Virus record (IMG/VR): IMGVR_UViG_642918906_000001
Location: 64,001-128,000 of that record
DNA: 64,000 nucleotides
DNA from: a virus
Taxonomy: Duplodnaviria > Caudoviricetes
Reading direction: 5' to 3' (one strand)
Within the stretch, counting starts at the first letter, position 1. Each line of letters starts with the position of its first letter. The notes beneath the pieces were generated by a model, which was not told the origin of the DNA, made no database searches, and saw only the letters and a list, made by a program, of their open reading frames with translations. Of this stretch, positions 1-64,000 are shown piece by piece. A program made the position numbers and the translations under genes.

Positions 1-1
1 T

Positions 2-913
2 CTGATGTTCAAGTGTGCTGCGTATGATGTCCACATTTATATCGTGGAGGGTACGCCAAGCCACGATCGTATGCAATCTCAATTCTTTGTTGAGCAGAAA
101 GTTAACGCCAATATTCCAGTTAACCTACATTACGCCAAAGAGCTAGAGATTGTGTACAACGAGCGCTTTGACGCTCATATTCTTTTTGTCCCTGATAAAT
201 GGCATCCATCCACAGCTGTGACGTTATCACAGGTTAAAGAACTGATGGCAGCCAAGGGCTTAGAGCAAGTTGATTTCGCTATCATGCATGGTGCATTCAG
301 CTATCAATTACCCTCAATCGTAGAAGAGCCTACCCACGATGAAGTCGAATACAGAAAACTTGTACGGCACCAGATTCTCATCGGACACGTACACATTCAA
401 ACCGTTACAGAAAAGATTTACGCCGCTGGATCTTTCGATCGTATATGCCACAATGACGAGATTCCAAAAGGAATGTTCCTTTTCAATGTTAGACAGGACG
501 GCACTTTTGATGCACAATTCATCGAAAACAAGTGGGCTAAGCAATACGTCACGTGGGATGTCCACGGCCTCGATACCAAAGAACTTAATCATGCGGTTAA
601 GGAACGGATCAAAGGACTTCCACGCGGTAGTTCGATCCGACTTAGATGCGACCCAGGCGACGTAGCCAATGGTGATATCGATTCGTTCCGTAAAGAATAC
701 CCGGAACAGGATTGGCAGATCACTGTGGAAAAAGCTACTGCTAAGAAGAATACTGTAATGGAATCCATTCGTAACTTCGATATGTCAGAGTTTGTTCCTA
801 TCACCAAAGACAACCTGCTTGAACTACTGCTGTACGAACTGGAAACCAATGGGCACTCTGAGACAACTGTAGAACGTTGCGCTAAGAGATATACAGATTA
901 CATTAAGGGTTAA
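2..913 (+). CDS. SbcD/Mre11-like metallophosphoesterase nuclease, 5'-truncated by the window edge
   Basis: Motifs GTPSHD (GNHD variant), MHG, GHVH and AGSFDR; frame is open at the window start; position matches the phiKZ core block. Confidence 0.8.
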   Translation: MMFKCAAYDVHIYIVEGTPSHDRMQSQFFVEQKVNANIPVNLHYAKELEIVYNERFDAHILFVPDKWHPSTAVTLSQVKELMAAKGLEQVDFAIMHGAFSYQLPSIVEEPTHDEVEYRKLVRHQILIGHVHIQTVTEKIYAAGSFDRICHNDEIPKGMFLFNVRQDGTFDAQFIENKWAKQYVTWDVHGLDTKELNHAVKERIKGLPRGSSIRLRCDPGDVANGDIDSFRKEYPEQDWQITVEKATAKKNTVMESIRNFDMSEFVPITKDNLLELLLYELETNGHSETTVERCAKRYTDYIKG

Positions 914-916
914 GCA

Positions 917-1741
917 ATGGATCTCATTGAAAGAGAAATTGGGAAGATACCCGTTAGTATCGGAACATCTCTTGCCTTTGAGGGTTACTTAGACATCCAC
1001 CCAAACCAACCTAAGCAACCAATTGACGTTAAAACGGTTAAAGAGATTTGGGTCAACCTTAGAACGTTGGCCCGTAATCTATGGCAAGCTGTACCCACCG
1101 CAGAGGTAGCGAACTTAAACCCTGCGGGAGCAGTGGATGTTCTAATGCAGGAGGTACAAACCATTCCCGTTGCGCTCGCCCAATATGGAGCCAGAGCTAA
1201 AGTCCGCTATTACATCACAGGTAAAGATGCGATGAAGTGGACTTTCCCTAATGCTACATTCAAGCAAGCCAAAACGCCAAAACAAATGGCATATGAAGTT
1301 TACGAACGCTATGCAGCGATTGAGTTGTATAAGCGAATGAAAGACGAAGGTATGGCTGTTATTCTGATCGATCGGAAACCGCCTCCTAGTGACGGTACGG
1401 TTGCTCTACTAACACACTACCCTTCGGATCTTTTGTGGAAAGAACATTTCAATCGTTTACTATTGTTGGAATCACATACCGGTAAATTGAAACCGTGGAA
1501 TATGTGGTACACCAAACTACAGAACATCTCTGAAGACACACCGATGCCCTTTAACAAATTTACGTTACAGGTATTCGGTGACAACGTGGACCTAGTTCCA
1601 CAACCACGTAATATCATCGGTCAGTTGAAGCAGATGGCTACCTCCAAACGATGGAGTCCTGTTACTACTGAAGCCAAGATGTACCATGACATTCAGTCTG
1701 GTAGCAAAGAACTTAAAGAAGCCTACGCCAAATTGAGATAA
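917..1741 (+). CDS. Conserved phiKZ-like core protein (gp66-like), function unknown
   Basis: 274 aa ORF between the SbcD-like gene and ChmC; synteny. Confidence 0.6.
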   Translation: MDLIEREIGKIPVSIGTSLAFEGYLDIHPNQPKQPIDVKTVKEIWVNLRTLARNLWQAVPTAEVANLNPAGAVDVLMQEVQTIPVALAQYGARAKVRYYITGKDAMKWTFPNATFKQAKTPKQMAYEVYERYAAIELYKRMKDEGMAVILIDRKPPPSDGTVALLTHYPSDLLWKEHFNRLLLLESHTGKLKPWNMWYTKLQNISEDTPMPFNKFTLQVFGDNVDLVPQPRNIIGQLKQMATSKRWSPVTTEAKMYHDIQSGSKELKEAYAKLR

Positions 1742-1808
1742 TACTCGTAAGCTTATCATACGTAGCACTTTCGCGAAGTGTATATTTTTTAAAACTCTGG
1801 AGTTAACA

Positions 1809-2552
1809 ATGTCGCAACAACAAAACTTTCCTGCACCAACCCTGAACGTCTTTTCCGTTATGTCGAACTGGATGTTTGCTGACCCTGTCGATGGGGCACA
1901 GAAACGTCCGAGCATGCGAGTAGGCGTATTTGGTAACGTGCCGCGTATCACTGTAAAAACTAACCTACCAAATGACCTGAACCATGGTAAGATTGATTTC
2001 AACATGGATCTGGCTACCTTCGCTGTAGGTATGGCTTACCTGCAAGATCTGGTTGAAGGTAAGGATGTTCCACAGGAACAGAAGTTTGAATATCAGGACG
2101 ATTTCGTTGCTGGTAAGAAACTGGACAAGATCATTACCCTGTCTACTTGGGTAATTGGTAAAGCTGCTGATGGTCGTATCTATATGGCGGTTATCAGCTC
2201 ACAAGCTCAGCGTCCACGCATCCGTTTCTTCTTCGGTCCTACCAAGTACCACAACATCAAGAATGGTGACGGTTCTCAAGTCGGTACTGATCTGATCTCG
2301 GCAGCTTACGCTCGTGGCTTTGCCCGTAGTTCGGAACAGCTGGTCTACATTCTGTTGGGTGGTCCATCTTTCGACCCTAACGCTAAGAACGTTGCTAACC
2401 CTGCCAACTTTGGTGGCGGTGGTGGTAATGGCGGTGGCCAAGGTGGTGGTTTTAACAAAGGCGGTAACGGCGGACAACGTCCACAATACAGTGGTGGTAA
2501 TCAACAAAGTCAACCTGCCGCTGACACAGAACTGGCCAGCTTCGATTGGTGA
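1809..2552 (+). CDS. chmC: ChmC-like nucleus-associated single-stranded nucleic acid (RNA) binding protein (phiKZ gp67/phiPA3 gp61-like)
   Basis: 247 aa; beta-rich N-terminal domain plus G/N/Q-rich disordered tail ending in acidic-aromatic ELASFDW; directly upstream of the gp68-like gene; SD GGAG. Confidence 0.72.
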   Translation: MSQQQNFPAPTLNVFSVMSNWMFADPVDGAQKRPSMRVGVFGNVPRITVKTNLPNDLNHGKIDFNMDLATFAVGMAYLQDLVEGKDVPQEQKFEYQDDFVAGKKLDKIITLSTWVIGKAADGRIYMAVISSQAQRPRIRFFFGPTKYHNIKNGDGSQVGTDLISAAYARGFARSSEQLVYILLGGPSFDPNAKNVANPANFGGGGGNGGGQGGGFNKGGNGGQRPQYSGGNQQSQPAADTELASFDW

Positions 2553-2558
2553 TAATCT

Positions 2559-2600
2559 AAAAACATCAGCTATCTTGATTCGTCAGGATAGCTGTATGCC
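2559..2600 (+). terminator. Stem-loop after chmC
   Basis: CAGCTATCTTGA-TTCG-TCAGGATAGCTG hairpin followed by TATGCC. Confidence 0.6.
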
Positions 2601-2629
2601 CCAATCGTCGGTTTAGGGTTAATACAAAA

Positions 2630-2655
2630 TATTTGAGATTTATATTACTGGTGTG
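2630..2655 (+). promoter_or_regulatory. phiKZ-type early (virion RNAP) promoter, TATATTAC
   Basis: TATATTAC at 2641-2648 followed by N4-GTG; 20 bp identical to the site at 7692-7711. Confidence 0.8.
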
Positions 2656-2678
2656 TAGTATATAGATGAGGATTGACT

Positions 2679-4262
2679 ATGGAGTTTTTTGTTTCCAATG
2701 TACAGGGCGCAGGTTTTACAGAAGTATCCGTGAAGCACGGCGATGAAGTATTAACTTGGTCAACTAGAACTTACAGTAAGGTACAACTAGCCAACCCTAA
2801 TCGGGTGTTTAATGAACTGAATGGTTTTCTACAAACACTACCGCCTGCTACGCACGATAAAATGTTCACGAGTTACAGTGAGATCAATCGACTGTTTCGA
2901 ATGGGCTTTGAACCGCAGCATCTGGTTAACACACTGGTTCACCACATCGAGGAGATCTATAAGTGTCTTCCGATGAATGCACTACGACGCTGGTTGTTGA
3001 CTATAGGTAACATCTATATTCCAGCTGACACACAAGATACGATCACACAGGACTCTCGCTATAACAAGCGTGGTCAGACTTATCTCAAATCAGACTACAT
3101 TAACCTTGCAACTGTTGCCATGGCACTGCAAGCAATGATTCCAGTTTGGGGTGAGTATATCGATCAGTGCACTGACCAAGAACTCTATAAAGAGAACTCG
3201 GTTGTTGGACTGGTACATCGCTGTGAACTAACGAACTGGCCACTCAATGAAACCGATGCGATGGGTGAAGAGATCCCAACCGCATGGGAAAAATTGGATG
3301 ACTATATTCGTTATCGAGTTGAAGATGAGCCTAACACACTGCCTCGGCAATGGGCTGGCCAATCCGCAACCGACGTTCGAGTGTTGCTGCATTCCAAAGT
3401 ACTGGTACGTCGCCTGACGATCATTCCTCTTAACGATCACTCCAGTCACTCTATCGTATCTAACATCTTCAGCTATGTGCGTACTAACGTATCTCCAGCT
3501 GAACGAAGTACCGCTGATCGGGTAGCTAAGAAACAACCTGAAGGTGGTTCTAGCATGGATGACGAAAACAAAACGTCGTTCATTGAATCTCATAAAACAA
3601 CTAGTCGAATTAGTCCTGGTGACGTTACGATGTACAACCTGGAGGCTAAGGACTATGTAATGTTGGCTGAGACTGTAGATCCAACGATCTGCAAAGATAA
3701 ACTGGCACAGTGTATTAGTTGTATTGACCATGTAGCGCAGATTGAAATTCGTCCACATCAGATCCTGCTGGCACAATGGGTTATGGCAAAAGCATTTCCT
3801 GCTCGAGCATTCTATCATATCTCCAAGCTACCAGTGAACTATCTGTTGGCCACGACCCAAGCATTGTTGTGGCATTGGGGTTTTAAAGACGCTGCAATCA
3901 TGATGCAAGTTGAGCCAGTGATGTACGGTGAACATGGTTCTACCACGCAGCTCACTCAGGCACGACAAGGTTCTCGTATTGCTAACCGGTTCCGTCCACA
4001 ACTGGATGAACTGTTCCCGCATATGAAGCTTCAAAAGACCCCGCAGAATGGGTCTGAAACACCTAAGCCAGAAAACATGGCAGGGCTGGCTATCAACAAC
4101 TGCAACCATTCGATCCGCGGTTCCAACTGGGTCTATCATGGACCGATGCGGCTGTTTGAAGAAGCTGGGCAGATCACTCATAACCGGGTACTGATTATCC
4201 CGCAGACCATCAAACATACGCTCACCGAAGTTGTAATCCATTTGGCACAGATCAACCAGTAA
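2679..4262 (+). CDS. Non-virion RNA polymerase promoter-specificity (sigma-like) subunit, phiKZ gp68-like
   Basis: ~527 aa, behind an early promoter, between ChmC and PicA as in phiKZ/phiPA3. Confidence 0.72.
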   Translation: MEFFVSNVQGAGFTEVSVKHGDEVLTWSTRTYSKVQLANPNRVFNELNGFLQTLPPATHDKMFTSYSEINRLFRMGFEPQHLVNTLVHHIEEIYKCLPMNALRRWLLTIGNIYIPADTQDTITQDSRYNKRGQTYLKSDYINLATVAMALQAMIPVWGEYIDQCTDQELYKENSVVGLVHRCELTNWPLNETDAMGEEIPTAWEKLDDYIRYRVEDEPNTLPRQWAGQSATDVRVLLHSKVLVRRLTIIPLNDHSSHSIVSNIFSYVRTNVSPAERSTADRVAKKQPEGGSSMDDENKTSFIESHKTTSRISPGDVTMYNLEAKDYVMLAETVDPTICKDKLAQCISCIDHVAQIEIRPHQILLAQWVMAKAFPARAFYHISKLPVNYLLATTQALLWHWGFKDAAIMMQVEPVMYGEHGSTTQLTQARQGSRIANRFRPQLDELFPHMKLQKTPQNGSETPKPENMAGLAINNCNHSIRGSNWVYHGPMRLFEEAGQITHNRVLIIPQTIKHTLTEVVIHLAQINQ

Positions 4263-4276
4263 GAGGTACGCAATAG

Positions 4277-5950
4277 ATGTTTAACATTAACCAGGGCGCA
4301 ACAGTAGGTAATTCGCAAGTACGCTTTGAACCTAACGGTTTCATTGCAGTACAGACCGGCACCTATCAAGCACAATGTCTACGACCGTTTAAAAGTAATA
4401 CCAACGAGGCAGTAGTTGGTGCACTGCGTCAAGCTACTCACGATGGTCTTAACCTCGGCGTAGCAGCCGTGCAAGAGATCGCCTCTGATGTTATTGTTCC
4501 ACAAGCTATGGTCGAAGGTGAGGTAATGATTCCTCACAACTTCACCTCGGCACGATTCCGCCTGATGTGTCGTGTAAACGAATCGCATCCTTTCATTCAG
4601 GGTACCACTACCCAGCGAGTCTTCTTCGGTTACTCCGACCATTGTGACGTTGCAATGGGTGGTAAGCATCTGCCTGATGACATGCGGATTTACTTCAACT
4701 CTGAAACGATTATCCAAGAGTCTATCGTGCCAACTCCACATGGGCCACAGACTCAAGCCCGTATCATCGGATCTAACCAAATCATTTCCCCAGTCAACAT
4801 GATGGGTGGCAATAATGGGATGTTCGCTCGACCAAGTAACTTCTTGATTCGTCCTGAAGATAACTTTAACTTGATGCAGACTAAAGCAGTTGCAAAGAAC
4901 CTGCAAGAGAATGGTCTGGTTGATGTTAAGATCGATACCTCCTACGACTATCGCACGATGGTAGGTGAAGGTGGCTCGTTCAAGTATTCGATGCGTAAGG
5001 ACACTTCTCCAGTTCGTTATCTGTCGAGTTCGTTGGGTGCATATCAACATGCGCGTTCCGAATATAACGACACCATGCGTGATTCGGATACATTGCTGTT
5101 CAACAAAGGTTCTGATCCAACCGAGACACTGCTTGGCGAAGCGGCTAACATGTGTCGTAACCATGCAATCCAATCGAATACCTTCCTGGGTATTCTGCGT
5201 GAGCATGCTGGCTTCATGGAACGTGGCTATGTAACTTGGAAACGTTTGAAAGAACTGTTCCCAGAACTGTGCCATCCTGAAGTTGCTAAGTTCGCTATGA
5301 ACGATGGCACCACCCAGCGTAAGGTCGTTTCCCAAGCGCACCAATCGCAAACGTTCAATGGCGCTGACAATAAGTCCATCGCGGTGGCACTGTTGTCTCA
5401 GGCTATTCCATCGATCATGATGGATACGTTCTTCCGTCAAGTGTCCTTTGCGGTAACTAACGGTAGTGGTCCAAACGAATATCTGTTCGAGATCTTTCCG
5501 AATGGTACCCAGAGTATCATCCGTAACTTCGACATGCGTCCGTACATTCAACAATTGGAACGTCGCGTTAAAGTAGATATCCTGAACAATATCTCCCGTG
5601 GTAATCAGATCCCATTCCGTATCAGCTGTAGTTCGGACTTGGCTGGTGAAACCATTATGGACATCTCACTGGGTAATGATCCAGTAGAGCGTTACGTTGC
5701 ACCGACTTTCGCAGATAGTCTGTTCTCACCGGTGATCACTCGTAACCAAGAACTCTCCAATGAGATCGCTAACGATATCACGTGGCTGGTTCGTAAGGTT
5801 ATTGATGGTGACGCTAGTCGTCAACCTGAGATCGATATGACGCAAGTCTATACTCCTTATCAGCATCCTGTAGCACCAGCTGCACAGTTTAATCCTCAAG
5901 CACTTAATACCGGAGCACAAAACAATGTCGCAAACCTTGGCCTCCTATAA
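4277..5950 (+). CDS. picA: Phage-nucleus protein import factor PicA/Imp1 (phiKZ gp69-like)
   Basis: 557 aa, immediately after the gp68-like gene; size and synteny; SD GAGG. Confidence 0.7.
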   Translation: MFNINQGATVGNSQVRFEPNGFIAVQTGTYQAQCLRPFKSNTNEAVVGALRQATHDGLNLGVAAVQEIASDVIVPQAMVEGEVMIPHNFTSARFRLMCRVNESHPFIQGTTTQRVFFGYSDHCDVAMGGKHLPDDMRIYFNSETIIQESIVPTPHGPQTQARIIGSNQIISPVNMMGGNNGMFARPSNFLIRPEDNFNLMQTKAVAKNLQENGLVDVKIDTSYDYRTMVGEGGSFKYSMRKDTSPVRYLSSSLGAYQHARSEYNDTMRDSDTLLFNKGSDPTETLLGEAANMCRNHAIQSNTFLGILREHAGFMERGYVTWKRLKELFPELCHPEVAKFAMNDGTTQRKVVSQAHQSQTFNGADNKSIAVALLSQAIPSIMMDTFFRQVSFAVTNGSGPNEYLFEIFPNGTQSIIRNFDMRPYIQQLERRVKVDILNNISRGNQIPFRISCSSDLAGETIMDISLGNDPVERYVAPTFADSLFSPVITRNQELSNEIANDITWLVRKVIDGDASRQPEIDMTQVYTPYQHPVAPAAQFNPQALNTGAQNNVANLGLL

Positions 5951-7250
5951 CGCCATTCTCCCAGCATTCAGCATCGTAGCTGATGACGATGGTCGACTGA
6001 GCCAGAAAAACCCACTCGGTACTCTGGCTCCATTGAGTATCGGTGGACAACGACTGGTACTCCCTTCTAAGGCTTGGCTGAAGAAGGGGTTCGGTGAAGA
6101 CCACGTACCGTTCCACCCACTGTGTGAAGTAATGTCTCGTGAAGGCACTTCCCCAGTAATCCAGCTGCTCCAGCGTCAAGCTAAAGCGGTAATCTCTTAC
6201 AACGTATTCAGTCTGCTGCAAGGACTGATGAAAGTTGCAGTCGATAAAGAATCTCACAAGGATCTGCCAATCGAATGCACTGACTTCCTGAAGAAGCTGA
6301 GTAACGCTGACAAGACCACTGCTGAACTGCTGGACAAACTGTTGTCCGCCGCTACTAAGAAGAACCGTCTGCTGACTGTTTATCTTAAGAATGGTGGTAA
6401 GTTTGATGGTAAGAAAGTTAACCGTTCGGCGATCATTCGATTCCCGATCATGGAAGACCTGCAAGCCGATCAAACCAACACTAACGTACTGGGGGTGACG
6501 ATTCCTAAGAAACAGCGTCCTACCCTGATCGCTCTGTTCAAGTTGGTCCTGCCATTCGGTGATAACCCAGAGGAATATTCCTTTGGTACCGTAGCCCGTG
6601 TAGCACCATATTACACTGCACTGCTGACTGCATATCACAAGATCGCTACCGTGTTGAATCAGTCGATCAATACGTATGGTGAGAAGCTTAACATCCCTGT
6701 TCGTCCAATCGAATTGTTTGATCTGGACTGCATCGATGAGTTCTCCAAGATCTATAACGAACTGCCAGCATTGAATGGTAACGAAGGTACCACCAAAGAG
6801 CAGGATCTGGAAGCGAGTGAAACTGTTGTACCGAAGAAGCAGCTTCGTGCTACTGAAACGGTTGCGCAGGTAGCCCGTAATGAGAACAAGCCTGTAGAAA
6901 CGCTGACCGAAGCATTGGTAACACGCGGATCTAATGGTGCATCGATGGACGACTTCATGAAAGCCATCAATCCACAGCCTCAGTTTAACCAGTATCCTCA
7001 GGCAACTCCACCGTCTAATGGTTATTTCCCACAAGGGCAATTCCCACAGCACAACGGTTTCAATAACGTAACCGGTTACGGTAACAATGGCTATCCGACG
7101 CAACAACCTCCAGTTGGTAACCCATATGCACCGATTCCAACGGCTGCTCCATGGGAACAACAGCAACAAGGTAGCTGGGGTGGTGGACCAGCTAACCCAT
7201 TCATGGCAGCTACTGCCACCGGTCGCGGTAACGGTATGGGTCTGATCTAA
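5925..7250 (+). CDS. Nuclear-shell-associated core protein (phiKZ gp70/phiPA3 gp64-like) with low-complexity Q/N/G/P tail
   Basis: 441 aa, overlaps the PicA stop; synteny. Confidence 0.6.
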   Translation: MSQTLASYNAILPAFSIVADDDGRLSQKNPLGTLAPLSIGGQRLVLPSKAWLKKGFGEDHVPFHPLCEVMSREGTSPVIQLLQRQAKAVISYNVFSLLQGLMKVAVDKESHKDLPIECTDFLKKLSNADKTTAELLDKLLSAATKKNRLLTVYLKNGGKFDGKKVNRSAIIRFPIMEDLQADQTNTNVLGVTIPKKQRPTLIALFKLVLPFGDNPEEYSFGTVARVAPYYTALLTAYHKIATVLNQSINTYGEKLNIPVRPIELFDLDCIDEFSKIYNELPALNGNEGTTKEQDLEASETVVPKKQLRATETVAQVARNENKPVETLTEALVTRGSNGASMDDFMKAINPQPQFNQYPQATPPSNGYFPQGQFPQHNGFNNVTGYGNNGYPTQQPPVGNPYAPIPTAAPWEQQQQGSWGGGPANPFMAATATGRGNGMGLI

Positions 7251-7251
7251 A

Positions 7252-7297
7252 CGGCATAAGCTGGGGTCTTCGGACCCCAGTCTATACCTTCTTTTTT
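7252..7297 (+). terminator. Intrinsic terminator between convergent genes
   Basis: CTGGGGTC-TTCG-GACCCCAG at 7261-7280 plus a T-rich tract. Confidence 0.8.
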
Positions 7298-7307
7298 ACG
7301 CGGGTTT

Positions 7308-7685
7308 TTATGACCGACGAAGCGTCATGTAGTATTGTTGGATCTCAGCTATTGCGTTAGGGTGTGGTTCCAGTAACTTAGGAATACTGCCGTCGGAATA
7401 GACATCTCTTAAAGATGCACCAAACTGTTGCGGGTGAGTCATGCCATTGACTCGTAACATAACCCAAAACATTTCCGCCCGGTAACCTTTATATAGAAGG
7501 AAGCCATAGAAATCACTTTCAAACTGATAATACTCATCACCAGTGATATCTTTTGGTATGGCATAGATCGTTCTTAATTGAGGGAGATGCATTTCGATAA
7601 TGTGTTGGAACAAAGGTTCGTAGAACATACTTGGTCCAGGTTTAAGCATCTGATTAACAATAGTAAATGCCATTGGAGTCTCCAT
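7308..7685 (-). CDS. Hypothetical protein
   Basis: 125 aa ORF filling the gap, convergent on the terminator. Confidence 0.6.
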   Translation of the reverse strand: METPMAFTIVNQMLKPGPSMFYEPLFQHIIEMHLPQLRTIYAIPKDITGDEYYQFESDFYGFLLYKGYRAEMFWVMLRVNGMTHPQQFGASLRDVYSDGSIPKLLEPHPNAIAEIQQYYMTLRRS

Positions 7686-7691
7686 AGATTT

Positions 7692-7717
7692 TATTTGAGA
7701 TTTATATTACTAAAGTG
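7692..7717 (+). promoter_or_regulatory. Early promoter, TATATTAC
   Basis: TATATTAC at 7703-7710 followed by N4-GTG. Confidence 0.8.
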
Positions 7718-7738
7718 TCTATATGGTTGGAGGATTAA

Positions 7739-7918
7739 ATGTCGGAATCATTAGAACGGGTCATAAGTAAAAAATTACCTGACGGCAAACTATATGTAGA
7801 GGAAACTAACTTGAGTGAACATTGGCATCGGCATGTTAAAGAACATGGTCCGGGGCCAGAGGCTTATGCCCTTTACAACATAGTGATGTGTTACTTTGAG
7901 GAACATAAGAATGATTGA
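7739..7918 (+). CDS. Small 59 aa protein (MSESLERV...EEHKND), not in the ORF track
   Basis: SD GGAGG; stop overlaps the ATG of the nvRNAP beta gene. Confidence 0.65.
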   Translation: MSESLERVISKKLPDGKLYVEETNLSEHWHRHVKEHGPGPEAYALYNIVMCYFEEHKND

Positions 7919-10022
7919 ACAGAAGCGCGTAGTCCGTGAATTGAAGAACCGTTATGTAGGTAACGGTATTATCGATCCATGGCTAGGTACGACATCCGCA
8001 GCTCGCGGCGCAATGTTGCTGGGCCAGATTACTCAGGCTCCTACAATCATTGGGGCGGAACAACGACTCTTTCAAACCGGTGGTGAGCTACGCTTCGGTG
8101 AACATAACTTCGATGTACGTATTCCAGAAGACTGTCAGATTCTGAACGTGGTTCGAAAGTATCCAACTGGTATGGGTGCAGATGCTATTCGACATAACCC
8201 AGAGACTACGATCGTTTATGAGAACTATTACGATGAGTTCAAAACTGTAGGTATCGTTAAGGTACCCGAGTTCATGAGCTTTCACCAGACGTTTGGTTTT
8301 AAGCTTAATAAAGCTAAAGACGTTTGGGATAACATTCATCCGGGTGCAATGGTTTCCAAAGATACCATTCTGGCCGAGTCGGCGGGTAAGTCTAAAGACG
8401 GTCACTTCTGTGCCGGTATGAACGTGAACGCATGTTTCATGTCGCACCATGCTACCATCGAGGACGGTTTCTGGATCTCTGATGAAATCCTTGAGCAATT
8501 CGCACCACACGCTTATGGTACAGCTATTGGTAGTTGTGGGCGAAAGAGCTTTCTGTTGAACGCTTATGGTAACAAACCATTCCCGGATATCGGCGATCGA
8601 ATCCGAGAAGACGGTGTTGTCTTTGCCATGCGGGATCTGTCGGATGACTTGGCTCCAGCTGAGATGACTAAGCGTGCATTGTCTGATATCGATCGTACCT
8701 TTGACCGTGTTGTAATCGGTGAACCAGGGGCTATCGTAAAAGACATCAAGATCTATCGTGATGAACGGCAGAACCCTAGTTTCATTCCATCTGGGATGGA
8801 GCCACAACTGGTTAAGTATTACGATGCTCTGTGCATGTACTATCGTGAAATTCTTCGCATCTATAATGACCTGAAGAAAAAGCGTAAAGATCGCCTGCGT
8901 ATTTCTGATGAGTTCAACCAACTGATCGTAGAAGCACTGATCTATCTACCGCAAGCTGAAGGCCAACGTAAGCTGACTCGTATGTATCGTCTTGAGCCTC
9001 TGGACGAATGGCGCATCGAGATCACTTATGAATCCCTGAAGCAACCAGGTGGTGCTTACAAGATCACTGACTTCTTCGGTGGTAAAGGTGTAGTATGTAA
9101 GACTTCTCCACGGTCTGAAATGCCAAGGGATGAGTTCGGTAATATAGCTGACGTGGTGATCTTCGGTGGTTCGACCATGCGTCGATCTAACTATGGTCGG
9201 ATTTATGAACATGGCTTCGGTGCTACTGTTCGTGATCTGTGTCAGCGTCTGCGGGTAGAGGCTGGATTTGATCGTCATGCTGAATTGAATAACATTGATT
9301 TCGCACAGTCCAAAGCATTTAATGATCCGGCATGGATCGAGTATGCATTCAACGAGTTCCAAGAACTCTGGTGGATCATTGCTCCAACCATGCATGAAAT
9401 CATGAAAGAGCATCCGAACCATAAAGAATACGTTAAGTCGGCGCTGCGTCAAGGTACTACTGTTGTTTATACACCGATCGATGATACCACTCACTTGCCA
9501 ACTGCAATGAATACTATCATCAACACCAAGTTCCGTCCGAACTATACTCCAGTTACTTATACTGATCCAGGTGGACGTGTGGTAACCACTAAGAACAACG
9601 TTCTGATTGGTCCACTGTACATGATGCTGTTGGAGAAGATTGGTGATGACTGGTCATCTGTAGCTTCTGTAAAAGTTCAACAGTTTGGTCTGCCGTCCAA
9701 GCTGAACAACTTTGACCGTTCCAGTACTCCTGGTCGTGAATCTGCTGTCCGGTCGTTCGGTGAGTCTGAGACTCGTTCGTATAACTGCACTGTAGGTCCT
9801 GAACCTACCATGGAATTGGTTGACCAGACCAACAATCCATTGGCTCACGTTGAAGTCGTTGAACAGTTCTTGACTCAAGAGAAACCGACCCGTATTGATC
9901 GGGCTGTCGATCGGAAGAAGATTCCGTTCGGTAACTCTCGTCCAGTCAGTCTGCTGAACCACATGATGCAAACTCGCGGTATTGAATTTAAATATGCGTC
10001 GAGTCCATCGGCATCGCACTAA
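7911..10022 (+). CDS. Non-virion RNAP beta subunit C-terminal part (phiKZ gp71-73-like), uninterrupted
   Basis: EDG motif, YKITDFFGGKGVV (GDK..GRHGNKG equivalent), YMMLLEK and RSFGESE motifs of RNAP beta; likely start ATG 7911 with SD GAGG. Confidence 0.9.
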   Translation: MIEQKRVVRELKNRYVGNGIIDPWLGTTSAARGAMLLGQITQAPTIIGAEQRLFQTGGELRFGEHNFDVRIPEDCQILNVVRKYPTGMGADAIRHNPETTIVYENYYDEFKTVGIVKVPEFMSFHQTFGFKLNKAKDVWDNIHPGAMVSKDTILAESAGKSKDGHFCAGMNVNACFMSHHATIEDGFWISDEILEQFAPHAYGTAIGSCGRKSFLLNAYGNKPFPDIGDRIREDGVVFAMRDLSDDLAPAEMTKRALSDIDRTFDRVVIGEPGAIVKDIKIYRDERQNPSFIPSGMEPQLVKYYDALCMYYREILRIYNDLKKKRKDRLRISDEFNQLIVEALIYLPQAEGQRKLTRMYRLEPLDEWRIEITYESLKQPGGAYKITDFFGGKGVVCKTSPRSEMPRDEFGNIADVVIFGGSTMRRSNYGRIYEHGFGATVRDLCQRLRVEAGFDRHAELNNIDFAQSKAFNDPAWIEYAFNEFQELWWIIAPTMHEIMKEHPNHKEYVKSALRQGTTVVYTPIDDTTHLPTAMNTIINTKFRPNYTPVTYTDPGGRVVTTKNNVLIGPLYMMLLEKIGDDWSSVASVKVQQFGLPSKLNNFDRSSTPGRESAVRSFGESETRSYNCTVGPEPTMELVDQTNNPLAHVEVVEQFLTQEKPTRIDRAVDRKKIPFGNSRPVSLLNHMMQTRGIEFKYASSPSASH

Positions 10023-10032
10023 GAGGTAATGC

Positions 10033-12012
10033 ATGCGTAAGTTGAATGTATATGATGCACGCGCACTGGTCAACATGTCTTATGATGACCTATACGCAAT
10101 CCCGTCTGAATGGCATACCATCAAGTTTGCCGATGGTGAACTGACTGTAAAAGATCGGATCACTAAACTAACCGCTTGGCTGTGGAGTCCCTTTCGGGGA
10201 TTCCCAGACGTACCAATCCTTAAGGAACATCATCTAAACGATCAACGCGTAACTGCTAAATCTTTGGTGAAGCTGGTTGAGAAAATCATCTGGCATATCC
10301 ATGCAACTAACCCAACACCAGTAGATCCTGAACTGTTGGCACGCTTGGCGATTGAAGCTACTAACAACTTCTATAACCAAGCAACCATTCAGCTGGGTGA
10401 GTACGTTGCAACACTCAGTATGTTTGAGATCAATGAACTATGGTGGCATCCTCGTGTTCGGGAAGCTAACACTGATATCGATCCAACGACTTATGGTATC
10501 GAACAAGTCTGCTATAAAGAGCTTAAAGACGTGTTCATGGACCCAGGTGAGTTCAAGGGTAACTCCATCACTGAAGGTCTTAAGTCTGGTACTCAAAAGC
10601 TGGATTCGTTGTATCAGGCATTCGGTGCTCGTGGTTTCCCAACTGACATCGACTCGGCGATCTTCCCTGAACCGGTACTGACTGGTTACATCGAAGGTAT
10701 CTGGGGGCTCTATGAAAACATGGTTGAGTCTCGGTCTGGTACCAAAGCTCTTCTATATAACAAAGAGTTGTTGCGTGTAACCGAGTACTTTAACCGGAAG
10801 TCTCAGCTGATCGCTCAGTATGTAAACCATCTGCATTATGGTGACTGTGGTGCCGAGTATATCTCCTTCCCGGTGATGAAAGGTTATCTCAAAGCCATGA
10901 ACGGTAAGTTCTATCTGAACGAAACCACTGGTAAGATGGATGTACTGACTGGTAATGAAACTCATCTGATCGGTAAACGAATCAAGATGCGTTCTGTGGT
11001 TGGTTGCGTGCATCCTGATCCTCAGGGTATCTGCTCTACGTGTTATGGTCTGCTTGCAGATAACATTCCACGTGGTACCAACATCGGTCAAGTAGCGGCT
11101 GTATCCATGGGTGACAAAATTACTTCGTCTGTATTGTCTACTAAACACACCGATGCTACATCGGCTGTTGAGCAATACAAGCTGGGTGGTATTGAAGCCA
11201 AGTATCTTCGTGAGGGTACGCTATCGGAAACACTCTATCTGAAACCTGAGTTAGCAGGTATGGGTTATAAGTTGATGATCTCTAAGAATGAAGCCTCTAA
11301 CTTGGCAGACGTTCTGATGATTGAAAACTTGCATGGTTATCCACCAAGCTCCGCTACTGAGATGACTAAGATTGGTTTGGTTCGTCAAGTTGATGGTGTA
11401 GACGTCGGGGACGTTCTGACTGTTAGTTTGTATAACCGTAAAGCTAGTCTGTCGCTCGAAGTGTTGAAGCATGTTAAGAAAGTGCAATGGCAGCCAGACG
11501 ATCGTGGTAACATCGTGATTGATCTTGATGGTTTCGACCACACACAACCATTCCTAACGTTGCCATATAAACACGTTAACATGTATGAAGTAATGAAGCG
11601 AATTCAAAGCTTCTTGCATTCGGGTTCGGATACCGAAGGTTCTAAACTGAGTTCCGACAAGGTAGGTTTTACTAGCAAGACCTATCTTAAGAACTACGAA
11701 AACGTCATTGAAGGTGTAGTCGCAACAGCATCGTTGATCAACGAAAAGATTAATTTGCCATTGGTACACTGTGAAGTATTGGCGTATGCTATGACAATTA
11801 AATCTGCTCAGCGTAAGGACTATAACCTGCCTAAGCCTGGTTACCTAGGTCAGTTTGAGAAATATAACAAGCTGATGCATTCACGTGACTTGGCTGGTAC
11901 GATGGCCTTTGAGAAACAGCATGAGCCTTTCGCAAACCCAGCAAGCTTCCTCTATACTGAACGTAACGATCATCCATATGGTCTTATGGTAAGAGGTGGA
12001 CAGCTCAACTAA
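10033..12012 (+). CDS. Non-virion RNAP beta' subunit C-terminal part (phiKZ gp74-like)
   Basis: DCG, RSVVGC...GICSTCYG zinc site, IGQVAAVSMGDKITSSVLSTKHT trigger-loop equivalent. Confidence 0.9.
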   Translation: MRKLNVYDARALVNMSYDDLYAIPSEWHTIKFADGELTVKDRITKLTAWLWSPFRGFPDVPILKEHHLNDQRVTAKSLVKLVEKIIWHIHATNPTPVDPELLARLAIEATNNFYNQATIQLGEYVATLSMFEINELWWHPRVREANTDIDPTTYGIEQVCYKELKDVFMDPGEFKGNSITEGLKSGTQKLDSLYQAFGARGFPTDIDSAIFPEPVLTGYIEGIWGLYENMVESRSGTKALLYNKELLRVTEYFNRKSQLIAQYVNHLHYGDCGAEYISFPVMKGYLKAMNGKFYLNETTGKMDVLTGNETHLIGKRIKMRSVVGCVHPDPQGICSTCYGLLADNIPRGTNIGQVAAVSMGDKITSSVLSTKHTDATSAVEQYKLGGIEAKYLREGTLSETLYLKPELAGMGYKLMISKNEASNLADVLMIENLHGYPPSSATEMTKIGLVRQVDGVDVGDVLTVSLYNRKASLSLEVLKHVKKVQWQPDDRGNIVIDLDGFDHTQPFLTLPYKHVNMYEVMKRIQSFLHSGSDTEGSKLSSDKVGFTSKTYLKNYENVIEGVVATASLINEKINLPLVHCEVLAYAMTIKSAQRKDYNLPKPGYLGQFEKYNKLMHSRDLAGTMAFEKQHEPFANPASFLYTERNDHPYGLMVRGGQLN

Positions 12013-12028
12013 ACTGGAGGTCGAGGTG

Positions 12029-12070
12029 ACGGGGGAGCTTCGGCTCCCCCGTAGTCTCGTTTTAATTTTT
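12029..12070 (+). terminator. Intrinsic terminator
   Basis: ACGGGGGAGC-TTCG-GCTCCCCCGT followed by a T-rich tract. Confidence 0.75.
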
Positions 12071-12071
12071 T

Positions 12072-13613
12072 ATGAAGCCCTTATTAATCGCAGAACGCTA
12101 TACTCACGGGGTACGCTTATCGGGATATACGCGAGAAACATTCGACAAAATGGCTGCGTTCCTTGAGGGACTAAACCTTAAAGAACCTAAGAAGCTTCCG
12201 GGTAACCGAATGGTGATGGAGCTTAAGAAACGTTACTATGGTGTATTCGAAGACTTGTCGGAAGTATACATCCACCGTAACAGTTTACCTGATCTGATCG
12301 GTTATCTTGAAAATCGAAACATTCCAAAAGAGTGTATCGAGATCATCGACATTCCGGTGCCTACACCAGCGACAGCTCACTACGACATGTTCGAGATGTT
12401 TGTTCTACGGGACTATCAAGAACTAATCGTTGAGGACATCCTCAGGCCACAATACCACTCTGCACGTGTTGACTTGCAGACAGGTAAAGGTAAGACACTG
12501 AGTGCTCTTGCAGCGCTTGCTAGACGCAAATGCCGGTGTGTTGTAATGGTGCCACCTAAGTACTTCGGTATTTGGATTAAAGCTCTTAAGGAGACCTACA
12601 AGGGCTATACCGACGAGTCTTTGAACTGGATGACCGTATCTGGTTCAGCCGAACTACAGAAACTTATTGACCGAGGTATTGAAAATGATCTTGAAGGGGT
12701 TGACGTCATCGTCATCTCTAACGTTACTTACCGCTCGTATATCGACAACTACGAGAAGTATGGGTCAAAGATTAGTGGACTTGGCTATAACTGTCCGCCT
12801 CCGCGATTCCATGAAGCCATTGGCGCTGGATTCCAAATCAACGACGAAATCCAAGAAGATCCAGGACTTGTGTTTCGTATTGACATGTACACTAACGTTA
12901 ATCTTCAAGTTTATCTGTCTGCTACTCCTTTCACAGGTAATGCCTATGTAACTAAGATGATTGATAAGATGCTTCCACCGGACACCATGGTACGGTTGCC
13001 GAATCTGGACGTCTATATCAACGCAATGTGTCTAAGGTACTGTGAACCGGGTATTAAACCTAAAGACTATCTGACTCCGTTTAAGAACACGTATAACCAT
13101 GCGCGTTATGAAACGCAGATGATGAAAGATAAGAAACGACTACATGCTTACAAAACGATGGTGGGTAATATCACTAAAGGTTTGTTTGTTAATGACATGC
13201 TTCCTAAACAGAAGCTATTGTTGTTGTGTGCTACTGTAGCATTCATCGACGAGATAGTAGCTTATCTAAAAGAGCGATTCCCTGATCTACAGATTAATGG
13301 GCATTACTCAGGTAGTCCGTTTGAAAGGCTACAAAAGAATGATATCACTGTATCCACGATTAAGTCGTCGGGTACTGGTGTAGACATTCACAACTTACGT
13401 GAAGTAGGTCTGTTACAGGCTACCGACTCTAAGAAGGATAATATCCAGATCTTAGGTCGGCTACGTAAGTTAAAAGACTACCCTGATGTTGTACCACGTT
13501 TAACCTTCTTAGCTTGTGAATCGATACCGCACCACATGCGTTACGCTGCAAGCAAGCGTGATCATTTCGATGGTCGTGTGCTAAACATGAAAACCATGCG
13601 CATCAACATGTAA
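12072..13613 (+). CDS. SF2 (UvsW-like) helicase, phiKZ gp75-like
   Basis: LRDYQ Q-motif, QTGKGKT Walker A, DEIQ motif II, SATP motif III, GTGVDI motif V, QILGRLR motif VI. Confidence 0.9.
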   Translation: MKPLLIAERYTHGVRLSGYTRETFDKMAAFLEGLNLKEPKKLPGNRMVMELKKRYYGVFEDLSEVYIHRNSLPDLIGYLENRNIPKECIEIIDIPVPTPATAHYDMFEMFVLRDYQELIVEDILRPQYHSARVDLQTGKGKTLSALAALARRKCRCVVMVPPKYFGIWIKALKETYKGYTDESLNWMTVSGSAELQKLIDRGIENDLEGVDVIVISNVTYRSYIDNYEKYGSKISGLGYNCPPPRFHEAIGAGFQINDEIQEDPGLVFRIDMYTNVNLQVYLSATPFTGNAYVTKMIDKMLPPDTMVRLPNLDVYINAMCLRYCEPGIKPKDYLTPFKNTYNHARYETQMMKDKKRLHAYKTMVGNITKGLFVNDMLPKQKLLLLCATVAFIDEIVAYLKERFPDLQINGHYSGSPFERLQKNDITVSTIKSSGTGVDIHNLREVGLLQATDSKKDNIQILGRLRKLKDYPDVVPRLTFLACESIPHHMRYAASKRDHFDGRVLNMKTMRINM

Positions 13614-13617
13614 GCTC

Positions 13618-13642
13618 GTCCTCCCCTAGGGGAGGACTTTAT
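13618..13642 (+). terminator. Stem-loop after the helicase
   Basis: Inverted repeat GTCCTCCCC/GGGGAGGAC followed by TTTATT. Confidence 0.6.
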
Positions 13643-13658
13643 TCCGTCGAGGTGAAAG

Positions 13659-13892
13659 ATGTTTCCAAACGCAACTTTAGAAGAACTGTCATTGGGTGGA
13701 TTCTATGGTCTATTGCTAATCCTAGCATTCAACCTGATTGTCCTTCTAATAAAGGTGGTAGGGTTCAATAGGGGGACGTATGAGGATCAGAAATCCATTA
13801 ATGATACGTTAGAGTGGTTAAGGATTTGGGGCACCTTAACGATCCTTGTAGCGGCTATCTACTTTATCGTCTATGTTGTCCCATGGCATTAA
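13659..13892 (+). CDS. Small two-TM membrane protein
   Basis: Two hydrophobic segments; SD GAGGTG. Confidence 0.65.
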   Translation: MFPNATLEELSLGGFYGLLLILAFNLIVLLIKVVGFNRGTYEDQKSINDTLEWLRIWGTLTILVAAIYFIVYVVPWH

Positions 13893-13899
13893 CTAATAG

Positions 13900-13933
13900 A
13901 ACCCATCTTAGGCCTATATTACTTCTGTGAATA
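13900..13933 (+). promoter_or_regulatory. Early promoter, TATATTAC
   Basis: TATATTAC at 13915-13922, then N4-GTGAAT; upstream AATAGAACCCAT shared with the 51387 site. Confidence 0.75.
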
Positions 13934-13948
13934 AACAGGAGGTGTATT

Positions 13949-14161
13949 ATGGTCTTCATCGTAATTATTGTACTGTTGTTTGATCTGGTCATGGTGTCTA
14001 AGATTCTAGGATCGATGATTCGTGCCGACTTTAATCCAGCTGTTTACATCAATACCAAGTTTTGGGTGAGGATCGGTATCCTGATTATATTCCATGTGGT
14101 GATGGCAATCATCTCTGGATTCACTTTTTACATTGGTGCGATTGTAAGGGCGACTTTGTGA
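13949..14161 (+). CDS. Small two-TM membrane protein
   Basis: 70 aa, two hydrophobic helices, SD GGAGGTG. Confidence 0.65.
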   Translation: MVFIVIIVLLFDLVMVSKILGSMIRADFNPAVYINTKFWVRIGILIIFHVVMAIISGFTFYIGAIVRATL

Positions 14162-14171
14162 GGTATGGGGC

Positions 14172-14378
14172 ATGATGAATGTGGTTTTTAAATATCGCAT
14201 GAAGGTTAAGGCTGATAGTATATTTGACTTAACCAACCGCGGTTACGTAGTCAATCAAAATGACTGCGTTGAAGGTGAATTCTGGTTGCTGACCAACAGT
14301 CCTAAATACCTGACCTCTTTTGTTGAGAGCGATGGTTTTGAAGTGGTGGTGGCAGCTGAAGAAATCCCCATGGCCTAA
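14172..14378 (+). CDS. Hypothetical protein
   Basis: 68 aa, SD GAGG. Confidence 0.55.
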   Translation: MMNVVFKYRMKVKADSIFDLTNRGYVVNQNDCVEGEFWLLTNSPKYLTSFVESDGFEVVVAAEEIPMA

Positions 14379-14379
14379 C

Positions 14380-14430
14380 GACATAAAGCCCCTCCGAAAG
14401 GAGGGGCAATATGTTTTATTTTTTTTTTCG
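14380..14430. terminator. Terminator between convergent genes
   Basis: GCCCCTCC-GAAA-GGAGGGGC at 14388-14407 plus T tract. Confidence 0.8.
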
Positions 14431-14892
14431 TTATCGAAGACCATTCAATAGTTGGTTTGCCTGAATACCTTCTTGCACTGACTTGGATTCACATAGCTCA
14501 GCCATGAATCTTGCATCATCAAAAGGTAGTTCAAAGTATTCCAATATACCTAGCCCTGTAACAATACCGATACGATAGTTAATAAACTTACGTATCCATG
14601 TCCGACGTGGTCCACCTTCAATAATATCTTCTTTAGGGTGCAGACGCACCAAGTCTAAAGGATCATCTGTCTGGTGGGTACTGATACCACGATCACGGTG
14701 GTATGCCTTGCGGGTTACCATCTGAGTCACGACTGAACGCATTGGTCCGGTTTCCATATAGACCCGTTCCAATTCAGAGTTCTCGACTTCCTGTAATCCA
14801 AATGTGGCCATTGTTACATGGCCATCATTATCACGGAGGTCAATCTTCAGTCGACTGGCTTTAGGATCTTTTACCTCACCGGTATCGATCAA
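14431..14892 (-). CDS. Hypothetical protein
   Basis: 153 aa, start overlaps the upstream stop. Confidence 0.6.
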   Translation of the reverse strand: MIDTGEVKDPKASRLKIDLRDNDGHVTMATFGLQEVENSELERVYMETGPMRSVVTQMVTRKAYHRDRGISTHQTDDPLDLVRLHPKEDIIEGGPRRTWIRKFINYRIGIVTGLGILEYFELPFDDARFMAELCESKSVQEGIQANQLLNGLR

Positions 14893-16472
14893 GCAACTCT
14901 CTGGCCCGCTAACGTAAAAAAAGTTGCGAGCATGTCCAGCGGTACCAAGTGTGGTAACCGTTCATTATAAGTCAGGCCTTGCGGAGACTTACATTCTGGA
15001 CAGTTATGGGATGGCAATGCGCACAGACCAATGATGGTTTCGTTGGAGTAAGCGTTAACGCCGTCAACGAACCGTTCAAAGTATTCGTGCTCAGAGATCG
15101 TCGAGGAGATAAAGTCCATGATGATCTCTTGGTCATCAGTAAAGAACTGATCTTCCAGATTGGAAGTGTTCTCGTCCTTCAGATAGATCGCTTCAACCCA
15201 ATGTGAGTACTGTGTAGCTTTAGTCGCATGTTGCAAACGTCGGATGTACTCGTAACGTTGACCGCCTTCAGGTGATTCGTTAAATGCGCCTTTAGACATC
15301 TCGATCAGGGTATCGTACCACAGCTTAGCCGAGATACGACGTTTAGCAATACTAGGTGGCGCGATCTTGATACCAACCTCACCCATCCAGTTAATCTTAG
15401 GATTACCGATGGTGAAAGCTTCACGATAGGCTTTGAAGTCATCATCACTAGCCGGAGCGAACTGCTTAGCGATGTGGCGACGTTGTTCTTTGGTGAACAC
15501 CGCATCGTCGAAGAATACGACGTTGGACATGTTCATCTTGAACTCAGTTACGCCGTTACACTTATCAGGATCGGCAATGCAAGGGACGCTGTAGTTAAAC
15601 CCATCAGGGTACATGACGGCAGCCAATGCATGGTGCAATAGACTTTCGTCAAAAATGGACATTTCATGTTCAAGGTCACTCGGGGTAGTGTAATGACGGT
15701 TGGACGCTACGATGCAATTCAGAGCGAGGTCGGTTACAGCATCCAGCATACGGAAGCTTGCATGGGAGAAAGCCAAGCCTTTGGTATCGTTACCCAACTT
15801 AACACGCAGGGTTTGCAGTTCAGTCTGCATTGCTACCACTTCACCCAACGATGGGCGACGCAGGCGTACCCAAATACCAGAGTGTGGCAGGAAGGCTTCG
15901 TAGTTACCACCAAGACCCGCTTTCCAACTCAGGAATGCCAGAGCGGATTCTTTAGAGTTCTTCTTAGACTTATCGTAGACCTGTTGTGGACGGCCAGGGC
16001 GTACAAGCTGCTGATGTCCAGGAATAGAGATACCATCGCGCCAGTGCGATTCAGGACGCTCTGTAGCCCCCAATGGGGTTTCATCCAGAGACAGGTGATT
16101 CATACCAGCGAAGAGATTAGCTAGCCAGATGTCATCGTGTTCGTTGGTAACCAAGTTACCCGAATGCATTGCATCCAACAGCATGCTATTTCGCTCAAGC
16201 ACTTTGTTAACGTTACGATACGATTCTTGAATAATCGACATAATCGGTCGAGTATCTTTAATCGGAGTACCACAAGCCCGACGTTCCTGCGAGAAATTAA
16301 CAGCAGGTTGCTCAGGCTTGAAAAGAGGTTTCTCTGGAATCTCCAAAGAAGGTGGGAGATCAAAAATCTCCCCAGTAGGACCCGCTTCACCAGTAATGCC
16401 AGTTTCACTGGCTACACTAGCTTCTTGAAACTCATTGGTGTAGTTGTCTTCTTTGTCAAATTCATCATGCAT
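14889..16472 (-). CDS. Conserved phiKZ-like core protein (gp77-like) with Cys clusters
   Basis: 527 aa; PC...C and C-terminal CPEC zinc-ribbon-like motifs; acidic N-terminus. Confidence 0.6.
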   Translation of the reverse strand: MHDEFDKEDNYTNEFQEASVASETGITGEAGPTGEIFDLPPSLEIPEKPLFKPEQPAVNFSQERRACGTPIKDTRPIMSIIQESYRNVNKVLERNSMLLDAMHSGNLVTNEHDDIWLANLFAGMNHLSLDETPLGATERPESHWRDGISIPGHQQLVRPGRPQQVYDKSKKNSKESALAFLSWKAGLGGNYEAFLPHSGIWVRLRRPSLGEVVAMQTELQTLRVKLGNDTKGLAFSHASFRMLDAVTDLALNCIVASNRHYTTPSDLEHEMSIFDESLLHHALAAVMYPDGFNYSVPCIADPDKCNGVTEFKMNMSNVVFFDDAVFTKEQRRHIAKQFAPASDDDFKAYREAFTIGNPKINWMGEVGIKIAPPSIAKRRISAKLWYDTLIEMSKGAFNESPEGGQRYEYIRRLQHATKATQYSHWVEAIYLKDENTSNLEDQFFTDDQEIIMDFISSTISEHEYFERFVDGVNAYSNETIIGLCALPSHNCPECKSPQGLTYNERLPHLVPLDMLATFFTLAGQRVA

Positions 16473-16938
16473 CTTTCTTTTCCTCGATGGTCAGCTCAGT
16501 AATACCAACAGCTTCCAGATCAGCTACGATGTTCAGCATCAGTGGATGGATGGCTTGCTCCAAGTGACCCTGTACTTTGGTATAGCCTAGAGTAAGGCCG
16601 TTAACCAAGCTCAGTTCGGCTTCTGTAGGAGTACCCTTTTTACCCTCGTGGTGCTCATACAGACCAACCAGTGCTTGGGAGATGTTCTTTACGTCTTTGC
16701 GGAGAGTATTGTATTTTGCCTCAAACCCTTCTGGGTCTGTCAACAGAGCTTTGTATTTTTCCAGATTCACACTGATTGGGTAAATAACCAGTGCGGTTGC
16801 ATTGATACCTTCAGCCAGCGCACGACCCATCTCAGCGACGATGTCCCAGCCAGCTTGTTTGATGAGTTCTTGTGCGGCCTCAGCAGACTTGTCTGCTACT
16901 TCTTCGGTGATGAGTTCGGCGGCGTTGATTGGTTGCAT
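16465..16938 (-). CDS. Hypothetical helical protein
   Basis: 157 aa, SD AAGGA, coupled to the next gene. Confidence 0.6.
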   Translation of the reverse strand: MQPINAAELITEEVADKSAEAAQELIKQAGWDIVAEMGRALAEGINATALVIYPISVNLEKYKALLTDPEGFEAKYNTLRKDVKNISQALVGLYEHHEGKKGTPTEAELSLVNGLTLGYTKVQGHLEQAIHPLMLNIVADLEAVGITELTIEEKKDA

Positions 16939-17071
16939 TTTGTAATCCTTAAATCGATTTGGGAATTTGTGTTGTTAACATAGATATAACACGATAGGTA
17001 AACTTTACTTTAATTTAAACACTACCTACTACCATAACGGTATGTTAAAACATCTACTATTAGGTAACTAA

Positions 17072-17923
17072 ATGAAACTCGAAATTCAAGATGCTATTTC
17101 GTCACTGGTGTCACCAGAACAGCTGGCTGTGACGCTAGATGTCGTTGACACTTTACTAGAGCAGGATTATGTACTTGCTCTCGATGAGTTAAATACAGTG
17201 TTGATGATTGCTGATGACTATGCCGACTCAGCGATGCTGGTTGGTCGCATTAATGACATTCTCACGTATGCTCTGAACTATATTCTCAATGATCGAGGTG
17301 TTGTGGTTAGTGACGATGCGAGTCTTGGTATTCGACTGGCTGTTGTAAACACGTTACTATATATTCCACGATACATCATTCCTGATGACCTTGCTCACAT
17401 ATTCCAACAGAACTACGATGACGTTGAAACGATGTCACAATTAGTAGCCTTCTTCAGTACGTACCCAGTGGACGAATTGATGGAACATATCGAATCAGCT
17501 AGTGATGACGCATTGGCGTTTATTCGTAAGTCTATTGATGAACGTATTCAAGTAATGGGTGAATACTCCGGTGGTCGTATTCCAGTTGAGCGAATCAAGG
17601 TGATTAATAAGCTACTTCAAACCAACGGTCGTGAACGCTTTAGCATGATGCTTGAACTGGCTAATGCTGGTATCAGAGTTGGCCGCAGTTACGATGAACT
17701 TATCAATATTTCTTTTGAAGGTCTTGAATCACGTAACCCTTCTGAAGCTGCAAGTCAAATGGTGGGTCTAGCATTCTTCAGTGATCTACCATTGCAAAGC
17801 ATTTGGAGTAAATTAGATACCAGTTTGGACGAGTACACTGATAACCCGATGGAACGTAAACTAATGCTTGACGAGTTTACTGACATCAAACGTAAGTTGG
17901 GTGATGTTAATGAAAATACGTGA
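17072..17923 (+). CDS. Conserved hypothetical protein (gp79-like)
   Basis: 283 aa acidic helical ORF upstream of the vRNAP subunit. Confidence 0.6.
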   Translation: MKLEIQDAISSLVSPEQLAVTLDVVDTLLEQDYVLALDELNTVLMIADDYADSAMLVGRINDILTYALNYILNDRGVVVSDDASLGIRLAVVNTLLYIPRYIIPDDLAHIFQQNYDDVETMSQLVAFFSTYPVDELMEHIESASDDALAFIRKSIDERIQVMGEYSGGRIPVERIKVINKLLQTNGRERFSMMLELANAGIRVGRSYDELINISFEGLESRNPSEAASQMVGLAFFSDLPLQSIWSKLDTSLDEYTDNPMERKLMLDEFTDIKRKLGDVNENT

Positions 17924-19247
17924 TTACTTTCTCATGGCCTTAAAAGATGGCATGGGGCGTAAACGAATCTGGATGAACTCTTTGGTTAGTGTCATTTACA
18001 ATAATGATGCTACGGCTGATTACAACTACAAAATTCACTATGAAGGCGACAAGGCTTATTTCTTTAAGCCAGGTACGGATACGCCAATTTATCTAGAAGG
18101 GTTTGTACCAGGTGAACCCTTCATCACTTTCCGCGATGAGTTCATCTTGCAACCTGGTGAGTTGGTTAACTATCCTGAAGGTGTGCCTCTCAGAACGTGC
18201 TACGGTAATGTGTTCTTCAATCAACTATGTTTGGTTGAACCTTTTGGGTCATTGATTCCTTTTGCAACCGGTACGATTGTACCCTCTAAGTTTGAAGACT
18301 TTATCCTCGAACGAATGATCGACGATCGTGAAGACGGCAACGTTACAGAAATGGCTCCAGACGGTAAGCTGTACGTTTGGCAATACCTCATGTTCTGTGA
18401 CCATTGTTTGGCTATTCCAGGTTACGCAGATGGTTTGGTTACATCAACCACCCGTAAGTCATTGCTTTCTAGTCCTGAGTGGCCAGCTATTCGATCAACA
18501 TGGATTGAAAAGAACAAGCATCGTCTGAACGACCCTGCTGCGGTTGCAGAGCTTTCGGTTATTGCCGCACAGGTTGATGCTGAGTGGCTTAAAGATGACC
18601 CGGCTTGGACCTTCTATAGCGCTAAGAAGAAGCTTGAAGGTGCACGTCGTAAAGTACACTACATGTTTGGTGGTGAATCTCCTTTCTCCGATGGTACGAC
18701 TGTTGAGTTTATCTCGAAGTCCCTCGAAGAAGGTATTGATACCGATCACATGCCTGTAATGAACAACTCGTTGCGTTTTGGTTCTTATAACCGTGGTTCT
18801 CAGACAGCACTTGGTGGTGAGTCGACTAAAACGATTTACCGGATGATGGGTACTTCCCGTATTATCGAGCAGGACTGTGAAACTTGGTTGGGTGTACCTA
18901 CACTTGTTACCAAACTCAACGCTAAAGGTCTGGTCGGTTACAGTTACGTTGTTGATGGTAAATCAATTGAGATCACTAAAGAAAACATTGATGGTCTAAT
19001 TGGCTCGGTTATTGCAATTCGTGGTCCTATGGTTTGCAAAGCAGGTCGAGATCGTGCGCGCGGTACGATTGGTAAAGGTAAGAACATCTGTGCGGTATGT
19101 GCGGGTAAAGACCTTGCTGAAAACCCTTACGGTATCCCTGCGGCAGTAGCTGGGGTTGGTGGTCGCTTCCTGATGGTGTTTATGTCTAAGATGCACAGTT
19201 CCACTCTGCGCACTGTGGAATGGGATATGGATGCACGGTTGACCTAA
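17910..19247 (+). CDS. Virion RNAP beta' subunit C-terminal part (phiKZ gp80-like)
   Basis: SLEEG, R.GSYNRGSQTALGG bridge-helix equivalent, DC, RGPMVC...ICAVCAG zinc site, FMSKMH; likely start ATG 17910. Confidence 0.85.
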   Translation: MKIRDYFLMALKDGMGRKRIWMNSLVSVIYNNDATADYNYKIHYEGDKAYFFKPGTDTPIYLEGFVPGEPFITFRDEFILQPGELVNYPEGVPLRTCYGNVFFNQLCLVEPFGSLIPFATGTIVPSKFEDFILERMIDDREDGNVTEMAPDGKLYVWQYLMFCDHCLAIPGYADGLVTSTTRKSLLSSPEWPAIRSTWIEKNKHRLNDPAAVAELSVIAAQVDAEWLKDDPAWTFYSAKKKLEGARRKVHYMFGGESPFSDGTTVEFISKSLEEGIDTDHMPVMNNSLRFGSYNRGSQTALGGESTKTIYRMMGTSRIIEQDCETWLGVPTLVTKLNAKGLVGYSYVVDGKSIEITKENIDGLIGSVIAIRGPMVCKAGRDRARGTIGKGKNICAVCAGKDLAENPYGIPAAVAGVGGRFLMVFMSKMHSSTLRTVEWDMDARLT

Positions 19248-19310
19248 CCTATTTTATACATGGGGTATGGTAACGTACCCCTAACACATTTTTAAACAAA
19301 GGTAAATAAC

Positions 19311-20714
19311 ATGGCTAAAAACAAAGGCTTTGCAGCACTGGCTGCTTTGCAGACTAAATCTGTTCAAACTGAAACCGTGGAAGAAGTTAAAGAACCAACT
19401 AACGTCACTAACGAAGATGGTACCGTTGTAGTTGAAGTACCTGAAGAAACTACCCAGCCTACTTGGGATACAATCGATCAGGTTCCTGCTCTGTTTGAAT
19501 CGGCTGAAGATGAACAGGCTGATCAAGATGCTGAATCGGTAAGTCTACGTGGCTTGACCCCTGACATCATCCAAATGGATGAAGCTACCTATGCTCGTGG
19601 TCAAAATCCAATGGTTACACCTGTTGATGAAGTTCCTTACATTCAAACTGAATCCTTTGCCTCTGTATCTACTGAAACGAACATCGCTACCCAGCTTAAA
19701 GAAGCTATCGCTCCTGCTCAACCTATCTTCGACGCTCCAGTTGAAGAACCAGTTAAGCCAGCCTACATTCTGCGGACCATTGACCAATGGACTGACGCTG
19801 AACTCGAAGCTTACATCGCTGGCACTTGTGAAGAAGAAACTTATGTTGCTCAACTGAAGCAAGCCGTGACCGAACACCGTAAACGCTACAGTACTCTGGC
19901 CAAGGCTTGGACTGTTGAAGAGTGCCGTGAGTTCCTGCTCAACGGTACTGTTCCAGCTAAGACTACCAAAGGTACTTGGGTTAAAGACGTAACCCGTCAA
20001 TACCGTCGTGAACATGAATGGGAAACCAACGAACTCGAAAGCTGGGCGCTTGGTGAGATCGCTGCCGGTGGTGTAACTACTGATGGTGGTCTGGCTATTG
20101 AACTGAAATCGCGTTTGAACCTGAGTGTTCCAAGCGTTGACGTTAATGCAGTTATTACTAACTATCGTCACGCTACTGCACAAGTAACAGAAGCCCGTAA
20201 AGAAGTACGGCCTGATCCCGCTACCCCAACTGTATCCGAAGCTCAGATTGCCGAAGTTACCAAAACTATCCAACTCGAAGGACTTACACTCGTGAACCAA
20301 TCGTACATTGAATCTTCCCTTGCTCAATTTGAAGCTGTAATGAAAGTAGGTCGTGCTGTTTCTGAAACCCAAGGTGGTGATGCACAGAAACTTCTGCGTG
20401 ATGTGATGGTATACGCGATCCAACTACCTGATCCAGTTGGCTCCCGTAATGCAATGCAATACCTGCTGGATTACTTCCGTGCTCGCCGTGGTATCGGTCA
20501 ACTGTTTGAAGATACCTATGCCTTCCGTAATATCCCTGACATGCGTACCCCTAAGAAAGACCAAGTGGCTCACCACGATCTGCTGACCCTGTTCTTGGTA
20601 TACGCTGACCCAATGGTTGAACTGCGTGGTCAAACCGACATCCCTAGTCTGATCGGTAACATCAATCCACAGTTCCAATCCCGTGTACTTGAGTTCTTCG
20701 CTCGTCAGAAGTAA
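19311..20714 (+). CDS. Conserved hypothetical protein (gp81-like), acidic N-terminus
   Basis: 467 aa, SD AAGGT; internal W-x3-E repeats. Confidence 0.65.
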   Translation: MAKNKGFAALAALQTKSVQTETVEEVKEPTNVTNEDGTVVVEVPEETTQPTWDTIDQVPALFESAEDEQADQDAESVSLRGLTPDIIQMDEATYARGQNPMVTPVDEVPYIQTESFASVSTETNIATQLKEAIAPAQPIFDAPVEEPVKPAYILRTIDQWTDAELEAYIAGTCEEETYVAQLKQAVTEHRKRYSTLAKAWTVEECREFLLNGTVPAKTTKGTWVKDVTRQYRREHEWETNELESWALGEIAAGGVTTDGGLAIELKSRLNLSVPSVDVNAVITNYRHATAQVTEARKEVRPDPATPTVSEAQIAEVTKTIQLEGLTLVNQSYIESSLAQFEAVMKVGRAVSETQGGDAQKLLRDVMVYAIQLPDPVGSRNAMQYLLDYFRARRGIGQLFEDTYAFRNIPDMRTPKKDQVAHHDLLTLFLVYADPMVELRGQTDIPSLIGNINPQFQSRVLEFFARQK

Positions 20715-20718
20715 GATA

Positions 20719-20760
20719 CGACATATTGCCCAGCCTCAACGGCTGGGCTTTATGCTGTTA
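20719..20760. terminator. Stem-loop between convergent genes
   Basis: GCCCAGCC-TCAAC-GGCTGGGC at 20728-20748, flanked by CATA and TATG. Confidence 0.7.
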
Positions 20761-21165
20761 TTTATTATGAATGTCCAAGTGCTCACGCCAATAATCAGCT
20801 TCTTCTGCAACGTACTCGGCTTCACTTGGGGTAAGTTCAAGTGTACCACTAGCAACTGCCATCTGAGCGTAGTAACACATTTTAGCAACGGATAGACTTA
20901 CATCGAGCATATTGGATTCAGTCATATCCAAGCGAATTGGCAATAGTTCAAAATCAACGCCACCTTGTTCTTTAATATCGTCACATGCTTCCAGTACTTG
21001 CGCACGAGCGTACAGATCAATGAACTCTTGACGAATGTAGTCTACATTACGTTGACCACGATGATTACTGAACAAACCTTGTTGTTGACCTTTCAAGACT
21101 TCTTTTGTAAGTTCAACTGATTCCTCAGCAATCTTGCTAAGGACATATTGCGAGAAAGACATCAT
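20758..21165 (-). CDS. MazG-like nucleotide pyrophosphohydrolase
   Basis: KIAEESVEL...RQEFIDL matches the MazG EExxE...ExxD metal motif. Confidence 0.6.
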   Translation of the reverse strand: MMSFSQYVLSKIAEESVELTKEVLKGQQQGLFSNHRGQRNVDYIRQEFIDLYARAQVLEACDDIKEQGGVDFELLPIRLDMTESNMLDVSLSVAKMCYYAQMAVASGTLELTPSEAEYVAEEADYWREHLDIHNK

Positions 21166-21458
21166 TATTCAATACCTTTATAGGCACACCATTCATAGGT
21201 GGTGAATACTGCTTTTAGCAAATCATCTTTAGACACGCTATTGATGAAATTGAGATGCAGTGTAGTGTTAGTGTGTCCAGGTGTAACAAAAGTAACCTTC
21301 TGATCGAACACATCGTGTTTAGCAATTAAACCATTACACCACTGACTACGATACTCGCAAATAAATACGTCATATGTACGACCTTCGAAGTCAGATGTAC
21401 CTGTTGCAACGTGTGACCTGATTAGAGTCATTTCATTTTGACAGCATGGACATTCCAT
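21165..21458 (-). CDS. Small zinc-ribbon protein
   Basis: CPCC...C-x6-C pattern. Confidence 0.55.
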   Translation of the reverse strand: MECPCCQNEMTLIRSHVATGTSDFEGRTYDVFICEYRSQWCNGLIAKHDVFDQKVTFVTPGHTNTTLHLNFINSVSKDDLLKAVFTTYEWCAYKGIE

Positions 21459-21826
21459 TAGTAACCCTCATTCAACAATTCTGCCAAAGCCCGTGCTTGG
21501 CTAATATTAGTAGATGCAAACATGTCGCTTAAGCAATGGTCACGCAGAGCGGACACTGTAGCTAGCTCTCGCATGAGTTCAGGGTTAGCCTTAGCCCATG
21601 TTGCCCAAAGTTCTTTATAAGCGGCATACGTCGGATTAAAGCCTTCCAGGGGTGGTTTCCCTTTGGCGTCTCTCCAGTTGTTCGTATGAATCCGATAACC
21701 TTTACAATCTAACTGCCATGCTTCCTCAATAGTTCGCCCATCTGGTAGTTGTGCAAACAGTGCGCTAAAACGAGTGTCACCTTTCGATGAGCACTCGTAA
21801 CCATCATAGCGTTTCCACGTATACAC
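21458..21826 (-). CDS. Hypothetical phage protein, possibly a divergent NADAR-like fold
   Basis: RFSALF...DGRTIEEAWQ..CK resembles the NADAR LSNF...DG..sxEhaYQa.K pattern. Confidence 0.45.
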   Translation of the reverse strand: MYTWKRYDGYECSSKGDTRFSALFAQLPDGRTIEEAWQLDCKGYRIHTNNWRDAKGKPPLEGFNPTYAAYKELWATWAKANPELMRELATVSALRDHCLSDMFASTNISQARALAELLNEGY

Positions 21827-21837
21827 AATACTTGGGC

Positions 21838-23967
21838 TTACAACTTTGGGGATTCTACCTCAACTACTTCACCTTTAGACTTGAGATAAGCTTCCAACAG
21901 TTTATCCAACCGTGGGGCCTTGAGAACCTTCTGAGCGATCTCAATCGCGTTAGTGCGGCAACCGGTCAAGTTAACACCCAGCTCTCGTTTGGTGTGATCA
22001 GACACGCCTTGCAGAGCAGCTGTTTCCATGATCGTAGTTTCACGAGCAATGTTCAGGATCTGACTTACGTTTGGATAAGTCGAAACGATGTCCAAGTCCG
22101 CTACGTGAGCAAAGATCAAACTACGGTAGTTAGGGAAATCCTTAACGCACTTCAAGCCATTAGGACCAGCCATGTAGGAAGGGAGTGTTACAATCCATCC
22201 GTCATGACCTACCACGTATTGGTCGAGTGGGTGTAGCATCTGGTCCGAACTAGAACCGATCACACATGGTTCTTCACGGTTGAGATACCAGAAGTGCATG
22301 TCGTCACACAAACGCTTAGGGTTCGAGTTAAAGTTCTTATAGTCAGAAGACTTCGAGAACAATGTAATCGAACTGGCCAAGTCATTGATCTTCTCATCGA
22401 GTTGCTCTAGTCGAATGCTGTCGATGATGTTGTAAAGACCGTAACGCACTTTATGTTTAACCTGCATCTCACGGTGCCATTCGATCCCGAACAGATGATC
22501 AGTTTCTGCAAACTTCAACTTGCCGAAGTTCAGCTTAAACGATACTTTAAAGCCAGGTTGAACGTTAACACCCCAGATAAGTTGATCAACGTCGTCCCAA
22601 TGACATTCACGGATCTCTGTGATGTTATCACCTTCACTCAGGTCATAGATGGCCGAAGCATCATCGTCATCATCGAAATCCGGGATTACGTCTTCACCTT
22701 CCTCGTCCTCTTCAAGATCGTCTTCTTCCTCTTCGTCTTCTTCAACGCCAGAGTAGTCGACTTCAGTCTTGTAGGTGATGGTGTCATTGGCTGGGTTAGA
22801 CACAGCCCAATAAGGGTAACTACCTGAACGGTCTGCCATGGCCTTATTAGCCATCTTAATGAAAGCATTCAGGTCTTCTTCAGTCTTGATTTCAGCTTCT
22901 TCATCAACGCTCAGTTCTTTCTTAAGGATTGCGTCCAGTGCATAACTGGATTCTTTACCTTTAGCCAGACGAGTAACTCGATAAGTAGCCATGCTGTCAA
23001 TACACTGGAAGCTAGCTGGAGCTGTAACCCAATGCCATTGGTCTTCTGGACCCTTAGACTTGGTAACACCCGACGCAGTAACCTGCATCGCTTGGTCTTC
23101 TTTGTAATAGAACTTCTTGTATTCACGTGGAATACTCGGATCACTAAACACGTCAGCTGGATTAATCCCAGCATCTTCCAACGTCTTCAAGATCCGCTTC
23201 ATGTCGAAGTTGATGTTCCAGAAAGCAAAGAAGTCAGGCTTCCACATATGCAGTCGACGCATACACTGAATCACTACATCCGCCGAGGTCTCTACGACTT
23301 CAATATGAATGTTCAGATTACGAGCTTTCTTCAAAGTAACCAGTTCTGGAATACGTTCCAGTTCTTCAAGGGTTTCTTTAACTGGATCTTTAAGGTCTTT
23401 AACCCAATGCTTGAGATACGCAAGGTATACGTTCTCTTTGTGTGTAACGGACATACAGATGATCTGACCATCGTGCTCTGCTTCATACACGTTAGTCTCG
23501 ATGTCGCCACCAGCTACTGTGTTACGTGAGATCAGATCAGGGTTAGCCGTACGGTAATCGTTCTTCAAGCAGCATACGCTAGATACGTCACTGCCATACA
23601 GATAAGGACTACGTGAGAGTTGACGTAGTCTAGGGTTAGGACCCATTGAGTAATCTTTAAGTGCCTTAGCTACGGCAAATGGCATCTTAGACTGAGTTGT
23701 CTTAAACTTACGTAATTGACTAACGGGCATGTAGTCCCGTTTCTCTTTGTACGTACGAAGGTTCTCATCTTTGTAAGCCATTGGGTCTACGTAGAATGAC
23801 CGTTCGTAGTTAGGGATGATCTTAATACGTGGAATACGTCGCTTGTCCTTTAGATGGACAACCTCCTTAACTACGTGGATGTCATTACGTCCACCTTGTT
23901 CGGTTACATAGGTGATATGTTTGGCTTCAATGCCTAACACATCTTCTTTGCTAAACTCTTCGTTCAT
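21838..23967 (-). CDS. Split family-B DNA polymerase, exonuclease plus motif A subunit (phiKZ gp82-like)
   Basis: Exo I GDIET, Exo II WNINFD, Exo III YNIID, pol motif A DLDIVSTYP near the C-terminus; no DTD motif C seen. Confidence 0.85.
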   Translation of the reverse strand: MNEEFSKEDVLGIEAKHITYVTEQGGRNDIHVVKEVVHLKDKRRIPRIKIIPNYERSFYVDPMAYKDENLRTYKEKRDYMPVSQLRKFKTTQSKMPFAVAKALKDYSMGPNPRLRQLSRSPYLYGSDVSSVCCLKNDYRTANPDLISRNTVAGGDIETNVYEAEHDGQIICMSVTHKENVYLAYLKHWVKDLKDPVKETLEELERIPELVTLKKARNLNIHIEVVETSADVVIQCMRRLHMWKPDFFAFWNINFDMKRILKTLEDAGINPADVFSDPSIPREYKKFYYKEDQAMQVTASGVTKSKGPEDQWHWVTAPASFQCIDSMATYRVTRLAKGKESSYALDAILKKELSVDEEAEIKTEEDLNAFIKMANKAMADRSGSYPYWAVSNPANDTITYKTEVDYSGVEEDEEEEDDLEEDEEGEDVIPDFDDDDDASAIYDLSEGDNITEIRECHWDDVDQLIWGVNVQPGFKVSFKLNFGKLKFAETDHLFGIEWHREMQVKHKVRYGLYNIIDSIRLEQLDEKINDLASSITLFSKSSDYKNFNSNPKRLCDDMHFWYLNREEPCVIGSSSDQMLHPLDQYVVGHDGWIVTLPSYMAGPNGLKCVKDFPNYRSLIFAHVADLDIVSTYPNVSQILNIARETTIMETAALQGVSDHTKRELGVNLTGCRTNAIEIAQKVLKAPRLDKLLEAYLKSKGEVVEVESPKL

Positions 23968-24036
23968 CGTAGTGCCTCAACATGAATAACTGTACTCTAT
24001 TAGGAGTGCTAGTATTGTTAACCAGTGGGTTAACGA

Positions 24037-24167
24037 ATAAAGCAATAAGGATGTTATTAGCTTCGCTAATAGTTAATTAAGAAATAAAGGCCTTCGGCCC
24101 ATCCTATGCTCTTAGAGTAGTCTACATTAGATCAGCACTACCAGTATTTCTTAACACAATCTTTATG
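24037..24167 (+). repeat. Structured dispersed element, copy 1 (two hairpins, conserved AT linker, TATG motifs)
   Basis: Matches the reverse complement of 62397-62526; see findings. Confidence 0.8.
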
Positions 24168-24191
24168 ATTCCAATTAATTAGGTTACCAAC

Positions 24192-25469
24192 ATGCTAAAC
24201 AATACTATTTCAACAGAGGTGTTAGTCATAGGCGCTAAAACACCACTGGTAGACATTTGTCGTAATTACGTTAAGAAGATGCGTGCAGCATGGCCAGACT
24301 ACCCTAATAATGATAACCGTTTTAGTTACAGTAATAAACCATGGATTAATGCCACTGCTGAATTCGTAGATCTCATTCGTAAGAAGGTAGGACCTAGGAT
24401 CAGTATTGATGTATACAGCGGTAATGATTTCTTTAACATGGGTGTAACATCACAGATCTGGTTTATTGGTCATTCAGGTTCAAGGTGGTACGCTAAAGAT
24501 AACTATCGAATTACGGCTGGTAATGAAGCCTCGATCAAAGAGACATTAACAGTCGACCTACAGAACGTAACTGTTAAAGGTGAGTTAGTTGATAACCTGA
24601 CGTTTAGACTTTACTACACTGAAACAGTGATGTTTAACACTCAGATGTTCACTGTAGACGAAGTCGTTGCTGTAATGATCCATGAGTTCGGCCATATCTT
24701 CGATACATTCATGACTCTAGGCGACTACGTCTGGTTGAACTACTATCTCACTGATGGTATCGAGATCCTGTTAGGTAAGAAAAAGAACGTACTCAACATT
24801 GATATCCTTTCTGAGAAATCAGTAATGGCGATGGTCGATAGCGATAAAGATGCTGAAGCCTTCATGAATGAGCGTAATGAGGATACAGCAAAGCGCGTTG
24901 TACTAAGCCTACTCAAAAAGGCACCTAGACACCACCTGACTCAGAATGATCTTATTGCTAACCGTCGTGAAGAACAGCTCGCTGATCTTTTCTGTAGTCG
25001 TCTTGGAATGGGTAGACAGTTCGCTCAGTTTGAATTCAAAATGGCGAAGTACTTTAATGACCCAATTCTCAGTCGCACTAACTGGTTCGTCGAAACCGCT
25101 AAAGCTGTATTTGCTGTAGCGACACTACCATTAACTGTTTTATGGGTAATCGGACATGATCCTTTAAACGGTGGGTGGACTGGTCGCTATGATGACTCTA
25201 TCCAAAGATTAACAAAATTCCGTCGAGACTTGATTGCACAACTTAAGAGTCCCGGACCCCTTGATCGAGAAAGCATTGTTGAAGACATTGCCGTAATCGA
25301 TGACATTTTAAAAGAGTATAGCACTAACGTAAGTTTCTACGATAGTCTTATTACTTTCTTCCGTCCTAGTATTCGCAAGCAACAGCAAAATACTAAGATG
25401 GAAAATGATTTAGAATCCCTATTCCACAATGACCTGTTCTTACAGGCTTTTAAACTCAGTAAAATATAA
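24192..25469 (+). CDS. Virion head protein (gp84-like) with HExxH zinc-metallopeptidase motif
   Basis: AVMIHEFGH...EEQLAD; first gene of the late structural cluster. Confidence 0.65.
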   Translation: MLNNTISTEVLVIGAKTPLVDICRNYVKKMRAAWPDYPNNDNRFSYSNKPWINATAEFVDLIRKKVGPRISIDVYSGNDFFNMGVTSQIWFIGHSGSRWYAKDNYRITAGNEASIKETLTVDLQNVTVKGELVDNLTFRLYYTETVMFNTQMFTVDEVVAVMIHEFGHIFDTFMTLGDYVWLNYYLTDGIEILLGKKKNVLNIDILSEKSVMAMVDSDKDAEAFMNERNEDTAKRVVLSLLKKAPRHHLTQNDLIANRREEQLADLFCSRLGMGRQFAQFEFKMAKYFNDPILSRTNWFVETAKAVFAVATLPLTVLWVIGHDPLNGGWTGRYDDSIQRLTKFRRDLIAQLKSPGPLDRESIVEDIAVIDDILKEYSTNVSFYDSLITFFRPSIRKQQQNTKMENDLESLFHNDLFLQAFKLSKI

Positions 25470-25480
25470 GGTGAATCCCA

Positions 25481-25918
25481 ATGCGCATTGGTTTTGAAAT
25501 TGCCCGCTTTCTGAAAGATGTCCGTGCCCAAGATGGCGCTGACCGTACTGTACGTGCTACCATGGTAGCAAACGCCTTAGGCTACTTCTATCCAGTTGAC
25601 CCTGCTCTTAGTGCTATTGATAACGCTGAAGCCCATATGTCTGCTGCCCGTAAAGTAATTAGCCAAATCAATGAAAACATTTCTCTGGACACTAAACTGT
25701 GTCTGGAATTGTTTAAACAAGTTATGTTCATTCGTCTTGAACTGATCAATGGTCCAACGGATTCTTCGATCATTGAAGCCGCGATGCGTTCGCATACCGC
25801 AAGTCTCCATCAGACCTCAGCTGAAACGGTAGCTGTAACTGCACTGGTTACCAATCTTGAATTCGCTCGTGCCCAAAACGGTATCCGTCAAGTGCTGTCG
25901 AGTGTCGTAACCGAGTAA
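25481..25918 (+). CDS. Virion protein (gp85-like)
   Basis: 145 aa; N-terminal GFE maturation-like motif; synteny. Confidence 0.55.
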   Translation: MRIGFEIARFLKDVRAQDGADRTVRATMVANALGYFYPVDPALSAIDNAEAHMSAARKVISQINENISLDTKLCLELFKQVMFIRLELINGPTDSSIIEAAMRSHTASLHQTSAETVAVTALVTNLEFARAQNGIRQVLSSVVTE

Positions 25919-25923
25919 AGCCC

Positions 25924-26226
25924 ATGAGCGATTACGCTAAGATAGTGTACCCAAGAATTACAAAAGGCTACGCTAAGTCGTTGATCGCAGAGGAACAGAT
26001 CGTAGTTAACGCCGAGATGTGTGTTGTGATCTGTATGGTCAGGTTGAATAATGGTCACCGACTGGTAACTGATGCGATTGTTGCGAATAGTGGTTTGTTT
26101 GATGCCGCACGTGGTACTCAAATCGCTCGCGATAAAATGATCTCCAAGATCATGGAACTTGAAATGTACCAGATGCGTACACGCCTGCATGACGAACGAA
26201 CTAAGGAGGTCACTGATGTTGACTGA
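25924..26226 (+). CDS. Phage Gp49/Gp66-family protein (Acb4-like nucleotide sponge candidate)
   Basis: PRIT...ICMVRLNNGH...FDAARGTQIARDK.I.KI.ELE.Y matches the recalled Gp49 family consensus. Confidence 0.65.
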   Translation: MSDYAKIVYPRITKGYAKSLIAEEQIVVNAEMCVVICMVRLNNGHRLVTDAIVANSGLFDAARGTQIARDKMISKIMELEMYQMRTRLHDERTKEVTDVD

Positions 26227-27460
26227 TGCCGAAATTCTTGATAACCAAACCCAGACACTTGAAGAAGTGTTGGATAAACTCCATTCGCGTTCAGATGAAC
26301 CTTTGGAGAAAGCTGTAGCAGTAGACGTAGGTAATGATGCACTGCATGTTGCAGTTGAGTGCTTACGCACGCTTTCTGATCTGCACCGAACGATTGCAGT
26401 AGAAGGCGTGTCTAAAGACGATGTAAGCGCACTCAGAGCGATTCAAGCCAGAATGCAGCCATACATCCGTCTTCCATCTAAAGTCGCCTTAGAAGCGTAT
26501 GAGGGACTATTCACGCCTAACCGCACGATGATCAACCAGACCATCTCGCAGGAAGCTACATTGGCTGAGTTTGGTAAGACTCTGAAAGAATGGTTCTTTA
26601 TCTTCGTTGACTTTATCATTCGCGTATCCGATTGGTGCCGACGTGTATGGAACTCCGAAGACGCCATTCGTTTACGACTGAAGAATATGGATAGTAATCT
26701 TCAGTCGATGTACAACCAGGTCAATGAGTTAATCAAGTACAACGCCAAGTTTGGACGTGACGCTGAGCCAGATCTGCTCAAGATCAGTGAACTGGTATTA
26801 GCCGATCCTAAACTGACTCGCTCCAATGCCATGCTGATTGCGTTTAACGTACCTGCTAAAGATGGTATTATCAAAGTCATGGATCGTGATGCCGATCGTT
26901 TATTTAATTCGATGATGAAAGACCTCGTTTCTTTCAAATTGCATATCGAGCAAAATAAACCTATCGGTTATCTTATCGACTACGGTAAAGAGTTTACTGA
27001 AATCGCTAGTTGCTTAGAAGCGTTGACTGTTGCGGTTGACGACCAAGATTTCTTCAAAGATAATCTCTCGTTAGATTTCTGGAAGAATCCTAAACAACTA
27101 GTGTCTCGCCAAATCTTTGCACCATCGCACAACATCGATCAGGTACAGCGACTCGCTAAAGAAATTAGATCTATTAAACGTAACTCTAATTTTGATGCGC
27201 TCGAAGATGCGGATGTTCTGGCAACGGTTATTGAAAACCTGTCGGAAGCGGTTAAAGGTTTAGAACGAATCATTAAGTTCAAACAACAGCTGTACGCTGA
27301 CTGTTATAAAGTTTCCGCTACATACGCTAACTTCTATATCCGTGCTCGTGATCACATCGAGGAAACTCTTCGTGCTAACGTAGCTGATGATATTGAAGCT
27401 AAGGTAATGGAACGTTTAACCAAAGCTTGGGAAGAGCTCCTTAAGCGGATGGGTGTTTAA
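26216..27460 (+). CDS. Virion head protein (gp86-like)
   Basis: ATG 26216 with SD AAGGAGGT; AVE/ALE/SQE cleavage-type motifs. Confidence 0.65.
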   Translation: MLTDAEILDNQTQTLEEVLDKLHSRSDEPLEKAVAVDVGNDALHVAVECLRTLSDLHRTIAVEGVSKDDVSALRAIQARMQPYIRLPSKVALEAYEGLFTPNRTMINQTISQEATLAEFGKTLKEWFFIFVDFIIRVSDWCRRVWNSEDAIRLRLKNMDSNLQSMYNQVNELIKYNAKFGRDAEPDLLKISELVLADPKLTRSNAMLIAFNVPAKDGIIKVMDRDADRLFNSMMKDLVSFKLHIEQNKPIGYLIDYGKEFTEIASCLEALTVAVDDQDFFKDNLSLDFWKNPKQLVSRQIFAPSHNIDQVQRLAKEIRSIKRNSNFDALEDADVLATVIENLSEAVKGLERIIKFKQQLYADCYKVSATYANFYIRARDHIEETLRANVADDIEAKVMERLTKAWEELLKRMGV

Positions 27461-27461
27461 C

Positions 27462-27502
27462 GACATAAAGCCCCGGCCTTTCGGTCGGGGCAATATGCTG
27501 TC
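27462..27502. terminator. Stem-loop between convergent genes
   Basis: GCCCCGGCC-TTTC-GGTCGGGGC at 27470-27491, flanked by CATA and TATG. Confidence 0.7.
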
Positions 27503-30427
27503 TTACACTGGATCTAACGTATGACGCAACCAGTTGAATGTCAGGTCATCTTCAATGGTCAACTCTTGGTTAGGGAGTACAACCAGTTTCTGACGTACCG
27601 ACAATCGAACTGCATCGTCTTCTACGGTGATGATTGCAAAGTTATTGCTACCACCCAAACCAGTAGCTTCAATAGCCATTACTTCTTCACCAGAGGTTTC
27701 AGTCAAGCGTGCTACAGCTTCAGACATACTGATCGTACTACGTGCCAAGAACTCCGCAATGGTAGTCTTGGTGTTAGAGATCAAGCCTGGTCGAATAGTT
27801 GGGTTGGTGTACCCAGACTTACTCAGGTAGTAGTTCAGGTTAAATGCCTGATCAACTGGAACAGTGAGTTGCTGACCTTCACGAATACTAACCAGCGTAT
27901 CACCATAAGTAGTAGTCGGATACAGGAACAGCTCAGCCTCACCCAACAGTCTAGCGTCGAGTAATTCGATATCGTTCTGAATCCAAGTTACCAACTGCAT
28001 CGGAATCTCAGTTGCATAGGCTGCTGCTTCCCGTTCATTAGCAAAGTAGTATTTACCATCGACCATGAACAAGGTAGTTTCATATTTCAATTTACGTGGT
28101 GCAATCAAAATAGGATTACCATCAGCATCATGGATTGGATCACCTGCCATATGTTCGTAAACGGGTTGACCATCATCTGTTAAAATAGGGTCACCTGCAC
28201 GATGAAGGATCTTGTATTCCAAACTACCGTCAGGTTTGATATTGATGATAACGTTACCGTTAGCGTCCGTTTCGTAGATAGTCTGACTGTAGTAAGCTGG
28301 TACGTTAAACTCATACTTCTGATAAGACTCAGAACTAATCACTGGTCGACTACGACGCCACAGCCGGGTCAATTCGTAACCAAATACCGTATTCAAAGAC
28401 TCGCGTGTCACACACATGAACTGCGCTGGTAGCAAATGGGTTTGTACCATCTCATCGAGGTCGTTCGGTTTATACCCTGGGGTTACCGAGTTAACAACAA
28501 TGATCGTTACAGCCAACTCACTATTAAGTGGAGCGAAGTAGTTGTTCTGTACGGTGCTAAACATACTCATGTTCAACGTACGAAGTTCGTTAGCAGAGTT
28601 AACATCAAAGTTAGTCATGATATCGAACTGATAGATCGGCTCATTATCTTGACGTCCAATGAAAGTACCGTTCACAGAGGCCCAACGGTTTTCACCAGTA
28701 GGACGATAACCAAGTTGTAACACCACTTGATCATCTTCCAGCAACTTAAACTGTTCGCCCGTCTCAAGCATTACCCGAATACGGTAACCACCATCAATGC
28801 GAGTAATATCGTAAGAACTAATAGCTGCCTGTAGGTTAGCCGTGTCGTTCTCACCGATAAAGGTCTTACTCAGGATGGTTGGATTATCCAAGTAATAAGG
28901 TCGCATCTCAAAGTTATCGTTAGCGATGTCCATTACGTTGTGCAATGGGGAATACACGTAACGAGCGTCATTGACTTCACGTGCACACTGTTCTGCTGGA
29001 ATAGTGTTGAGTCTGGTGATCTCTGAATCAGGCAACGGGGTAACTTTCCCATTACTGTAGTTATACAGCATGCTAGGGAAAATAGTCAAACGATTGCCGT
29101 TATCCGAAACATGGGTGGACCCACCCAAAGTTTCCATATCAAAGGTAATCTCAGACATGGCTACGCCTGCACCAGAGGTTACATCTAAACTACGAGATGT
29201 AGGCATCTGGCGGGACGCCAAGAATTGAAGGTTGGTGATGTCATCGACGTTAGTAACCAGACTATAGCCACGACGATCCAAAGCTGAACCCAATTGCACG
29301 TTAGTGATAGGTACTTGCAGAGGACCCAGTGTATTGTTAATCACTTGCTCACGCAGTGCGGCAAAGGTCATTGCATTGGAACCACCACTGACGCGCCCAC
29401 GTGCCAAGACCTGTTGCGTGGTCAGAGTGTTCATAGGTGCAGTGAAAGTTGGATCATCATCAATCGAGTTATATTTAACAGAGAAATCGGTTTCTGCCAA
29501 CGTCGAGAAGTCTAGGTCTACTGGTCCCTGAGTCGTGTAGATGTCAAGTCGAATACTACCAGTTGCCATACCAGTCGTTACGTACACAACCGGAATAGTC
29601 GCTGTAAGTGTATTGGTGGTAAGTTTAAGCACCACTGTGAGTTTCATTGGATCGTAAGTCAATGCACTATGTGTAGTATTGATCTCAGTCCAAGTAGCCT
29701 CGTTATCTGTTGAGATATAAGCCCGAGCATAGAAGAACTGGCTATTCAGTGGATAAGACTTCTGGAACAAAGCTGACGGGTTCAGTGTGTCAGTATAGGT
29801 AGTAATACCAAACTGTTGAACTGGGATAGTCATTACCATCAAACGCCGACGCAGATTGTCTACCTTGGAAGTCATCATCTGCCATTGCACGATGTTGGTA
29901 GTCAGAGTTTCTACAGGAGATACCTTATCCAATACATATTCAACAGTCACACCACCATGGCGCATTACCGTCATTTGGATTGGGTACTGCATAGTGAACG
30001 GCATCTTACCAGCACTGAACTGGGTAAGGCGTGGAATAACCAGACGCTTTAACCCTTGATCACCATACGGTACTGCTTTGGCGATGATCTCGTCGTAATC
30101 AACCACTAACATGAATGGTGTACTGGCTGGGTTAGCGAACCGACCCAGATAATCATCATCCGCCATGTGAGCATAAAGGTCATCGGGTGTAACAGCTTGT
30201 CGACCATACAGTCGCCGCATAGAAGCTTCAGTATGGTTAACGTTGGCAGCAGTTTCCATACTACCACATTCCATCAAAAATACAAATGGGATTGTACCAT
30301 CGGGTACGTCAAAAGTTGGATTGTTTGGATCTGGATTCAATTGAGAGTCCAGCTCATTCAACGCCAAAGCTTGAATCAAACTTGGGTTGTTGAGAATTTC
30401 ATAAAGGTTATCTTTAAAACTACTCAT
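27503..30427 (-). CDS. Large virion protein, baseplate wedge-like (gp87-like)
   Basis: 974 aa, beta-rich; SGGSNAMTFAALREQVI resembles the baseplate J/gp6 GG.d.E...LR motif. Confidence 0.6.
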   Translation of the reverse strand: MSSFKDNLYEILNNPSLIQALALNELDSQLNPDPNNPTFDVPDGTIPFVFLMECGSMETAANVNHTEASMRRLYGRQAVTPDDLYAHMADDDYLGRFANPASTPFMLVVDYDEIIAKAVPYGDQGLKRLVIPRLTQFSAGKMPFTMQYPIQMTVMRHGGVTVEYVLDKVSPVETLTTNIVQWQMMTSKVDNLRRRLMVMTIPVQQFGITTYTDTLNPSALFQKSYPLNSQFFYARAYISTDNEATWTEINTTHSALTYDPMKLTVVLKLTTNTLTATIPVVYVTTGMATGSIRLDIYTTQGPVDLDFSTLAETDFSVKYNSIDDDPTFTAPMNTLTTQQVLARGRVSGGSNAMTFAALREQVINNTLGPLQVPITNVQLGSALDRRGYSLVTNVDDITNLQFLASRQMPTSRSLDVTSGAGVAMSEITFDMETLGGSTHVSDNGNRLTIFPSMLYNYSNGKVTPLPDSEITRLNTIPAEQCAREVNDARYVYSPLHNVMDIANDNFEMRPYYLDNPTILSKTFIGENDTANLQAAISSYDITRIDGGYRIRVMLETGEQFKLLEDDQVVLQLGYRPTGENRWASVNGTFIGRQDNEPIYQFDIMTNFDVNSANELRTLNMSMFSTVQNNYFAPLNSELAVTIIVVNSVTPGYKPNDLDEMVQTHLLPAQFMCVTRESLNTVFGYELTRLWRRSRPVISSESYQKYEFNVPAYYSQTIYETDANGNVIINIKPDGSLEYKILHRAGDPILTDDGQPVYEHMAGDPIHDADGNPILIAPRKLKYETTLFMVDGKYYFANEREAAAYATEIPMQLVTWIQNDIELLDARLLGEAELFLYPTTTYGDTLVSIREGQQLTVPVDQAFNLNYYLSKSGYTNPTIRPGLISNTKTTIAEFLARSTISMSEAVARLTETSGEEVMAIEATGLGGSNNFAIITVEDDAVRLSVRQKLVVLPNQELTIEDDLTFNWLRHTLDPV

Positions 30428-31506
30428 TAAGGAGTTCCTGTGGTAGTGCCTGCCGCGCGATCGGCATCACGAATAGTGGATGTAAGGTTACCGCCAAACT
30501 TGGCAGCGTAAGTACTTTTAAGCACATGCCATTCTAATTCGTTATGGGCCTCTACGTTGATGTAGGGATATGCTTCGAAGTTGAACCAGTTAAGTTCGTT
30601 GTACCCTAACTTTACAGTTTGGACACCACGATTACCATCTTTCATGGCATCGTTGAATTCCTGGACCAATTCGTTAAACTCATAAATTAAGATGTAGTCG
30701 TAAATAGTCATTCCCATACAACGCCAACTAAAGTTCAGTTGATCGCTTACGGTTTGATAAGGAGTTTCCGAACCGTCACCCGTGAAGTTAATACCTTGAC
30801 CAGTTGGAGCGTTCATCGGTAATGCAGCACCACATGCAGCGATACGCTGAACGTAGGTTTTAGTTGAGTCCATTACCAAACGGTAAAATCGAGTGTTAGC
30901 ATCGTATTCATTTAATAGCACGAGTTCAGGATAGGGCATAATGCGCCCTTCCCGGTTCAAACCCATATAGGTTTGCCACATGTACATCATCCATGATATA
31001 GGATCGCCATCAATATTTCGGCAGGTCATTTGTAAATCGTAAGTTCCGTATTGATACGGGACATCATCGACATACGACATCGCATCACGGTAGACTCCGG
31101 GTGCAGTGGTACTCAAGTTTAATGTGAAGTCTTCCCATCCGGTAAGACTAATCATGTTATTCGTAAGCAGTGGAATAAAAGGTTGGAGTGGGTCTACACC
31201 CGGACACCAATCTGGACCATTTGCTTTATGTGCCTCTGGATCAAGGTACGCCCGGACACGGCGTTCAATACTGTGTGGATTTGGATTGAGCAACATTTGA
31301 AGTCGTCGATCGACCATGCAATTAGCTTCGGACAAATTCAGATATGGACGCGTGACAAACGTATAACCATGGTTCTCTGTATTGAGGGGAACGGAGTTGT
31401 TTCGTCCGGTAATATTTAACCCACGAAACGTATCGTATATTGATTGATCACGCGGTGATAAACCCGAGTTCTTGATGATCTGATTGATGAAATCGTTTAA
31501 AGCCAT
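30427..31506 (-). CDS. Virion tail/baseplate protein (gp88-like, possibly tube fold)
   Basis: 359 aa, coupled to the gp87-like gene; synteny. Confidence 0.55.
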   Translation of the reverse strand: MALNDFINQIIKNSGLSPRDQSIYDTFRGLNITGRNNSVPLNTENHGYTFVTRPYLNLSEANCMVDRRLQMLLNPNPHSIERRVRAYLDPEAHKANGPDWCPGVDPLQPFIPLLTNNMISLTGWEDFTLNLSTTAPGVYRDAMSYVDDVPYQYGTYDLQMTCRNIDGDPISWMMYMWQTYMGLNREGRIMPYPELVLLNEYDANTRFYRLVMDSTKTYVQRIAACGAALPMNAPTGQGINFTGDGSETPYQTVSDQLNFSWRCMGMTIYDYILIYEFNELVQEFNDAMKDGNRGVQTVKLGYNELNWFNFEAYPYINVEAHNELEWHVLKSTYAAKFGGNLTSTIRDADRAAGTTTGTP

Positions 31507-31542
31507 TTTAATTAACCTCTTTTAAAATTAAAGGAAGAGACT

Positions 31543-32745
31543 ATGACATTACCAATTGTTGCCGCAGCCGCTGCCGGAGACGTAAAAGCTATCGGTCGAG
31601 AGCTTATGTCCACTGTATTGACTGCCGCAAAAGCCTCTACGCGAGTGTCTTCGCTGGCTGACCTGGCTAAACCATGCCGTGTCGAACCCATTACCCTTAT
31701 CGACCAGAGCATTGCTGATCAGCCTTACATTACTGATCTGATGAAACTGACAGTTAGTATGTTTGCCGGTTACTACTTGCAAGCGGTTAACATGGTAATG
31801 GGTGTCGGTCGAATTGATACGATGAAAGTGTTTGACACACTGAACCCTGAACGTAGTTTGGGTGGTCTTGCGTTTGAATCTCATCGTGCCGCTGTATATG
31901 ATCCGGCTACTTATAGCAATGGTCTGCCATCGCTTGAAGCTTTCAGCCAACCTATGCGTCGTGGCTTGATCGCCGAATACTCCCAAGAGAAGTTTGAAGA
32001 CGCTTGGAAAGAGGACGCTCCATTCCGTGCATCGCTCGAAGATGGTGCTGATAAAGAAGACAAGCCACCACGTAATTCGATCAGTTCTTCTGACGCACAT
32101 AAAATCTACGAAGCAGAGAACCTTGCGATTGGTAAGCTGCTTAACGTCGACGTAACTTCCGATGGTGAGAAGAAGAAACTTCCTGTACTGGTCAAGCTAA
32201 TTCCAGCTGTAGTTCCTTCGGACACACTGGTACAGATCTTCACCGGTGGTGGCCGTGACACTTGGGCACACCGGATGTTCCTCGTCAAATCTGGACAGAT
32301 CCAATTCTGGCGTGACTTCGTTATGGGTCAAGACATGATCGATGCACATATGAAAGCATTGATGTCTGACCGTAATGGTGCTTACAAAGCAATCATGGAC
32401 CGTCGTCGTAACAACGTATCTAAATCGGTACAGTCCGGTCGCCTGAGCCTGGCGGATGCTTCTAACATTGCTATCATCTCCGCTACTACCATGAAGAAAT
32501 CGGCGAACACTTTGTTTGCTAAGATTGAAGATAAGAACATGCGTGACAAGATCTTCGATAACTCCTATCTGCTGTTGCTGATGGTTGTCGATGAACGTTG
32601 GGGTCGTGTGACGATTTATCACCGTGGCGTAGATCTCTCTACTAGCTATCGTATTGAAGATGTTAAGCTGGCTGAGAAATCTAAAGGTCAAGATATCACT
32701 GAGATCTTTAAACTGTTCAACAAGCAAATGCATACTAACATCTAA
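31543..32745 (+). CDS. Abundant head/inner-body protein (gp89-like)
   Basis: 400 aa; AFE, SLE and SQE motifs; synteny. Confidence 0.65.
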   Translation: MTLPIVAAAAAGDVKAIGRELMSTVLTAAKASTRVSSLADLAKPCRVEPITLIDQSIADQPYITDLMKLTVSMFAGYYLQAVNMVMGVGRIDTMKVFDTLNPERSLGGLAFESHRAAVYDPATYSNGLPSLEAFSQPMRRGLIAEYSQEKFEDAWKEDAPFRASLEDGADKEDKPPRNSISSSDAHKIYEAENLAIGKLLNVDVTSDGEKKKLPVLVKLIPAVVPSDTLVQIFTGGGRDTWAHRMFLVKSGQIQFWRDFVMGQDMIDAHMKALMSDRNGAYKAIMDRRRNNVSKSVQSGRLSLADASNIAIISATTMKKSANTLFAKIEDKNMRDKIFDNSYLLLLMVVDERWGRVTIYHRGVDLSTSYRIEDVKLAEKSKGQDITEIFKLFNKQMHTNI

Positions 32746-32756
32746 GGGGTTACCAG

Positions 32757-33650
32757 ATGAGTCTTTTGTCCTTTATCACAGACCTGCCGGCCGTTCTTGA
32801 ACGCCGTCAAGTAATGAACGTTGTCGACCAACTGAAGCTGGAGTATGATGACACCATCTCTCCTATTCTGGACGACATCCGGGAAACCTTCCAAGGTCGA
32901 CCAATGAAGTCCATGCTGAATAAGCGCATGGATACCACCACTCGCCGTTTCGTGAGTTTCAACGGGGATTCCCTCCAACTGATTCTGAAGAACCTCACTA
33001 ATATTCGTGGTTACTTCGAACTGCTGGAACGCGATGTTAAATCGGCATTTAGTGTACAGTTCACTAATACCAATATTTCTTTCGAGCGTGCTAACGTTCT
33101 GAAGTTTATTGAAGCACTGGCTTTCTACATTCGTTATGCCCGTAAGTACCTGCTGTTTCTGGTCGCTCAAGAATCCGCTGCAATCGGTAAAGCCACTGCC
33201 AGTAAATGGTCCCCAGCTGAGATCGAGTGGGTTAACACCTATATGGATGACTTTGCTGCCCTGTACCAGACCATGGCCATTCAACCGAATGAGTTCAAGT
33301 CTCGTATTCAGAAATCGTCTAGTGCGGTTATTGAAGAGTCGACTTATCAAGTAGCCATGCAACAACTGGGTGCCCAGAAGACTGACCCACTCCAGATGGA
33401 TGGTTTCAGTCCTCGACAAAACCCATTCATGTTGCTGGGCAAGTTCATTGCTGAGATGCAGATTACGCGCTATAACGAAGCCAAAGAAGAATTCTACGGT
33501 CTGCAACTGCGGCTGCAAGAACTTCGTGATCTGCAAGCTGGTCAACCAGCTAACCCTAAAGTACAGCAACTGATCCAGTCGTATGAAAAGCGCATTAGCG
33601 AATACGAATACGAGATGAAACAAATCGAAGAAAAGGCTGGTCTTGCCTAA
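32757..33650 (+). CDS. Head protein (gp90-like), coiled-coil C-terminus
   Basis: 297 aa; synteny. Confidence 0.6.
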   Translation: MSLLSFITDLPAVLERRQVMNVVDQLKLEYDDTISPILDDIRETFQGRPMKSMLNKRMDTTTRRFVSFNGDSLQLILKNLTNIRGYFELLERDVKSAFSVQFTNTNISFERANVLKFIEALAFYIRYARKYLLFLVAQESAAIGKATASKWSPAEIEWVNTYMDDFAALYQTMAIQPNEFKSRIQKSSSAVIEESTYQVAMQQLGAQKTDPLQMDGFSPRQNPFMLLGKFIAEMQITRYNEAKEEFYGLQLRLQELRDLQAGQPANPKVQQLIQSYEKRISEYEYEMKQIEEKAGLA

Positions 33651-33659
33651 GGAGGCTTC

Positions 33660-34193
33660 ATGTCTACTAATGCCGTAAAGCCTTTCCCTGATGGCCGTGA
33701 TTATTCCGGTGGTCAGATCAAGCCAACTAAACGTTTTGAACTACGTGAGGGTGATCCTCGTGTACACGAACTGTTTGTAGAGTTTACTAACTTTCCTAAA
33801 CATGCCGTGACTTGGGATTTCCAGAAACGCGTAATCAACCTCGCTCAAGAACTATTTGAGGGTGAGTATAGTTGGTTCGTCCGTCAAGACTCGAATGCAC
33901 TGATTAAAGATCAGAACTATGCATTCATCTTAGATACCGTGCGATACATCGCCACCGGTTACCGTCGGTTCAGTATTCATACTTGGCCATCTCTGATTAG
34001 CTATGATGTTCCAGTGATCAGGGAATCTGTAGCGGGTCGCCGTGATATCTGGTTCCTGATGGAAGAACTGAGTGTACCGGGTAACACCAATGCATTCATC
34101 CAGAAATGGCTTTCACACAAAGACGGATTTAATGATCTAGTCTATACCTTACATCTGTTGTTTGGTAGTGTGCCTGAACAAATTAAGCAATAG
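33660..34193 (+). CDS. Conserved hypothetical/virion protein (gp91-like)
   Basis: 177 aa, SD AAGGAGG. Confidence 0.55.
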   Translation: MSTNAVKPFPDGRDYSGGQIKPTKRFELREGDPRVHELFVEFTNFPKHAVTWDFQKRVINLAQELFEGEYSWFVRQDSNALIKDQNYAFILDTVRYIATGYRRFSIHTWPSLISYDVPVIRESVAGRRDIWFLMEELSVPGNTNAFIQKWLSHKDGFNDLVYTLHLLFGSVPEQIKQ

Positions 34194-34201
34194 GAGGGCT
34201 A

Positions 34202-35482
34202 ATGGTTAATTCTATTAACCGTCCCCAACCTGAACTCGGCGGGGTAACACCCGCCGATTTTAACGTCTTGTCCAATGAGTTCTTCGCAGAGCTAGATCTT
34301 TATGCTAAACGCAATGATGCAATCTGTGATGAAATGGCGGCATTAGAAAATCTTTTTATTACATTGGAAGGGTCAGATCCGACTCTTATCAATTATGCCC
34401 TTGAGAAATATAATCTCACTGAGGTAGTTTCTAATGAAGACGTTAACCGCGCAGCTATTCAGGCATGGGAACGAGTCAAGGTAAACCTACGTCGTTTCCA
34501 AAGCGATCTCTTTGGTTACGCTAAAGTAATTCAATCGGGTTCAGAACGATTGGTCGAAAGACTTGAGATGTTGCAAGGTATTGCAGAGAAAGCTAACAAG
34601 GTACCATTTAAAGACGAGATCACGGTAAAGAAGAATCAGAAGTTCGCCATCAATGGTGGATTCCAACCTTTTGATATCCGACCAGTTTTAGAAGACACCA
34701 ACAACACTTTCGATTTCTATGACAAAGTCTTGTTGCCGTATATGAAACAGATCGGTAAGCTACTGGATACCGTGGAGCTCAACCTTACGTGGACTGAGAA
34801 CACAGAGATGAGGTTTGAACTGCTCAACGCCAATAAATGGATGAAGAACTTTAAACCCCTCGAAGAACCGGATGATCGTTTCCGTGCAGCGGCTTATGTG
34901 GTACGTGGTATCACAGCTCAGGGTGAACGCGCTATCTATTATTCTGGGCCTGAGGACACCAAGACTGAAAACGTAAAAGACTGGGGTTATTTTATTAGTA
35001 CCATTCGAAACATGCGTTATCGTTACTTGAAGATCCCTGGTCAGCAACCTCTCAATGAATCTGACAACAAGATTGATGTTGAGAACGCAACGACAATTAG
35101 ACAACGTTTAAGTTATCTGATCGGTATCGCTAAAAGGATTCAGGGTCGTAAGGGTTACGACCAAAAGATCTCAACTGAATTACGTAAGATCGAACGGTCA
35201 GCAGACAAGGTCAGAAACAATACCCGTAATATGCGTACTCAACTCGACCAACGTAATGTTGAAGAAGAGCGCGACGAAGGTCGTCCTAACGTTTCTAATA
35301 TTGTTAAAGACATGTCGACCATCTTGAACTGCATGACTCGTTTGGTACAAGACTTCAACAACGCTGTTGCTGGTCAATTAAGGTTGGCTGGAGCATTGGG
35401 TTTTATATGCGACCTTGAATTAAAAGCATATGAAGCGCCGATCGATAAGCCGACGCCAGAAGTACAAGAGAAACTTGAGTAA
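34202..35482 (+). CDS. Internal head protein (gp92-like)
   Basis: SNE, ALE and SNE motifs in the N-terminal propeptide-like region. Confidence 0.6.
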   Translation: MVNSINRPQPELGGVTPADFNVLSNEFFAELDLYAKRNDAICDEMAALENLFITLEGSDPTLINYALEKYNLTEVVSNEDVNRAAIQAWERVKVNLRRFQSDLFGYAKVIQSGSERLVERLEMLQGIAEKANKVPFKDEITVKKNQKFAINGGFQPFDIRPVLEDTNNTFDFYDKVLLPYMKQIGKLLDTVELNLTWTENTEMRFELLNANKWMKNFKPLEEPDDRFRAAAYVVRGITAQGERAIYYSGPEDTKTENVKDWGYFISTIRNMRYRYLKIPGQQPLNESDNKIDVENATTIRQRLSYLIGIAKRIQGRKGYDQKISTELRKIERSADKVRNNTRNMRTQLDQRNVEEERDEGRPNVSNIVKDMSTILNCMTRLVQDFNNAVAGQLRLAGALGFICDLELKAYEAPIDKPTPEVQEKLE

Positions 35483-35548
35483 AGCCATATCGGGAACCAC
35501 TACGGTTCCCCTTATGCTATGTTATCATTATTAACAGAGAGTAGACAC

Positions 35549-37375
35549 ATGTCCCTTTTAGATTTGAAATCACTGGTCAGCACTGAAGACTTCGCTGACG
35601 CACATGAGCCATTGAACGATGGCGTTAAAGATGTACCGAACGCACAGACTGTAGCGGCCAGTGTAGGAACTGGGGATGTGGGCAATGACACCACTACTCA
35701 AGGTCCTGCTAAGGTAATCCCTGAGAAGCCAGACACTGATGATCAGACCAAAACCGAACACAACGTTGTCAAAGAGTCAGCTGAGAAAACTGGTGGCACT
35801 AGCGCACCTGCGTCCGATAAAGATTCCGGGGGCGATGCTAACGCCAGCGCAGAACCTGAAAAGTCTGAAGAAACAGATGAAGCAAAAGAACCTTTAGAGC
35901 ACACTTCTGAGAAAGTGGCTAAAGACGAGCTGGAGAAAACTGAGCGTGCTACCACTGCACTCGAAGCGTACGCTCCTAATGCCAAGCGCTTTGACATCAT
36001 CGGCCACCCTAAAGTGAAAGCCGAACAAATTAGTAAGATGGTAGGTTATATCCAGCGCCGGTCTGGTGTAAGTGGTGAAGTAACTGTTTCCGCTGAATCG
36101 ATTAACACCGCCGTTGAACTCGGTCGTAGTCGTATGGCCAAGCTGGAACGCGAAGTACGTATCCTTGGTTCGCAAAAGGTCTCCAAAGAAAACCTCGTTG
36201 AAGAGATTGCTGTAACCGAAGAACCAACCGAGCATGGCGCCCCACCATTGGCCCCAGAGGCCGCCGCCGCTATTACCGAGCTTGAAACAGACCCGCTAGA
36301 CGTACCATTGCTGGAAGTAGAGAAAGTGCAAGAAACTCTTGACACTCTACAATCCGGTGCCGTGGCCATCGAGCGCCTGACTGAAATCGTTCGGGCTAAC
36401 CCACGGATTTCTAAACAAGCGGCCGCGGTACTGCATGCCAGTTTGGAAAATATCGACCAGATGTGTGGTCTGAAAATTCGCGCTACTGGATTTGAATCTT
36501 ACGAAGCTACCCCGCGTGCTGCTCTGGAAGCAACCGCCGTTGATGGCGATTCACTGAGTAGTCGTGCCGCAGAAATCGGCGCTAAAATCATGAAGGTGAT
36601 TACGGCTCTCTATGAAAAGCTGAAACTTTATGCTGCTCGGTATTCCACCGGTATTGATAAGCTTAGCGATCGTTTCACAACTATCGCTCGTAAGGCTCCA
36701 AGCGGTATTGAACTTAAGAGTATCACTATCCGTGGTGATCGTTCAGAGTTGTTCTTGGATGGTGAGTTTGTCGGTGATTACCTCACGCCAGAGGAACGTA
36801 AGATCCCTGAGTTACTGAAACAGAATCGGAAGGAACTTGCTAAGCTACTGGTTAAACCATTGGAACGTCTGCTGTCTAGTGGACCAGCTGATGAGCGCAT
36901 GCTCAATGACATCGAACAGATCAAGCAGGCTATTGGCGGAACTGGGGAACGGTCGACATCTATCCCAGGTGGCTACAAAGTAACTGCCAAAGGTATCGAT
37001 ATCGATGTAGTGGAAGATAAAGCTGATCGCGGTGCAGACGAAGTAACTGTAGAACCAATGATGGGTCATGAACTCGGCCGAAGTGCCGACGATATCAAAC
37101 GGTACCTTGCTCTGCTGTTGGGTGTGATCGATGAAGCAACCAGTCCTGATGAAGTCGAACGCCTTAAGAAAGCCGTCCTGACTCTCAGAAAGAATAGCAA
37201 GGGTGGTGACGAAGCTGTATTCCAGAAAGTTCAAAGTGCTGTTGTTGAAATTATCAACAAGCAATTGAACCCTGTTGAATTTATGGGTCTTGTAGGTAAA
37301 CTCGCTAAAGCACAAGCCGCCCGCGCCGCCTACTTTGAGCAACGTCTGGCACACGCTGCCACGAACGACCAATAA
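35549..37375 (+). CDS. Internal head protein paralog (gp93/94 family)
   Basis: Long acidic propeptide with STE, ALE, SAE, SKE, AIE, SLE and GFE motifs; likely start ATG 35549. Confidence 0.65.
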   Translation: MSLLDLKSLVSTEDFADAHEPLNDGVKDVPNAQTVAASVGTGDVGNDTTTQGPAKVIPEKPDTDDQTKTEHNVVKESAEKTGGTSAPASDKDSGGDANASAEPEKSEETDEAKEPLEHTSEKVAKDELEKTERATTALEAYAPNAKRFDIIGHPKVKAEQISKMVGYIQRRSGVSGEVTVSAESINTAVELGRSRMAKLEREVRILGSQKVSKENLVEEIAVTEEPTEHGAPPLAPEAAAAITELETDPLDVPLLEVEKVQETLDTLQSGAVAIERLTEIVRANPRISKQAAAVLHASLENIDQMCGLKIRATGFESYEATPRAALEATAVDGDSLSSRAAEIGAKIMKVITALYEKLKLYAARYSTGIDKLSDRFTTIARKAPSGIELKSITIRGDRSELFLDGEFVGDYLTPEERKIPELLKQNRKELAKLLVKPLERLLSSGPADERMLNDIEQIKQAIGGTGERSTSIPGGYKVTAKGIDIDVVEDKADRGADEVTVEPMMGHELGRSADDIKRYLALLLGVIDEATSPDEVERLKKAVLTLRKNSKGGDEAVFQKVQSAVVEIINKQLNPVEFMGLVGKLAKAQAARAAYFEQRLAHAATNDQ

Positions 37376-37385
37376 GGAAATACCC

Positions 37386-38549
37386 ATGACAGACGACACT
37401 CGTCAAGACCCACACAATCGACCGGCGTTAAGTGACAGTCCTGTTGAGCCGGTAGAGGAAAACATCATCGTGACTGATGTGCTAGATGAATGCCAAGACC
37501 TAATCATACAGCGTGCTGCTTTGGAACGTTACAGGGATCAATTGGTACAAGCTGGTCCAGATGGATTGGACCATGTCGCCAAGCACTTCATGTTGGTTGG
37601 ATTACAACAACTCAAGGTGCGTAAAAACAGCACCGGTATGGAATCCTTTGACGCCGACCGAGAAACAGTGACTGTTGAAGACTTCTCCGAATGGCTTAGT
37701 AATCTGGGAGAGCGAATTAAACAGCTTATTAATAAGCTGATCGCCCTGGCCAAACAAGCTGCATCCAAAATCATGTCCGGTATTGAGGGCGTTAAGACTC
37801 AATCTGAAGAACTCATGGAGCGTGCACGTAAGAGTGCACGTCGTCCATCGAACGAAAGACACGGTGAAGGTAAAGAAATTACAATCGATTCACCTAGTCT
37901 ACTTTGGACAGATGGTGAGTTCTGCGTGGGTGACTGTAAATCAGAACAAAACGTGGTTAAGTTCTTTGTAGGTGCTTGGCCTAAGTACGCTATCGATCAA
38001 ATCCAACGTGCTAAGAAAATGATCTCCGAGTACGATGTTGAATCGGGTAACTCCGACAACTTCGAATCCAACATGGGGTTCATTGGTAATCACCAATCGC
38101 TGGTGGCTACCGTTACTCGCGACATCCTGCCGGGTAACAAACAGATCGCATTTAAATATGTGGCACTGGGTCCAGAGTTGGTTGATGCAGAAGATGCGCA
38201 ACCAGCTCCAGATAAACACTCTTTTGAAATCCGCACTCTTGTCGAGATCACCAGTACCCTTAAGCAGAACGTTGCTACGATGAATGCCCTGGGTCAGATG
38301 TATCGTAGTGAGTCAGAGGTGTTAACTGAGATGGCCACTTTGGCAGATGCTCTGATGAAACTGGAAGGACGCCGGGGTGAGACTGTATGGAAGTCTGCTC
38401 GCGATGGTCTGGATGATATCTCTAAAGCCATGATGGATCTGATCGGTCGACTGAAGCCTAACTATGATCCAATTGTTCGTCACTTGGCTAAGGTTGGTAC
38501 AGCCCGTAACGCTGTCTGCCGTAAAGAACTTGACGCACTGGGTCAATGA
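37386..38549 (+). CDS. Internal head protein paralog
   Basis: ALE and GME motifs, then the family-type helical segment; ATG 37386 with SD AAGGA. Confidence 0.65.
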   Translation: MTDDTRQDPHNRPALSDSPVEPVEENIIVTDVLDECQDLIIQRAALERYRDQLVQAGPDGLDHVAKHFMLVGLQQLKVRKNSTGMESFDADRETVTVEDFSEWLSNLGERIKQLINKLIALAKQAASKIMSGIEGVKTQSEELMERARKSARRPSNERHGEGKEITIDSPSLLWTDGEFCVGDCKSEQNVVKFFVGAWPKYAIDQIQRAKKMISEYDVESGNSDNFESNMGFIGNHQSLVATVTRDILPGNKQIAFKYVALGPELVDAEDAQPAPDKHSFEIRTLVEITSTLKQNVATMNALGQMYRSESEVLTEMATLADALMKLEGRRGETVWKSARDGLDDISKAMMDLIGRLKPNYDPIVRHLAKVGTARNAVCRKELDALGQ

Positions 38550-38575
38550 TATAGTTTAACTTAAAGGAACCACTC

Positions 38576-40045
38576 ATGAGCCTTACAGCCCTTTTGAAAG
38601 AAGCTGGGGTGAGTAATGAAGACATTACCGCCTCTGAACCACTCGTACAAGAAACCGTTGTTTCACCAGTTGATTCCCCGTCAGCGGCTATCCCAGTAGT
38701 CGACGCTGTTGTTGAGACCGCTCCAGTTGTTGAACCAGTTCCTGAAACCGTAGCGGCGCCAGTCACTGCACCTTTGGAACCAGCTGTGGTTGAATCGGTG
38801 GTCGCTCCAGTTGCTGAAGCACCATTGCCGGTAGAAGCGGTAGCCGTAGATCAGGTAATTCCAACTATTCCAGTTGTAGAAGCACAAGCTGCTGTTGCTG
38901 AAGCAGTAGAGATTACTCAGATCGAAGCCACTGCTTGTCAGGTAGAAGCTGAACAACAAGCAATCAAAGATAAAGCCGACGAACTGTTGGATATGCAGAC
39001 CGCATTGGAAAACCTCACTAGTATCATTCGTAAGACTGGTGCTAATGGCGTGTCCAATCAAACTGCCGAAGTTATTCAATCACAACTCCGTTCGATTAAT
39101 CGTCGATTGGGTGTGGAAAGTAAATTCGTATCCACTGAATCCTTTATTGCTCGCGACAACCGTGAACAACATGCTATTGCTACTATCGCACTGGAGGACA
39201 TCAAGACCAGTGTTAAGGTAGCCAAGAATAAGTTCATTGAACTGCTTGAGAAAATCTTGGCTCTGTTCAAACGTGCGGCCAGTAACTGGCTAGACGGTCT
39301 GGTTAGCCTCGATAAGAAAGTCGATCAACTCGACCAACGTTTGGGCGCATTGAAGAAACCAGGTGGCGGTGGATCACTCACACTCCACAATGCCGGTCTG
39401 GTTGTATACAAAGACAGTATCGATATTCCTGAGGATATCCCAGGTCTCGCACACTTTGCTTCGGTAGCTTACCCAGACGTAGTTACTAAGTACCTCGATC
39501 AGTCTGCAAAGACTCTTCTTAAATACAAACCTAGTGATTTCGATCCAGAACGTATTAAAGAGGAATTCGAACGTCATGCTAAACCACTGGCATATTTGAT
39601 CGAACTGCAAGTTGAGAAAGATGAGCTACCTGGTGGTCAACACTTGGACGTAGATGAAGGTGGACTAAGCTTTGGTATCAAAGGTGAGGTTCCAGCTGGC
39701 GTTGATAAAGAAGTCGATCTGGAAACCACCGTTGAACTACGTAAGAAAGTTCGCGCTATCAAAGATATCGTGGAACAGATCAAGAAGATCCGTCCAGAAG
39801 TCGAGAAGATCGATAAAGCTGGTAAGCGTCTGATTGAAGCTGCTCGTCGCTCTACTTCTCTGAAAGCTGAAGATGAGAAAGAAGCAGAAGACTTTTACAA
39901 TATCGTTCATGATGCAATCAGTCGTTCGGCAGCTGCTAAGCCACGTGTTGATGAAGTCATCAAGTATCTGGTACGCTATCTCGGCGCACAGGTTGCTATT
40001 GTTAATACAATGGCCGACGCCATTGAGAAAGAGAAAGAAGATTAA
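38576..40045 (+). CDS. Internal head protein paralog (gp95-like)
   Basis: A/P/V/E-rich propeptide; SNE, ALE, STE and ALE motifs. Confidence 0.65.
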   Translation: MSLTALLKEAGVSNEDITASEPLVQETVVSPVDSPSAAIPVVDAVVETAPVVEPVPETVAAPVTAPLEPAVVESVVAPVAEAPLPVEAVAVDQVIPTIPVVEAQAAVAEAVEITQIEATACQVEAEQQAIKDKADELLDMQTALENLTSIIRKTGANGVSNQTAEVIQSQLRSINRRLGVESKFVSTESFIARDNREQHAIATIALEDIKTSVKVAKNKFIELLEKILALFKRAASNWLDGLVSLDKKVDQLDQRLGALKKPGGGGSLTLHNAGLVVYKDSIDIPEDIPGLAHFASVAYPDVVTKYLDQSAKTLLKYKPSDFDPERIKEEFERHAKPLAYLIELQVEKDELPGGQHLDVDEGGLSFGIKGEVPAGVDKEVDLETTVELRKKVRAIKDIVEQIKKIRPEVEKIDKAGKRLIEAARRSTSLKAEDEKEAEDFYNIVHDAISRSAAAKPRVDEVIKYLVRYLGAQVAIVNTMADAIEKEKED

Positions 40046-40049
40046 TTCG

Positions 40050-40076
40050 ACGGGACCTTCGGGTCCCGTTTTTATT
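40050..40076 (+). terminator. Intrinsic terminator
   Basis: ACGGGACC-TTCG-GGTCCCGT followed by TTTT. Confidence 0.85.
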
Positions 40077-40088
40077 CAGGTATTCCCA

Positions 40089-41192
40089 ATGACTGAAGTT
40101 ATTGAACTTGCCCCAACGACAGCAGTGAATGCTGCACCTGATGTCATGAGTACTTTGATGGAACTCAATCCAGCTATTGCCGATGAGATCCTTGAACTGA
40201 CGCACGGCATCGAACGCTATAAAAATATTCGATTGCTCCAACCAAAGTTATTCGAACTCAGTCTCGAAGCAACTGACCAGGGTAGTATACTGAGCCGGAT
40301 GCTTGATGCACTGATCCGTTTCATTACCCGCTTCATTAGGGATGTTTATGAAGGTACAGCGACTCTTAGTTTCTCGCTAGGTAAGTTACATGACCGTGCT
40401 GAATTGATTAACACCGAATCCAGGTCTATGCGTCGTACTAACCGTAGCAATGAGTTTAAGATCGATACTAGAATCCACAACCTTTGCGTTAACTACAAAC
40501 CAATCAATGACCCTCAGCGACTGTTGATGGTACTCAAAACAAACAACGTACTGTTTAAGAGTTATTTCAAATACCAGAACGTAGAGTTACCGAACATTAT
40601 CCCTAATATTGTTAACATCAATCCTAAACGGCCAGATTCGGTTATCGCGCTGGTAGAACTGTTGTCGCCTGTATCACCTATGGCTAAAGCCAGTGCTATG
40701 AATTTCAGCGGTGACCAAACATCCCGTGCTAGTTTGCAGTTATTGGGTAATCAACGATTGCATGCAATGACTAAGAATCCGGTAGGTGATGTCGTAGATC
40801 AACTCGCCGGTCAAGAATGGTTACTGTTACCGGCCAGTGATGACCCTAAGCCGTTACCGCCTTCCATCACCTACCCTGTATTTGCCGCAACCATTGAGCA
40901 AAGTATTCTACGTGAGATCGTATCGGCTACAACTGATCTTGAATCGAATTTCGGGATCGTGTCTCGTAACCGTCGTAGTATGCGTGTGGATGATCTGACG
41001 CGTTATCTTGAAAGATTGCGTAACAGTATTTTGACTAAGCAGTACGATGCTGAAACTGAGGAACGTGCACAGCAGATAATCCGAATGCTAGAGGCTTATT
41101 GCACTTGGCTAGTTAACCCTTATCTAAACATGATGGGCCTTTATATCAGAAATGCCAACGCAGTGTTGAACGTTTGCGATGCCAACAACTAA
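40089..41192 (+). CDS. Internal head protein (gp96-like)
   Basis: GIE and SLE motifs; likely start ATG 40089. Confidence 0.6.
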   Translation: MTEVIELAPTTAVNAAPDVMSTLMELNPAIADEILELTHGIERYKNIRLLQPKLFELSLEATDQGSILSRMLDALIRFITRFIRDVYEGTATLSFSLGKLHDRAELINTESRSMRRTNRSNEFKIDTRIHNLCVNYKPINDPQRLLMVLKTNNVLFKSYFKYQNVELPNIIPNIVNINPKRPDSVIALVELLSPVSPMAKASAMNFSGDQTSRASLQLLGNQRLHAMTKNPVGDVVDQLAGQEWLLLPASDDPKPLPPSITYPVFAATIEQSILREIVSATTDLESNFGIVSRNRRSMRVDDLTRYLERLRNSILTKQYDAETEERAQQIIRMLEAYCTWLVNPYLNMMGLYIRNANAVLNVCDANN

Positions 41193-41289
41193 ACACAAAA
41201 CTGACTTATTATCTGATAGTATATTCGTCCCGTGGTTATGTGGAGGACGAACTGCATAACCACTTCCGTAACAAAAAGGTATTGTCAAC

Positions 41290-44058
41290 ATGTTGAAAAA
41301 AATTAATAGCGCCAACTTATTCTCTATGGAGAATCACGATGAGCAAACTACCGAAGAACTTCCAGAGCAAGGCGTTGTAGTAGAAGCCGATGCCGAAGCG
41401 GTAGTAGCCGAGGCCACACCATCTGAAGACGTAACTGAAGCTGGTGACGACATTGGTCAAGCAACCCCTAACGATGAGATCGATGCCAGTCCAGATGCCG
41501 ATCTTACCGTAACCGAAACAACCGTTCAATCGCCAGATGGTGGTGAGACTGAAGAAGTTTCCAAACTGCTTGAAGAAGGCCAACAAGCCGCAGCTACCAA
41601 AGATGAAATCGTAGCTACCGCAACTGCCGAAGTAACCGGTGGTGAATCTGATGCCGTTGATGTAAATGGTAATGCCATTACTGAAGAGCAGGCTGTAGAA
41701 AACGAAGAGCAAGAAAACGTTGATGATGAAGTCGACGAAGAAGCTGAGAAGACTGCTGCTGACAAAGACATCCACGAACAAGTAGACGACGTAACTGAAA
41801 ACGTTGACGAAGAGCTTGGTGATGCAATCGGTGACGATTCTACCGACGGTGGTCTAGACGGTGAAGCTACTGATGACACATCTACCGATATCGATAGTTC
41901 TGGTAGTCAAGGTGATCTGGGTATGGACGCTGAAACCGGCGACCTAGGTGAACCAGAAGGCGGTGATGATACCGCATTTGACGATGACACTCCATTGGAG
42001 GGTGCTGACGATGTGGGTACAGATACCGATGCTACTGCTGACGATAGCAGTGGGGATGTGGGTAGCGATGAAACTGCTACAGGGTCTGACATGGATGATG
42101 TTGAATCCACTGACGGTGGCGACTTGGGTGGCGAAGAAACTGTCGACGATACCGTCGGGGTTGATGGCGATTCTGAGGTGGCTGACGACGTAGCGACTCA
42201 AAACGAGGCGGCTGATGTAACCGCTGAAGCTGCTAGCTCTGATACAGAGCAGACTGACTTCATCGCTGGTGACACCCCAGAGCAACATGGTGAAGAACCA
42301 TCCACTGACGAACTCCCTGCCAACGATGGTGAAGAGATTGTAGCCGAGGCCACTCCTGCTGTTCAGAATGAAACCGACGTGGGTTCCGCTGACGCCAATA
42401 TGGACGTTACACAATCCACCGCTGATGAAGTTGACTTCGACGATGAAACACCTCTGGAAGGTGCTGATGAGGAAACTGAAACAGAAGACCTCGAGGTTAA
42501 TGCTGAACAAGACCTTACCCCTACAGAAGTAGACGGTCAAGAAATTGACGGCAGTACTCCTGATGGGGCTACAGTTGAAGAATCTCAAACTGATCAACAA
42601 GCTGAAGAACTGGATGAAGTAAACGCTGAACCTGAAACCGAAGAGGAAGAAGGGGCTAATGAACCAGAAGACGGCGAGTCTGAAGTAGAGACCGAAACTG
42701 AGACTGACACAGATGGCTCTACTGAAGAAGTAGTGGAAGACATTACTGCATCCGGTGAACCTGGTCTAGACGCTGAAGCCGGTGAGATTGAAGAGACTGA
42801 CGAACCAGCTGATCTTGAAGAAGGTGAACTGGACATTCCTGACGTAGATACCGAGACCACTGAAGAAGAAGTCGAGGATGCTGCAATCACTGCTGATGAA
42901 GTAGAGGCTGAAGCAGACGCTGATGACGATAAAGGTGACATCGGTGAGAAGACCATTGAAGAACTCCAACGTGAGACTGAGTCCCTCGAAGAATTCCGGG
43001 TAATGCTGGAATGGGGTATCGCTAATGAGTCTTATGACCCAAGCCTGTTGGCTTACAAGTCTGTTCAAGCATCGCGTGTACGTGATCTGTTGAATGGTCT
43101 TGGTTGCAAGCTTCCGGCTGTATCACTTGAATCGTATACTGCTAAAGATATGGACTTGGCTTACCAAGCATCTCTCGAATCGGTTCGTGGCATGTTGTCG
43201 CGCATTTCGGGTATCAGTCACCAGTTGACTCAAAAGGTAGAACGTTGGTACGCTAAAGGTATGGTTGACAAAGTGAAGACTCGTACCACTGCTTTGAACA
43301 AGCAGATTGACCTTTGCTTGGTTCAACTGAAAGAAGCTGACGTATCGACTCACGAAGTTAATGCGATTGGTGCATACCTCGCTCATGCCGACGGTAATCT
43401 GGTTAAAGCTGTTTCCGATGACCTCAAGATCATTTCCGATGTGAGTGTCAAAGGCTTTAAAGCAACTGAAGAACTGCAAACCAATCTGGTTAAAGCACTG
43501 AATGACATTACTGGTGCAGCAACTCCGGCTGAGGCTACTAGTGTTGCAGATAAAGTATCCCGTTTCAAAGATACCAAATCGGCTTTCCCTAACAAGGCAT
43601 TCAGTTCTGGTTTCCTTGGTGGCTTTAAGTTCGAGCTGAAAGAAGCAACAGGTGGTGACACACTGAAAGACAAGATCCTTAACATGGGTCGTCGTGCAGT
43701 ACCGGTTATCGTACGTGAGGGTAAAGGTACTAACACCAGTCAGAAACTGTCTAAGGGTGACGTTGCTAACCTGCTGACTATGGCTAAGGCTTACACTGCC
43801 CTGGCTAACAAGCTTGCAGACACTACTGGTGACCGTGCCGTTGATAACATTAGTAAGATCCGTCTTACTCGTGAACGTGCTCTACCGATCGCTGTAGAAG
43901 GTCGTGTACGTGGTGGTGACGAAGCTGCTATTGACGCAGCAGCTAGTGCATTGGAAATTGTAGCTAAGGCTCACAATGACATGTACAAGTTTGTTACCAA
44001 GCATTGCATCGACGTAGCTGACGCCCTGTGTGGTGTCGCTAAGAAGTTCAGTAAGTAA
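41290..44058 (+). CDS. Inner-body protein with very long acidic propeptide (gp97-like)
   Basis: 922 aa; ~560 aa D/E/T/G-rich region, then SLE, ANE, SLE and SLE motifs and a folded C-terminal domain. Confidence 0.7.
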   Translation: MLKKINSANLFSMENHDEQTTEELPEQGVVVEADAEAVVAEATPSEDVTEAGDDIGQATPNDEIDASPDADLTVTETTVQSPDGGETEEVSKLLEEGQQAAATKDEIVATATAEVTGGESDAVDVNGNAITEEQAVENEEQENVDDEVDEEAEKTAADKDIHEQVDDVTENVDEELGDAIGDDSTDGGLDGEATDDTSTDIDSSGSQGDLGMDAETGDLGEPEGGDDTAFDDDTPLEGADDVGTDTDATADDSSGDVGSDETATGSDMDDVESTDGGDLGGEETVDDTVGVDGDSEVADDVATQNEAADVTAEAASSDTEQTDFIAGDTPEQHGEEPSTDELPANDGEEIVAEATPAVQNETDVGSADANMDVTQSTADEVDFDDETPLEGADEETETEDLEVNAEQDLTPTEVDGQEIDGSTPDGATVEESQTDQQAEELDEVNAEPETEEEEGANEPEDGESEVETETETDTDGSTEEVVEDITASGEPGLDAEAGEIEETDEPADLEEGELDIPDVDTETTEEEVEDAAITADEVEAEADADDDKGDIGEKTIEELQRETESLEEFRVMLEWGIANESYDPSLLAYKSVQASRVRDLLNGLGCKLPAVSLESYTAKDMDLAYQASLESVRGMLSRISGISHQLTQKVERWYAKGMVDKVKTRTTALNKQIDLCLVQLKEADVSTHEVNAIGAYLAHADGNLVKAVSDDLKIISDVSVKGFKATEELQTNLVKALNDITGAATPAEATSVADKVSRFKDTKSAFPNKAFSSGFLGGFKFELKEATGGDTLKDKILNMGRRAVPVIVREGKGTNTSQKLSKGDVANLLTMAKAYTALANKLADTTGDRAVDNISKIRLTRERALPIAVEGRVRGGDEAAIDAAASALEIVAKAHNDMYKFVTKHCIDVADALCGVAKKFSK

Positions 44059-44059
44059 A

Positions 44060-44105
44060 AGCATAATGGCCCTCCCTTCGGGGAGGGTTTATGTCATCTT
44101 TTTAC
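44060..44105 (+). terminator. Terminator
   Basis: CCCTCCC-TTCG-GGGAGGG with CATA and TATG flanks and a T tract. Confidence 0.75.
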
Positions 44106-44179
44106 TCAGGTATAAACAGTATGTGGTATTGAGACCACACCTTAACTAGACCAGACCCTTAAGTGGGAGAGGCAAAGAG

Positions 44180-45052
44180 ATGAAAGATATTTTTATAGCA
44201 GAAGAAGCATATAATCCAACGATGATGGACGAGGCTACCGCCTCACCACTCGAGACATACCGTAAGTACGACGCTTACTTTAACTGGTTCCTAACTGAAG
44301 ACTTTGATGAAGATACGACGGTACCAAGTGGTGACCATGAACTGTTCAACTTCGTTATGACCCGTGAGAAAGAATACCGTAAGGCACCGATCGATAAAAT
44401 GTTTACTCCACCTACCCTAACTTGGGCTCGTCGAGATTGCATTTCTATCGGGGGTAAACTACTCGAGTCAAGTCACGAATTTGTCCAGTTTTTTGGTTAT
44501 ACCCCAGGGACTCTTATAGTACCCGGTATGGATCTTGAACCAAATGCAAAGTCGAAGAACCGTACTCTGCATGTAACAGTCGACCCACTTGATCCAGATC
44601 CTGAAAGAACCATCACAGCTATCCAATCAATTATTTTGGATACAGCAAATGGATTGAAACCAGATATCGACGAGGGTTATTCCACTTATGTGCCGATCGC
44701 AACTCGATTGATGGCTCTGTCTGATAATGCAGATGAGGTGATTGAGAAGGCACTTTGTAAATATTTTGACACACGTTCTGCAATTGAGTTCCTTAAGGCC
44801 GATGGTAGCCAACCGCTATTTAATCCGATCCCAGATTTCTGCCCTGGACAGACTCTCCCTAAATGGTACATCGAAGCATGGATTCTGAACCAGGAATTCA
44901 TCAAGTACCCAGAGTTCCAGAAGAATATCTGTCGTATTGTTTTTGAATATGCCGAGCGTGAAATTACCCGTGGTAACTTGGACATTAAGAAGATCCTTAA
45001 CTACCTGATCCGGTTGGGTCGATTCAACACACGTGTATACCTGATCAACTAA
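44180..45052 (+). CDS. Hypothetical protein, probably virion-associated
   Basis: 290 aa within the late cluster, TATG upstream. Confidence 0.55.
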   Translation: MKDIFIAEEAYNPTMMDEATASPLETYRKYDAYFNWFLTEDFDEDTTVPSGDHELFNFVMTREKEYRKAPIDKMFTPPTLTWARRDCISIGGKLLESSHEFVQFFGYTPGTLIVPGMDLEPNAKSKNRTLHVTVDPLDPDPERTITAIQSIILDTANGLKPDIDEGYSTYVPIATRLMALSDNADEVIEKALCKYFDTRSAIEFLKADGSQPLFNPIPDFCPGQTLPKWYIEAWILNQEFIKYPEFQKNICRIVFEYAEREITRGNLDIKKILNYLIRLGRFNTRVYLIN

Positions 45053-45057
45053 TAATG

Positions 45058-45087
45058 TCCCTCCCTTCGGGGAGGGCTTTATGCCGC
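45058..45087 (+). terminator. Stem-loop nearly identical to the one at 44070
   Basis: CCCTCCC-TTCG-GGGAGGG followed by CTTTATGCC. Confidence 0.7.
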
Positions 45088-45119
45088 AATCTTATGAACT
45101 TTAAAATGAGGCTATTACC

Positions 45120-46781
45120 ATGCCTAACGCCGTTATTGTTTTACCTGATGTTTACGAAACCATTCAGCGAGCCGTAGCCGTGAGTGCCGTAACTCAGATT
45201 GCCCAGTTTATGGGATTGCCTCCTGAGACTGAAGTGTATTTCCCTGGTCGTGCTGAAACCGTCCCTATGAATGGTGCGGTGTTCGGTAATTGCTGTGATG
45301 CAACTAACGCCATTCGATTCGATCCAGAAGAACGGGTTGAGGTTAGGTACGATGAAATCGCTGAAGAAAACTTTACATTGTCTACAGCTGTAATGAACGA
45401 TCAGAACTACCCGATCTTTGCTGACACAAAGCATGGGATTTTCATTCATCCAGTTCGTAGGTTTGTTGACTTCCGTATTGACATTACTTACCAAGCGCCT
45501 AACGTTGTAGTTGCCCAGCGATGGTTGGATGATCAGCGTATTAAGTTGTCTGAGGGCTTTGGTGACATGACCATGGCTTTAGAGTACCATTACAACTTCT
45601 CATTACCTATGATGGCACTCCTTAAAGGCCTGTATGACACGCAGGAAGGTTCAGCCTATCCATCGGGTCAGTCTTTCAATGATTGGCTCATAGAGCGCAC
45701 TATACAGCCTCACACGGATATGGTTACTAATACTGATACTTTCCCTCAGTACACCGTGTATGAACGACAAGTAGACGTAGTGGGTCACTTTGATTTCATC
45801 AACACGCCTGAGACACCTCAGAAAGCATCTGATAACTCTGGTGCATACGAGTGTACGTTTAGTTACATCTGTAGGTATGACCGACCAACGCACATGTACA
45901 TCGAATATCCGATGATCATGAATCAGTGTCCGATCCCTAAGTTGTTCCGTCCTGATTATCCATATCAGAACTACCAGCAGATCGATCGTAAGACTACCGT
46001 GTTGCGTGGCTCACTGGATAAGGCTTTCCATATCTCTGCTCAACGTGGGTTACCTTACATTCAATATCCTGATACTGATACATGGGTTGCACCGGATGAG
46101 TTCCCTACCAAGCTTACGTTCTTTACCGGGTTGTTGATGCTTAACTGTAAAGATCTAAAGGCAGTGATGGACTTTAAGTCACTGGGTCGCTTTGCCTTCA
46201 CTCCATGGTTTGTTGAGTTCTTTGAATCTGTAGGTACTCGAGCATTCGGACCTAATAGCTTATTCGACATTCGACTGTACCGTAACAATGAACGATTGCA
46301 TATTCCATTAGTAATGGAACCCGGTACCCTTAAACTAAGGACTACGGTAGACTTAGATCCAGAATACTATTACCATATTCAGATTTCAGTTAATGGTAAC
46401 TGGTTGCAAATTCCAAAAGACACGTGGGAAGGAATTCGTAGATACCCAACAGTCTACTGGACTATCTGTCGGATGTTCTGGGTATGTCGTGGTAAAGAAC
46501 CTCTTGAGAAGCTTGAGTTGTTAGGTCTAGGTCGTCCTCGGACACCTAATCCCGATTGGCCAGGCGAGGGTACTACGGAATGGACTAAGGATGTACCACA
46601 TTTTCCTGAAGGTTATGTGAAGTGGGCCGATATTGAATGTGGTCGTACTGCTCGTGCTGAAACCATTCCTGGTCAAACTGGTCCTAATGGTACAGATGCA
46701 TTTACATCACTTCAAGCATACGGTCCAGCCAACGTACTCTACGCAGGTTTGATCGCCGACAAACTCGTTGGAGGTAACTAA
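45120..46781 (+). CDS. Virion structural protein (gp98-like; neck/tail region)
   Basis: 553 aa; synteny in the late cluster. Confidence 0.55.
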   Translation: MPNAVIVLPDVYETIQRAVAVSAVTQIAQFMGLPPETEVYFPGRAETVPMNGAVFGNCCDATNAIRFDPEERVEVRYDEIAEENFTLSTAVMNDQNYPIFADTKHGIFIHPVRRFVDFRIDITYQAPNVVVAQRWLDDQRIKLSEGFGDMTMALEYHYNFSLPMMALLKGLYDTQEGSAYPSGQSFNDWLIERTIQPHTDMVTNTDTFPQYTVYERQVDVVGHFDFINTPETPQKASDNSGAYECTFSYICRYDRPTHMYIEYPMIMNQCPIPKLFRPDYPYQNYQQIDRKTTVLRGSLDKAFHISAQRGLPYIQYPDTDTWVAPDEFPTKLTFFTGLLMLNCKDLKAVMDFKSLGRFAFTPWFVEFFESVGTRAFGPNSLFDIRLYRNNERLHIPLVMEPGTLKLRTTVDLDPEYYYHIQISVNGNWLQIPKDTWEGIRRYPTVYWTICRMFWVCRGKEPLEKLELLGLGRPRTPNPDWPGEGTTEWTKDVPHFPEGYVKWADIECGRTARAETIPGQTGPNGTDAFTSLQAYGPANVLYAGLIADKLVGGN

Positions 46782-48196
46782 TGGGTCTTTTTCATGAAAC
46801 GGAAGAAACGCCAATTGATCCAGAGGTAAGTCCAGTAGAGGTAAAAGCCTATTGCGAAACTTATCGAGGTATTGCCGTTGACACCAAGTATATTCCACGT
46901 TCAAGTATGCTTGCGTGGATTAATGGTTCTAACTGGCGAGCGAGTGCTTACTATTCGCAGATGCTGGACGCTACGCAAGAACCAACACCTTTAGCACTGA
47001 ACCGACGGCCGCCGTATCAACAGTACTACAAGATCATGAACATCGATATCAAAGTTAACCAACCTTTGGATATCAGTCAACGTGAAGATCTTCGTACTTT
47101 CAGTGTCACTGGTAGTGGTCACACTTATCCTGGCCTCGCAGCTAACTATGGCGACATGTTCACTGCTGGTGTTGGTGACGGACGCGTTGGTCTTTTTACT
47201 ATTACTAGCGCTCGCCGTGAAACATACCTACGGGATTCCACTTATGCAATCGAGTGGAAGATGGTTGGATGGCTCACCGAGCAGCAACAACAAGACTTAG
47301 ACGATAAATCACAGGTCACTTATTACTGGGATGCTAATCGGTTGGGTAATGGATGTAATCCATTTGTCACCGAAGAAGATTATCACGATAACCAAGAGTT
47401 CGCTAAGACGCGTGATGATATCATCCGTCGTTACATCGCTGACTTTTTCTCGACCCAGTACTTTACGTTCATTGTTCCAGACCAACTCAATAACACATAT
47501 GACCATTTTGTGGTAAAGGCTTTGTTGAGTATCATCGACACTAAATACTCGCGGGACTTACGTCGTGCGAAAGTGTTGAACGTCATGAGTTTGTCTGTGA
47601 TGCGTGAACCGACCGTATGGGACATGATCATCAAGCAAAACCCAGTCGTTGGGTGTGGCGCAACAGAGCGTGCTCACTTAGTCATGACCGCGATTGATCG
47701 TTGGAAACCTGAACTACAGGCCATCGGTTATTCTGGTATTCCACGAATGGTTTATCCAATCGATGCGCCAACTGATGTGGACTCCCAGTACAATGGCTCT
47801 AATCGCTGTACGCCTGAAGGTATTCCATTCCAGGCAGGGCAACCCCGTCGCCCACCTAAGGGTAAGTGGAAGCCTCAGTGGGAACGTGACGAACCGTGGT
47901 TCCATCGTGTACCGCCAGAACAGCAGACCAATATTGAAAAAGCTTGGTCTTACCCGCAAGACATTAAACCCGTCGTAATTGACGACTATTACGTTTTCTC
48001 TGAAGCCTTCTATTATGAAGACTCTAAGCTACAGAGTAAACTGGAATTATTAACTTGGCAGATGATCAATAACGAACCACTTAATCGCAGTCAGCTTAAA
48101 GCTGTGATTAAATGTTGTTTGTCGTGGGATAACCTTGAACGGTTCTATTACCACCCTGTATTGATTCTCTTGTTAGGTTACGCTATCAGGAACTAA
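46781..48196 (+). CDS. Virion structural protein (gp99-like; possibly neck)
   Basis: 471 aa; YPG..ANYGDMF...GLFTIT segment reminiscent of head-closure proteins. Confidence 0.5.
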   Translation: MGLFHETEETPIDPEVSPVEVKAYCETYRGIAVDTKYIPRSSMLAWINGSNWRASAYYSQMLDATQEPTPLALNRRPPYQQYYKIMNIDIKVNQPLDISQREDLRTFSVTGSGHTYPGLAANYGDMFTAGVGDGRVGLFTITSARRETYLRDSTYAIEWKMVGWLTEQQQQDLDDKSQVTYYWDANRLGNGCNPFVTEEDYHDNQEFAKTRDDIIRRYIADFFSTQYFTFIVPDQLNNTYDHFVVKALLSIIDTKYSRDLRRAKVLNVMSLSVMREPTVWDMIIKQNPVVGCGATERAHLVMTAIDRWKPELQAIGYSGIPRMVYPIDAPTDVDSQYNGSNRCTPEGIPFQAGQPRRPPKGKWKPQWERDEPWFHRVPPEQQTNIEKAWSYPQDIKPVVIDDYYVFSEAFYYEDSKLQSKLELLTWQMINNEPLNRSQLKAVIKCCLSWDNLERFYYHPVLILLLGYAIRN

Positions 48197-48198
48197 TC

Positions 48199-48798
48199 AT
48201 GACTCAGGTGCGCAATTTTCAAATGTGTAAACGCCACACACCAGCATGGCGATTATTTAACCTTCGCTATAAATGCTTGGCTACCAACCTGATTGAAGTT
48301 ACGTCAGAGTACTTAGCTACGGGACAAGTCGTAATGAACGTCTCGGGTGATCCGACAGTAGATCGACTAGCAGCGGGTCGTATGGAAATCAAGAACCTTA
48401 CGGCAGCGGCCATTGCGATGTTTATGGATGAAGGTCACGCTATCGCTATTACGGATATGTACGACTGTGTGCAGATCTACAACGATATTCAGGACCATCT
48501 ACACAATCACCTGATGGCCTCTAGACAAGCGTTTCACAAAGATGATTTGCCACCGATTGAAGAACTGAGGATGTTTGAAGCTTTAGCCCTAGAAGTCTAC
48601 CAAGTCGCTAAGCGCCTAGAGCCAAAAGCATCTCAGGTCCATGGTGGTATCTTTGATAGTTTCATTGAGATGTCTCGTCGTCGTAATTTGATTGCCACTA
48701 ACAAATTCCTCAAGGCTCAAACAGAATCTGACGGTAAGATCAAACCTTACATTTCGATCGTTGACGATATTGAATCCAACATGGCGGAGCTGATGTAA
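48199..48798 (+). CDS. Conserved hypothetical protein (gp100-like)
   Basis: 199 aa, coupled to neighbours. Confidence 0.55.
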   Translation: MTQVRNFQMCKRHTPAWRLFNLRYKCLATNLIEVTSEYLATGQVVMNVSGDPTVDRLAAGRMEIKNLTAAAIAMFMDEGHAIAITDMYDCVQIYNDIQDHLHNHLMASRQAFHKDDLPPIEELRMFEALALEVYQVAKRLEPKASQVHGGIFDSFIEMSRRRNLIATNKFLKAQTESDGKIKPYISIVDDIESNMAELM

Positions 48799-50177
48799 TG
48801 TCATTTGACTCTACACTACTTTACAAAGAAGCTGAAAGAGTTCGAGATGCAGGCGAAGGTTATCACAACGTACGGACTACTGTTAATATACTAGCCAATG
48901 GTAAATGGACTCAACCGAATCGGGTTGAACACATTCACTTAGTTAGAGATTACAGTACAGGTCCACTGGGCGATGTCCGTCAACTTGAAGTGTTGATGCT
49001 ATTAGGCGATTACACCTTCGACATCCTACCCTACCGTGATAACCTTACTATCGACATTACAGAGATTCCTTTGATGGAAGGTAACTCTGCTCGAAACTGG
49101 GAACGCTTCGCTGGCACTAAACGGTATAAAGCCATCCTCGATCTTGAGGGTGGCGATAATACAGTACTTACAAACAAACAGTCGGCTATGACTAACAAAG
49201 CTCAGATGAACCAAGTGGGTATGAAGTCTGTGGTCTTTACCCTAGTCGACGAGATCTGTTACAAACTGATGATGGTGACCACCGGCTTAACGTTCAGGCA
49301 GATGACTTCATTGGACATGATCCAGTACGTGCACAAATTATACTTTGACCAATTGTTCGAAGGGTCATCTGAGCGCATCGAAGGCATTAACGTTTGGCGT
49401 GATCAGGCTAATCCCGCGGTCATACACCAACTAGCCTTACCGGATGGTATCCCACTCAAAGATGTCTGTAGGTTTATTCAGAACGATGAGTGTGGTGTTT
49501 ACCCAACAGGGCTAGGTCGGTATATTCAAAACAAGCAGTTCTATGTGTATCCTTTATTTGATACGACTCGGTATTCAAAGAACTCAAAGGTACTCAATAT
49601 TATCAACATGCCTAACGACCGATTCAAAGGTTCAGAGAAAACATTCTTGGACAATGATCGGTCATTAACGATTATCGTGACGGGTACTTCCATAGCCAAC
49701 GATAAATCTACTGGCACTAAGATCCAAGATGGTAACGGGTTTCGTTTTGGCGATTTAAATAAATTGCTGAACACAGGTACAATCAAAGATAACCGAATGT
49801 TGATCGATCGGGCAACGAACTTGTTTGAAGTAACATCTGAAACACTCGCTGATGGTTTGAATAACATGCGCTGGTCTGCGGATAGGTTTACAGCTAACCC
49901 GTTTAAACAGTACACCACAATGGCTCAACAACAAGGCCAACCTGTGACTGTACAGTGGACGCGCGGTAATGCCGATCTGCTGGAGCCGGGAATGCCTGTT
50001 AAATTCCAGACCATCGATGGTGCCACCGTTAATACTTACTACGGTACGCTATTAGGTGTAAACGATAACCGAGCACCTGTTGACTCAGGTAACATCAATA
50101 CCCGATTTGACGGTATCACCACCTTAAGCCTGTTCTTAGTAAGGCAGACTGAAACTGCTGAAGCTAACGCAGTATAA
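48798..50177 (+). CDS. Virion protein, baseplate-hub-like (gp101-like)
   Basis: 459 aa, beta-rich, C-terminal LEPGMPV; synteny. Confidence 0.5.
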   Translation: MSFDSTLLYKEAERVRDAGEGYHNVRTTVNILANGKWTQPNRVEHIHLVRDYSTGPLGDVRQLEVLMLLGDYTFDILPYRDNLTIDITEIPLMEGNSARNWERFAGTKRYKAILDLEGGDNTVLTNKQSAMTNKAQMNQVGMKSVVFTLVDEICYKLMMVTTGLTFRQMTSLDMIQYVHKLYFDQLFEGSSERIEGINVWRDQANPAVIHQLALPDGIPLKDVCRFIQNDECGVYPTGLGRYIQNKQFYVYPLFDTTRYSKNSKVLNIINMPNDRFKGSEKTFLDNDRSLTIIVTGTSIANDKSTGTKIQDGNGFRFGDLNKLLNTGTIKDNRMLIDRATNLFEVTSETLADGLNNMRWSADRFTANPFKQYTTMAQQQGQPVTVQWTRGNADLLEPGMPVKFQTIDGATVNTYYGTLLGVNDNRAPVDSGNINTRFDGITTLSLFLVRQTETAEANAV

Positions 50178-50190
50178 CCGGAGGACTACG

Positions 50191-50562
50191 ATGAACGTCT
50201 ATTTCCATATTGACCCGTCGTGGTCCTACCAATTCTTAACTAGACATAAAAAAATTATAGCTAACTATGATTTCTTTACCTTTAGTGATCGTTTCTTAAC
50301 AGTTGGTATTAATGTGCTAATGGCACATGCTAACTTTCAACTGACTAATAACGCTTCACAATTCTCAACAGCAATGGATCAGGTAACCCGTCTATGTGAC
50401 GACTACCCTATGTTAGGTCAATATATACCTGCGGCATTTGAACAGCTAAGACGCATTCATCATGACGCGTTAAACGCTATACAAAGACCCATTCTCAATT
50501 ACCAACCGGTTATTGATGATATGTATATACTGACTGGTATCGTATTCACATTAGTTATTTAA
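50191..50562 (+). CDS. Hypothetical protein
   Basis: 123 aa, SD GGAGG. Confidence 0.55.
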   Translation: MNVYFHIDPSWSYQFLTRHKKIIANYDFFTFSDRFLTVGINVLMAHANFQLTNNASQFSTAMDQVTRLCDDYPMLGQYIPAAFEQLRRIHHDALNAIQRPILNYQPVIDDMYILTGIVFTLVI

Positions 50563-50564
50563 AG

Positions 50565-50595
50565 CTATTTAAAGCCTATATTACTTTTGTGAATT
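50565..50595 (+). promoter_or_regulatory. Early promoter, TATATTAC
   Basis: TATATTAC at 50577-50584, then N4-GTGAAT. Confidence 0.75.
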
Positions 50596-50613
50596 AACTT
50601 AGAGGTAATCATT

Positions 50614-50790
50614 ATGTTTTTCGGTAGTTTCTATGATGAAGACAAATCTCAAGAATCCAATAAAAAGGAATCTGAGAAAGCACGCCATAACCGCGATGTA
50701 ATGTTGTGTGTTACGGCAGCTATAGGTCTTGTAACGGCCGTCGCCACGGCTAGTATGGCTTTGAAGAAGGTGGTGAAAGAGATCGTGTGA
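50614..50790 (+). CDS. Small 58 aa protein with C-terminal hydrophobic helix, not in the ORF track
   Basis: SD GAGGT; MFFGSFYDEDK...AAIGLVTAVATASMALKKVVKEIV. Confidence 0.6.
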   Translation: MFFGSFYDEDKSQESNKKESEKARHNRDVMLCVTAAIGLVTAVATASMALKKVVKEIV

Positions 50791-50838
50791 AGCTGTACAA
50801 TTAGATGAGGGGAAACCCGAATCTATTTGGAGGCCAAC

Positions 50839-51321
50839 ATGGTTGAATTCGTTATCGGTACAGACATCTTTAAACACGATGGTGATCTGTATCTAATCAC
50901 AGTAAATTGCATTGGAGTCATGGGTGCCGGCTTAGCTAAGTCGTTTAAAGAAATGCATCCTGATTTGTATGAACGCTATCGTCATGATTGTAAGATGAAA
51001 ATGATTACCATCGGTAATCCAGTAATCTATCAAGCGGACAATGGCAAACGCTACATGATGTTCCCCACTAAAGACCGATGGCAAGATCCATCACAAGCCA
51101 GTTACATATCCGCAGGTTTAACGTGGATGGTTGATTCGGTTGGTGAAGGTGAAGAAATCGATCCTAAGTGGAAGATCGTAATACCCCCGCTTGGCTGCGC
51201 TAATGGTGGACTCAACTTCAATGAGGTTAGAGAAACCATCAAGACGTTTGGCGAAGCTATGCCTAATCCGATCGTGGTGGTTTATCCGCCTTGGATGGAA
51301 AGCAGTGAAACATGGGATTAA
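50839..51321 (+). CDS. Macrodomain ADP-ribosylhydrolase (DarG/TARG1-like)
   Basis: TVNCIGVMGAGLAK, FPTKDRW and PPLGCANGGL motifs; SD GGAGG. Confidence 0.85.
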   Translation: MVEFVIGTDIFKHDGDLYLITVNCIGVMGAGLAKSFKEMHPDLYERYRHDCKMKMITIGNPVIYQADNGKRYMMFPTKDRWQDPSQASYISAGLTWMVDSVGEGEEIDPKWKIVIPPLGCANGGLNFNEVRETIKTFGEAMPNPIVVVYPPWMESSETWD

Positions 51322-51329
51322 CTCGTACT

Positions 51330-51362
51330 GACCACTCCTAATTGGGGTGGTCTTTATGCCGT
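51330..51362 (+). terminator. Stem-loop
   Basis: GACCACTCC...GGGGTGGTC followed by TTTATGCC. Confidence 0.6.
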
Positions 51363-51366
51363 CAAT

Positions 51367-51405
51367 AATAGAACCCATTTAAAGGGTATATTACGATAGT
51401 GAATT
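51367..51405 (+). promoter_or_regulatory. Early promoter, TATATTAC
   Basis: TATATTAC at 51387-51394, then N4-GTGAAT. Confidence 0.75.
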
Positions 51406-51429
51406 AAAACAGTTAAAGGAGTTTGTAAC

Positions 51430-51606
51430 ATGGCCCATGCACGAGCAGTATTGATTCATTTTGAATGCGACGATGGTTCGGTAACCCACAGCACCATGTC
51501 CGGCTCGCAATTGAGTTCGGTGGTGGCTGATTCTGAAGACGAAGCTGAAGCCCTCATGGAAGAAAAGCTGAAAGAACTGGGTGCTCACTCGTTCGAATTC
51601 GTCTAA
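51430..51606 (+). CDS. Small acidic 58 aa protein, not in the ORF track
   Basis: SD AAGGAG; first ORF after the early promoter. Confidence 0.65.
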   Translation: MAHARAVLIHFECDDGSVTHSTMSGSQLSSVVADSEDEAEALMEEKLKELGAHSFEFV

Positions 51607-51632
51607 GCCTTTTAACTCAATGAGAGGGCTGA

Positions 51633-51968
51633 ATGAAAGAAGACTTATTAGATTCGGCTATTATCGTAAGTACCTTGGTCTTAGGTGGACTAGGATACTT
51701 GTTCATTATAGCTACGCCCGGTATCGGTGAATGTAAAGTCGTCCGATTGACCGAGCAGGTTATGGAACGAGTTCAGGCTTTGGTGTTTAAGCTGAATCAA
51801 CAAGCCATCTTCAGGGACATGTCCCTTGAAGAGAAATGGCAAAACCTCAAGCCCGAGTATGACGCCTTATTGGAAGGTTTCACCTATGGCTTGAAACCAA
51901 AGGATTTGCGTTCAGTTGAATGCAGATGCCGTAACGCTACAAACAAACTACTCACTCAAAAAAGGTAA
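51633..51968 (+). CDS. N-terminal TM-anchored protein
   Basis: Hydrophobic residues 9-28. Confidence 0.6.
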   Translation: MKEDLLDSAIIVSTLVLGGLGYLFIIATPGIGECKVVRLTEQVMERVQALVFKLNQQAIFRDMSLEEKWQNLKPEYDALLEGFTYGLKPKDLRSVECRCRNATNKLLTQKR

Positions 51969-51973
51969 TCGCT

Positions 51974-52123
51974 ATGAAATATGGTATCGCTGCTGTTGTT
52001 GGTCTGGCTGCCCTTGCAGGTGTTGGCGCATGGCTGTACAATCGTGAAGACGAAGTAGCGAAAGCTGCTGAACCCGAAGTTGCCGGTGCTGAGCCGGTTG
52101 TCGAAAACGAAGAAGCAATCTGA
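51974..52123 (+). CDS. 49 aa TM-anchored protein with acidic tail, not in the ORF track
   Basis: SD AAGGT; MKYGIAAVVGLAALAGVGAWLY... Confidence 0.65.
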   Translation: MKYGIAAVVGLAALAGVGAWLYNREDEVAKAAEPEVAGAEPVVENEEAI

Positions 52124-52137
52124 ATAAGGGGTTAGAG

Positions 52138-52410
52138 ATGTTTGGTTCTCTTTTGAAATACACGTGCGTCGCTGCATGTGGTGCACTGGTGTTTTCGACC
52201 ATGGGTCACTTCATGGATTCGGACGTAATCGAATCTGCCAAAGCGACCTGTGAAGAAAACGTCAAAGCTCTCAGTGGCGAAGCGGAAGGTGATGAACTGG
52301 CGTTGCTCATGAAAGCATTCGTGGCAACTCACTACAAAAACTGGGTTAGTCAACTGACCTTCGCTGGCAGCGTAAAAGATCTGGATGCCGTTCTGGCACC
52401 CTGGGCATAA
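52138..52410 (+). CDS. Signal/TM-anchored small protein
   Basis: Hydrophobic N-terminus. Confidence 0.6.
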   Translation: MFGSLLKYTCVAACGALVFSTMGHFMDSDVIESAKATCEENVKALSGEAEGDELALLMKAFVATHYKNWVSQLTFAGSVKDLDAVLAPWA

Positions 52411-52437
52411 CTTTAACTGGTATAGGAGATATCACGC

Positions 52438-52707
52438 ATGGCTTATGTAAATCGTCGTCAAATGCATATGGAGCAGTACTTTTCGGATCGTGAGAAACTT
52501 GATGCCCCGTATTGGGCAATCGACGATAACCTCGATTCGATCGTATGCAACGTACGTGATCCATTTGCAACGTACGTTGATCCAAGCAATTATGACGACG
52601 ATGCGCTCGCCTATCGTGAGTGCATGGATGGCGTTGTAGCCGGTGTATCTGAAGCGTTGGGGTTGCCACAAGGGCTTTCCTTCGAAGAAGTCTTTGAGCG
52701 TCTCTAA
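52438..52707 (+). CDS. Acidic hypothetical protein
   Basis: SD AGGAG. Confidence 0.6.
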   Translation: MAYVNRRQMHMEQYFSDREKLDAPYWAIDDNLDSIVCNVRDPFATYVDPSNYDDDALAYRECMDGVVAGVSEALGLPQGLSFEEVFERL

Positions 52708-52715
52708 CGTAACCA

Positions 52716-52736
52716 TAGGGGCTTCGGCCCCTATTC
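52716..52736 (+). terminator. Stem-loop
   Basis: ATAGGGGC-TTCG-GCCCCTAT. Confidence 0.65.
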
Positions 52737-52761
52737 TCAATCTTATCCAAAGGGTTTAATC

Positions 52762-52917
52762 ATGAAATTCGCATATCTGTTGGCTGGTATTGTACTGGGT
52801 GGTCTGTTCTTCAATGCCAAGTTCATTGAAGCTGCTCCGAAGGACACCTCGGTCGAAGTCGTCTACGGTACCCGTGTCGGACCTGACGGTAATCTGCAAC
52901 TGGTCACTCGTCGTTAA
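52762..52917 (+). CDS. 51 aa signal/TM peptide protein, not in the ORF track
   Basis: MKFAYLLAGIVLGGLFF...; SD AAGGG. Confidence 0.6.
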   Translation: MKFAYLLAGIVLGGLFFNAKFIEAAPKDTSVEVVYGTRVGPDGNLQLVTRR

Positions 52918-52929
52918 CTGGGGGGTTAT

Positions 52930-53370
52930 ATGAAAGACAACATTATCATCAGTGCTCTGCTGCATCGTATCAAAGCGTTGCAGGAACAGGCAAAGCCATC
53001 GGCTGAGCAACTTCGGGTATTGATGCAGTACGCTGAATGTAACCACCCTGAACTCGCTCGGCTGGTTCGCGAAGATCCAGTTTGGGAGCGCTTTCAACAG
53101 CGTTACAATGATCCAGGGGTTCCACACATCAATGGACTGGCCCACGTAAGCCAACAGCTGTTTGAACTGGGTTTCTGTAAATACCTGTTCACGTTGGGTT
53201 ATACTGAAGTCATTCATGACTGTGCTTACATCAAAGTAAGGCAACATAATGACGACATGGTCGGCGTGGCCTGTCATCTGAGTGGCAATGACAAAATGTG
53301 GGGTAGCGAACTACTTTGTCAAACTAAGGACGTTTGGAAAACGATCGATCATTTGATCGGAAACTATTAA
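52930..53370 (+). CDS. Hypothetical protein
   Basis: 146 aa in the early array. Confidence 0.6.
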   Translation: MKDNIIISALLHRIKALQEQAKPSAEQLRVLMQYAECNHPELARLVREDPVWERFQQRYNDPGVPHINGLAHVSQQLFELGFCKYLFTLGYTEVIHDCAYIKVRQHNDDMVGVACHLSGNDKMWGSELLCQTKDVWKTIDHLIGNY

Positions 53371-53391
53371 ACCTAAATTGAAGGAATCGAA

Positions 53392-54345
53392 ATGACTGGT
53401 CGTATTGAGCAACAACTGAAAGACATCCACGGTAACATTGTGGCCAACGTTAAAAACTGGATGGTTGCCAACCAATCAGTTCTTAAAGCTTACAGCGTTA
53501 CCCTCCATCAATATGGGGTGGACCATATCGCATTTGAAAATGAGTTGATTAGTCAAGCAATCGCGGTGGTAAATCGTAGCTCCACCGACGATGCTGGCGG
53601 TAATTTGCGGAGCTTCCTGAGCGGACACCTTACCTCCGATTTGGTGCCCGCACCGAACGGCATTGGCGCACTTGTGATCGAAGTCGCTAGTTCGGTGTAT
53701 AATAAACGTATCAAAGGCGTGATTGTAGAACCAAGTGACCTGACTATCGAGAAGCGCGTCCGTCATCAGGTTAAAGGTATTCTCGAGGACTCAGCAATTC
53801 CTCATGCCGACCAAGTTTTGAATCATGTGGTTAAAACCATTTGCGATTCTGGCGTAACCACTCCACGCGGGGTCGGGTTGGCGGTTCGGGCGTTCTTCAC
53901 CGCTGATCCGAAAGCAAACGTTTACCATATTGAAGCAGTGCTTTGGGAACTGGTCAGCGATGGTCTTCAACTTGAGTATAATGGTCTCACTGATCCTGAT
54001 ACCATCGCCCAGCAATTGGCTAACTTGAAACAGTTCCAGTATAGCGAAGGTGTAAATATCGTCAATATTCGTCCACTAGTAATTAAAGCGACTATGGACC
54101 CTAAACCTAAAGTCGACACCAAACCGAAGGTAGCCATGCTCGAACTCAACGAGCATTTCTATCGCACTGTGTGTAATGATGACGAGTTGGTTATCAGTCG
54201 CGAATACGGTATTCATCCAGTATCGGAAATGCCGATGCAAGGCGCCTGGGTTCTCCGTAACTACCACACCGGGGAGTTCATCGATTCGGATCGTTACTGG
54301 AATGATCTGACCGAACGTCATAACCTCGAGGTTGCAGTAAAATGA
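53392..54345 (+). CDS. Hypothetical protein
   Basis: 317 aa, SD AAGGA. Confidence 0.65.
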   Translation: MTGRIEQQLKDIHGNIVANVKNWMVANQSVLKAYSVTLHQYGVDHIAFENELISQAIAVVNRSSTDDAGGNLRSFLSGHLTSDLVPAPNGIGALVIEVASSVYNKRIKGVIVEPSDLTIEKRVRHQVKGILEDSAIPHADQVLNHVVKTICDSGVTTPRGVGLAVRAFFTADPKANVYHIEAVLWELVSDGLQLEYNGLTDPDTIAQQLANLKQFQYSEGVNIVNIRPLVIKATMDPKPKVDTKPKVAMLELNEHFYRTVCNDDELVISREYGIHPVSEMPMQGAWVLRNYHTGEFIDSDRYWNDLTERHNLEVAVK

Positions 54346-54551
54346 GTAACGTTGAAATTCTCAATATCCCCGTAACGGGATACGTCGAAGAGAGTGTGGT
54401 TCGTAAACTCTTCCATCCAGGTGATGCCGGCCAGAAAGCTTTTGAAAAAGCTTTTCGTGGTTGCACTATGATGGTTGCTGATAACGGTAAAGTATTTATG
54501 CCCGTAAGTGATCTTCAAGACCATCTGACCTATCGTCGTCAAACCGATTAA
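54342..54551 (+). CDS. Hypothetical protein
   Basis: 69 aa, overlap-coupled. Confidence 0.55.
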   Translation: MSNVEILNIPVTGYVEESVVRKLFHPGDAGQKAFEKAFRGCTMMVADNGKVFMPVSDLQDHLTYRRQTD

Positions 54552-54567
54552 CCTAAGGAGCATTACC

Positions 54568-54987
54568 ATGCAAGAAGTAGCTAATTTCAAAAAGATCACC
54601 TCCGACATTCTGTCGAACATCGAAGCACTGAAAGAGAACCTCCAGGCCATCGCTACCTCGGATAACTTCCAAGGTATACTGGACGAGCTGAATGAACTCG
54701 ACGAACGTCGGGTTACGCTGCTGGAACCGATGCTGTTGCGGGTACGTCTGCAAGAAGCATTGGATCTATGCAATGACATCAGCTTGATCGATCACTGCAA
54801 TCGCCATGACCCTGAGCGTAAGAAGGTTACGGCTTATGGCGAAAGCTGGTTGACTGCTAACCAAGCTGAAGGTCGTGTAACGATCCCAGGCATCAAGCGC
54901 ATCCGTGAATGCCTGAACCCAGCGCTGGTCAGCATTCAGGACGGCAAGCGTATTGCTGAACTGATTCAAGAAGGCAAGATCAAGTAA
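54568..54987 (+). CDS. Coiled-coil protein with C-terminal segment resembling ribosomal L7/L12 CTD
   Basis: SD AAGGAG; IPGIKRIRE...SIQDGKRIAE. Confidence 0.55.
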   Translation: MQEVANFKKITSDILSNIEALKENLQAIATSDNFQGILDELNELDERRVTLLEPMLLRVRLQEALDLCNDISLIDHCNRHDPERKKVTAYGESWLTANQAEGRVTIPGIKRIRECLNPALVSIQDGKRIAELIQEGKIK

Positions 54988-55006
54988 TTCCATCTGGAGC
55001 AAAAAC

Positions 55007-55360
55007 ATGATTGCAATTAACGCACATCTGGTAGCTGGTATCGCCTATGGTCTCAGCCTTAAGCATGACCACGCCTATGGTAGTCATTGGTTCTTCGGCA
55101 AGGAATACTACGCCGTCGAAACTAGTTGGGGCGATGGCTTGCTGCTCGACTTCATCCAACTCAAAGCTGAGGAGCTTTATCCTGAGCTGGCGAAGACTGC
55201 ATCGTTCCCTGATACCTTCTGGGCACTTTACAAAGTCCGTCTAAGCATCTTTACATACGCCGAAGACGTCAAGACCTACTTCATTCACAAACGTCGTTTC
55301 AAGCGTCACTTGAAGAAGGCTCTGATCCATAGCCGCGCCGGAAAAGGTATTAGCAGTTGA
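55007..55360 (+). CDS. Hypothetical protein
   Basis: SD GGAG. Confidence 0.55.
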   Translation: MIAINAHLVAGIAYGLSLKHDHAYGSHWFFGKEYYAVETSWGDGLLLDFIQLKAEELYPELAKTASFPDTFWALYKVRLSIFTYAEDVKTYFIHKRRFKRHLKKALIHSRAGKGISS

Positions 55361-55668
55361 GGCTGGCGGGTAAGATCTTTTTACCCGTTAGTTGTGTAGC
55401 CATAACCGCCATCGTGATATTCATGTTCGAGGCACGACGTCATCGGGAAGCTTATTCCGATATAAGAAAAGCAGCCGATGGTCTTGAACAACGTTACACT
55501 GAATGGCTAGACAAAACGGGTAGTCCAGTAGAAGCTTTAAGATTGGTTACTTTCTATTACGATGGCTTGATGACTCGATACGGTCCGTACCGTCATAGTA
55601 GCTTAGAAGCCGCTGAAGCTTTGGCCTATTTGGAACTCACCTTTGAATTATTAAAACGTCACCTTTGA
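55357..55668 (+). CDS. N-terminal TM-anchored protein
   Basis: TTGA overlap; hydrophobic residues 7-24. Confidence 0.55.
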   Translation: MRLAGKIFLPVSCVAITAIVIFMFEARRHREAYSDIRKAADGLEQRYTEWLDKTGSPVEALRLVTFYYDGLMTRYGPYRHSSLEAAEALAYLELTFELLKRHL

Positions 55669-55685
55669 TGACCTGGGGAAACACT

Positions 55686-56012
55686 ATGAAACATTCAGCC
55701 ATTGCATCGTGTGTTATTGGTACCGCCTTGACAGTCGGTGCAATTGTTGGTTTGAGTGTGTGGAGCAACCGTACTAAATGGGACTCCGAAATCGCTGAGG
55801 CTACTATCGCAGAACTGAACGACGACTACAACCTCGCCATTGCAGCCCATCCGGCTGATCGCAACCGTGCTCTGTTCGCATTGGACGTAGCGGTCCGTAA
55901 ACGTCGTGGTAACTTCGAAGCGACCTACGGCGCGTTCGATGAATACGTCGACTGGGCGATTCGTTATGAAGCTCAAGTTGAAAACCTTCGCAAGGTCATT
56001 CGCAAAGGTTAA
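55686..56012 (+). CDS. N-terminal TM-anchored protein
   Basis: Hydrophobic N-terminus; ATG 55686. Confidence 0.6.
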   Translation: MKHSAIASCVIGTALTVGAIVGLSVWSNRTKWDSEIAEATIAELNDDYNLAIAAHPADRNRALFALDVAVRKRRGNFEATYGAFDEYVDWAIRYEAQVENLRKVIRKG

Positions 56013-56056
56013 CGGCATAAAGCCCCTCCTTGCCGGGAGGGGCTTTATTATTTTGT
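56013..56056 (+). terminator. Intrinsic terminator
   Basis: AAAGCCCCTCC-TTGCCG-GGAGGGGCTTT followed by ATTATTTT. Confidence 0.8.
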
Positions 56057-56131
56057 CTCTAACGAGACGGTATTAGATTCGCTCACTGGGGGTACCAGCT
56101 ATGTAATTAATATCTTTCGGAGAACGTAATT

Positions 56132-56425
56132 ATGCGTATCCAATACACAAACCCCCATAAGGGTCAGCGCTATGTAAATCAACCCAATGTCACCGCATGT
56201 TATTTAATGCGAGAGACAGATCCTGACAATCAGTTATTCGTTAGTTTACCAGACGAACGAATAATTTTCGAGGCCATCAATTACGATGGCAAATCGTTAG
56301 GTTATTTGGGTAGGTATGGCCTCACCCCTCACAAAGGTGAAGCCACGGTACAACAGGGTCACCAGAACTTAGTCCTATATGACTGTGATAACGTCAAATG
56401 GATTAAGAAAGTAACCTTACACTGA
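56132..56425 (+). CDS. Hypothetical protein
   Basis: 97 aa, SD GGAG. Confidence 0.5.
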   Translation: MRIQYTNPHKGQRYVNQPNVTACYLMRETDPDNQLFVSLPDERIIFEAINYDGKSLGYLGRYGLTPHKGEATVQQGHQNLVLYDCDNVKWIKKVTLH

Positions 56426-56537
56426 TCGTAGTGTTAACTGTAGTGTGTTGGTCGAAACAACACACTACTCTACATAAGATTGTATCTGATGTATTTTATT
56501 TTCTTTATAGTTGTATTTTTATTTAAGGAGCAACAAC

Positions 56538-57065
56538 ATGACTAATGTAAATATGTCGACCATTGGCGGTATTTACGTACTGGCCTCGGAAGGTCTGTAT
56601 GGTACCGAATACTGGACTGGCGGTAATGACTGGTCCTGTGACATCAATAATGCAACCCAGCTCGGTACCGGTGGTGCCATGCACTGGATTGCCAAGCTCA
56701 CTGGTCGTGCTGTCAAAGTGAAGGCAGTCGAGATCGATGGTACTATTGACGTGATGCATTGGCCCGATATTGGTTGGGTTGTGGTTAACCATCGTGAATG
56801 GCCAGTAACCGTACACCGGTTGTACATGGTGGGCAACTATGGTGAAGGCTGGTTCTTCGAGAACGAGGGTACCGTTGAGCGTAAGCTCTGCCGTAATCTC
56901 GGTAACGGTACCTATCACGATATCACTGTCCGTGGTAAAGAGATCACTGGTTCGACCCTTCGCAGTGAAGGTGAGGCCTTTGAAAACTTCACTGCTTTCA
57001 ACATCCCCAACAAATCGAATCTGGTTTATCAGTTCGAGTTCGACCCTAAGCCAGTGGAGTTTTAA
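56538..57065 (+). CDS. Hypothetical protein
   Basis: SD AAGGAG before ATG 56538. Confidence 0.6.
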   Translation: MTNVNMSTIGGIYVLASEGLYGTEYWTGGNDWSCDINNATQLGTGGAMHWIAKLTGRAVKVKAVEIDGTIDVMHWPDIGWVVVNHREWPVTVHRLYMVGNYGEGWFFENEGTVERKLCRNLGNGTYHDITVRGKEITGSTLRSEGEAFENFTAFNIPNKSNLVYQFEFDPKPVEF

Positions 57066-57066
57066 T

Positions 57067-57423
57067 ATGACCGAATACTATCCTACCCTAAAGGAGGTAC
57101 TCGAGTTATTGGGGGAGGATTGTATTCTTGTTGGGTCCGCTACATGGAAACCTGAAGCTGAATGCAAAGACTTTGATTTCGTTATTAACGATATCGGTGT
57201 TACTCGACTACTCGAGCACTACGGATACTATATTTATCAGGAAGCTGACACTTGGTGGCAATATATACCAATTGACAGCGCTGGCAAATGTGTTGATTTT
57301 TTCCTCGGGTTATGTAATATCGTTGACAAATCAAAGTTCCACCTTCGCCTGACTTATGAACAAGCTTCCGAATTACCATTGACAATTAAAGTCATTGGTG
57401 GCGTGGAAGTACTATCCATTTAA
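57067..57423 (+). CDS. Minimal Pol-beta-superfamily nucleotidyltransferase-like protein
   Basis: ILVGS-x9-DFDF and downstream CVDF; ATG 57067 with SD GGAG. Confidence 0.6.
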   Translation: MTEYYPTLKEVLELLGEDCILVGSATWKPEAECKDFDFVINDIGVTRLLEHYGYYIYQEADTWWQYIPIDSAGKCVDFFLGLCNIVDKSKFHLRLTYEQASELPLTIKVIGGVEVLSI

Positions 57424-57436
57424 GAGGAGCTTTAAT

Positions 57437-57949
57437 ATGGACATGCAAAAACTGTTTGAAATGATCAGCCGTGTTGCAGATACCTCCAATGCATTACTGA
57501 TCCCAGATCGCAGTGTCATCGTCAGTTGGATCAAAGCCACTGAAGAGCCTGAAATGTTCTTCGGTATCCCTCAACTCTGGGATATCATCGATACCTTGCG
57601 TGAGAGTACTTACTCCACGGTGAGTGAAAAACGTTCGATGACCAAAGAAGCCCTGCGCCTGATCGTTCAAGAACTCATTGAACGTCGTGGTCTGGATCTG
57701 ATGTACCGATTCCCTAATGTGGGCGCTTCTCTGCATGTAGGGGTTGTAGTACGTGATACCCACACTGGTAGCGAGGCCATCTACGGTATCCGTGATGTCA
57801 ATCCTGACGGTGAACCAACTTGGGAATACCTCCCAATTGACCACTCACGTTTCTTCGACGTCATCCAATGGCGAATGAATCATGCGTGCCGCCAAAGTAT
57901 TTACGGCTGGCATGATCCGATCCACATCAACAAACCACTGGAGTTTTAA
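57437..57949 (+). CDS. Hypothetical protein
   Basis: SD GAGGAG before ATG 57437. Confidence 0.6.
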   Translation: MDMQKLFEMISRVADTSNALLIPDRSVIVSWIKATEEPEMFFGIPQLWDIIDTLRESTYSTVSEKRSMTKEALRLIVQELIERRGLDLMYRFPNVGASLHVGVVVRDTHTGSEAIYGIRDVNPDGEPTWEYLPIDHSRFFDVIQWRMNHACRQSIYGWHDPIHINKPLEF

Positions 57950-57951
57950 AT

Positions 57952-58560
57952 ATGCAATCCATCGCTAAAGCAGTAGGTTCCGTTACCTTCCCAGAATACA
58001 CCGGTGCACAAGTGTACATGGTTGAAGCTACTCCTGAAACCGTAGCGGATGTCGCCCCGGCTCAGTACGTGGCCATGATCATCCAATCGATCAAAGACGC
58101 TATGATTGCAGCGGGTACAAAGTTCTTCCTGACTATTGACGAGCGTGAAGTTCAGGAAGGTACCGCGCATCGCCGTGGTGGTGCACACATTGACGGCAAC
58201 TTCCTCTATGGTTGGGGTGGTGGCGGTGGTAATGGTTGGCTGAATGGCGTACCGGGCCGTATCCTCACACCAGAACAACACTCTGCTCAGTACCTCTCAG
58301 AAATGGGTGGTACTATTATCGCTACCAACTACCCAGGTTGCAAGGTCTGGTCCGGTAGCTATAATAGCGAACCAGGGCGTGGTGGTAGCTGTGAACACTT
58401 CCGTGACGAACTGGAAACCATGGATCAGTTCACCATGGAACCCAATAAAGCATACCTGATGAACTCGACCTGTGTGCATCAGTCGATGCCATTGGATCGT
58501 ACGGTTAAACGTCAACTCGTTCGACTCACTCTGGACAACACTGTTCAAGTAACGCAATAA
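57952..58560 (+). CDS. 2OG-Fe(II) dioxygenase-like protein
   Basis: RRGGAHIDG (HxD), CVHQS (distal His), RQLVRL (2OG-binding Arg). Confidence 0.7.
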   Translation: MQSIAKAVGSVTFPEYTGAQVYMVEATPETVADVAPAQYVAMIIQSIKDAMIAAGTKFFLTIDEREVQEGTAHRRGGAHIDGNFLYGWGGGGGNGWLNGVPGRILTPEQHSAQYLSEMGGTIIATNYPGCKVWSGSYNSEPGRGGSCEHFRDELETMDQFTMEPNKAYLMNSTCVHQSMPLDRTVKRQLVRLTLDNTVQVTQ

Positions 58561-58581
58561 TTTCAACCAAGGAGTAACAAC

Positions 58582-58857
58582 ATGATCCCGTACGACAAAC
58601 TGGAACAATTCGTAACCACTGCCGCTCGTGACAATGCTCGTCAATGGGTAGCTGAAAACGTTACTGGTGATGCCGGCACCAAAAAGGTTGCCGAAATCAT
58701 CGTAGCTAAAAAGATCGAAGAGATCGTGCGTAACCCAGCGAATGAGAACTACGGGTTCCGTGTTGCTCATCTGTATCTCATGAACTGCACGTTCGACGGT
58801 AACAAACTGATCCACACCGACAAACCACTGGAACCATTTTCATTTATCAAGGAGTAA
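58582..58857 (+). CDS. Hypothetical protein
   Basis: SD AAGGAG. Confidence 0.6.
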   Translation: MIPYDKLEQFVTTAARDNARQWVAENVTGDAGTKKVAEIIVAKKIEEIVRNPANENYGFRVAHLYLMNCTFDGNKLIHTDKPLEPFSFIKE

Positions 58858-58861
58858 TAAC

Positions 58862-59362
58862 ATGTTCTTCAAAGAAAACTACAGCTTCGAATTGGGTACT
58901 TTCGCTTCTCACGTGGCGGTGGTTGAACATATCCGTGAAGCAGCCGACGATCCTGTCCAGTTTGACCGTTTCCTGGCGTCGTACAACACCGGTGACCAGA
59001 ACACCCTCAAAGCGGTCGAAGACTTTACGATGCTCGATCTGAACTATCTCTGGGCACTCAATCTGGAGGTGGGTGTTCAATCGATGGCGATTTATCGTCA
59101 CGGTGTTGATACACCGATTGTGGTAATTGAAGAGCGTATGGCGTGGGCTGGTACATCGGAACATACCCACATGGCTGAGTTCGTCAGTCACCACACCGGT
59201 AAGTCGAAGGCACTTCAACGTAAGTTGGGAGCGGAGTTCATTCTCAAGCAACTGAACCTCCTTTCGATCCGTTCTCTCGAAGCTCAGGTCCGTGAAGTTC
59301 GTAAGCACGATGAGACCGGTTGGGCTACTTGTGCATTGGCAACCATCGACGCAGGGAAATAA
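58862..59362 (+). CDS. Hypothetical protein
   Basis: SD AAGGAG. Confidence 0.6.
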   Translation: MFFKENYSFELGTFASHVAVVEHIREAADDPVQFDRFLASYNTGDQNTLKAVEDFTMLDLNYLWALNLEVGVQSMAIYRHGVDTPIVVIEERMAWAGTSEHTHMAEFVSHHTGKSKALQRKLGAEFILKQLNLLSIRSLEAQVREVRKHDETGWATCALATIDAGK

Positions 59363-59363
59363 C

Positions 59364-59651
59364 ATGGCTACTGAATGGACTGCACCAGTAAGTACTCCAA
59401 CTGAATTGTTCATTGCCTTCGCAAATGACGAGAAATCGTTCGGCGATATCTTCAGTGCATGCATCGCGCATTTCGGTTCCGATGTACCATTGGACCAACT
59501 GCGTATCTCTTACGTTCAGTGGGAACATCAACGTGATTGTCATTGCTGTCCACTGGCTTCAGTCCAGTATGGCGATTACTATCGCATCGAACTCGTCTCT
59601 GAAAAATGTGAAGAGACTCCACCATGCACACTCGCTCAACTGACTACGTGA
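59364..59651 (+). CDS. Hypothetical Cys-rich protein
   Basis: ATG 59364; DCHCC motif. Confidence 0.55.
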   Translation: MATEWTAPVSTPTELFIAFANDEKSFGDIFSACIAHFGSDVPLDQLRISYVQWEHQRDCHCCPLASVQYGDYYRIELVSEKCEETPPCTLAQLTT

Positions 59652-59743
59652 AATACGATTTGGGCACCACCGTCATCCTTTGGGGGCTAGGTATTGGCCT
59701 AGCCGGTGGCTTTATCTACAACTTAATAAAGGACTTCCTATGA
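59648..59743 (+). CDS. 31 aa single-TM microprotein, not in the ORF track
   Basis: GTGA overlap upstream and ATGA overlap downstream; MKYDLGTTVILWGLGIGLAGGFIYNLIKDFL. Confidence 0.55.
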   Translation: MKYDLGTTVILWGLGIGLAGGFIYNLIKDFL

Positions 59744-60093
59744 ACACTGCTGAAACTATTCGTCAAATCCACATCGATCGCGATAAAGAGCTTTTCGATC
59801 ACATTGTGGCTGAAATCATGCCGAAGCTGGCTGACCGCGAATGGTTGTTGGACCATCGTAACTACAATCGTTATGACGATGGCGAGATTACCTATTCCTT
59901 CAGGGTTAGTGATATCATCGCCAGTGTCATCGGTCCGAGTGAACGTACCTACGCTTCTACTCAGCTCAACAATCTCATTTACGGACATTTTAATGAGCTG
60001 GGTTTCGTTGCTCGGATCACCAGCGTTAATGAACTCACTCTGAAGACTCCTCCGATGGCGTCAATCGATGAGGACATTGACGATGCTGCGTAA
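59740..60093 (+). CDS. Hypothetical protein
   Basis: SD AAGGA before ATG 59740. Confidence 0.6.
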   Translation: MNTAETIRQIHIDRDKELFDHIVAEIMPKLADREWLLDHRNYNRYDDGEITYSFRVSDIIASVIGPSERTYASTQLNNLIYGHFNELGFVARITSVNELTLKTPPMASIDEDIDDAA

Positions 60094-60451
60094 ACTCTAC
60101 GGTCGTTGGCTGGCAAATCAAATCGAGAAAGTGCTTCATTCAGGTGACTACAATTACCTGCGTCCGTACATGTGCCACGCTGTTCGAAAGGTTCTGCCTT
60201 TCCCAGTATGTTTATTGGTGAACGCGCACATCACACGTGTCCTTGCCAGTAATGACACACTACACGGACATATCGCCATGAGATTCCCTGACTTCTTCCG
60301 CTGGGATTGGGCGCAACGAGAACCAGTGCATCGGCAGTTCTGGATCTACATGTGCGATGCTTTGCGTCAAGGTCATTTCGACTATGGTAAGATCCCCAAC
60401 CTCTATGACCTACGTTTGGTCGGAGCTGACCGGATCGATATTACGGTCTAA
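60083..60451 (+). CDS. Hypothetical protein
   Basis: SD GAGG, overlapping start. Confidence 0.55.
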   Translation: MLRKLYGRWLANQIEKVLHSGDYNYLRPYMCHAVRKVLPFPVCLLVNAHITRVLASNDTLHGHIAMRFPDFFRWDWAQREPVHRQFWIYMCDALRQGHFDYGKIPNLYDLRLVGADRIDITV

Positions 60452-60467
60452 CTAAATAGGAGTTAAC

Positions 60468-60677
60468 ATGAAAGTTTATACTGGTCCATTTGGTCATTAC
60501 AACGCTGGTAGTGTCGGTGCTGTTCTGAACGCGCTGTGTGAACAAGAAGGTCGTTCCTGTGGTGTGGTTGGTAACTACGTCATCGGTAACGGTAAAGTAA
60601 TGCAGAACGGCTTGAACGAGCGGGTTGTTGCTACCTTTGTATGGGATGGCGATGATATCAAGTTCACCTGGCTGTAA
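60468..60677 (+). CDS. Hypothetical protein
   Basis: SD AGGAG. Confidence 0.6.
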   Translation: MKVYTGPFGHYNAGSVGAVLNALCEQEGRSCGVVGNYVIGNGKVMQNGLNERVVATFVWDGDDIKFTWL

Positions 60678-60874
60678 CGGCATAAAGGAGAAGCTCACTG
60701 GGGCACTACTCCCAGTGAGCTAACCGTCGTCTAGGATTAGTGGTCCTGTCCAACGGGTTGACTGCTTAACGTTCAATTCAATTGAATCCCCTCGTGGGAC
60801 CAATTTTCAATCCAGTCTTACAGTCTGGTACGATACAATCATTCACATATAATCTACGCAGGAGTAAACTTTTA

Positions 60875-61150
60875 ATGAATACCCCAGCATCAACCTGCTC
60901 CATTGGCGTTGTAACTCAAGAAGTCTATTCCGATTTCGATATGACTCGTGTACTGCGCGAGTTGAAAGAAGCGATGCGTAAGGGTAATCAATCACGCACG
61001 TTCCACCGCAATGACGATCCAGCGTCGGATAAAGCTGGTGAGTTGCATCCAATGCAGGCGGCCCGACTGGCATACAACGGCTGGACTGTCGAGCGTAGCT
61101 TCAGTGCCTATACCGTGAGTGGCTGGGCGATTCGCGATAAAGAAGAATGA
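60875..61150 (+). CDS. Hypothetical protein
   Basis: SD AGGAG before ATG 60875. Confidence 0.55.
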   Translation: MNTPASTCSIGVVTQEVYSDFDMTRVLRELKEAMRKGNQSRTFHRNDDPASDKAGELHPMQAARLAYNGWTVERSFSAYTVSGWAIRDKEE

Positions 61151-61196
61151 CATAAAGCCTCTCCTTCGGGAGAGGCCTATGTTGTTTATTTTTTTA
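61150..61196. terminator. Terminator between convergent genes
   Basis: GCCTCTCC-TTCG-GGAGAGGC with CATA and TATG flanks and a T tract. Confidence 0.8.
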
Positions 61197-62339
61197 CTTC
61201 TCTTGGCCCATACGGCTGAACATTTTCATGATACCGTAGGTTACCTCAGTAACGTGTTTAATAGTGTTAGCTGCAAGTTCCAATACTGGCGACGCAGCTT
61301 TCTCAATATTACCACGTTTGTCATCAGGTAACCCTTTGATGAACTTTGTCAGTTCGTCAACGTCTTTCTCAAGTTTGGCCATTACTGGACCGAGACCCTT
61401 AACCTTCTCGATTACTTGACCGAAGGTTTTAGTCGACTCAGGAATAACAGTCAGCTCGTCACCTTTACCGCCACGATAATTTTTGTTTACCAGTGCGTAG
61501 GCCAGATGGATAGGCCAGTCAGTGGAAGTCCACTCTTTCATCGGAGCGTCAACATCGATTTCTTCAAAGTAAGCACGACCGTCTTTTACTTTAACGGTGG
61601 TGTTGTTCATCAGCATGATATTCAAGAACTTAGACAGAGCTTTACCGTCTGCACCATTCTCAGCCATCTTGCGTACTTTACCCATACCTTCGGCGATCAA
61701 TGCCTCGAGATCCTTGATACCTTTAATCTCCATGTCGAACTGGGACATGTCCATGAGCTCATTACGCATATGGAATAACTGCCAGGCCTCTTTCTGGTTA
61801 ACCAGAACGATTCGATTTTTTGTATTATGCATGTTACTCTTAATGGCGTTCAACTTACCAAGAGCCTGTTTGTAATTGGACATCATGGTGCCAACCGATT
61901 CATCTACCCGATCAGCATAACCTTCCAGGCTACCAACTGCTGTGCTACGGATATGATCAGCGTGTTCACGGATAGCACGAGTGAACCGACGCACGCCACC
62001 TTTGGTATTTTTAAACTCTTCCATAGAGTGGCTATGTGGCCATCCACCGAGAGTAGATAGTTGAGTAAAGATACGTTTATACGATTCCAGTGCTGGTGCA
62101 GTGGTAATACCATCGGCATCTTCAGCCAATGCATCTAGTTGTTCAGCTACGTCTACGGAGTCAACGATCGGATCAAGAGATACATCCGGTGTATCAATAA
62201 CTTCAGTAATGGTGTTATCGATTACCTGGTCACCTTCAATGACACATTCTGGTGGGATAGTGTTCATGAACTCTTCGATTGCTACTTGTTCAGCGGTCTT
62301 ACCTGCTTTCGGTTTATACAGTGGGTTGGTCTTTGCCAT
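61194..62339 (-). CDS. Internal head protein paralog
   Basis: AIE, ALE, SME and SLE maturation motifs in the acidic N-terminus, as in the 34-44 kb paralogs. Confidence 0.65.
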   Translation of the reverse strand: MAKTNPLYKPKAGKTAEQVAIEEFMNTIPPECVIEGDQVIDNTITEVIDTPDVSLDPIVDSVDVAEQLDALAEDADGITTAPALESYKRIFTQLSTLGGWPHSHSMEEFKNTKGGVRRFTRAIREHADHIRSTAVGSLEGYADRVDESVGTMMSNYKQALGKLNAIKSNMHNTKNRIVLVNQKEAWQLFHMRNELMDMSQFDMEIKGIKDLEALIAEGMGKVRKMAENGADGKALSKFLNIMLMNNTTVKVKDGRAYFEEIDVDAPMKEWTSTDWPIHLAYALVNKNYRGGKGDELTVIPESTKTFGQVIEKVKGLGPVMAKLEKDVDELTKFIKGLPDDKRGNIEKAASPVLELAANTIKHVTEVTYGIMKMFSRMGQEK

Positions 62340-62396
62340 TTCTAAGGTACCTTATAATCTTTAGTTATTTAGCCTGATCAGGGCTGGATATTACAA

Positions 62397-62526
62397 CATA
62401 ACATTGAATTAAAATACTTGATATGCCAACACTGTGTATAAACCCCTACTAAAAGCATAGGATCGCCCGTAGGGCCTTTATTTCTTAATTAACAGATATT
62501 GCGATAGCAATACAACATTGCTTTAC
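62397..62526 (-). repeat. Structured dispersed element, copy 2
   Basis: Reverse-complement homolog of 24037-24167. Confidence 0.8.
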
Positions 62527-62549
62527 TAGCGTAAGCTTAACTACAGTAA

Positions 62550-62642
62550 CGATAAGCCCTCTCACAACAGAGAGGGCATTTATGACGTTAATTACAATGC
62601 TCTCTGCAAGAGGGAATAAAGCCCTCCCCTAAGGGAGGACTA
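62550..62642 (-). terminator. Two stem-loops downstream of the minus-strand paralogs
   Basis: GCCCTCTC...GAGAGGGC at 62556-62577 and CCTCCC-CTAA-GGGAGG near 62623-62638. Confidence 0.55.
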
Positions 62643-62644
62643 GG

Positions 62645-63037
62645 TTATGAACTTACTTCATTGTAGTAATCACGTTTGATCGTATCAAAGTAAGGATCAC
62701 TAACATTCAACTCATGGTCCATGAACAAGGTAGAGTAATTACCTACATCTATTTGATCGTGACTCCAATCTGGATGTGACATACTTTTCTGAACAACCTC
62801 GATCAAAATGCTGTGCATCAAATAGAGTCTTTGCTTAGCTAGATTGAAAGAGTTATAAGTGGAGTAGTCTGTAGGACCCCACCCTTCGATTTCAGCGACG
62901 TATTCAGTAATAGCCGTCATTATACGGATAACGTTCTGTTCAGCCGCGTAAACGATTATGGAGTCACCCTGACGGTATTTGACTCGATGCTTAAGGGTCG
63001 CTATAACTTTTTCTGCAAAGTGGTCAACATTAGCCAT
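62645..63037 (-). CDS. Hypothetical protein, tandem paralog 3
   Basis: Shares motifs with both neighbours. Confidence 0.6.
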   Translation of the reverse strand: MANVDHFAEKVIATLKHRVKYRQGDSIIVYAAEQNVIRIMTAITEYVAEIEGWGPTDYSTYNSFNLAKQRLYLMHSILIEVVQKSMSHPDWSHDQIDVGNYSTLFMDHELNVSDPYFDTIKRDYYNEVSS

Positions 63038-63041
63038 TAGG

Positions 63042-63392
63042 TTACTTCCTCTTTAAAGGTTTAGGGAAATCATGATCGATGAATATGCGATTGTATTGGG
63101 TTACACTACTAAGTGCCGTAAATCGATCTATAGCGTCTTGTACGACGTGGTTATCCACATCAATGCGAATGAACTGCCAACGCTTAGAAGTCTTAGTCAG
63201 TTCATTAAATTGTTTCTCATAGGACTGACCGTTACCGGCATTAGGATACATATACCCGAGTAACAGTTTAAACAGATCCTCACGGTTACCGGCATTTACC
63301 ATAACCAGTATCAGTAATCCATACTTAGCGCTGTTGTGTTCAGTAACGGCCTCGAATACCTTAGTGGCCAGTTTCTCAATATGCTTACGCAT
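63042..63392 (-). CDS. Hypothetical protein, tandem paralog 2
   Basis: Likely start MRKHIEKL, overlapping the upstream stop. Confidence 0.6.
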   Translation of the reverse strand: MRKHIEKLATKVFEAVTEHNSAKYGLLILVMVNAGNREDLFKLLLGYMYPNAGNGQSYEKQFNELTKTSKRWQFIRIDVDNHVVQDAIDRFTALSSVTQYNRIFIDHDFPKPLKRK

Positions 63393-63714
63393 AAACCGAT
63401 TCCTCATAGTCAAAGATGATGGCACTCAAACCACCAACAGTTAGTAATAGATGATTAGATGGTTCAGGATACGGTGCGGGCTTCTGGAATATATCAACCT
63501 GATGACTAAATACTTCTTTAAGGAACCATTCGAGTCGTTCAAGGGTAGGGAATGGTACCTTGTAATATTCCGTAGCCTTAACCAAAAGACGATCTATAAC
63601 AGGTTTGAGATTCTGCCGTGCAGTATAAACATGAATCCATGCTTTCCGTTTCATTACGTCATGTAACCTAAGTTGTGAAAGAATGTCATCTACGATTTTA
63701 TCAATGTTGTCCAT
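63385..63714 (-). CDS. Hypothetical protein, tandem paralog 1
   Basis: Likely start MDNIDKI with SD AGGTG. Confidence 0.6.
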   Translation of the reverse strand: MDNIDKIVDDILSQLRLHDVMKRKAWIHVYTARQNLKPVIDRLLVKATEYYKVPFPTLERLEWFLKEVFSHQVDIFQKPAPYPEPSNHLLLTVGGLSAIIFDYEESVYA

Positions 63715-63730
63715 AGTACACCTAAATAAA

Positions 63731-63752
63731 TGCCTCTCCTTTCGGAGAGGCA
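63731..63752 (-). terminator. Stem-loop after the helicase
   Basis: TGCCTCTCC-TTTC-GGAGAGGCA. Confidence 0.7.
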
Positions 63753-63769
63753 ATATAACGTTTTCTTTT

Positions 63770-64000
63770 TTAGTCCCAAGCGTCATCACCATCGGAACCG
63801 ATATTGTTACCCGGAATAACTCGAATGCAATAGTCTTCTTCTTTATCGATGTCCCACGGCATAGTGCCAACTGGACTCATTGGGATGATGACATATTGAT
63901 CTTCTTCAGGTGTAAGGGTGTTACGGTGCTTACCACGTTGAATAGCAAAGTAGGCCTTACCCTTACGACGGATGATGTGATGGAACAGTTCAAGGTCAGG
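63770..64000 (-). CDS. DnaB-like replicative helicase C-terminus (gp118-like), 5'-truncated; not in the ORF track
   Basis: Manual translation PDLELFHHII...YFAIQRGKHR...DGDDAWD*; the K.R motif fits an SF4 arginine finger. Confidence 0.65.
   Translation of the reverse strand, partial: PDLELFHHIIRRKGKAYFAIQRGKHRNTLTPEEDQYVIIPMSPVGTMPWDIDKEEDYCIRVIPGNNIGSDGDDAWD

Follow-up and report, generated by a model that had tools for sequence, protein, structure and literature searches.

A multi-copy family of structured intergenic modules, probably with a role in transcript control, in phiKZ-like Pseudomonas jumbo phages

The put RNA of phage HK022 is present in two copies per genome, consists of two hairpins with covarying stems, lies after promoters and acts in cis on the polymerase that transcribes it. 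The PeSL cassettes of T4-type phages are repeated intergenic units of a promoter and a stem-loop, which occur in either orientation and are present or absent depending on the locus. Hairpins also serve as signals in DNA, as known from the promoters of the N4 virion polymerase, from single-strand initiation sites and from GNA mini-hairpins. To the best of our knowledge, the replication origins of phiKZ-like phages are unmapped, and we know of no N-like protein or Nus dependence in these phages.

Phages of the phiKZ type use RNA polymerases of their own to transcribe their genes and do not depend on the host enzyme for it (PMC7598289, PMC4666361); host Nus factors may thus have no role. Their late promoter is described as T(-3)ATG(+1) (PMC7598289, PMC4666361), in which all four bases of the TATG at the transcription start are needed (PMC4666361), while TATG alone is not sufficient for a phiKZ-like late promoter (PMC4666361, PMC7598289); the middle promoter of phiKZ carries AAanTTACc centred near -24 (PMC4666361). 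For the jumbo phage 201phi2-1, the main text of an ONT-cappable-seq study describes conditional terminators and 5'UTR-derived short RNAs, and proposes antitermination with no assigned mechanism and no known signal or factor (PMC11512511). Short structured RNAs made by conditional termination ahead of late or structural genes are described for both phiKZ and 201phi2-1 (PMC10914365, PMC11512511), among them sRNA005, which lies ahead of the tail gene gp277 and is conserved across jumbo-phage genera ahead of the gp182 homologue (PMC11512511). As for antitermination sites, boxA reads UGCUCUUUA in rrn leaders and CGCUCUUA in lambda, and boxA spacers contain a conserved AUU, the nutR spacer being cacauucca (PMC2724277).

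Here we describe an intergenic module from a phiKZ-like genome of 316,674 bp, in which a 64,000-nt stretch (hereafter the window) was the starting point. Copy 1, read directly on the + strand at 24037-24167, is intergenic; its 5' half comprises TAAAGCAAT, hairpin H1 (TATTAGC-ttc-GCTAATA), GTTAATTAAGAAATAAAG and hairpin H2 (GGCC-ttc-GGCC), and in its 3' half CATCCTATGCTCTTAG is followed at intervals by CAGTATTT and CAATCTTTATG. Copy 2 lies inverted at 62397-62526 and carries TATTGC-tatc-GCAATA and GCCC-tac-GGGC. The original prediction, made from the sequence alone, had described this layout and the inverted second copy, and both reads match it. It had further stated that the linkers are near-identical whereas the stems differ yet pair, which is borne out by the 21-nt linker GTTAATTAAGAAATAAAGGCC (exactly two occurrences in the window, no match in 100 shuffles) and by paired stems in both copies; over the whole pairwise alignment, the mean column identity is 73%. 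The template-strand loops were again read as c-GAA-g, c-GAA-g, c-GATA-g and c-GTA-g, and each copy has the two TATG motifs ascribed to it (24105-24108 and 24164-24167 in copy 1, 62459-62456 and 62400-62397 in copy 2). AAATAAA of block C is kept across genera in the alignment. The extra hairpin H0 has a counterpart in phage Viktualia (GTTAACC-tagg-GGTTAAC), and two uncultivated contigs, L057 and L049, carry another stem at this position (TTCATC...GATGAA). All features are listed in Table 1.

Table 1. Module copies, their parts and neighbouring features; positions refer to the window unless another reference is named.
Feature	Position	Strand	Basis or remark
Copy 1, full covariance-model match (module and adjoining predicted gp84 late promoter)	24030..24172	+	R1 E=4.5e-19; R2 E=1.6e-20
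Copy 1 in genome coordinates	88,030-88,172		
H0, extra hairpin GTTAACC-agtg-GGTTAAC just 5' of copy 1	24017..24034	+	sequence
Blocks A and B (TAAAGCAAT, TAAGGA)	24038..24051	+	kept in module alignments; can pair with block D
Copy 1 H1, TATTAGC-ttc-GCTAATA	24055..24071	+	covarying stem
Block C, A/T-rich linker GTTAATTAAGAAATAAA	24072..24088	+	identical in copies 1 and 2
Copy 1 H2, GGCC-ttc-GGCC	24089..24099	+	covarying stem
Block D, CATCCTATGCTCTTAG	24100..24115	+	contains internal TATG (24105-24108) and boxA-like TGCTCTTA (24107-24114)
Block E, TCTACATTAGAT	24121..24132	+	ACATTAGAT-like in phiKZ, D6, Phabio and UViG copies
Block F, CAGTATT	24142..24148	+	AGTAT or AGTAA in nearly all copies
Predicted ancestral late promoter of the gp84-like gene, CAATCTTTATGATT	24157..24170	+	TATG 24164-24167; predicted start at G 24167
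425-aa virion protein, phiKZ gp84 orthologue, downstream of copy 1	24192..25469	+	phrog_2767; tblastn PHIKZ084, phiPA3 086
709-aa DNA polymerase-like protein, divergent neighbour of copy 1	21838..23967	-	phrog_3011 DNA polymerase, E=2.8e-234
Copy 2, full covariance-model match	62387..62533	-	R1 E=1.5e-26; R2 E=6.3e-25
Copy 2 in genome coordinates	126,387-126,533		
Copy 2 H1, TATTGC-tatc-GCAATA	62497..62512	-	sequence, folds
Copy 2 H2, GCCC-tac-GGGC	62465..62475	-	sequence
Copy 2 internal TATG (62459-62456) and boxA-like TGCTTTTA (62457-62450; 1 mismatch)	62450..62459	-	
Copy 2 3' TATG, likely late promoter of the 381-aa gene	62397..62400	-	sequence
381-aa virion structural protein, downstream of copy 2	61194..62339	-	phrog_24630, E=5.9e-189
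Two canonical terminators directly ahead of copy 2, belonging to the upstream operon	62556..62639	-	match GGCTTTAT
Copy 3/4 of the genome, outside the window	G000:C1:184360-184490	-	covariance model R2
Copy 3/4 of the genome, outside the window	G000:C1:227825-227961	-	covariance model R2
phiKZ copy	114,953-115,091 of phiKZ		

The original prediction counted two copies and proposed a covariance-model scan. The pair is real but not private, since such a scan found at least four copies in this genome, 1-4 copies each in Viktualia, Phabio, D6, phiKZ, phiPA3 and PS119XW, and further copies in uncultivated jumbo-phage contigs, and hence conservation across phiKZ-like phages. Model R1, built from five copies of close relatives only, already reaches phiKZ, phiPA3, Phabio and D6 at one site each (E=6e-4 to 1e-2). 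Model R2 finds PS119XW (E=7.8e-7) and the fourth copy in this genome (E=0.0027), neither of which was in its training set, besides further untrained sites in Phabio, Viktualia and D6; among IMG/VR loci there were 11 matches, two of them Phabio itself. The covariance models were needed for copies 3 and 4, as blastn-short across the genome found only the two window copies. The copy-1 locus, with the same DNA polymerase and gp84 genes, is shared by Viktualia and the uncultivated contigs L057, L044 and L049, and the module is kept there even where gp84 is only 44-52% identical; orthologues of copy 2 are present in Viktualia and the UViG L008, and phiKZ, phiPA3 and PS119XW each have a copy near a helicase-like gene. 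In 47 Phikzvirus records the phiKZ copy recurs with 95-100% identity, and no feature is annotated beneath it. The module is thus an ancient multi-copy family of structured intergenic elements of about 110-150 nt in phiKZ-like Pseudomonas jumbo phages; its loci have stayed fixed across no fewer than five named genera and several uncultivated relatives.

Several other searches yielded no additional members. The patterns GCTYTTAG and ACATWAGA, alone or combined, gave no further convincing copies across the genome, and the genome sites 30975 and 45703 were rejected on inspection. A core-pattern scan of metagenomes returned four loci, all one unrelated sequence, which we regard as chance matches, and the gp84-like protein used as bait in viral contigs found no related loci. 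No Rfam 15 entry matches the module, so that the family is new to Rfam: the window gave no match at gathering scores, and a permissive scan of seven copy-bearing loci gave four matches with E of 2.4 or higher, none of them on a copy. A tRNA/tmRNA search likewise found none. In the literature within the scope of this comparison (PMC11512511, PMC10914365, PMC4666361, PMC7598289, PMC8545117, PMC2724277, PMC8244752, PMC3177189), the text compared makes no mention of the element, of PHIKZ117 or of a jumbo-phage boxA; the supplementary TSS/TTS/sRNA tables (PMC11512511 S1-S4; PMC10914365 S3-S7) may already list transcript starts, ends or sRNAs at these sites. As a side observation, one RNA-library run (X1, 0.06 of sampled words) yielded two contigs of a relative, both ending inside the element; copy 1 of that relative bears an H2 of the copy-2 type.

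Across the 27 aligned copies, 94.9% of the cells in H1 and H2 pair, compared with 60.8% in shuffles and 36-58% with slid partners, and double-sided changes amount to 53 cells versus 15.1 in shuffles, a number reached by none of 500 shuffles; the pairing that had been expected in homologs is therefore maintained. Both-sided changes affect nine of the ten stem pairs of the family (5/6 in H1, 4/4 in H2). H1 has at least 12 different stem sequences and a stem of at least 5 bp in 20 of the 27 copies, and its loop-closing C-G is invariant in all 18 copies with letters there. As palindromy is kept despite sequence change, hairpin formation is indicated, rather than a protein reading double-stranded DNA. 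GNA-type loops had been expected in homologs: of the 20 copies whose H1 stem is convincing (at least 5 bp; manual count), 15 show a G..A loop on the opposite strand, and the H1 loops of the other five do not fit. This phage and Viktualia have H2 in their copy-1, copy-2 and copy-3 lineages; phiKZ, phiPA3 and PS119XW have it too, and it is absent from Phabio, D6 and the UViG copies, including the UViG orthologues of copy 1. Its G..A loop is on the opposite strand in the copy-1 and copy-2 lineages, phiKZ, phiPA3 and PS119XW; polarity is reversed in copy 3 here and in Viktualia copy 3, which have the GAA/GTA loop on the 'sense' strand.

Energies and pair types are neutral as to the nature of the acting molecule. 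No G-U or G-T pair occurs inside the H1 and H2 stems, where every pair is Watson-Crick on both strands, and since the ordinary terminators of the phage are also nearly free of G-U (4 of 371 stem positions), wobble pairs are useless as a test of strand or RNA. Hairpin DNA energies lie between -2.9 and -4.4 kcal/mol and are equal on the two strands, with a parameter set that may omit the special stability of GNA loops; nearest-neighbour energies, being the same for both strands, separate neither strand from strand nor RNA from DNA. Whole-element RNA folds of either strand gave z from -1.9 to +0.2. RNAalifold pairs blocks A/B with block D, thereby enclosing H1 and H2, and the corresponding duplex energy is lower than in shuffles for copy 1 (z=-3.5). 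This z is negative in 15 of 18 copies, with p<0.05 in only three, and the register of the helix differs between genera, so that there is no single column-wise A/B-D structure; the modelling makes a larger A/B-D fold possible.

Both window copies precede late virion genes, as had been claimed, but elsewhere the orientation to genes varies: at five loci (three in Phabio, two in D6) the module is antisense to co-directional flanking genes, and in phiPA3 and PS119XW the genes on either side of it converge, with none following. Downstream of copy 1, the gp84 counterpart is succeeded by ORFs matching PF25615 (gp85) and PF25617 (gp86), and the Viktualia orthologue of the divergent 709-aa gene is annotated as a DNA polymerase. 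The 381-aa protein downstream of copy 2 has tblastn matches only in Viktualia and Phabio.

The element had also been proposed to be a hairpin-dependent late promoter, and here the original prediction is not borne out: its copies, conservation and compensatory pairing stand, but its link to late virion genes and TATG promoters is not supported for the family. Of the TATG motifs in copy 1, only the 3' one qualifies as a predicted phiKZ-type late promoter (T-3 A T G+1). Phages phiKZ, phiPA3, Phabio, PS119XW, D6 and Viktualia share a ATCTTTATGATTA-like sequence in front of their gp84 orthologues, which also occurs in L057, L044 and L049; CTTTATGATT is kept ahead of the gp84 orthologues of seven phages and these three UViGs; and block F recurs in phiPA3, D6, Phabio and PS119XW, whose gp84 locus lacks the module, about 25 nt ahead of the gp84 TATG. 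From these alignments we read the 3' TATG of copy 1 as the ancestral late promoter of gp84; its origin is separate from that of the module. The proposed extent of copy 1 was right as read, but its last ~25 nt represent this older promoter. For copy 2, whose 3' TATG is the likely late promoter of the 381-aa gene, CAAT.GTATGTTAT also precedes the Phabio paralogue, again with no module. Only 6 of 27 copies have the internal TATG of block D; elsewhere this position reads TTTG, GATG, GTTG and so on. This rarity, together with the varying orientation and the separate 3' promoter, makes a hairpin-dependent late promoter unlikely as the function of the family. Besides, 87 aligned intergenic TATGs upstream of genes share nothing beyond the TATG itself, so the similarity of the copies is not a generic promoter property. 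AGTA[AT] 16-34 nt before TATG is weakly enriched (9.1% of intergenic versus 4.1% of coding sites), the 8-mers enriched upstream of genes are terminator arms and the early-promoter-like TTGAGATTTATATTAC rather than module blocks, and the middle-promoter motif AAanTTACc was not seen by eye in the conserved blocks.

Covarying hairpins and conserved blocks at fixed loci across genera make the module a concrete candidate signal, and its job, judged from sequence, is probably transcript control. On its 'sense' strand, the module runs from A/B (TAAGAGCA..TAAGGA) through H1, the linker GTTTATTAnGAAATAAA and an optional short G+C H2 to block D (CCTCCTwTGCTCTTAGT), block E (TACATTAGAT) and block F (CAGTATT). 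We infer that it acts as a folded single strand, most probably RNA, in cis on the transcript carrying it, where it might decide whether transcription passes or ends at the many phage terminators or, alternatively, lead to processing into a short leader RNA. The acting strand may be the one running into the late genes in the window, which we favour as the order of hairpin(s) followed by TGCTCTTA recalls the arrangement of boxB and boxA in rRNA-leader antitermination sites. In the window copies, the module lies directly ahead of an older TATG late promoter and has gained an internal TATG of its own. An RNA, small or structured, had been only the alternative in the original prediction; it is the reading we tentatively prefer, as a structured cis-regulatory RNA on the late-gene strand that governs transcript fate.

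A narrower form of this RNA reading, which we consider quite unlikely, would make the module a processive-antitermination or termination-control RNA, with hairpins and a boxA-like UGCUCUUA, for the non-canonical multisubunit RNA polymerases of nucleus-forming jumbo phages, placed in the leaders of selected operons so that the polymerase reads through numerous phage terminators. 

The resemblance to boxA, on which the preferred RNA reading also draws, was noticed after the fact. Of 27 copies, 17 carry the motif TGCTCTTA exactly and 20 with at most one mismatch, nine of the 27 having been fished with motif-containing patterns; among the 18 copies found by the models only, it is exact in eight and within one mismatch in 11 (manual count). 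It is absent from phiKZ, phiPA3, PS119XW, copies 3 and 4 here, Viktualia copy 3 and D6_3. That the boxA-like motif is not universal and that the outer A/B-D helix is faintly indicated count against an RNA leader, and the antisense placement in Phabio and D6 and the missing downstream gene in phiPA3 and PS119XW count against a simple one.

A doubtful alternative is that the opposite strand is the functional one, in which case the module would be part of a 3'-UTR or intergenic mRNA, or a barrier at divergent junctions. Its G..A-loop hairpins, with the U-rich complement of block C after them, would make transcription from that side pause or end, thereby insulating the next gene (the DNA polymerase at copy 1), or would yield a 3'-derived small RNA. 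At the five antisense loci, the opposite strand is indeed the mRNA strand between co-directional genes, and in PS119XW the module begins 48 nt past the stop codon of a + strand gene. With the gp84 strand taken as +, every one of the 15 copies that do not belong to the copy-1 lineage is found on -, whereas + carries 68% of this genome's coding bases; this would fit transcription of the opposite strand. Moreover, copy 1 H2 on the - strand was flagged as terminator-like (GGGCCGAAGGCCT plus TTATTTCTTA; five pairs including one G-T), and GGCC-TTTAT resembles the tail of the phage terminator motif GGCTTTAT, which occurs 51 times genome-wide, 38 of them intergenic. However, copy 2 H2 received no flag in the same scan, the stems of 4-5 bp are short compared with 8-9 bp in 45 canonical terminators, and the A/T-rich block is conserved even where H2 is absent (Phabio, D6, UViG orthologues of copy 1). 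Nor would a plain terminator explain about 100 nt of conserved unpaired blocks, and in the copy-2 lineage (this phage, Viktualia, L008, phiKZ) the flanking genes lie on the other strand.

An element acting at the level of DNA is unlikely in our view. The hairpins would extrude from single-stranded or supercoiled DNA and offer a C-GNA-G or C-GNNA-G recognition site for priming or an origin, for a hairpin-type promoter, or for packaging or anchoring; strand-polar single-strand hairpin signals for priming or replication are a possible variant. GNA DNA loops are exceptionally stable, and hairpin-based origins and promoters exist. The 15/20 G..A loops, the invariant closing C-G (18/18) and the exclusively Watson-Crick stems agree with such a role, and orientation tracks the genome rather than local genes, with one strand shared by all 15 copies that do not belong to the copy-1 lineage. 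Replication genes lie next to several copies (DNA polymerase, a DnaB-like helicase operon, a DNA helicase, SbcC), but with at least four of ten lineages so placed, a rough estimate gives p~0.1 by chance; GC skew reflects the direction of the genes, and no copy lies at an origin-like turn. The third-copy lineage with its GAA/GTA loop in H2 on the other strand, the five H1 loops that are not G..A, and the modest energies, alike on both strands, also speak against it, and possible long-range A/B-D pairing would form more easily in free RNA than in duplex DNA.

We consider it improbable that the module is a regulatory cassette spread by duplication or recombination, whose only function would be an extra promoter, a hairpin or recombination homology. 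The module does form an insertion at the gp84 locus, where the spacer is 224 nt here and in Viktualia versus ~105 nt in phiKZ, phiPA3, Phabio, PS119XW and D6; copy 1 is bracketed by the near-repeat AGTATTGTTAAC (24012-24023) and AGTATTTCTTAAC (24143-24155), both window copies have an internal TATG, and the copy-2 type H2 in copy 1 of a relative suggests exchange between copies. Yet the loci are fixed and orthologous down to 44-52% gp84 identity, the internal TATG is not a family feature, and the copies are old and diverged, copies 3 and 4 being much less alike than copies 1 and 2. Blocks and pairing have outlasted divergence that erased the flanks, the alignment of the copy-2 spacer to Viktualia being limited to 121 nt. 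A short peptide was rejected, since the small ORFs that span H1 vary between copies in both frame and length and Viktualia copy 1 lacks an ATG.

Gene control in phiKZ-like phages is poorly understood, and conditional terminators and short leader RNAs abound; the module is a concrete, testable candidate for one such missing signal. If the antitermination reading were true, it would be the first cis-acting elongation signal for this class of polymerase and would bear on what besides TATG decides late-gene expression. The 27 aligned members and two working covariance models constitute a ready-made RNA family usable in annotation pipelines, in which the module stretches are currently blank or lie under doubtful ORFs of 30-40 codons.

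Among known systems, hairpin DNA signals resemble the module in their short stems, 3-4-nt G..A loops closed by C-G on one strand and strand-specific orientation. They differ in that one module lineage has reversed loop polarity, that a single-stranded DNA stage is only putative, and that the conserved region is much longer than usually needed. With the T4-type PeSL cassettes, the module shares the repeated intergenic promoter and hairpin in either orientation, with some loci lacking it, whereas module copies are few (1-4 per genome), old and fixed, and their TATG core is not conserved. HK022 put is likewise a multi-copy element with covarying hairpins, but it is devoid of long conserved single-stranded blocks and is confined to sites just past a promoter.

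The short RNAs of phiKZ and 201phi2-1 are also structured elements ahead of late or structural genes, some of them conserved across genera, and it is possible that copy 1 or copy 2 overlaps a listed sRNA, our comparison being with main-text descriptions (PMC10914365, PMC11512511). In contrast to these RNAs, the module has no canonical terminator after it on the late-gene strand, and the covariance models found no copy ahead of a gp182 homologue, the place of sRNA005.

The rrn leaders and lambda nut sites differ from the module in several respects: 7 of the 18 copies found by the models, phiKZ among them, have no such motif; the module loops are UNC/UNNC on the late-gene strand, unlike the GNRA-like loop of boxB; and the phages bearing the module use their own polymerases, with only a putative promoter upstream of it. 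The likeness lies in a short conserved single-stranded motif beside a stem-loop. As in the rrn leader, a hairpin precedes the motif; TGCTCTTA of block D is comparable to UGCUCUUUA of rrn and CGCUCUUA of lambda; and an ACAUU-containing block follows the motif in the module, as in boxA spacers and nutR (PMC2724277).

The ~130-nt module that occurs twice in the window, as copies 1 and 2, is a real, structured, ancient, multi-copy element of this genome (a single contig of 316,674 bp, of which the window covers 64001-128000). Our readings of both copies match the original prediction: they agree in 73% of alignment columns and have an exact 21-mer in common that occurs nowhere else in the window (0 matches in 100 shuffles), and the differing stems of their two hairpins, H1 and H2, still pair, with TATTAGC-ttc-GCTAATA and GGCC-ttc-GGCC in copy 1 and TATTGC-tatc-GCAATA and GCCC-tac-GGGC in copy 2. 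According to alignments A5 and A7, from which the anatomy was taken, blocks A (TAAGAGCA) and B (TAAGGA) precede H1, block C (GTTTATTAnGAAATAAA) lies between H1 and the optional H2, block D (CCTCCTwTGCTCTTAGT) follows H2, and blocks E (TACATTAGAT) and F (CAGTATT) come last.

Both copies were returned by blastn in Pseudomonas phage Viktualia, with no other match, and a pattern scan added one further IMG/VR contig carrying copy 2. A covariance model trained on five sequences from this genome, Viktualia and one IMG/VR contig (R1; structure H1 plus H2) recovered copy 2 (E=1.5e-26), copy 1 (E=4.5e-19) and a weak site at 227825-227961(-) of this genome, together with single sites in other genera (E=6e-4 to 1e-2); the printed alignments give the sites in phiKZ, phiPA3, Phabio and D6 the identical order of blocks and hairpins. 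A second model, trained on ten sequences (R2), detected untrained sites in PS119XW, Phabio, Viktualia and this genome, as well as three additional, weaker untrained ones in D6. The two scans bore out the expectation of further copies in this genome and of conservation in relatives. Two motif scans of IMG/VR yielded 38 loci, and at 11 of these, two being Phabio itself, a covariance model matched with E<=0.1. The uncultivated contigs L057, L044 and L049 carry copy-1 orthologues, flanked by a DNA polymerase gene and a gp84-like gene with identities of 75-78% and 44-52%, respectively. The phiKZ copy is found in 47 Phikzvirus records at 95-100% identity with no annotation beneath it. Rfam 15 gave no match for the module, and no tRNAs were found.

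Positions of the module copies and adjoining features (window coordinates for the first six rows)
Feature	Position	Strand	Remark
DNA-polymerase-like gene	21838-23967	-	divergent neighbour of copy 1
Copy 1	24037-24167	+	
gp84-like gene, 425-aa ORF	24192-25469	+	after copy 1; counterpart of PHIKZ084
381-aa virion protein gene	61194-62339	-	after copy 2
Copy 2	62397-62526	-	
Two canonical terminators	62556-62639		precede copy 2
Fourth copy, this genome	184360-184490	-	R2, untrained, E=0.0027
phiKZ site	114953-115091	-	R1
phiPA3 site	114900-115041	-	R1
Phabio site	52237-52372	-	R1
Phabio sites	115870-116018 and 226945-227081	both -	R2, untrained
D6 site	195946-196093	+	R1
PS119XW site	112173-112304	-	R2, untrained, E=7.8e-7
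Viktualia site	4875-5023	-	R2, untrained
Viktualia short ORFs	locus L001 3933-4037; locus L002 2897-2995 and 2980-3108		over or beside module

Pairing is maintained in these homologs. In a 27-sequence alignment, which was fitted to the structure of the model and hence favours pairing, 94.9% of cells pair, compared with 60.8% in shuffles and 36-58% with slid partners; nine of ten stem pairs show two-sided changes, and double-change cells number 53 against 15.1 in shuffles, none of 500 shuffles reaching 53. Independently listed H1 stems, with at least 12 different sequences (e.g. GGTATTGC, GGTTAC, GAGTTAC, TATACC, TCTCATAC, GTAGAGCAGT, TATAGAGC), agree with the alignment that pairing is kept under change. 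As the hairpins stay paired while their sequence changes, we argue for a module acting as a folded single strand rather than as a protein site on duplex DNA. The Viktualia record places "hypothetical proteins" of 33-43 codons (CDS0346, CDS0399, CDS0400) over or beside the module; these are probably not genes, because the conservation pattern is non-coding.

The link with TATG late-promoter motifs and late virion genes that copies 1 and 2 suggest does not hold as a family trait. The internal TATG of block D occurs in six of 27 copies (both here, both in Viktualia, UViG copy 2 and D6_1) and reads TTTG, GATG or GTTG elsewhere; UViG orthologues of copy 1 are without it. H2 is absent from the Phabio, D6 and UViG copy-1 sequences and inverted in the third-copy lineage (GGGAG-gaa-CTCCC and GGGAGG-gta-CCTCCC). 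Orientation to neighbouring genes varies too: copy 1 with its orthologues and copy 2 point into the gp84-like and 381-aa protein genes, D6_3 into a baseplate protein gene divergent from SbcC, Viktualia copy 3 immediately precedes a divergent DNA helicase gene, and the phiKZ copy faces the small genes 117.2 and 117.1 at a distance of 325 nt. In Phabio (all three copies) and at D6_1 and D6_2 the module is antisense between co-directional genes, and in phiPA3 and PS119XW it lies between convergent genes with no gene downstream. The late-gene association is thus local to two lineages and does not define the family.

Copy 1 occupies the divergent spacer between the DNA-polymerase-like and gp84-like genes, where adjoining ORFs match PhiKZ_gp85 (PF25615) and PhiKZ_gp86 (PF25617); phiPA3 annotates the gp84-like gene as "similar to gp145 in Pseudomonas phage 201phi2-1". 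The spacer before the gp84 orthologue measures ~105 nt in phiKZ, phiPA3, Phabio, PS119XW and D6 and 224 nt here and in Viktualia. Since all spacers compared have a ATCTTTATGATTA-like sequence in common, and late promoters of phiKZ consist of T(-3)ATG(+1) with all four bases required (excerpts of PMC7598289, PMC4666361), we take the TATG at the 3' end of copy 1 (24164-24167) for the ancestral late promoter of gp84, to which the preceding ~110 nt were added. Similarly, the 381-aa gene has a paralogue in Phabio that is preceded by CAAT.GTATGTTAT, much like the 3' end of copy 2, and no module is present there. By tblastn this protein family is confined to Viktualia and Phabio (three records, two of them Phabio), with two tandem paralogues in each (L002 3129-5473; Phabio locus L013 1363-3637).

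Several further observations concern these loci. A near-repeat, AGTATTGTTAAC (window 24012-24023) and AGTATTTCTTAAC (24143-24155), brackets copy 1 and may be a trace of module insertion or a weak promoter-associated box; the copies of phiKZ and phiPA3, too, have AGTAT on either side. In one RNA-library run (X1), two ~39-kb contigs of a relative both end inside copy 1 (region 23700-24700 of the window), and a loose contig end carries a copy-2-type H2 (CTACGGGCGATCC) at the copy-1 locus, which fits an assembly-breaking repeat and exchange between copies. The spacer at 129974-130049 of this genome, outside the window, contains ACATTTAGAT and CCCATCCTGCGTAGG, which recall blocks E and D, although the covariance models do not call it; it precedes a 746-aa ORF taken to be the major capsid gene from size and position. 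Gaps without annotation surround the copies of phiKZ (685 nt; L026 2130-2814; phiKZ 114629-115313) and phiPA3 (808 nt; L027 1954-2761; phiPA3 114453-115260). At ~100 nt upstream of the module, the two gaps have AAAAATATAAT(C/A)..AC in common, after which come a hairpin rich in G+C and a mini-hairpin, TAGC-t(a/t)ac-GCTA; a longer non-coding transcript could have its promoter and 5' stem here. Genome-wide, the 8-mers TGAGATTT, GATTTATA and TATATTAC are enriched 10-14-fold upstream of genes; combined they suggest TTGAGATTTATATTAC, probably the early-promoter motif of the phage.

We tentatively favour a structured RNA of the late-gene strand that acts in cis, even if this falls short of an even chance. 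There, blocks A/B are predicted to pair with D into a three-way junction enclosing H1 and H2, for which the evidence is modest (z is negative for 15 of 18 copies and p<0.05 for three, and the register varies). It is rather unlikely that the opposite strand is the functional one, whether as a terminator, an insulator or a 3'-UTR RNA. On that strand, H2 of copy 1 with the complement of block C resembles a weak terminator, and GGCC-TTTAT is also found in the phage's own terminator tail (motif GGCTTTAT: 51 occurrences, 38 intergenic; the phiKZ motif is quoted in an excerpt of PMC10914365), yet block C stays conserved even without a preceding hairpin. When each genome is oriented to place gp84 on +, the 15 copies that do not belong to the copy-1 lineage are all found on -, irrespective of local gene direction, and 68% of coding bases here are on +; the bias fits either transcription of the other strand or a polarity that goes with the genome and not with genes. 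Canonical terminators, such as those preceding copy 2, have 8-9-bp G+C stems and tetraloops followed by GGCTTTATG(C/T)CGTTA, so that the late-promoter core TATG lies 2-3 nt past nearly every stem; at many sites the sequence forms a full palindrome (CATAAAGCC...GGCTTTATG), with TATG on both strands, and these might serve as restart promoters.

We consider a DNA-hairpin signal, the reading originally preferred, unlikely. The G..A loop predicted for the opposite strand is present in 15 of 20 copies with an H1 stem of at least 5 bp and fails in the other five, and H1 closes its loop with C-G in every one of the 18 copies that have letters at this pair. Nearest-neighbour energies are equal on both strands (DNA -2.9 to -4.4, RNA -5.2 to -6.7 kcal/mol), and do not bear on the exceptional stability attributed to GNA loops in DNA if the energy model omits it. 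G-U or G-T pairs are missing from H1/H2 stems on either strand, which says little because the 45 canonical terminators are also nearly without G-U (4 G-U and 7 A-C in 371 stem positions). That the module is a regulatory cassette which merely spread passively seems quite improbable. Part of the overall probability falls to none of these four readings.

The structured-RNA reading invites comparison with antitermination. According to excerpts of the 201phi2-1 transcriptome study (PMC11512511), antitermination was proposed without a known factor, terminators directly follow promoters, and eight of 11 sRNAs are 5'UTR-derived. A Nus-type mechanism would be surprising, because phiKZ-type phages do not use the host polymerase for transcription (as stated in parts of PMC7598289 and PMC4666361). 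Of 27 copies, 17 have the exact boxA-like motif, but nine of the 27 were found by patterns containing it; among 18 model-found copies it is exact in eight and within one mismatch in 11, and the phiKZ, phiPA3 and PS119XW copies are without it among the 27 checked. Complementarity between blocks A and D puts a weaker form of the motif on the other strand as well, where copy 3 reads CGCTCTTA. We offer block D as a boxA-like signal by way of hypothesis rather than classification, the resemblance having been noticed after the fact: its core TGCTCTTA is one U apart from rrn boxA UGCUCUUUA and differs in the first base from lambda boxA CGCUCUUA, and in the rrn leader, too, a hairpin, boxB, comes before boxA (excerpts of PMC2724277).
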